Source: Eledone cirrhosa (Eukaryota). From it: 64,000 bases of DNA. The stretch lies in contig OZ024746.1 in the NCBI GenBank assembly GCA_964016885.1, positions 55,180,001 through 55,244,000 on the forward strand, given 5' to 3'. The translations under genes and the position numbers were made by a program. The notes below the pieces were generated by a model that was not told the DNA's origin, ran no database searches, and saw only the letters and a list, made by a program, of their open reading frames with translations. Positions 1 to 64,000 of the stretch are shown piece after piece (position 1 is the stretch's first letter; every line of letters starts with the position of its first letter).

Positions 1-562
1 TTTGCTATGTGATTCTTACACAAAAATATGTTGGCAGATTTTAATTTAAATTGGAACCCTTTTAACAGGGTGGTTTTGTATCAAAATATTTAAGTACTTC
101 TCAAAACGGCAACTTTCCGATATAAACTTACATCTTAATCTTATTCAAAATACACAGTAGACTTCACGCACGGTAATATAAACTTTGCTCAAAATTTAAT
201 CGACAGTATTTAACTATTTGTATTTGAATACTTTTTAATGTTTTGAAGATATTCAGTGTTAATGTACACACAATATAGCACGAATGTAAAAGATGCGATG
301 GTACACATATACTCCGCTCTACAACTACAAATTTTCATCGCCCACATCTTCCTGAGCGGGTTGGTGGGGGAATAATCCTCAAACACTCCCTCCAGCGGGT
401 CCTGTAAGAAGCAACCGTCGCCAACTGATCAGGCTTTATGCCCAATCGTGAGCAGCCAATTATCGGAGCTGTGATCTCTTATTCGGTAGCGGCTCTACTT
501 GGTGTGAGACTCTGATCTCCGAGCTATGCACTTTATCGAGTAACGTTACGCCAAAGACCCTT

Positions 563-760
563 GTGGGAGTCGTACTCCGCCAAAGGTGCATACTGTCACC
601 TCTCCTGTTCATTATTTATATGAACAGGATTGACATGCGCAGCCGGATCGGAAATGGTGTCTCGACCGGTAGGTGTCAAATCAGTCACCTGGAATTTGGA
701 GACGACATGGTGTTACTCAAGCTAACAGGAGTTGACCTTCGATTTACACCTCAAAGGTTT
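563..760 (+). pseudogene. Degenerate non-LTR retrotransposon RT fragment (RTE/CR1-like)
   Basis: Translation VVLRQRCILSPLLFIIYMN...ISHLEFGDDMVLL resembles RT motifs GxRQGCxLSPLLF and xFADD; short and isolated. Confidence 0.65.
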
Positions 761-1493
761 GATACCAACTTCGGCATTGCGTAATGAGAAGAAGGGAGGT
801 AGCCGTAAAAGCCTAACTAGCTGTTTTCAATTCGGTTTTCGTGCCAACTATAACTTACAAACAATATATATGTTTATGGATACGTATATAGCATACTACA
901 GCAAAATGTATTTCAATAAAAAGAAAAGAAAAAATGTATGATTGTGCAGAGGGATACACATGTAATATCATGCATTGACTCATGCTGCTGAGTTTTCGTG
1001 GGGGTTTAGGGCTGAGGGTGGTGGTTGTAGCGGCAATTGTGCCTTGTGTTTTGATGTGTTGTGACGGTGGTGGGTGGTTTTGTGACGACTGGATACTAGA
1101 GGTCGTATAGTGGTGTTGGTTGTATTCGATGCCTTATGTGTTGATGTGCGGCTGTTGTATCTGTGGGAATGTTATGGGATTTTTTTTTCATTTGCTGGGT
1201 GTGATGGCCGATGAAATTGAAACTGGAGAGGTTAACGCAGGGCGTGGAGAATTGGACACAATATTGATAATGGAAGGAAAGGAGACGAGTATAGATAAAT
1301 TATCTGAGTGGGTGTAACTAGTGGTCAGGAATGGTTGTCTTTGCAGTAGAGGTAGAAATGGGATACAGAAAGAGGAGCGTGAGTAGGAATGATTTCCTGG
1401 GTTCAATGTAAGACAAATTTATGTGGGAGCAGCATCGTCACACACATGGAAGCACTATTCCTTAGTGCATCTTACGTAATTATTGAAGAGGTT

Positions 1494-1596
<103 letters not shown>

Positions 1597-2152
1597 CTAA
1601 TTGAGTTCTTAACACGCAGGGTTAAAATTGTTGAAAAAATTAATTGACCCACGTGTAAATTATTTTACTTTCTTGTGTTTCGCGATTGCCTCCCTTTTCC
1701 GCTTCGTGACGCTGTGAAATTCCTCATTCTGAGACTGCTGGAATTTCAAATTTGGCGGTCATTATGATGCGTGGAAGGACAATTTGCTGACATGAAAACT
1801 GAGAGTGGTAAGAGATTTTTTCTTATATCAATGTTTGACGGGCATCCACTGATGATTTATAAGTGCCCACCTGCATATGTTCTTACAGAAAAATATGCAG
1901 GCTTCTACATAACCCGGAAACATTCTCCCAACTTGTAGTAAACTTATAATGAAACAATTGTTTGGAAAGAGAGATATATTTTAATTTTAATTATATCTCA
2001 TATAAAATAATACAACTGGCTTTCCACAAAATACATATAGTTAGCACCCCAAACATAAAATTGGGATTATACTAAGGTATAACCAAATGTTTGTTGAGTG
2101 AGATGGTAGCCAGTCAGAGTATAGCTTAAGGCTTTCTCTGTTAATGTATTGA

Positions 2153-2190
<38 letters not shown>

Positions 2191-2555
2191 GTGTGTGTGT
2201 ATATATATAATTTTCCAAGAGATGTCAACATGAAGGACCTGTTATTTTTATCTAAAGACATGTTTTCCAAATTGAACCCGCCCGTCGCCTCAATTTATCC
2301 TATTTCTCATTCTTACTTCCGATGAAGGTCTAGCGTCCGAAACGTCAAGATCATCTCCCTGCTCTTTCAAGCATTAACCTAATATAATTCTTCCATATAC
2401 TCCACCGAGTGCGTTGTTATTTCTGTTTACCTTTTACATACATATATATATATATATATAATATGTTGAGAAGGTAACACACCAGAGAGAGATATATAGT
2501 GCGTTATCAATAATACAGGGAATAACGACGGCCTATGCCTCCGTTAATTTATCGT

Positions 2556-2610
<55 letters not shown>

Positions 2611-2615
2611 GTGTA

Positions 2616-2704
<89 letters not shown>

Positions 2705-3399
2705 CTAACCCAGTTGACTGATGAATATCCTCATGGTTTCAGTGCTTTAATGTCCACACAATTAGCTCCACTGCACATCGGAAAATAACACATGAACACA
2801 AGATATGATGATTGACTTTTTCGATTATATGCAAATAATTCCCCTCCTGTGCATACATTTTCTTTTTCGCTTGTACGCTGGGCTTTATTTCTATCACTTT
2901 TTCCAGTTGTAGCAAATTTTTCACTTCCTTCACCCGATTTTTTAATTTCCTTTTGTATGTTCTTAGCCGTGTGAGACACTTTCTCAAATTGATATATATA
3001 TATATAATAATAATAAAACTATTTATAGTTATGTATATAGTATAAACAACTATAAACAGGAAGGTCAGTAATTTCTTAATTACCTTATTACAAGTAAGAG
3101 AAATAGCTCAATGTATGAACATCAGTTGTTTTACAGAGCAGGAAAATAAATACATTATACAATTATCAAAGTTGTGTTCAAATCATTTAATAGCTGACAA
3201 TCGTTTCTTCCAAACTCTCGTTTGGAATCATCGGAGCATTATCAATGTTTGCACATATAATCACCCTCCTATTCAACTAAACAATAATATAGATACATAT
3301 AAATTAATCTTGTGAGCAACGGTTTCGTATTTACAGGGTGGAATGGATGTGTCATATATTTTACGATAATTGTATAATTAGTGTACAAACATTCAAGTT

Positions 3400-4250
3400 C
3401 AAATTAAAATTAAAATTAAAATTAAATTAAAATCAAAAGCACGGAGTAGAAAACATGCCACAGTTAAAACAAGGGAATAGTCCAATCATTAAAGAGGCAT
3501 TGAGGAAGTAGTTTTGAGAAAGGAATAGTGCAATAACAATTCATATGCAGGCGTGTGGATAGTGTGACTGCGTAGGTCATATACATGAGAAGGAGACAAG
3601 CAAAGCTATTATGCATATATAGATGAATAAATACTGCAGTTAAAGCAAATATGTTAATGTATTAGAGTCTATGGTGGATGTTGAATGTTGATGGTGTTCG
3701 AATTAATGTGTGTTGGGAAACACAGCTTTTGCAGACTTTTCCATGACATATGTTGAATTAAACTTTTGTTAATGTTTATATTGAATGTTTTAAGTTAGTT
3801 AGAGCAATAGATTGTAAATTAGTCTTAATGAATTCATATTCATAGACTATATTTGATCAACCGTTAAATTTTCAATCGTTAATATCCGGAAATAAATAAG
3901 GGGAGCTAATGTGTAAGGGGAGGTAACTAGCTAATTAAGTTCAATTCAGTTATTAAAATTCTTTGTTCTAATACACAATCTTTTTAGTGGCGTAATTATG
4001 CGCGACACGCTAAGTTCGGGAACCATGTGTGTTGTATATATACACACATTTTCCAGTCTTCTAGTTGACTTAGAAGTGAGGAGGATACTAATTTCATCAC
4101 CCACTGATGAGCCTGGTATTTGGTATATCTCATCACAAATAATATTGCAAAACGGTTCTATCAAACCCGTCTGGGTGATGGTAGTTACCACAATACTGGT
4201 TTGTATTAATTTTTCTTAATTTATTCTTAAATGGAGTTTAGCAAACCCTA
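3400..4250 (-). mobile_element. Highly decayed Penelope-like element fragment
   Basis: Minus-strand remnants DEIYQIPGSSVG (cf. YxQxxGxAMG), SYLPLHISS (cf. SYLxxxSSHP) and CHGKVCKSC (Neptune-type Cys linker) in the expected order; many stops and frameshifts. Confidence 0.35.
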
Positions 4251-4339
4251 TTGTCTGTAGTTAGTATTTTTTTCACCTTAGCAATTTTGGTCCATTACGA
4301 TTTGAACACATACATATATATGTCTGTGTTCGTTTTTCC

Positions 4340-4522
4340 TTTTTCTTCAGTTGTATTTATATCTGTATTTTTGACCGTTGGTCAGTCAGTGATAAACATT
4401 GATGGCCAATGAATTAACTATGGAGATATATAAGTTAAAGAAGCGAAAACCAACCAAACAGTGAGTGTGTTCTATTATTATTTCTGGCAATATTATTACA
4501 AAAATATGATCCTCACCAAGTA

Positions 4523-4523
<1 letters not shown>
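4340..4523 (+). repeat. 3' fragment of the PLE-derived repeat at 6658-7290
   Basis: gaagcgaaaaccaaccaaacagtgagtgtgttct...ctggcaatatta...atatga.cctc.ccaagta shared with ~7050-7227; ends in (TA)n. Confidence 0.7.
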
Positions 4524-4606
<83 letters not shown>

Positions 4607-4655
4607 TTAACGTACATTCATTTATATATAAATATATAAATAAATAAATAAATAA

Positions 4656-4709
<54 letters not shown>

Positions 4710-4713
4710 GAAC

Positions 4714-4764
<51 letters not shown>

Positions 4765-5196
4765 TTCACGTACATTCATTTATATATAAACATATATGTA
4801 TAGCGTGTGATATGTATGTTCAAACTGAACATCAACCTCGTTAATCTTACTAAGCTGGAAGAAGTCGTAAATGTCACGGGTGGTGGACCATTTTGTAGAA
4901 AGAAATCAAATATATGTAAGAATATATATAGCTTAGGAGGACGTACGCGTGTGCAAGGGGTTTTATATATATTTCCAGATTAACTTGTGTCTATGTCCTT
5001 GTATTTGTATTAACAATAGATACACGCAAGCAAATATGGACTAACAAAAATACTTTTTCACACAGTGACAAGTACACACATATAATACCCGACACACACA
5101 TTTAGTAATATATATATATATATATGCGTGTGTTGGTACGTATATGCAGGTGAGTATACATAATTGTGCATATATATATATATACATATATATATA

Positions 5197-6358
5197 ACGA
5201 AGGAATTGTGGTAAGGAAACAGATGGACCATAACGCACCAGAGTACTCAATACTTAGGGTAGTAGAGTGGGAAATAGGAAAAGGTATGAACCAGACGGCA
5301 GAGTTCAAGCCGTTTCGACGGCTATTTCTGGACTAAATTAACATTTTTAGCCTGGTAAATAAATAGCCGAATTGTCAAGGAGTACTTCCTTATATGGGAA
5401 CATTGTAGTTGTCAAGAGGATTGGTCAAAATGTGTTGTAAACACAAATAAATCTATCATGGCATTTGGTGGGAGGTAGGGGTGGCTGAACTTGGCTGTAG
5501 AACAATGATTAGCCCATCGATCCTCTGTAGCCTCAGTACTCACACGCCCCTGTAATTTTAAGATAGAATTGGCCGATTACGCTTTACTAACAATTTATAG
5601 CAAATGTATTATTAATGTTGTATCTTTTTGTTACTACTCCAATTCTACAATTTCATAATTTCTTATTTAGTATTTTCTATTCACAACTTATTAACCTGTA
5701 ATTGTAAGATAGCATTGGCGGATTACGTTTTACTAACTATTTATAGCAGCCGTGTTAGACCCCCTTAAAAGTTTGCATTATTTGTTTCACTACCCATTTC
5801 TACAATTTCTTATTTAGTATTTTCCATTCTCAACTTATTAAACTCTTCTATAGCTTTGCCGTACAAGCAACACCTACTAATTATAGCAGCTGTTTCTAGA
5901 CTGTTTTTTTTTTTTTTAATTCTTTTCTCACTATCTAATTTTTTATATAATTTTTTTATTTTTTTATATTTTCATTATCTCCTACTCTCATTTGACTTAC
6001 CTATTTTTTAACCCCCCCCCCCTTTTTATCTCCGGAACAATTTTTCGACTTTTCATATACTATCCTTAGATTCTGCTGTATAGATTTCACTTTCAACGCC
6101 TGAATGGCTTTACTCACTCCCTCATTGTTCTACCGGCAAGTTCAGCCACCCCTACTTGCCACCAAATGCCATGATAGATTTATTTGTGTTTACAACACAT
6201 TTTGACATATCCTCTTGACAACTACAATCTTCACATATAATGATGTATCCCTTGACAAGTTCGGCTAATTATTTAGCAGGGTAAACATTTTAATTTAGTC
6301 CAGAAATAGCCGTCGAAACGGCTGGAGCTCTGCCGTCGGGGTCATACCTTTTTCCTAC
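5197..6358 (+). mobile_element. Non-coding Hydra-type PLE terminal repeat: inverted 3' piece (5197-~5508) joined to a direct copy (~5510-6358)
   Basis: Direct part matches 57720-58800 (tcctctgtagcctcagtac...gatagaattggccgatt...tagccgtcgaaacggc). The left part is the reverse complement of the same 3' end, including the tail seen at 58820-58875. Flanked by TA repeats. Confidence 0.8.
6246..6343 (+). ncRNA. Type I hammerhead ribozyme, U3-A8 core variant
   Basis: atccc-TTGACAA-g ttcggcta...tagccg tc-GAAA-cggc tggagctct gccg-T-C-ggggt; GUC cleavage triplet. A degenerate minus-strand copy lies at ~5290-5385. Confidence 0.65.
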
Positions 6359-6377
6359 ATATATACATATAATATTT

Positions 6378-6542
6378 AATAATTGTTTCTACAATTTGGA
6401 ACAAGGCCAGCAATTACCCAATGCATTACTGGTACTTTATTTTATCGACCACGTAAGGATGAAAGGCAAAGTTAACCTCGGCGGGATTTGAACTGAAAGC
6501 ATGGCGTCCGACCCTTTACCGATACTGCCAATACACCGCCCT
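6378..6542 (-). mobile_element. tRNA-derived SINE (octopus-type, CORE-like body)
   Basis: Minus strand ggcggtgtattggcagtatcggt...gttcaaatcccgccgaggttaactttgcctttcatcc...gtcgataaaataaagtaccag...gctggccttg; B-box GTTCAAATC; many copies in this window. Confidence 0.8.
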
Positions 6543-6578
6543 ATATATACATATAATAATAAATATATACATATAGTA

Positions 6579-6635
<57 letters not shown>

Positions 6636-6657
6636 TATGTATATATATATATATATG

Positions 6658-7289
6658 TTGTTATACTTGGGGAGGGTCATATTTGCGTAATATTGCCAGA
6701 ATTAATAACGGAACACACTCACTGTTTGGTTGGTTTTCGCTTCTCGCACAAGCACAATAACAACAAGCACATAAACACACACTAGTCACCCAGCAGACAC
6801 AACACTATACACACTAGTCACACAGCACACATAACACTATGCACACACGCAAACGCATGCGCAAAGAAGACAAAATAAAATAAGATAAACAAACAAGCAA
6901 ATAAATAAATAAATATATAGACAGACTGAATAAAAAAATGGCGTAGACATACAACACAACAGGAGGAACAAATAATATAACACCACTGACGATGTTGCAG
7001 ATGTGCAACGAAAGATTTATGTAAATTATGTAAACTATATATATGTGTTTGTGTCTATATTGTATCTGTATTATTTTTGACCGTCGGTCAGTCAATGGCA
7101 ACATTGAGGACCGAGTAAGTTAGATCGCAGATATAAAAGACAGCGAGAAGCGAAAACCAACCAAACAGTGAGTGTGTTCTGTTATTAATTCTGGCAATAT
7201 TACGCAAATATGACCCTCCCCAAGTATAACAATATCTGTTTCGACACACGATTTCATATAAAAAACCTCGCTAAACTAATTCATCGCCG

Positions 7290-7290
<1 letters not shown>
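6658..7290 (+). mobile_element. PLE terminal-repeat derivative with 90-bp 5' inversion
   Basis: 6658-6747 is the reverse complement of 7143-7232. The 3' end resembles that of the PLE at 8950-9038. Contains an HHR motif and is embedded in (TA)n. Confidence 0.75.
6984..7021 (+). ncRNA. Minimal type I hammerhead motif (weak stems I and III)
   Basis: ca-CTGACGA-t gttgca gatg tgcaac-GAAA-gatt-T-A-tg. Confidence 0.55.
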
Positions 7291-7329
<39 letters not shown>

Positions 7330-7335
7330 GAATAT

Positions 7336-7368
<33 letters not shown>

Positions 7369-7434
7369 AATATATATATATAAATATATATATATAGATA
7401 TGTGTTTGTTTGTATTTGTTTATTTATTTGTTTA

Positions 7435-9038
7435 TTTGCACATTACTGATTGGTTGATAATGTACTCCCGATACGTTGATGATATAAACATCGTAGTAAA
7501 AACACCCCCACTACAGAACAGACAGGAATGAGAGAAAAACACCATGGAAAGCATCCAGCAAATAGCTAACTCCATCAGAGTATTAGAGTTACTATAGACT
7601 ACCCAAGCAAACATCCTAACCATCGATTACCTGTACTAGACACAGAGCTCTGGTTAGAAACCATTAATAACAACAAACAAATCCTCCATTCCCATTATGC
7701 AAAAACCTGACTTCCAAATATCTGATCCACCGAAACTCAGCTGTTTCGGATCACACCAAAATCAATATACTGATTGCAGATATGGTACGGGTGATGAGAA
7801 ACGTGTCCCGCATGTGCAACCCCAAAGAACTAGAGAGACACATACAACACTTCATCCACTGTATGCAGTTCTCTGGTTACAATCAGAGAGATAAAATCAG
7901 AGTATATAGAGGAGCCAGAACCAAATGGGAAAAAATGGTAAATAATGATACAAATGGGACCTGCCCCTTGTATAGGATCACATTTTGGAATAGAATAGAA
8001 AGAACTAGGAATAAGGTTAATAGAATAAACGCATGGTATGATAGCAATAAATACCAGAGTGTAATGTTTATCAATACAACCCCTAGAGGTGAATTAGCTT
8101 ACAAATTTAGAAGGGCCCTAGATAAACTTAATATTAACATAGTAGAAAGACCAGGTACCTCCATAAAAACACTTATTAGCAATACATGCCCTTTTCAAAG
8201 ACCTCCCTGTATAGATAAGAAATGCATAATATGTAAACTAAGCCCCCATATTAACTGTAAAACAAGAAATGTAGTATATAGCATAAGATGTACTGAAGGA
8301 CAATGTAAAGATAAGAATATAGTGTATATAGGTGAGACAGCTCGTAGAATAGGAGAACGGTTAAATGAACACTAGCGAGAACTTCAAGATAAAAAAGAAT
8401 CATCAATGCTCCACCAACATGCTAAATTGCATAAGGGTAAATTAGAGAACATAGAAATAAAAATAGATTCTACACACAGAAAAGACGCAATGTTTAGACA
8501 AATCACAGAGGCAATAAACATAAATGAACTCCAACCAAATTAAATAGAAAACATGAATGGAATAGCAACATCACAACTTAAAATTAAGGACAAAACGAAA
8601 ACACACACACACACATAGAACAAACAACCAACCAGTAACATGTAAATAAACAAATAAATACATAAAAACACACATACTCACCCGGATGTAACACATGCGC
8701 AAACTAAGCACACAACACACACAACAAGAAGATGGCGTAGGATAGAACAAAGGAGAGGCATAAAACAAAGAAAAGAAACCCCAGTCACTTAAGAGGTCAC
8801 AGAATGTGTGACGAAAGAACTTTGACAATATATGTAGAACCGTCCGGTTATGGAACCAACCAACCAACCGGAATGTTGTAAATTCTTCAAATTTATAAAT
8901 TTAATTCATAATAAATTGGAGTGAAGCTACTGGTGCGTGTGTTTCTTATTGGCAACATGACCCTCCCAAAGCATAACTATATTAGTTTCAACACACGTTT
9001 TCAGATAAAGGATCTTGCTAAAGAAATTCAGAAACGAA
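7435..9038 (+). mobile_element. 5'-truncated Penelope-like element (Nematis-like, tentative): RT C-terminus + GIY-YIG endonuclease + 3' UTR
   Basis: RYVDD, RLPVLD, SGY, PLYR, CIDKKCIIC linker, VVYSIRC...YIGETARRIGERLNEH, RQITEA. Frameshifts and a stop at 8373. Decayed HHR at 8784-8826 (gtca-CTTAAGA-g gtcaca..tgtgac-GAAA-gaac-TT-tgac). Confidence 0.85.
7782..8560 (+). pseudogene. PLE RT-thumb/GIY-YIG coding remnant
   Basis: ORF 7782-8375; endonuclease-like sequence continues past the TAG (RELQDKKESSMLHQH...RQITEAINI). Confidence 0.8.
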
Positions 9039-9042
9039 ATAT

Positions 9043-9868
<826 letters not shown>

Positions 9869-9945
9869 GTATATATATATATGTATATATATATATATAA
9901 ATATGTACATATATATATATATACATATGTATATATATGTATATT

Positions 9946-9987
<42 letters not shown>

Positions 9988-9993
9988 ATATAC

Positions 9994-10050
<57 letters not shown>

Positions 10051-10051
10051 C

Positions 10052-10095
<44 letters not shown>

Positions 10096-10096
10096 G

Positions 10097-10204
<108 letters not shown>

Positions 10205-10212
10205 TAGAGAGA

Positions 10213-10465
10213 GAAAGATGAAATCGAAAAAGCAACAGGAGTCTTATTTAAAAAATATATATATATATATATATATTTGGTTACTTTACCGATTTCGCAA
10301 GTTTTTCTGCTTTTCAAAAGTAGATTTTAGATGGAGGGTCTGTGGTTTTTATCAACTCTACTTTTGAAAAGCAGAAGAACTTGCCAAACCGGTAAAGGAA
10401 CCAAATAATATATATATATTTTTTGTAAAATACGACGCCAGTTGCATTTTAGATTTCATCTTTTT
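10213..10465. repeat. Imperfect fold-back (~110-bp arms) carrying an HHR variant in each arm
   Basis: aaagatgaaatc...ttttcaaaagtaga / tctacttttgaaaagc...gatttcatcttt. Confidence 0.8.
10282..10322 (-). ncRNA. Minimal type I hammerhead, U3-A8 variant
   Basis: Minus: tactt-TTGAAAA-gcag aaaaac ttgc-GAAA-tcgg-T-A-aagta. The plus-strand mirror at 10359-10399 has palindromic ccgg but GAAA>CAAA. Confidence 0.55.
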
Positions 10466-10526
10466 TTCTTTATACTTTCACTCGTGTAGGACACCTCGGT
10501 TATTTTTCATTTTTGTAAAAAAGCCT

Positions 10527-11229
10527 GTGTATTTTGCAATACATGGTATGCTTAATTAAAAGCATTTCGAAGACCTTATGCTATTGTTTTAGAGTAGTGA
10601 CGGACTCACTTACTTTAATTTTCAGCAAACAGGGGAGATAAAGCTGACAATGCCTTGTTTCGCATTTATTGATGCTTATCGAAGCCAACTATTCCTCCTG
10701 TTAGCTGAAATCATGGATGAATTGATTCTTATAGAATTCTAGTAAATAATCAGGAACTGATTATAGAGAGTGGTTGTCGGTCAAGCAGAAATTGAAAATT
10801 AGAATTGGTGCTCTGAAATAGCTATATATGTATGAATGTATATATAGTGTATTTTGCAATACACTGTATGCTTAATTAAAAGCATTTCGAAGACCTTATG
10901 CTATTGTTTTAGAGTAGTGACAGACTCACTTACTTTAATTCTCAGCAAACAGGGGGAGATAAAGCTGACATGGCCTTGTTCCGCATTTATTGATTTTTAT
11001 CAAAGCCAACTACTCCTCCTGTATTATAGAATTCTAGTAAATAATCAGGAACTGATTATACAGAGCGGTTGCCGGTCAAGCAGAAATTGGAAATTAGAAT
11101 TGGTGCTCTGAAATAGCAATATAAATATGAATGTAAATATAGGATATTTTGCAATACACTGTATTGCAAAATACACTATATATACATTCATATATATATA
11201 GCTATTTCAGTGCACACATTCTAATTTCC
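10527..11229. repeat. ~320-bp tandem duplication ending in a fold-back (axis 11159)
   Basis: gtgtattttgcaataca... recurs at 10528, 10848 and ~11144. 11160-11229 is the reverse complement of the preceding unit end. Confidence 0.85.
10642..10686 (-). ncRNA. Type I hammerhead, U3-A8 variant (decaying)
   Basis: Minus: ggct-TCGATAA-gcat caataa atgc-GAAA-caa ggca ttg-T-C-agct. The sister copy at 10963-11007 has TTGATAA but GGAA and a broken stem II. Confidence 0.55.
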
Positions 11230-11246
11230 ATATATATATATGTATA

Positions 11247-11280
<34 letters not shown>

Positions 11281-11626
11281 GAAACACACAGATACAGTTG
11301 GGTGCGGATGCATTCATGTATATATGTGTGTGTCCGCATGTATCTGTGTGTTTCTAAATATATTAATAACTCCCTCTGGTCGAGCAATCTTTGAAGTGTG
11401 GGGACAACTGGAAAGCTTCCATTACTCATACTTCTCGCCTTCTTCACTACCTCTTCTACGGCCTCGATATGAATACCCCCTCCGCCTCCGTGGTATTTTC
11501 TTCGTGGTTATAAGAGGCTTAGCTCTGTTTCTCGACCGTTATATCGCGTGACTATCTCCCCCTCCGCCTTTTGGGATTCTTTCTCACGTCGTGTAGACGC
11601 GTTCTTGAGACTAGTAAAATGAGGTA

Positions 11627-11714
11627 TCCTCTTGATAAGTCGGCAGACCTCGCAAGGACTCTATATCTTTGATATATTGTTTTTGTTTATGCCACGAAAC
11701 TACGTAGTCGAGGA
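11627..11714 (+). ncRNA. Type I hammerhead, U3-A8 variant, unit 1
   Basis: tcctc-TTGATAA-gt(c)ggca[long loop 2]tgccac-GAAA-ctacgtag-T-C-gagga; palindromic stem III ACTACGTAGT; predicted cleavage after C11709. Confidence 0.75.
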
Positions 11715-12217
11715 ATTTAGGAACAGTTTAGGTATGATACATTTTATTACTAATTACATCTAAATGTTTCTTCTCTCTTCATAATGTATTTTTAACTCTG
11801 ATACTGGTTCAGTCTGGTTCAAACTGAATTGGTCTGTCCCAGTCATTCATTGAGCAACATCGGTGAAGTTGGCACCCTTAACTCACAGTTGGGTGCGGAT
11901 GCATTCATGTATATATGTGTGTGTCAGCATGTATCTGTGTGTTTCTAAATATATTAATAACTCCCTCTGGTCGAGCAATCTTTGAAGTGTGGGGACAACT
12001 GGAAAGCTTCCATTACTCATACTTCTCGCCTTCTTCACTACCTCTTCTACGGCCTCGATATGAATACCCCCTCCGCCTCCGTGGTATTTTCTTCGTGGTT
12101 ATAAGAGGCTTAGCTCTGTTTCTCGACCGTTATATCGCGTGACTATCTCCCCCTCCGCCTTTTGGGATTCTTTCTCACGTCGGGTAGACGTGTTCTTGAG
12201 ACTAGTAAAATGAGGTA

Positions 12218-12305
12218 TCATCTTGATAAGTCGGCAGACCTCGCAAGGACTCTATATCTTTGATATATTGTTTTTGTTTATGCCACGAAACTACGTAGTC
12301 GAGGA
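12218..12305 (+). ncRNA. Type I hammerhead, U3-A8 variant, unit 2
   Basis: Same as unit 1 but the stem I 5' strand reads tcatc (one mismatch). Confidence 0.65.
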
Positions 12306-12808
12306 ATTTAGGAACAGTTTAGGTATGATACATTTTATTACTAATTATATCTAAATGTTTCTTCTCTCTTCATAATGTATTTTTAACTCTGATACTGGTT
12401 CAGTCTGGTTCAAACTGAATTGGTCTGTCCCAGTCATTCATTGAGCAACATCGGTGAAGTTGGCACCCTTAACTCACAGTTGGGTGCGGATGCATTCATG
12501 TATATATGTGTGTGTCCGCATGTATCTGTGTGTTTCTAAATATATTAATAACTCCCTCTGGTCGAGCAATCTTTGAAGTGTGGGGACAACTGGAAAGCTT
12601 CCATTACTCATACTTCTCGCCTTCTTCACTACCTCTTCTACGGCCTCGAAATGAATACCCCCTCCGCCTCCGTGGTATTTTCTTCGTGGTTATAAGAGGC
12701 TTAGCTCTGTTTCTCGACCGTTATATCGCGTGACTATCTCCCCCTCCGCCTTTTGGGATTCTTTCTCACGTCGTGTAGACGCGTTCTTGAGACTAGTAAA
12801 ATGAGGTA

Positions 12809-12896
12809 TCCTCTTGATAAGTCGGCAGACCTCGCAAGGACTCTATATCTTTGATATATTGTTTTTGTTTATGCCACGAAACTACGTAGTCGAGGA
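12809..12896 (+). ncRNA. Type I hammerhead, U3-A8 variant, unit 3
   Basis: Same motif as unit 1. Confidence 0.75.
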
Positions 12897-12965
12897 ATTT
12901 AGGAACAGTTTAGGTATGATACATTTTATTACTAATTATATCTAAATGTTTCTTCTCTCTTCATA

Positions 12966-14596
<1,631 letters not shown>

Positions 14597-17006
14597 CTAG
14601 AAAAAGAAATTGAGAAGGCGTATGTCTTCATAGCGCCACATATGGCGATGCTAAGCCGTGCCCTCGGGGAGGAGAAAACCGAAGAGAGGGATCAGGAGAA
14701 AGAGAGGGAAAAGGAAAAGGAAAAAGAAAAGGAGGAGAGCACAAGCACGGACCTGAAAGAAAATGATATACCCTCCGCCACAGGCAGGGAGGGCAGGCCG
14801 GGCAACCAACAAGCTAAGGGCAAAGGTGAAAAGCAAAATCACCTTCCGAAGGAGAACCAAGCGCAGAGGGACCAGTGGACAACTGTTCAAAGGAAGAACA
14901 GAAAGCACCGAGACACTGGGTGCAAAAAAAACCCAGGTAATGTGCAAGTTTTTCAAGAACGGGACATGCTGGCATGGAGAGACAGGGATGGGATGCAGAT
15001 TCGCCCACCCTAGGTCTCAAACGAACTATGCCCATCATCCTCGCGCAACATGGCCCAGCCAAAGCCGAAATAAGCCGCTCCAGAAGTATGCTGATGTCGC
15101 GTTTGCCGCACCAACAAGGAGAAGGCACGCACATGCCGACGAGATACAGATGGCAGCAGCAGATCAGAAACATTTTTTAGTGATGGCAGAGAAGATTGTG
15201 GGACACCTGACCTAGCTGCATCGTCTCCAGAGCCAGGGTCATCCACACCAGCACTCGAGACCACCACAGTTAAAGGACCCAGAGTGGCCGCCGTTGACAC
15301 TAGACCAGGTGTCATACCGACAGCCATTACTTGCACCCCAAAAGTCACACCAGTGCTGCTGCTGAATGTCAGAGGCCTGGTGAAACTCAGTAACATGAGT
15401 AACATTTCCTACCTGGGAGACTTAGCCATAAGCCATCAAGCACTATGCATGGCACTAACCGAAACGCACCTGACAAGCAGTATAGTAGATGCAGAAATAC
15501 ATATACCGAAATATACTGTATTTCGTTCGGACAGGAAGGAGAGAAGTCATGGTGGGTTTGCTCTGTATATCCGTGAAGATGTCACACCAATTGTACTGTT
15601 GACACATTCAAACTCAGTCTGTGACACACTGATAATACATATGAAGCAACTACAGACAGTAATATGTGTCACATATCGGCCGCCCGATGCCCCCAGTCAT
15701 GAGGGTAAATTTGAGGATAGCCTAAGTAAGATAGAAGAGGTCCTTGACAAACTGGACCAGGGTCTCAACATCCTACAGCTGGGAGACTTCAACCTACCAA
15801 AGGTCAAATTGCGTGAGGGCCACCTCCTCCCTGGAATGACGTCAATAGAACAGAGAAAGACGGAATCCCTGCTGGCCCTCACACACAGGTTGTTCATGGA
15901 GCAAGCAATACTCCTCCCAACAAGAGGCGAAAATGTCCTGGACCTCTGTTTTACAAACAACGAAGTGCTCATCCACAATGTAAAGGTGACACCAACAATT
16001 CTCTCGGATCATAACTTAGTAGATCTAATGATATGTGGTCCAAGAGAACCAACAGAGACAAAACCACCAAGAAGCTCCGGGACGCTATCTAGCCTTAACT
16101 TCTACAAGGTTAACTGGAAAAAAATTAAGAGTGAAATCCGAAAGCAAACATGAAGTGAAAACACCGCCACAAAAGACACTAACACACAATTTCAACACTT
16201 CATGACAACGATACATACCATATGCAAAAAGTTTGTCCCGGAGAAAGAGGCAAACAGACACAAAAATCTTATTCCCAGAGATAGGAAAATCCTTATGAGA
16301 CGTAGAACTAAACTCTCAAACCAGTTGAATAGTCAACAAAACAAAAACAAGAAGGAATCCTATTTGAAACGTGCACTACTTGACACCGAGATTGCACTCA
16401 AACTTTCACATAAGAATGAGAGGGCAAAGAAAGAGAACAGGGCCACAGAAAACATTAAAAGAAACCCTAAGGCCTTCTTTAAATTTGCAAAAGAAACTGC
16501 CTCAGTACACTGCAAGATTGGGCCACTCTTCCACACGGACGGTTCATTAACCGAAAACCCCCAAGAGATATGTGAAATACTGAACGAACAGTACAAAAGT
16601 GTCTTCACATGTCCACTGAGGCACATGAAAATAACGAAGCCAGAGGAGTTCTTTGATGCCACAACACTACATCAAGAAATGGCAACCATCAACCACATAG
16701 ACATAACAGAGGAGGATGTGGTGTACGCCATTGATGAAATTAGAACAGACTCGGCTGCTGGACCTGATGGATTCCCAGCAGTTCTCTTAAAAATATATAA
16801 GCGGGCCTTAGCAACTCCACTGAAGATGCTCTTCAGAAGCTCCTTGGCTAGCGGTGTACTACCCAGGGAGCTGAAAGAAGGCACAATATGCCCTATCCAT
16901 AAAGGAGGTAGTACAGCGGAGGCCATGAACTATAGGCCAGTCTCCCTGATGTCGCATATCACTAAGGTCATGGAGCGAGTCGTCAGAAAGAAACTAATCA
17001 CTTTCC
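14597..17006 (+). mobile_element. CR1/L2-group LINE, 3'-truncated
   Basis: ORF1 remnant with CCCH finger CKFFKNGTCWHGETGMGCRFAH; APE endonuclease; RT start (SAAGPDG, PIHKGG, NYRPVSLMS, KVMERVV); breaks off at ~17006. Confidence 0.9.
15284..17006 (+). pseudogene. ORF2 (APE endonuclease + N-terminal RT) with an in-frame stop at 16151
   Basis: LLNVRGL, LTETHL, DRKERSHGG, YRPP, GDFNLP, PTRGENVLDL, SDHNLV; ORFs 15284-16153 and 16202-17047 are in the same frame. Confidence 0.9.
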
Positions 17007-17332
17007 TTACCTCTTTTACTTCCGCATCTAAGTGTACGTGTGTGTAGGTGTGCCTTCATATTCTTATGATGTATCTATTATGTCTGTAGATTACAGACAT
17101 ACAGATACATTTGCCCTAAATTATATATTTACGCACACGTTTTCACTATACGTATACATATGTGCATACACATATATGCACATCTGTGAGCGTATATACA
17201 TACATATACACACACCTAACTATATTTCTTGAAAGATTATTATATATTTCATATTCTAATTCATTTGTCTATATCTTTTTTGTTTTTTTGCTTTTCTTGA
17301 TGAGACTTTCCAAGTATTTACCCATGTTTTAT

Positions 17333-17410
17333 ATTGCCTCGTCTGACGAACGAATGAAGACGTTTCTTTCGTATTCGCCTCATTCGGGAAACCTCTGGTA
17401 ATGAGGTAAT
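17333..17410 (+). ncRNA. Type I hammerhead ribozyme (canonical core) in a PLE-like tail (~17007-17512)
   Basis: attgcctcgt-CTGACGA-a cgaatga...tcattcg g-GAAA-cc tct gg-T-A-atgaggtaat; 10-bp stem I with two G-U pairs; GUA triplet. Confidence 0.75.
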
Positions 17411-17510
17411 TATATTGTATTGATTTTTATACATTAAATTTTGCTCTGATACTTACATAGAGTACTCTTCACTTCTCTGACCTTTTCTGTTTTCAACGGA
17501 AATTTCAATA

Positions 17511-17685
<175 letters not shown>

Positions 17686-17856
17686 TTATATGTATATATA
17701 TGTGTAAAATGGTCCAATAACTTTATGTTAGCAATATTGAGTTCTCGACGCCTTTGTATTTCTCCAATTCCATTCGAGGGAACAGCTAGATGATGTAAAA
17801 CCGAGTATAAGTATCAAAATCTCAACTGAAAGCAAGGTAAAATTCCAATTATTTAA

Positions 17857-17930
17857 TCACGACACAAGTTTCAATAAGAGATAGATCGATTGTGAAGCCA
17901 TGATCGATTATCACTGATCTCATCAGCTGA
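17857..17930 (-). ncRNA. Degenerate hammerhead motif
   Basis: Minus: tcag-CTGATGA-long imperfect stem II (atcgat/atcgat)-GAAA-cttgtg-T-C-gtga. Confidence 0.45.
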
Positions 17931-18711
17931 AAATGAATTGTCTTCAAATTCTTGATATGAGGGAGAACAAATTACGATGTTCTCTCATAGAATCCATTCC
18001 CTCATATGGAGACACACTAGTCAGACAGAGACATGGCGACTGCTATTAGCTTTAGTTGAGGTCATAACAGTTTTCAGATTTCTATCGCTGCAAAAGACGC
18101 TGGACATCAATCAAATCTGTAGGGATACAGTCAGTTACAGTTAAAAGTGAGTGGGTACACACACACTCCACACCCACATACATCGGCTCGAGGTCAAAGA
18201 AAAATATATACATATATATACACACATCAACACCATATTAAACTCGTACACACACACGTTTACACACGCCGAAGCGATGTCCGAGAAAAAACAAATGTAA
18301 GAATGTACTAACACAGCACTCACCGAAAGTTATTTCACAAAGCAACAGAAGCTATGTCGGTCAAATCTCAACTTGACGATGTAAATTGGAAATATTGGGT
18401 TAACCAACGCTACACACATACACAAACACACGCGCGCAAATAAGTTCAGTTCAGTGTTCTGCTATACGTGTATAGATCGAATTGTAACATCCATATCTTC
18501 AAGTGTGTGTGGTGGTATATACACATCCATCCGAATCCTCCAAAGGATGGGGCGGGGGATATGTCCGGGTATATACATATCCATGTGAAGAGCATGTGTC
18601 GTGATTATATGATTGGAATTTTACCTTGCCTTCGGATTTTCATTTTGCTATATATATGTATATATATGTATATATATATATATATATGTGTATATATATA
18701 TATATGTATAT

Positions 18712-18837
<126 letters not shown>

Positions 18838-18933
18838 GTATAGGTATATTTATAAAAATATATGTATATATATATATATATATGTATGTATATATATATA
18901 TATGATTATATATATATATGTATATATATATGC

Positions 18934-19004
<71 letters not shown>

Positions 19005-19007
<3 letters not shown>

Positions 19008-19089
19008 CGTTTCTGAATTTGTTTAGCAAGATTCATTATCTGAAATCGTGTGTTGAAACCGATTTGGCAACATGAACCTCCCAAAGTAT

Positions 19090-19094
<5 letters not shown>
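19005..19094 (-). mobile_element. ~90-bp miniature PLE insertion with 5' inversion
   Basis: 19005-19060 is the reverse complement of the 8985-9038 terminus; 19065-19094 matches 8950-8978 in the opposite relative orientation; (TA)n on both sides. Confidence 0.75.
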
Positions 19095-19128
<34 letters not shown>

Positions 19129-19156
19129 AATATATGTATATATATATATATATATA

Positions 19157-20033
19157 TAAGTATCCATACGTACATACGTATATGTATAAAGACGTACAGT
19201 AGTATGTATATATACATACATGCACACATATATATATATATGAATGGATTCACCGACCATTTATTATAATGCTCGTTTGTGTTTGTAAATAAACATCCCG
19301 TGTCTAGCAACCATCGTTGCTCATTTATTCAACACTGACAAAGGAACGCTGTACTAGTTTCAAGCTTATTAGATATCGTCAGCAACGTATACCTTCCTGC
19401 CAGATGGTTGAACGTCAGAAAGTATATACTTTCCTTATGCATATTAACGGCTGAGCAGTCTAATTTGCATATCGAGTGAGTTAATCGAGCGGGGTTCCGA
19501 AAACGATAAACGGAAAAAATGAAACGAAATTTCATTTCTCACTCATAGTACGGCTGTTACTTAAATATAAGTATCCATACGTACATACATATATGTATAC
19601 AGACGTACAGTAGTATGTATATATATATATACATACATGCACACATATATATATGTACGTATGGATTCACCGAACATTTATTATAATGCTCGGTGTGTTT
19701 GTAAACAAACATCCCGAATTAAGCAGTACAGTGTCTAGCAACCATCGTTGCTTGAAAATAGTACAGCATTCCTTTGTAAGTGTTGAACAAATGATCAACG
19801 ATGGTTGCTAGACACTGTACGGCTTAATTCGGGATGTTTGTTTACAAACACACCGAGCATTATAATAAATGTTCGGTCAATCCATACGTACATATATATA
19901 TTTGTGCATTTATGTATATATATATACATACTACTGTAGGTCTGTTTACATATATGTATGTACGTATGGTTACTTATATTTATAGTAACAGCCGTACTAA
20001 GAGTGAGAAATGAAATTTCGTTTCATTTTTTCC
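19157..20033. repeat. ~411-bp tandem unit plus fold-back; diverged relative of the 468-bp array
   Basis: taagtatccatacgtac at 19157 and 19568; ~19515-19750 is inverted against ~19796-20030; shares HHR context and the gaaatttcgtttc terminus with 54053-56742. Confidence 0.85.
19346..19388 (-). ncRNA. Minimal type I hammerhead (stem II decayed)
   Basis: Minus: acgttg-CTGACGA-tatctaataagctt-GAAA-ctag-T-A-cagcgt; palindromic ACTAGT stem III. Confidence 0.6.
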
Positions 20034-20062
20034 CTTTATATATATGTATATATATATATGTA

Positions 20063-20249
<187 letters not shown>

Positions 20250-20399
20250 GTATATATATATATGTATATATATGTATATATATATATCTATATGTATATG
20301 TAACTTTGAATAACTTTGAAATGTTTTGGCCAGTATTGGCCCAGGCCATGTCTAACTTAATAGCACCACCTGGCGAAGTCTTTCAATTCAGGATTTGGG

Positions 20400-23300
20400 C
20401 ACCATGGCCCATTCGAGAAGAGAATTACTGTTTGCGGAGACATATCCGGGTGTGGGTGGTTTGTCCGGGATTACTTGGAGGAATTTATCCAAAGACTTCT
20501 TGAATTTTGTGTGGTCAGTTTCTGTTTTGACGTGTCCTGGTGTGATGTTGAAGAGAGCAGGGCCGATTGAGGTGAAATAATTGTGCCGTATTGTTGTTAT
20601 GAGTTGCGATTTAGATTTTTGAATGGGACGGATAGCATGGGGCCAAGCCTTGGGTGTATCTTGAAGGTGATGCCAACATCATTTGGGCAGTGATGATGGA
20701 ACATTTTCCACATCATGCAGATAATATAACGCTCACGGCGACGTTGGAGTGAGTAAAGTTTCAGGTTTTCTAATCGACCCCAGTAGTCATGGTCTGACAT
20801 GCCATCTATCTTTTTCGTGATTGCCCTTTGAGGAGCTTCAAGTTTCATGATACTTTGTTTCGTGTGGGGAGACCACAGTGGACAACAGTATTCAAGGTGC
20901 GGTCGGGCAAAAGTAGAGAAGAGAAGGATAATGGTGCGGGAATCTCTCGACTGGAAGGTTCTGAGGATCCAGGAACACATTCTGCGGGCCATGTCAACTT
21001 TGCTGCTTATATGCGTGGTCCAGCTTATGTTGCTGTCCACGGTTACTCCCAAGTCTCTGATGTTGTTAGATGCCACGAAAGTTTCCCCGGAGGGAAGGGA
21101 GTACGGGAGTTTCAGAGCATCCTCTTTTCCAAAGTGGATCAGTTCGAATTTGTCTTCGTTCAGTAACATGTTGTTCTTTTCTGCCCATTGGGTAACAGCC
21201 AGTAGGTCTGACTGAAGGCTTATCCGGTCATCCACGCCATTGATGACCTTTTGGAGCTTGGAATCATCAGCGAAAATGTTAATGTTGCTGTGTTTGATGA
21301 TGTCAGTGATGTCATTAATATAGATGATGAAGAGAAGTGGACCCAACACAGTGCCTTGTGGGACCCCACTACTGACTTTGGCTGGGCTTGATTTGACTCC
21401 CTCAACTACAACATGTTGGGTTCTGTTTGACAGGAAGCTCTTGATCCACTGCAGCAGCTTTCCAGTGACACCAATATTGGACAGCTTTCTCAGTAGAATG
21501 TTATGATTAACCCTGTCAAAGGCCTTGCTGAAATCAAGGTAGATAACATCAGTGTTGGAACCCTCTCCCAAGGCTCTCAAAATGTCATCAAAGTGATGCA
21601 GTAGCTGCGTCAGGCAATCCCTTCCATTACGGAATCCATGCTGGTTGGAGTTCAGCATATTGTTACTCTCAAGGAAGTGGGTCATTCGCGATCTCACCAC
21701 TCTCTCAAATACCTTAATGATATGAGAGGTGAGTGAGATTGGACGGTAATTCACGGCAAGGGATTTGTTTCCCTTTTTGAAAACTGGGACAACAGACTGG
21801 GATAGAAGGTTTTCTGGCACATATCCAGCATCCAGTGAGTTCCGCCACAGATTGGCAAGAGGAGATGCAATTTGGTGTTGACACGCCTTCAAGACACAAG
21901 CAGGGAACCTATCGGGACCTACTGCTGAATTATGCTTGATTTCGTTTATTGCCGCCAAGACATCAGGGGCGCCAAACGTTATGTCCGATAAGGTGTAATG
22001 GGGAGTAACATCGCCGATACAGCCCAGATCGGCCATATCAGGATTGCTGAAAACAGAGCAGTATTGTTTCTGCAGTATCTCACCCATGGTGTTAGCATTG
22101 TCTTGAAGAGTGCCATTTTCATCAATTAGAGGGCCAACAGCAGAGCCAGTGATTTTGTGTTTTTTTGCAAATGAAAAGAACACTTTGGGATTGAGTTTGA
22201 TCTTCTCAATGGCCCAGGCCTCTTCAGCTCTTCTCTGATTGTTGATGAGGGAAATTATATTGTTTTGGAGGTTATGTTTTTTAATCTCTAGTGATGAAAT
22301 AGCAGTCAAGTTGATGTGTTGCTGCTGACGGTATTTCAGCTTGTTGATTTTTTTGTTCGTTCTCTTAATTTTTCTGATGAGCGTTTTTCTATTTCTAGGG
22401 ATTCTGCTCTTAGATTTGTTTATAGTTCTTAATGGGGTGTGTTTAGCACATATGTTTGTAACAGTGTCCACAAATGTCTGCCAGGACTTTTTGATGTTAG
22501 TGGGTGTATGAGTGTGCGTGAAGGACCAGTCGACATGTGCAAGATCATGACTGATCGCTTCCCAGTTTGCATTGTGGAAATCCATAGCGTCAAACGGATG
22601 GACAGGAGAGATGACATTGGGTTTGTATATTGGACGGTGGAATCTCAGATCACAGAGAACCATGTCATGATCAGAGAGTAGAGTTTTCTCCACTGCAATA
22701 TTGTGGATATTGTCAGTGTGATTGCTGAAAATTAAGTCTAGGACGTTTTTGTGGCACCTCGTTGGTTCGAGCACCAGTTGGGATAGGAAGAAATCATCGA
22801 TGAAGTCAAGAAGCGATTCCACAGCTTCCCTGTCAGAGGTTGAGGCAGAAGAACCTGGTGGCAGGCTGTTTGTGGACCAGTCAACTCCGGGGAGGTTGAA
22901 GTCCCCCATCATTAAGATGTTGTTTAGGGTGACACTCTTGGATGAAACACTTTATGCTGTTGAGGCATTCCTTGAAGCATGGTACAGGCGTTTGGGGTGG
23001 CCTATAGAGCCCAACTACTAATAGGTTGTTGGTTTGACTGAATACAGTGACTGCTTCACAGTATCCATTAGAGAATATGTTCATAGCCTCTGTTGAGAAA
23101 GAATTATGGACATAAATGGCAGTTCCGCCCTTTCTTCTGCCAGCGCGATCAGCACGGATGGCTTTGAAATTTTTCACTTTCACCTCGGCTTCCAAGTGGA
23201 GGTTACTGAGATGGGTTTCAGTGAGGACGAAGAAAGGGATGTGGTTTGGATGGACATCAATCCAGTCCTCCAGGAATTTGATCTTCCATTTTTGAGTATT

Positions 23301-23408
23301 GGTGGAAGGGCTGATGCCTTGGGCGTTAAGCAAAAATGTAGAGGCGAGAGTGGATGGTTTTAATTGTTTTGGTGTGTTGTTAATTTGTTTGTTTGTTAAT
23401 GGCAGCAA
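20400..23408 (-). pseudogene. LINE ORF2: APE endonuclease + reverse transcriptase; frameshifts at ~22910 and ~20640
   Basis: LNAQG, LTETHL, YRPP, GDFNLP, SDH; NYRPISLTS, QHGFR, YLDFSKAFD, GVPQGTVLGPLLF, FADD, RDLGV, RPHLEYCCPLWSP, LQRRRER. Confidence 0.95.
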
Positions 23409-24553
23409 TGGGAGTTTGTGCAGTGGGGTGATAGTGGAGGGTGGTGCTGGGTGATAGCTCGAATGTTTTTTTCCAGTTCTTTTGCCAGATTCATTATGGC
23501 TAAAAAAGAGGAAGAAGTTTCCTGTTTAGAAGACTGTTGGTGACTGTGGTAGTGGTTATTTTTATGTAGGTTATGGTTTTTGTTTTTGCTTTTATTTTTA
23601 ATTTTATTTTCATTTGTCCGACGGGTCCCCGGGAGATGGGTAAAGGGATAATCCCGGTCTAAACACAATCTGTCTCGCAGGGAAAAGCGGCAGATTTGTG
23701 GATTCCTTGTTTGAGTTATTGGTGGTTGTGTTGGTGTTAAATTAGAGTATGTATTATGGTGGTGGCTGTTTGTGGGGATAGATCGTTTTGTCCTAGGTAA
23801 ATGGGTGAATTTGCAGCCACTATCCGTACATATTCTATAGCGTAGAGAGTAGCGGCAAATGATGGGGTTTCGAGTGGGTGGGTATGTGGGTGTGTGTGTT
23901 GTGAGAGGTGTAGATGATGGTCTGGGTAGGATTTGACGACCTTTGTGGACTGTGGGAGGGAGAGTTCTTGTTCTGGTATTAGAAGGTAAATTCCTTGACA
24001 TAGCAGTAGACAAAAATGTTGTAGTAGTAGTAGTAGTAGTAGTAGTAGGCAGAGATGTTGGCAGTGGTGATGATTGGACTGCTGGGCCAGAGAAAGGATG
24101 TGGCGTTTCATGCTGTGAGACAGAGGCTACTGGGGGGTCAATAGTTTCATTTAGTAGATCGGCCATTGTTGATGAATCAAGGAGTGGTTCACACTGTTGT
24201 TGTCGTTGTTGTTGTTGTTGCTGTTGTTGATGTTGTTGTTGTAGCTGTTGTTGTTGTTGCCGTTGTAGCTGCTGTTGTTGTTCTTGCTGCTGCTGGACAG
24301 CATTCGAAGAAAAAACACACCGTAGTTTATCCAAATGTTTATTGATTAATTTAAAAGCAATTTCGATTTGCTTTAATTTATTTTGAATCTGTTGTTCAGA
24401 TCGAGTTTTCAAAAATTGAACTGTACGTTTAGCAATGTCGTTCAGAGATGAAGCATCTATGTCTTCTGTTTGGGTAAGGCAATGCCATGTGTTTATTAGA
24501 ATGTCGATTTCATTATCAGACCAGTTCTGTTTGGATTTTTGCTGGTTAGCCAT
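23396..24553 (-). CDS. LINE ORF1: Myb/SANT-like N-terminus, polyQ/polyT linker, two CCCH-like fingers
   Basis: NWSDNEIDILINTW...RSEQQIQNKLKQI; CRYSLRYRICTDSGCKFTH and CRFSLRDRLCLDRDYPFTH; open for 385 aa; overlaps the ORF2 start. Confidence 0.8.
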   Translation of the reverse strand: MANQQKSKQNWSDNEIDILINTWHCLTQTEDIDASSLNDIAKRTVQFLKTRSEQQIQNKLKQIEIAFKLINKHLDKLRCVFSSNAVQQQQEQQQQLQRQQQQQLQQQHQQQQQQQQRQQQCEPLLDSSTMADLLNETIDPPVASVSQHETPHPFSGPAVQSSPLPTSLPTTTTTTTTTTFLSTAMSRNLPSNTRTRTLPPTVHKGRQILPRPSSTPLTTHTPTYPPTRNPIICRYSLRYRICTDSGCKFTHLPRTKRSIPTNSHHHNTYSNLTPTQPPITQTRNPQICRFSLRDRLCLDRDYPFTHLPGTRRTNENKIKNKSKNKNHNLHKNNHYHSHQQSSKQETSSSFLAIMNLAKELEKNIRAITQHHPPLSPHCTNSHCCH

Positions 24554-24607
24554 TCTAGTTTTGAGTGTGTGTGTGTTTTAGTTAAGTATTTCAATATATA
24601 TATATTT

Positions 24608-24710
24608 TTTTTGATTTTATATTATTTATACTCCTGTCCTATAAACTGTTGAGTGCTACTTATCCGATATCTGCATTGCTTTATTGTGCTATAATAAAAC
24701 TCACCTCCTA
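24608..24710 (+). repeat. Tail fragment of the family at 53395-53820
   Basis: atactcc.gtcc...aaactgt.gagtgct.cttatccgatatctgcattgctttattgt.cta.aataaaactcacctccta matches ~53720-53820. Confidence 0.8.
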
Positions 24711-24731
24711 CATATATACATATATATATAT

Positions 24732-24809
<78 letters not shown>

Positions 24810-24812
24810 AAA

Positions 24813-25106
24813 TATTTCGTATCCCCAAAGAAATACAGTTTTAGGAAGCCGTAGCTATGCAAACACCGGGTGGGGGGGGGGGGGTTAACGCCCTCTGGTG
24901 ATGTCCAGCGGAAGCAAGAGGGACAACCATCTATGCATTTCAGGCTTAACTGGCCTTCGTCAAAGAAGGTCCCTCCCACGGCATGCGACTGCTAAACTAG
25001 AAGACAGCTGCGAATATATACTTTTCTCGTCTCAGAGCGCGTTAGCCCCCCGGTGTTTACAAATCTTCGGCTTCCTAAAACTGTATTTCTTTGGAGATAC
25101 GAAATA
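24813..25106. mobile_element. MITE-like or fold-back element with ~75-85-bp inverted arms in (TA)n
   Basis: tatttcgtatccccaaagaaatacagttttaggaagccg... / ...cggcttcctaaaactgtatttctttggagatacgaaata. Confidence 0.65.
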
Positions 25107-25166
25107 TGTATACATATTGTTTAAAGCTAAGCTTGAAGTGAAATCCTATTTCTATATATATATATG

Positions 25167-25241
<75 letters not shown>

Positions 25242-25284
25242 GTATATATACATGTATACATATATATATATATATATGTATATG

Positions 25285-25433
<149 letters not shown>

Positions 25434-25893
25434 GATAACAAATTATCGTTATAGGTAATTCAGTTAAATCTTCATGTTATTCTTCACTCTTTCACTATGT
25501 ATATATATATATATATATAATTATCCATATACATGTATAGGCACATATAAGTTTCTGCATGCAGAGGGTGTATTCGAAATACGTTTAAAACTCCAATTAT
25601 AGTTATTTCCATCGAATCTTTGTATAAGTAATTTAATCAAACAGAACTCTATCTGATGTGTCACGCATCTGTTTCGAAACTTGTTCTATGTGTGGCACTA
25701 AAAATAACAAAAATACCGCGATTCCATGTACATGGACATTTCTAGCGAATGAAACATTGGCTTTCACTTAACTCTGCGATTTATGATTGTCTATGAAAGT
25801 AATTTTGTATTTGAAAGATATTTGCTTCAAAGACATGGAATGGAATGGTATGGAATGGAATAAAGACATTCACAATAATGAAAAGCATGTCGA

Positions 25894-25925
<32 letters not shown>

Positions 25926-26184
25926 TTTCTTTATTAACCACAAGGGTTTACATAAAGTAGACATTAAGGACAGTGCTGGACAATGCAGGACGGTACAAAT
26001 GGGCATTTCTGCGTGTAAAAAACAAATACAGAGGATGTAACAAAAATAACAATGAAAATAACAATGAAAAATTCCCCAATAGGGGGGAGACTTCGGAGGG
26101 ACATTTGTGGAGAAAGCCCAGTAAAAAGCCACAATGACCCTGACCACCAAGGCAAGTGCCCTCTCCCAGTTTTCCACCTTTAAT

Positions 26185-29100
26185 TTACAGATATATACTC
26201 AGAGTAGGCCCATTCACTCGGGCCATTCTTGCTTCTCTCACCCATCTTTCAACAAAATGCTGGGAAGAGAGCACTTCCCTCTCTACTCTGATTTTCCTTT
26301 TCAAATGAAATTTGAAAAAGTCAATCAGAACATCACCGAAGAGGTAAGTGCTCGTCTTCAGCCCTTTCAAACGTGTCCACCATACTATCTCTTTCGCCAT
26401 GGCCACCAGACAGATAAAAACTGCCTGCCCTTCCCGGCTAAAGGAGGAGGGCGGGGCAATCCTCACGATGGACTCAGATGATAGCCGGATCCGTCCTAAA
26501 CGCGACAGCAGGTGTTCGACATAAACCCACAAGTCAGCAATTTTCGGACACTGGACGAGTGCGTGCAGGACGGTTTCGTCGCCCTGCGCGCATCTCGGAC
26601 ATGCCCTGCTGACGGCACCTCCATGCCTGTCGAGTTTATCCCGAACTGGCAAGGCTCCTCGGTAGCACTGCCAGGCCAGAGATTTCTGGAAGTTGTCCAT
26701 AGGCCCTGGCCCGAAAGTTCTTCCGAAGAGATTGGCTAGTTGATTTTCGTCGACGCCTAGAGTTTACCCAAGTACGTCGTCGCTCTTCCCCTCCACTAAT
26801 CCTCTATAGAACGCCGAGGTGGAGTTTCCACCGATCACATTGCCCGATTGGTCGAGGGCTGTGAGCGCCTGAAGACATTCCAGTCTCCAGGCGCTCCCTC
26901 TCGGTCTTCGCTTGACCCAGGACTGCAGCTCCGTCAAGGAAACGAGCTGGGGAAAAACGCGTCTAGCAAACGGCGACCACACCTGATCACCGTCGAGGAA
27001 GAGGTGGAGATGTCGTAGCCTGAGCGCGTGCCTGCGCATCATCAGCCACGGCATGCCCAGCCCTCCACGTAGCGGGTGTTGACAACAGATGGACCGCCTG
27101 ACCATCGGAGCACGTCCCTTCCACAAAAAGCGAAAGAGCAAACGCTCCAGCGCAGTCAGGCGAGGCTTAGGACAAGGTACGACGGTTAGGCGGTAGCAGA
27201 TGACAGAGGCGATGTACGCGTTAGCCACCTCCGCTCGACCTTTCAGGGATAGCTTCCTCTCCGCCCATTTCTGGGTGAGAGAAGCCACCCTGCTCGTCAC
27301 CTCGTCCCAGTTTGTGTCCGTCTGGAGGTCCGGACCGAACCAGACCCCTAGTAATTTAACCGGTCCGTCCGTCCAGCGCCCGACGACGCTGTTGGACGGC
27401 ATGGACCTGCCTCTCCAGGTGCCGAGCTGCAGGCCCACTGACTTTTCCTGGTTGATCATTGCTCCTGTCACCGCTTCGTATTCTCTTAGTGTAGTGCCGA
27501 TCGCCTCGATGTGTTTGGCGTTCGACACCACTACGGTGACATCGTCCGCATATGCTGACACGGATCTTCCGCATCCTAGTTCGCGCGGGACTCCCCTCAA
27601 CGTCTCCAGTTTGTGCAGTAATGGCTCGAGAGTCAATACGTACAAGAGGGACGAGAGGGGACATCCTTGGCGGACCGAGCGCATGAAGTTGAACGGTTCC
27701 GACAGGTGACCGTTCACTATAACCACAGAGCAGATGTCGCTGTGCATGGCAGCGATCCAGCCTCTGAAGACGGGCCCAAAGCCAGCCGCCCTCAGGACTG
27801 CCGCTAGGTAACGATGGTCGACCCTATCGAAAGCTTTCGACTGATCTAAATTGATCAAGGACCCACCCGTGCCAGGTTCCCTAGCTACCCTCTCTACGAT
27901 GTATCGCATGAGGTGGAGGTTGTCGTGGATGGATCTGTCGGGTATGGCGCATGTCTGCGCCTCTCCCACCTCTAGCACCTTGGCCAAAATCTTGAACTCT
28001 GTGTTTAGCAGAGTTATGGGCCGGAAATTGTCTATGTTATCCCTCTTGTTCGGATCCTTTCTCAGCAGTGCCACCGCTGCTCGGCTTACAGAAATGGGAA
28101 TTCTCCCGTTCTGTTGCCAGTTGCAGTAGACGTCCGCCAAGAGGCCTCCGAACAAGTCTGGCATCTGTACGTAAAGTTCATAGGGCATACCATCCAAACC
28201 AGGCGATTTACCCGTTGTGCAGCCAGTCATTGCCTCCCTTACTTCAGCGGCTGTTATCGGCTTTTCGCAACACTTCGCCTCAGTGGCCGAGAGCCGCGGC
28301 AGTCCGTCGAGGTAGACACTAAAGTCCATCCCTCTACCCGGCCCACCGCTGCCCCCGAACAGCTGAGCGAAGTGTCGCTGAAAAGCTTCACACATTTGCC
28401 CGGGAACGAGTAGCATGCGCCCGTCGTGGTCCACCAAAGACCGGATCGTGGCTTTGTTGCCACGACGCGCCTCCGCCACTCGGGCCCATTGAACGGCTTT
28501 CGTCCCCTCGTGTCTGAGAGCACGCACCCTTGCTCTGACAACGCAGCCTTCGTGCTTTGCATTGAAGAATTGGTCAAGGGCCAATTTCGCCGCAAGCACG
28601 TCGGTCGCAATGCCTTTGCTAAGCGCCTCGTCTAATTTTCTAACTAGTTCTCCCTCTGCTCTATTTTTCTCTATTGCTAAAGCCTTACTAAAGCTAATCG
28701 ATTCTATTCTAATCGCTCTTTTCAGAGCAAACCACCATTTGTTGTTGACGATGGCCCCCGTCAACGCCCGCTTAACTAGTTCGCTAATCCGGTCTCTGTA
28801 GGCCTTGCGCGCTGGTAAGGACGCGTTTAGCTTCCAGTAGCCGGGTCCTCGTCTATGAAGCTTATCTAAGTCAAGCACACAGATCACGAATTTGTGGTCC
28901 GTGTAGCTGACTATCTTGAATTGTGGACAGCCTATGCTAGACCTATCTATTTCCCTACAAAATACTCCATCTAGATATGATCTGGATGACCCTATGCGGT
29001 TTGTCCAAGTCCACATTGGCACATTCGGGAAATCCAATCGGTACCTGTCAGACAGTTCAAAACGCCTGAGCAGGTTGGTGAGGCTCTTGCACCCTCCACC

Positions 29101-29547
29101 CCTATCCGCTAATCCCACACAGTCCCAGCGTGCATCTAAGATCCCGTTCCAATCGCCCACTAACACTAAAGAGCGGGACGTTCAAAGAAAAGTCTCCAGA
29201 CGCCGGAAGAAATCAGGCCGCCCTGCTCCTGTCGGGGCATAGACGGCCACTAGCCTGAAAGCTTGCCCGTCTCCGCTGGTCACGTCCAGGAAGATGGCCC
29301 GTATGGCGAGATCCAAACCTCTCCGAAAAAGCACAGCAACTCCTCCACCCGATCCAGGACGGCTGGGAGATGCGTACACATCGTAGACGCCGAAGATCGG
29401 TGCGAAAGCCCGTGCTTCGGAGATTCTGGTCTCGCTGATGGCCACTACATCTATGTTTAGTGACCTGAGGTCGTTGAGCAGGTGACCCTGCTTCCATGAC
29501 GACCCCAAGCCACGCGCATTTATGCTGCCTATTCTGAGTGAGGTCAT
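26185..29547 (-). pseudogene. Tx1-type ORF2; frameshift at ~29180 and stop at 26764
   Basis: GSINARGL, SETR, VYAP, GDWN, SYLD, TDHK, GPGYWKLN, KSPGLDG, NFRPITLLN, DQSKAFDRV, VRQGCPLS, AYADD, CPRC...ETVLHALVQCP. Confidence 0.93.
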
Positions 29548-29582
29548 GTTTAAAATAGAGTGGAAAAGATGGGAAAGACCAC

Positions 29583-31694
29583 TTACCGTACTTTTGGTAG
29601 AGGAGGGATGGTTTTTACATCCCTTTTCACTTGATCGTCTGGTGAAGGGACCGTTGAATCGTCCCTTCGGCTGGTCGTCGGCTCTTCTAAGAGAATATCT
29701 GAATATACTCTTCGATTGATGGTTCCTCCTAGGTCCCTGAAATCACCAACTGCGTTGGGGAATTTCGTTTTAATGTTTGTGTATTGTTTCTGTGCTATTT
29801 TTAGCAGTCTTATGTTAGTTGGCGTTTTGATTGGTGCTGGTATTATGTAGTCCTGTTGTGAAATGTCTGTGTGTTCAATTATGTAAGTCATTAGTTTCTT
29901 GTTGTGTGTATTTATTACCGTGCATTTGTTTTTCTGGGGGTGGGGTGTGGTTCTGCTATTTTCTTGTCGTTGTTGCTGGGAAGTGTGTGTTTTGTTGTTG
30001 TGTTTGCGATGTTGGTGCTTGTGGTGGTGGTGTTGAAGGTGTTGTTGGCGGTGGGGTTGTCGCCGGTGGTGATGGTGGTGCTAGTGTGGGTGGTGATGGT
30101 GTTGGTGGTGTTGCTGCTGTGGGTCTCTTTGCAGTAGACTTTACCCTTTTCTAATTTCTTTCCTCCCTTTTCAAAGGCGACGATGCGCTGCTTCTGCGTT
30201 TGTGCCTTCTTACGAGCTTTTGCCATCCCTCTCCCACCTCACACTCCATGTCTGATTCTGTGAGGTCGGGGAGGGGTACCAGCTCCACTCTTTCACTTGT
30301 TGTTGTTGGTGATGTTTGCACTGGAGTCTCTGTTGCAGCTGCATTTGGTATTGCTGTTGTTGTTGTTAATATTTCCACTGCTGCTGCTGTTTTTGATTTC
30401 CGTGGAGTGGGTATGGGTGCCACGGACCTATCGTTCCTGGTTACCGCTTGTCCTGTTGCTGGTAGCCGTGGAGCCGGATTCGGAAGGAGGGGGTTTTCTT
30501 CTTTCTCAGGGTCTTCTCGTTGCAGAAGGCCCTGAGGTGAGTCTTCGATCCACAGCGAAAGCATTTCGGTCGTTTGCCCTCAACACTTATGGGCAGTTGA
30601 GTGCCGTTATCGAAGTCTATCACATCCGGGATAGCTTCGATGCACTCCTGGTTGGTTTGGATTAGCATCTCAATGGAGGTGCCTACCCAATCTTCTCTTA
30701 CTTTTTTCTGTACTTGCAGTACAGTTGTTTTGTCCTCGATTCCGACGAGGACAGACGCGGCCAGCCAAGAAGCGGCCATTCCGGGGGGGGGGGGGGGGAC
30801 GTGGGTCAGTTTGACCCTCACAATTTTTTGCCCGCAGTAGGAGGGCACCAACACCATTTCCTCGCTCCTTAGGGTCACTACTGATTGGGCCTTTGCCTCC
30901 TGGGGTGTGGCAAAAAGTACGTCTACGGTGGCATATTTTTTGCCTCGGGTGATGTGCGTTTTCCGCTGCCACACAGACCCCAAGGCTTTTTGTATTTGGG
31001 CCTCTGTGGCTCCTTCCACCCTATGGGATTTTGTACTTACTGTACGGTACGTGACCGTACAGTGCTCTTGGGTTTCGAAAAATTTTTCCGCTGCCTTGCA
31101 GATTGCTCGGTGTCCTTTCTTTGTCACCATCTTCTTCGCTTCCTCTAATTCCTCATTTGTTATGAGGATTATTTCCAAGTTTTTCGCAATACCTGCAAAT
31201 GAGATTGGTTTTTCTCTGCTGCTGCTGTTGTTGTTGTCGTCAGAGCTGCTGGTACCTTTGTTGTTGCTGCAGGTACTACGACTACTGCCTCTGCCGCTGT
31301 TGTTGTGGTTGTTGTTGGTGTTGCTGCTGCTAATGCTGTTGTTGTTTATGCTGCTGGTGATGCTGTTGCGGCTGCTACTGTTGTTTTCATTGTCACTGTT
31401 GCTGTTGTTATTACGGCTGCTATTGCTATTATTCCTGACGTCAGACGAATGAACTGGGTTTTCGTATTTCCCGCACACCTGTTTCGTCGCTGTCGTCGTC
31501 GTCGTGGAGAAACCTTGCACGCTTTGCACGAGACTTTTCTTTTCTTTCGTCACTTGCAAAAGAGAAGGGAGGGAGAGAGACACATTTAAAGAAGGGAGGG
31601 AGAGAGACAATCTTCTCTCTGCTGTAGTGATGATTGAGGAAGAAGAAGACGGAATGAGTGGGAGTGACGTATGAAATTTCTTTTTCGTAGCCAT
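29583..31694 (-). pseudogene. Tx1-type ORF1 (gag-like, CCHC knuckle), frameshifted, low-complexity
   Basis: PKCFRCGSKTHLRAFC; N/S- and T-rich segments; continues through frames 30151-30564, 29915-30226 and 29583-29891. Confidence 0.75.
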
Positions 31695-31907
31695 GTTGTT
31701 TTTTGTTTAAAATGAATATTGGGTACAAAACCCCAATAACTGGTTATTTAACACCGAAGGGCCAAATAACGGACAGAAAGACCCCTTTCACGAGGAGGAG
31801 GGTGTCTTTATCAACAATTTGGTTCAAGTTTTAAACAATTTACAATTGTTTTAACGGTTAAAAATTACTATACCTTACAGAGCCGAGCCTCCGTCAACCA
31901 TGCATTC

Positions 31908-31938
<31 letters not shown>

Positions 31939-32216
31939 TTGATAATAAGGAGATGTAGGAAAGAAGAAAGAAAAAATATATATACGAAAATGTAAACGCA
32001 TTTGCTAGATATATTGCTCGCAGACAATATTACGACTTTGCAAAGAATTGGAATTTTAAAGAAATTTAGTGTTTTCCTTAGGTAGAATATTCAGAATTAT
32101 CTTAACCATGAAACTCAAAATTTGGCGAAATATCTCTAGAATCGCATCATAACCTAACCAATCTTGGAATATAATCAAGTAAATATCTCTTTATCTACTT
32201 AAAAGTATCTCTCTCA

Positions 32217-32320
<104 letters not shown>

Positions 32321-32444
32321 CCTATTATATGAATTCTTACCTTTTGAAATTTACGGTCACTCATACGCAATGATTATATAACAGATATATACTTCTTTCT
32401 CTCTCTCTCTTTCTCTCTCTCTCTCTATCTAACTATATTCATAC

Positions 32445-32502
<58 letters not shown>

Positions 32503-32504
<2 letters not shown>

Positions 32505-34611
32505 CTCAGCGACGAGTTCCGCACCCGAACGGAAGTCGAGCGATTCGTGCGACGCACTAAGCTGCAGGCACATTTCAGCCGAACGCCACCGGCTCCGGAC
32601 GCCCCAGACCCGTTTCTCGCCCTGGGCCGACGACCATCTTCTTGGACGCCGGCCCCAGGGCAATTTAGCACCCTGGACGCCTTCGTCGATGCCAGCCGTA
32701 GCGCAGTAAATCGTTTCGACTTCCGCCACCGTTCCAAACGGCACAACATCTCACGGGGCGAACTCCTCGCTCTCCGCTCCCTCCGTAGCCGAGATGACAT
32801 CGTCATCAAACCGGCGGACAAGGGGGCGCCGTGGTGGTATGGCGCGCGGACCTCTACACGGCCGAAGCCCTCAGGCAGCTCTGTAACCACCTCTTTTACC
32901 GCCCTCTACCCTCCGATCCCACCCCCCTCTACCAACAACAAGTCTCCTCCACCATCAAAGATCTTATCGCCTCCTCCCTCCTCCCCCACCGCTTACCACC
33001 TCATCGTCCGCACCCCCCGCACCCCCACCATCTACTTCCTCCCCAAACTACACAAACCCTACAACCCCGGCCGCCCCATCGTCTCCGCTTGCAACTGCCC
33101 CACCGAACTCATCTCCGCCTTTCTCAACTCCCTCCTCGCCCCCCTTGTCACCACCCTCCCCTCCCACATCTCCGACACCAACCACGCCCTGCGCCTTTTC
33201 GACTCCTTCACCTACCTACCCGGCCCTCAGCCATTCCTCTTCACCCTAGACATCAAGTCCCTCTATACCGTCATCCCCCACGCCGACGGCCTTCGCGCCC
33301 TCAAACACTACCTCGACCTTCGCCCCTCCCCCATTCCCTCCACCCCCACCCTCCTTCGCCTCGCCGAGCTGGTCCTCACCCTAAATTATTTCTCCTTCTC
33401 GGGTGAGTTTTACCAACAGGTCACGGGGGTAGCCATGGGCACAAGAATGGGCCCGAACTATGCCAACCTTTTTGTTGGCCATGTTGAGGCCCAAATCTTT
33501 GCCCAGTACACCGGCCCCACGCCCGAACTGTACGGTCGTTACATTGACGACTGTATCGGAGCCACGACCCTCACCCGAGTACAGCTCGACTCCTTTCTCT
33601 CCTTCTTCTGCTCCTTCCACCCCTCCCTCCACTTCACCACCTCTATCTCCACCACCCACGTCCACTTCTTAGACATCTCCGTGGCCTTCGACCCCTCCCA
33701 CCACTCCCTCGTCACCTCCGCCTTCTTCAAACCCACCGACTCCCACTCTTACCTCGACTTCACCTCTTCCCACCCCACCCACACCAAGCTCTCCAATCTC
33801 TACTCCCAACTTCTCAGGATCCGCCGCCTCTGTAGCCGTGATGCTGACTTCGAGTCCCAGGCCCTTTCCCTAGTCAGCCATTTCATCCGCAGAGGTTATC
33901 CCCCTCTCTCGTCTACACCGCTCTCACCCGCGCCCGTGCTATCCCCCGCTCCACCACCCTCACCCCACGCCACTGCACACCCACCCACCGTCTCCCCTTC
34001 CCCATCACCTACCACCCCTCCACCTTACCCCTCCAACGCACCATTCGCCGCCTCTTCCGACGCCTCCAGTCCGACCCCTCCACCTCCCACATCTTCCCAA
34101 CCCCACCACTCCCCTCCTTCAAACGCGCACGCAATCTCCGCACCCTCCTCGTCCACAGCTCCCTACCCCCCAACCCACGCTCCGGTTCCCCGCCGGTTCC
34201 TTCCCCTGTTCTAGGCCCCACTGCAACACCTGTCCCCACATCACCAACACCACCACCTTCCAGGGTCCCAACGGCCACTCTCTCTCGGTCCGGCATGCCT
34301 TCCGCTGCACCTCCTCCAACCTAGTCTACGGACTTCGTTGCACGGAGTGCAGCGCGACTTATGTCGGACAGACGGGACGTCGCCTGGCGGACCGAGTCAC
34401 GGAGCACCTCCGGGATATTCGTCTCGGGGGCAGTTCCCCCATCGCCCGCCACTTTGGTGGCCCTGGACACTCCGCACGCCATCTCACAGTCTGTGGCCTA
34501 CTCCAGTGCCACGGAACACCCGCCCATCGCCTTACGGTCGAACAACGCACTATCTTCATCTTACAGACCCACACTCCCCCTGGCCTGAACTCCCCACCCT
34601 TATTCCTTTAG
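32503..34611 (+). pseudogene. PLE RT + Cys linker + GIY-YIG endonuclease (about 3 frameshifts)
   Basis: A frame absent from the ORF track gives CSRPHCNTC...CTSSNLVYGLRCTECSATYVGQTGRRLADRVTEH...PIARHF...EQRTI...PPGLN, with TAG at 34609-34611. Confidence 0.9.
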
Positions 34612-35091
34612 CGTTCGATCGCCCCCTCCCCCACACTTATCCCACACTAACACCACTAACACACCCCTCCTTTTCACCGCCCTACCCACACTAACAATAC
34701 TAACACCTTCACTCCACCCCTCATCTGACCACCCTTCCCCAACTAACATACTAACATCCCTTCCCTCCCCTCTTCTCCTCCTCCCCCTCCTTATCACACG
34801 CACACACGCACCCACTTACACCACCCACCCCACACGCAACTAACGTCACTAACACCCCCAACCCCACGCACACACCCTCGTACACCACCAACTCTACACA
34901 CCCTACCACCACTAACCCCCACTCACACCTGCATTCCACCCCTCCCCACCTCCCGTATACTAACACCCACTAACACCTCTTCACCAAACGACACACACAC
35001 CAGTACACCACACTCCCTCCATAGAACCACACACACCCTTCTCTCCCCGCTCCACACTCACTCATCCCACTAACACCCCTACTAATACACA

Positions 35092-35128
<37 letters not shown>

Positions 35129-35965
35129 CTCACTCCAACTCTCACACCTACCCATCCTCGCCTCCCTACCATTCCGCCGACTGCTGCTATGCCCTTCCGA
35201 CCACCTCTCAGCACCAACTGACCACAGCACTCCCACTGCTGACCACTTCCTGTTGCGCGCGCACCCCACATCTCTCCTCTTCCGACCACCGCTTCTTGGA
35301 TTACCCACACGCGACATTGACTTCTAACCAAATCTCCAAACATCCGTGGAACTTACCAGCTTTTCAACCATCCTCTTACACCATCACCTATATAACTCAC
35401 CCACACACACACCCCCAAAAAATTTTTTTTATCCACACGCCACCCACACCCACAACACGCTTAAACCTCACACACGTGCTTCCCACCACATATTTACACC
35501 CTCAGCCTCCTGATTCCTCTCCCCCCACCCCCTATCCACACACGCACAGACACTCCGACCCACACAAACACCCCCCCACACACACCTTCCTGAACATGCA
35601 ACCCCGTCCTTCCCCCAACCCTCAATTTCACATACACACACACACACACGCACACCTAACCACACACACCACCTTCAGCCCTCCCCGCTCGGACACCCCG
35701 TCTCCCCCTCCCCACTCCACCCGCCACCACCCCTACTCACCCCACACCCTTCCACCACCTGTTTACCCCCCTTTTAATTTCAGTTTATTTTGATCATGCC
35801 TTTATTTTTAAATTTTCTCATTCCTTCTATTTTGATCATGCTTTATTTTTATTTATTATATTTTTTGTCTTTATTTGTTAATTTTTCATTCGCACCGTTT
35901 CCTTTCGCTATATGTCACTCCACCACTCCCCTACACACCTTTTGAACTCTATTCCCACACACTTC

Positions 35966-36002
35966 TCACCTGAAGAAGGGCTTATGCCCGAAACGTCGTC
36001 CC
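35966..36002 (+). ncRNA. Minimal PLE-type hammerhead
   Basis: cac-CTGAAGA-a gggc ttat gccc-GAAA-cg-T-C-gt; stem I weak. Confidence 0.7.
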
Positions 36003-36544
36003 CCACCTACCCCCCCACTCTCCTGGGCGTGAATTTAATAAACATTTATTGTACTGCCTCTCTGTTCTGTCCCTGTTCAATTTTTCATTATATATATATA
36101 TATAAAATTGATAAGGACATTGATAATGTTCGACCGGTATTGGGCCAAGCTATGTCTGACTTAATGGCAATTTGCTATTTGCTTAAAAATATATAATTAC
36201 AGTACTCTAATACAATATATAATCAATATGTATAGTTACAGTTAAATATGCATTGTTTATTTTGATACGATTTCTGTTGACGTACACACAACTGTCAGGC
36301 TTACCATCTAAATAAAAGATTTTGATTTACAATGGCGACTAAATTACACAAAATAGAATATTTCATTACAAAATAGTTAATAATTGAAGTTTTGAGTTAC
36401 ACTAATGTTGATTAAGCGTTTGGTCCTCCTTGCCATTTTCTGACTTTTTATCAACGTTATTATTTTTCTATCCTCTGCATTTACATATCTGCTTTCCCAT
36501 CTCCATTTGTGGTTATTTATCTCCACATATCTTTCATTCACACA

Positions 36545-36628
<84 letters not shown>

Positions 36629-37680
36629 ATGTAAAGATATATATGTATATGTATATTTATATAGCTATATCTGTATAAATAGAGAGTGACTAATCGTGAT
36701 AGCATAAACGTATTTAAATATATATACATATCTAATATATAAGAATGTAAATATGCCAGAAAATACGAATTTAACAGTGAATTGAAAAACATGATAAAAC
36801 AATTTTATTCAGATTTTGTATCTAATTTGACCCCCATCAGACGACGTATATATCACACAATCATGTACAAAGAAACATTTATTTAGGCCAATATATGTCC
36901 CCATCCGCTCTTTGTTTTATACTGGAATGGCTGTACACATTTGAGGAGAATTAGCGCTCGTGTTAGAAGTGAAGACATATATAAATAAATGCAGTGACAG
37001 CGGAATTGTATGATAAGGAAATATCTGTATGAATACAGAATGTGTAACCGAGACTGAAATGAAGTTTATAAATAAATACACATATATAATATGCCAGAAA
37101 ACAAGAATTACCCTGTATATTGAAAAACAATGATAAACATCAATAATCGGTTCTGTGGATCTGATTAAACCTTCATTAGACGTGTACATCATTCGATTAA
37201 CAACACGGAAATATGTACTTAATATGTACTATAATATTTGTTGAGCAAGTGTTAAAGACCGAGATCTAAATCATTGGATATCGATTTAAACACACACACA
37301 CACACACATACACACACATGTATATATATATATATATCATAAAACATGTTCACTTTTCTCCTAGTTTATTTTACACCTAATTCTGTTTAATTAACTGTAT
37401 ATCTGGGCGATTCATACACGCTGTCGAAATATTCGATAAATATTCCCGCGCAGCTGGCGCGAAGGGCTGCTTTCGGTTATTTGTCGGAGATTTCTTCATA
37501 GAAGCCTTTATTCTTATAGCTTTGTCTAATCGATTTTTTATATGGTTAATTATGCTAATTGGGAGAGGAAATGGTATATATTTTATCTGGTGATCCTATA
37601 GACATGTTTTATGATATATAGCTCGGATTATTAAATTATTAACTCTTCATTGAGACACAAAGTGACCCGTTGCAAAACAC

Positions 37681-37784
<104 letters not shown>

Positions 37785-38114
37785 AAACCTTTATATATGT
37801 ATATATATATAATATGCCAGGGAAGTTTGACACTTTTTTTGTTATTTTGTTCCTTTAACACCTTGTCCCTTCTACCATTTTATCAATTTTTTAAGCTAAC
37901 TCCAACAATAACAACACTTAGAATGAGGAATGTTCTAATAACTGACCAATGAGAGGAGAAGAGGAGCTTTGACACTGAAATTCGTTTGTTTGAATTCATA
38001 TGACTCCAGTTGCTCAGTGAAATAACAACCCAACAAGGAACTGGGCATATCAGAGTATTGACAATATTATACACCTCAACAACATATGTACTTGTCTATA
38101 CCATACTAATTCAA

Positions 38115-38169
38115 ACTGCCTGAAGAGGTCACAGCCAAAGATGGCTATCACTGAAATATATATAGCAGT
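38115..38169 (+). ncRNA. Type I hammerhead with (AT)4 palindromic stem III
   Basis: actgc-CTGAAGA-ggtcacagcca aaga tggctatcact-GAAA-tatata-T-A-gcagt. Confidence 0.7.
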
Positions 38170-38349
38170 AATAAACGAAGCTAAATTTTAATCATTTGAC
38201 TTTTATTTAACTTTATTTTACACTACTCCGGAGTAACCAAACCAACCTGCGTACTTCGTCGAGTGCTCCAGCCTGCATACTGAGGTGTTGGTATACAACC
38301 AACATAAACTCAAAACCTATATGTATATATATATATATACACGTGAGTC

Positions 38350-39650
38350 TGTGTGTGCTAACATTTAACTGATCCTTACTAAGAACGTGACATCGACAGT
38401 GACCTTTGAAGTGGGTGAGAGACTTACACATTTTATCGCAAACACTGTTAGGGCTCTCAGGTTGAAGATCATTATGGGTTTTTAAATTTCTCATGCGACT
38501 AGAGCGACTATGCAATATTTGCCATATTTGTCACTGGTGAGGGGTTTGCAATAACGTCTTCAGCATGACCTGTGAAGGCGCATGGCTCAGTGTTTAGAGC
38601 ATTGGGCTTGCAATCGAAAGGTTGTGAGTTCAATTCTAGGACCGGGTAATGTGTTGTTTCCTTGAGCAAGACACTTTATTTCACGTTGCTACAGTTTACT
38701 CAGCTGTAGAAATGAGATGATAGGACTGGGGTCCCTATCATTAACTTACCCAAGACTCCTCCAACGATATATACCTTGGAGGAGGCCAGCTAAACTGTTG
38801 GTGTGTTGTCTATTTGACTCCTGAATTGGATTTGGAGTCCTCTATTTGGCAAGCTTATTCGGCTACACAGAAAGAAAATGAATAGATGGGTCTATATCCT
38901 CTCCCGCGCAGGCCGCTCTTTTCGTCTTTACTCAGCTCATTAACTTTGCATTGACAATGAGCAATATTCTCTGTGTATTAGTTTTCCCCATTGGTTCCAC
39001 TCGTCATATTGTACTTCCCAATTGGGAAGGTCGAGGTCTAATTGCGGGAGCGAGTCTCCTATAAAATCCTTCGAAACGCTTTTTGCTAATGCTTTGTTCT
39101 TTTAATCAGCTCTCCGTTAAGAATCTGCTTGGGAATACGAGTATCGTCTAGCTGTAACAAATGTCCTGTTCAGTGAAAGTGGTGTTATATATATTAGCTC
39201 CTCTACTGAATGTATCAGTTCGTCCCAATAGCCCTGTGACTGGAGCATGTGAAATCCATTGAATTTCCGTAACCTATCTTCGGCAGGTCAGGCTGAAGCG
39301 CTCTTATACGATTAAAGGTTTTCTGTAAACAACCGAGGTCTCCCGTGTCTAAAGACGGTTTGTAAGCACACAAGCACTATATATATCTATGTACGTTTTC
39401 CTTGTCAGAACTTTCTGAGACCATATGCGATTTGAAGAGGAGAAATAGCGTCAGAGGCTTTCTTAAGTCGGAGAGATATTTCATTGTCGGCGTAGTTAGA
39501 AGGTTCCACATAGAATGTGTCTGATACTGGTTGAAACATGACAGCTGTTTTATGCAGAATGATTGTCAGTCCAAAGGCTATGCATGACTGGGGCAGCCTA
39601 TTCATGAATCACTGTATATCACCAGCAATGTACGAGACCAGGGATGATTG
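38350..39650 (-). mobile_element. Decayed RTE-type LINE 3' part, interrupted by a SINE
   Basis: AFGLTI..KTAVMFQP, DNEISLRLKKAS, WTGH...DDTRIPKQIL.GEL, and a C2H2-like tail (CDKMCKS...H..CH). Confidence 0.7.
38575..38720 (+). mobile_element. tRNA-derived SINE (second family)
   Basis: A-box-like tggctcagtg, B-box gagttcaattc, core ccttgagcaagacacttta...cactcagctg-like; another copy at 62414-62720. Confidence 0.75.
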
Positions 39651-39980
39651 TAAACAAGATTGACGCACACACAGAAAAACACACACACTCAAATATTTCT
39701 ATTCTACAATTCGCCAAATATACGAGTTCATATGTGCAAGATACTGCACATATATACTCGCATTTCACGCCCCATCACTTAGGTTGTACCCTGGGTTGAT
39801 CCATATAGAAACAATTGTAATATGCCATTAAAGTTTGTATATATTCTGCAACACTAATTTCGACTCTAATTACGCTCTGTCTCTCTCCCTCTCTTTCTCT
39901 TTATATAAATATGTATATATATCCAAGGAGCTTTTGATTCCAGAGTCGGGCCAGATCGATACAGATGGAACCTTGAGCTG

Positions 39981-40012
39981 ATTGGTTGGTGAAACGCGCG
40001 TCACCAACCAAT
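39981..40012. repeat. 12-bp hairpin overlapping an HHR 3' half (GAAA-cgcgcg-TC)
   Basis: attggttggtga-aacgcgcg-tcaccaaccaat within a ~130-bp island between TA-rich tracts. Confidence 0.55.

Positions 40013-64000: not shown

Follow-up and report, generated by a model that had tools for sequence, protein, structure and literature searches.

A 591-bp tandem array between (TA)n tracts

In the window, a stretch of 64,000 nucleotides from the Eledone cirrhosa genome (contig OZ024746.1, positions 55,180,001 to 55,244,000), a tandem array of a 591-bp unit lies between two (TA)n tracts. The features of this insertion are given below; unit position 1 is defined as the predicted cut site of the hammerhead motif.

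11230-11280, no strand: left (TA)n target tract
11280-11296, minus strand: inverted 17-nt piece of the site-B end, read directly from the sequence
11294-12971, plus strand: forward arm, 2.84 units of 591 bp, with its 5' end at unit position 176 and its 3' end at site A
11621-11714, plus strand: hammerhead motif 1, predicted cut at 11709/11710
11710-12300, plus strand: predicted monomer 1, 591 nt from cut to cut
11720-11789, plus strand: site A, hairpin and fixed 3' end at unit position ~80; further copies at 12380 and 12971
11880-11954, plus strand: site B, hairpin and fixed 3' end at unit position ~245; further copies at 11363 and 12545
12212-12305, plus strand: hammerhead motif 2, predicted cut at 12300/12301
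12301-12891, plus strand: predicted monomer 2, 591 nt
12803-12896, plus strand: hammerhead motif 3, intact, predicted cut at 12891/12892
12969-13047, no strand: right (TA)n target tract, overlapping the TAT of site A

The preliminary description of this DNA had recognized about 2.8 near-identical 591-bp units within TA repeats, which agrees with the 2.84 units found between the two tracts. Self-identity of the array at a lag of 591 amounts to 98.3% (33% at the runner-up lag), the three unit-versus-unit comparisons revealed 5, 5 and 2 differences, and 4/6 of the unit differences are concentrated in a single unit. Two details had been missed before. The inverted 17-nt piece at the left end, which shares a 3-nt overlap (11294-11296) with the forward arm and is absent as a separate arm in a BLAST search with the unit, makes the window insertion a tiny inversion. 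In addition, the unit of motif 2 carries a C>A change at 12220, a mismatch that weakens stem I.

The unit contains 246/591 G+C (42%), i.e. less than 50%, and the longest ATG-initiated ORF in the circularized unit encodes only 75 aa, in line with the earlier view that it is non-coding. A scan for sigma-70 promoters, a bacterial promoter type that is irrelevant to animal DNA, gave fewer sites than the chance count. The predicted fold of monomer 1 is more stable than 100/100 shuffled sequences (z -3.75). Sites A and B are spaced by 165 nt; the site B hairpin reaches z -3.84, with 1/200 shuffles equally stable, and the site A hairpin by itself is without significance (z -1.34). No insertion-wide private variant was found in the array of the window, so the inference of a single monomer template developed below applies to the family, of which the window locus is an ordinary member.

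Hammerhead motif, predicted folds and constraint

A hammerhead with a U3-A8 core had been proposed for each unit, and the corresponding type I motif (tcctc-TTGATAA-gtcggca...tgccac-GAAA-ctacgtag-TC/gagga, the slash marking the predicted cut) was indeed found three times. Motif 1 comprises a 5' GAGGT, stem I, the U3-A8 core (11632-11638), a long stem II with an ACCTC bulge and a palindromic stem III. When folded in isolation, the motif adopts a three-way junction (z -2.24; 5/200 shuffles equally stable). An Rfam search of the window array returned no hammerhead family up to E=10, and the ribozyme call therefore rests on the motif, the folding of the isolated motif and its conservation.

As described previously, stem III is palindromic: its strand is a 10-nt palindrome with a self-duplex energy of -13.1 kcal/mol versus +1.5 for the monomer hairpin, and on these computed energies the palindrome favours a dimer. 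Also present is the complementarity between GAGGT (11621-25) and ACCTC (11647-51), which had been interpreted as a pseudoknot or a competing fold. Folding predictions in context by ViennaRNA, in which pseudoknots are not modelled, bear out the competing fold, with a predicted stem I probability of ~0 in the circle and of at most 0.013 in nascent transcripts with at least 60 upstream bases; the winning pairings join GAGG with CCUC in a hairpin (0.87) and GAGGA with unit positions 67-71 (0.97). Such a predicted misfold may shield the circle, cleavage being switched on by the pseudoknot, a dimer or a protein, or it may alternatively mean poor ribozyme activity.

Each core position varies in no more than 1/344 units. 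Heritable variable sites inside the 33 core and stem I/III positions amount to 0/84 (p=0.005), a value to which selection of the sample may contribute, part of the 3' half of the core having served as search pattern; for the 5' half, which lies outside any search pattern, the count is 0/19 (p=0.052, borderline constraint). Across 20 aligned motifs, 96% of the cells are paired, and double changes are limited to two pairs of distal stem II. The GAGGU/ACCUC pairs are conserved, with no double change among the 20 aligned sequences, and because they never covary in this alignment we refer to the pseudoknot as putative. We consider cleavage by the hammerhead in vivo probable.

A dispersed family and its older sister

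That the array belongs to a dispersed family, as the preliminary description had anticipated, is evident from an exact hammerhead 21-mer spanning the cut site, which has 7,244 matches on many contigs of the genome (3.0 Gb), compared to 0 for the control. The first 100 matches fall into ~48 clusters, from which we extrapolate to ~3,500 insertions. In total, 134 insertions were read, comprising the best DNA matches, places from the 21-mer list and mostly multi-unit places of two subfamilies; this sample is non-random and leans to young, long arrays. Arms below 55 bases or 85% identity were left out. Several loci were dropped before counting, either because they overlap with loci already used (L004, L009, L014, L020 and most of L031-L060), as a likely segmental duplicate (L058, of L055) or as a local duplicate (L137 and the second arm of L138), while L133 was split into two insertions, and so was L189, whose two arms bear markers of different subfamilies. 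At L137-L138 (G000:C1 166.376-166.393 Mb), array and flanks are duplicated locally and the unit haplotypes are scrambled, representing a later amplification at the DNA level.

An older sister family, ~75% identical and with a unit of 589-592 bp, shares the U3-A8 hammerhead and both end sites (loci L208:1404-2120, L191-L220 and L278-L307; 296 and 404 exact pattern matches). The hammerhead core is nearly invariant between the two families. The proposal of a retrozyme-type element matches what was found in the sequence, namely a non-coding, tandem and dispersed repeat with one type I motif per unit and a GC content below 50%; by the sequence features tested, the array family is a non-LTR retrozyme.

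Insertion ends follow a two-site rule

The copies had been expected to begin in varying registers. This expectation held for the 5' ends, which are scattered, and failed for the 3' ends, which are fixed at sites A and B. More than half of the insertions (76/134) are inverted, with both 3' ends pointing outwards, and among these we counted 70 A+B pairs, no A+A pair, no B+B pair and six with one irregular end, compared to ~35 like-end pairs expected under independent choice; L189, if taken as one insertion, would be the single A+A exception. Insertions with a single arm number 58, of which 33 end at A, 24 at B and one elsewhere. Nearly all fixed ends (190/192) run into a TA tract, and the element sequence at these ends reads TAT or TATAT. 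At the opposite side, 12/212 5' ends lie within 10 nt of the cut site versus 7.5 expected, no 5' position recurs more than three times, and the 5' flank is TA-rich in 46/56 single-arm insertions.

The family thus combines features of Penelope-type elements, i.e. 5' truncation, an inverted 5' copy, a tail at one end and a (TA)n target, and we have little doubt that it integrates in the Penelope manner. That the arms are strictly divided between A and B suggests that two enzymes work asymmetrically on one RNA.

Two explanations for the shape of the insertions were rejected. Fold-back as the general origin of the inverted arm is at odds with the positions of the arm 5' ends, which lie at most 30 nt apart in 10/67 cases (6.9 expected). 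A linear cut monomer serving as a dead-end template conflicts with the first sample, partly picked by a pattern spanning the cut site, where 100/111 arms cross that site.

Search for a coding partner and other elements of the window

The preliminary description had named one finding that would reduce the array to a tandem of solo pLTRs, a unit always attached to a coding Penelope-like element. No coding body is attached in the 134 insertions or in 30 further loci selected via a variant 3' half of the hammerhead, the latter being sister-family copies except for two main-family copies. Likewise, the test for an autonomous Penelope-like element revealed no attached ORF with reverse transcriptase (RT) and GIY-YIG domains in these 134 + 30 loci (of ~3,500 insertions). 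Judged by this sample, the 591-bp family does not qualify as an autonomous Penelope element, although its mode of insertion resembles that of one.

A partner was also searched for by sequence. The unit showed no similarity to the young Neptune-like family of the window (30 loci compared) and no match to Hydra-like (3' ends included), Nematis-like or Poseidon-like fragments in the flanks, and patterns for diverged relatives returned just non-coding sister-family copies and two main-family copies. Hydra-type ORFs with a CxCX5C linker in the flanks, plus other TA-adjacent families, are partner candidates without a sequence link.

Several other elements were noted along the way. Hydra-clade-like Penelope ORFs (CxCX5C linker, GIY-YIG) are found at 57138-57521 of the window, at L061:4639-6201, at L078:6135-7478 and in many distinct flank families. 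The window element at 32433-35090, which we take from its motifs to belong to the Neptune-like clade, is young and encodes RT and GIY-YIG domains followed by a C/A-rich tail (140/140 scored matches 91-100% identical; 16,044 candidates). The 3' part of another Penelope-like element (7430-9040, GIY-YIG region 7671-8375) ends at TA, and many loci have its end motifs next to TA tracts in their flanks. Near 6978, there is a hammerhead-like motif of the canonical type. The short inverted insertion at 53404-53820, placed between TA tracts and with two hammerhead motifs of canonical type, one per strand (53496, 53635), is probably the end of another Penelope-like family, and the inverted pair at 10261-10410, with hammerhead-like motifs TTGAAAA...GAAA (10317, minus strand) seen too in L035, is possibly another U3-A8 family. 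Further retroelement ORFs of the window (15095-17047, 20597-22951, 26185-29742, 61379-62185) presumably represent two endonuclease-RT LINEs, an L1/Tx1-like element and a Poseidon-like GIY-YIG fragment.

Rare variants mostly occur in all units of an insertion or in one

Next, we analyzed how rare substitutions, defined as present in at most three insertions at sites covered by at least two units, are distributed over the units of 104 young insertions. In total, 57 were found in all units, 167 in one unit and 23 in an intermediate number, and 18/23 intermediate variants sit in three arrays (L138, L160, L190) that were apparently duplicated later. No intermediate variant was detected in 43/50 deeply covered insertions. 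Three all-unit haplotypes, picked as striking, were searched genome-wide; 3/3 are confined to one insertion each, and two of them span both arms. The 29-mer of L091, an insertion with seven A>G and two other changes each present in 7/7 or 8/8 units, contains three A>G and has seven genome matches, all in L091 (four in the minus arm, three in the plus arm). The 28-mer of L087, also with three A>G, has two matches, both in L087, and the 31-mer of L139, with a G>C, has four matches, all in L139 and two per arm. The source of the private non-A>G changes of L139 is absent from the assembly, and lost sources are therefore real. A parent-daughter search within the sample gave ten candidate pairs, of which only L007-L008 was plausible, and was excluded from the argument.

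A linear multi-unit transcript passes a private change to one unit, and an arm cannot exceed its source; the pattern therefore points to one monomer that was recopied, either during the present jump or earlier, when a now lost parent inserted. A copying template with the length of the 591-nt monomer, predicted earlier as the product of transcription and cleavage, is supported at family level, and we regard a bottleneck of one monomer as highly likely. It could be argued instead that the template of the Penelope-like enzyme is an uncut, linear transcript of several units, derived from one of a few long homogeneous master arrays, hammerhead and circle being dispensable. Seamless junctions and random 5' ends are equally compatible with such masters, the sources can be missing from the assembly, the hammerhead is predicted to misfold in context, and the open-access text on the anole Poseidon element reports that unprocessed RNA was used in vitro and that hammerhead mutants had no effect on insertion (PMC11167929). 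However, given that an arm is at most as long as its source, L091, L139, L149, L153, L158 and others would each require their own lost long master, and the core is conserved across families ~75% alike. Editing, moreover, acts per molecule and site, and identical A>G clusters in 7/7 units and both arms require a monomer stage. Overall, we consider copying from linear masters unlikely.

The read-through of the cut site bears on the form of the monomer. Of 308 crossings, eight are imperfect; an indel was found in one, and added bases in none. Repeated jumps of the enzyme from the 5' end to the 3' end of the same cut linear monomer would predict the same all-or-one variants and private haplotypes. 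End-to-end template jumps usually scar junctions, as known for R2 and group II intron enzymes, so that the near-absence of indels and the lack of added bases count against such jumps; so does the lack of enrichment of 5' ends at the cut site. Jumping along a linear monomer is therefore improbable, and the clean crossings together with the missing pile-up of 5' ends favour the ligated circle, which we consider a likely template.

A>G excess among all-unit variants

On the ribozyme strand, the rare all-unit variants comprise 21 A>G versus 8 T>C (p=2e-4 for a composition of 133 A and 212 T), whereas the one-unit variants comprise 5 A>G versus 27 T>C (all-unit versus one-unit, Fisher p=3e-10). These opposite biases indicate that the two classes have different sources. 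The one-unit T>C excess, which on distinct sites gives p ~0.009 (104 young insertions), may reflect wobble errors of the reverse transcriptase. The A>G bias shrinks to 12 versus 8 distinct sites (p=0.043) without L091 and L087 and stands at 14 versus 8 when counted by insertion. A 5' G is disfavoured as a neighbour by ADAR enzymes, and the depletion of 5' G at the A>G sites is marginal (p=0.048), as is the pairing context, with p=0.04 for local pairing and 0.10 when counted per site. Relative to the sister family, no drift towards A>G over the long term was observed (19 A>G versus 18 T>C). We consider ADAR editing the probable origin of the A>G excess; editing of repeats is described as widespread in coleoids in the open-access text of PMC9068888.

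A further explanation places the growth of the arrays in the DNA: insertions of about one unit would have been expanded later in the DNA by unequal crossing-over and conversion, or solo pLTRs of a coding element would have piled up, with the A>G changes stemming from a transcription-linked asymmetry at the sources. In mammals, transcribed DNA is known to undergo A>G mutation in a strand-asymmetric manner, a precedent for the bias. In L138, L160 and L190, variants are shared in the nested manner that later duplication typically leaves, and four variants common to one unit per arm (L149, L166, L173) look as they would under conversion. Expansion in the DNA is disfavoured by the lack of intermediate variants in most deeply covered insertions, by private changes common to both inverted arms and by three A>G within 16-20 bases, which form a cluster and not a diffuse bias; for the pLTR version, neither a coding body nor a recurrent 5' junction was found in the 134 + 30 loci. 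All in all, an origin by DNA expansion appears very unlikely.

A second family replicates part of the pattern

The window harbours a second, unrelated insertion of the retrozyme type, a 468-bp array at 54053-56743, with 4.5 units plus 1.3 inverted units and a canonical CUGAUGA hammerhead in its unit (Rfam HH9, 37.7 bits). Fixed ends of this family lie at 229-235 and 301-305, ~70 nt apart. In a sample chosen for near-identity to the window copy, 24 of 27 insertions are inverted, 21 of them with one end of each kind, three unclassifiable and none with two alike, and the rare variants divide into 18 all-unit, 76 one-unit and 11 intermediate ones. No A>G excess was detected among the rare all-unit variants (2/18), and the one haplotype tested genome-wide was not private, having 146 matches over many insertions. 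Hence, in that sample the two-end rule and the all-or-one pattern replicate, but the A>G excess and the privacy did not. Sister arrays of the 468-bp family reach up to ~35 units (G000:C3 near 113.97 Mb).

Relation to known hammerhead elements

The comparisons in this section refer to the open-access text, without supplements, of the cited papers. Two points that the preliminary description had presented as unusual are not novel: the length range given for animal retrozymes, 51-972 bp (bioRxiv 10.64898/2026.07.22.740005), includes 591 bp, and U3-A8 has been described among the natural variants of the core (PMC4209133, PMC3088659). In common with metazoan non-LTR retrozymes (PMC7229834; bioRxiv 10.64898/2026.07.22.740005), the family is a non-coding tandem with GC below 50%, one type I hammerhead per unit, a palindromic helix III, thousands of copies and co-occurring Penelope-like elements. 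It differs from the metazoan retrozymes of 2020 (150-450 bp; PMC7229834) in its longer unit and, more generally, in its U3-A8 core, its long bulged stem II and the conserved GAGGU/ACCUC pair. While metazoan circles are mostly predicted to have a free ribozyme, the 591-nt circle is predicted to block it; 8/9 Xenopus retrozyme dimers remained uncleaved in vitro (bioRxiv 10.64898/2026.07.22.740005).

The same core covariation is present in the hammerheads of the Schistosoma Cercyon Penelope-like elements, where it is tolerated in vitro (PMC4209133; PMC3088659), whereas the motif described here sits in a tandem non-coding unit. A stem I-stem II pseudoknot is predicted for about 40% of the surveyed hammerheads (PMC3088659); compared to these, the pseudoknot strand of the 591-bp unit can in addition pair with stem I, a fold predicted to act as an off-switch. 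The anole hammerhead ribozyme required protein (PMC11167929).

With endonuclease-bearing Penelope-like elements, here Poseidon PAc of Anolis (PMC11167929) and the Hydra, Naiad and Neptune clades (PMC8557442), the family shares 5' truncation, partial tandems, a type I hammerhead, the inverted 5'-truncated copy, the one-end tail marking two RT starts and the targeting of microsatellites. The tail at one end and the TA targeting are known for Penelope-like elements, (TA)n being the target of the Hydra and Naiad clades (PMC8557442), and the 'tail' arises from two RT start sites (PMC11167929). Unlike the endonuclease-bearing elements, the 591-bp family has no ORF and a tail of 165 nt instead of 30-40. 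Its start sites are split by arm (70/70 resolved insertions), whereas the two strands did not differ for PAc in vitro; its ends share TAT or TATAT with the target, whereas priming by PAc took place without homology (PMC11167929).

Copying of a retrozyme circle into tandem cDNA by a Penelope-like enzyme has been proposed as a model (PMC7229834), and the mechanism from circle to DNA is described as still to be elucidated (bioRxiv 10.64898/2026.07.22.740005). An analysis of insertion ends and evidence from variant sharing, both given here, were not found in the open-access text of these two papers; across the open-access literature searched, we found no variant-sharing evidence for a circular template, no edits fixed in both arms and no start sites split by arm.

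A model for the spread of the 591-bp family

In our main interpretation, the window array is a young insertion of an abundant non-coding repeat with a predicted hammerhead per unit, whose monomer RNA circle a Penelope-like reverse transcriptase likely rolls round; we assign this reading a probability of about 0.7. The cycle would begin with transcription of an array. The hammerheads would then cut the transcript into 591-nt monomers, a step that conservation supports, which would be ligated to circles predicted to fold with the ribozyme off. Some adenosines of the structured RNA would be edited by ADAR, as the strand bias and clustering of A>G suggest. Subsequently, a Penelope-like protein would nick a (TA)n tract and prime at site A or B, where the RNA reads UAU or UAUAU; of these features, the fixed ends, their position next to TA and the overlap of 3-5 nt can be read directly from the sequence. 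If both target strands are primed, one start would fall at A and the other at B, giving back-to-back arms, and this end pattern is directly visible as well. Finally, each enzyme would run backwards round the same monomer, presumably a circle, and stop at a random point, so that every unit in both arms would inherit the private changes of that molecule, a pattern observed as such. The most detailed version, in which one ADAR-edited 591-nt circle with a built-in ribozyme off-switch is copied for several turns by two simultaneous Penelope-type enzymes, one from A and one from B, and its edits become heritable in both arms, has roughly even odds in our view.

Copying of circles by Penelope-like enzymes is a standing hypothesis, to which the 591-bp family adds mechanistic evidence at family level. 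This genomic evidence, for which we found no precedent in the open-access literature searched, concerns two of its steps, the Penelope-type integration of a non-coding element and a monomer template reused for many turns. If the model is true, retrozyme families would evolve through a bottleneck of one molecule per jump, and the genome would be a fossil record of single RNA circles. A-to-I edits that reach the germ line via a mobile RNA would then constitute a route from RNA editing to DNA.
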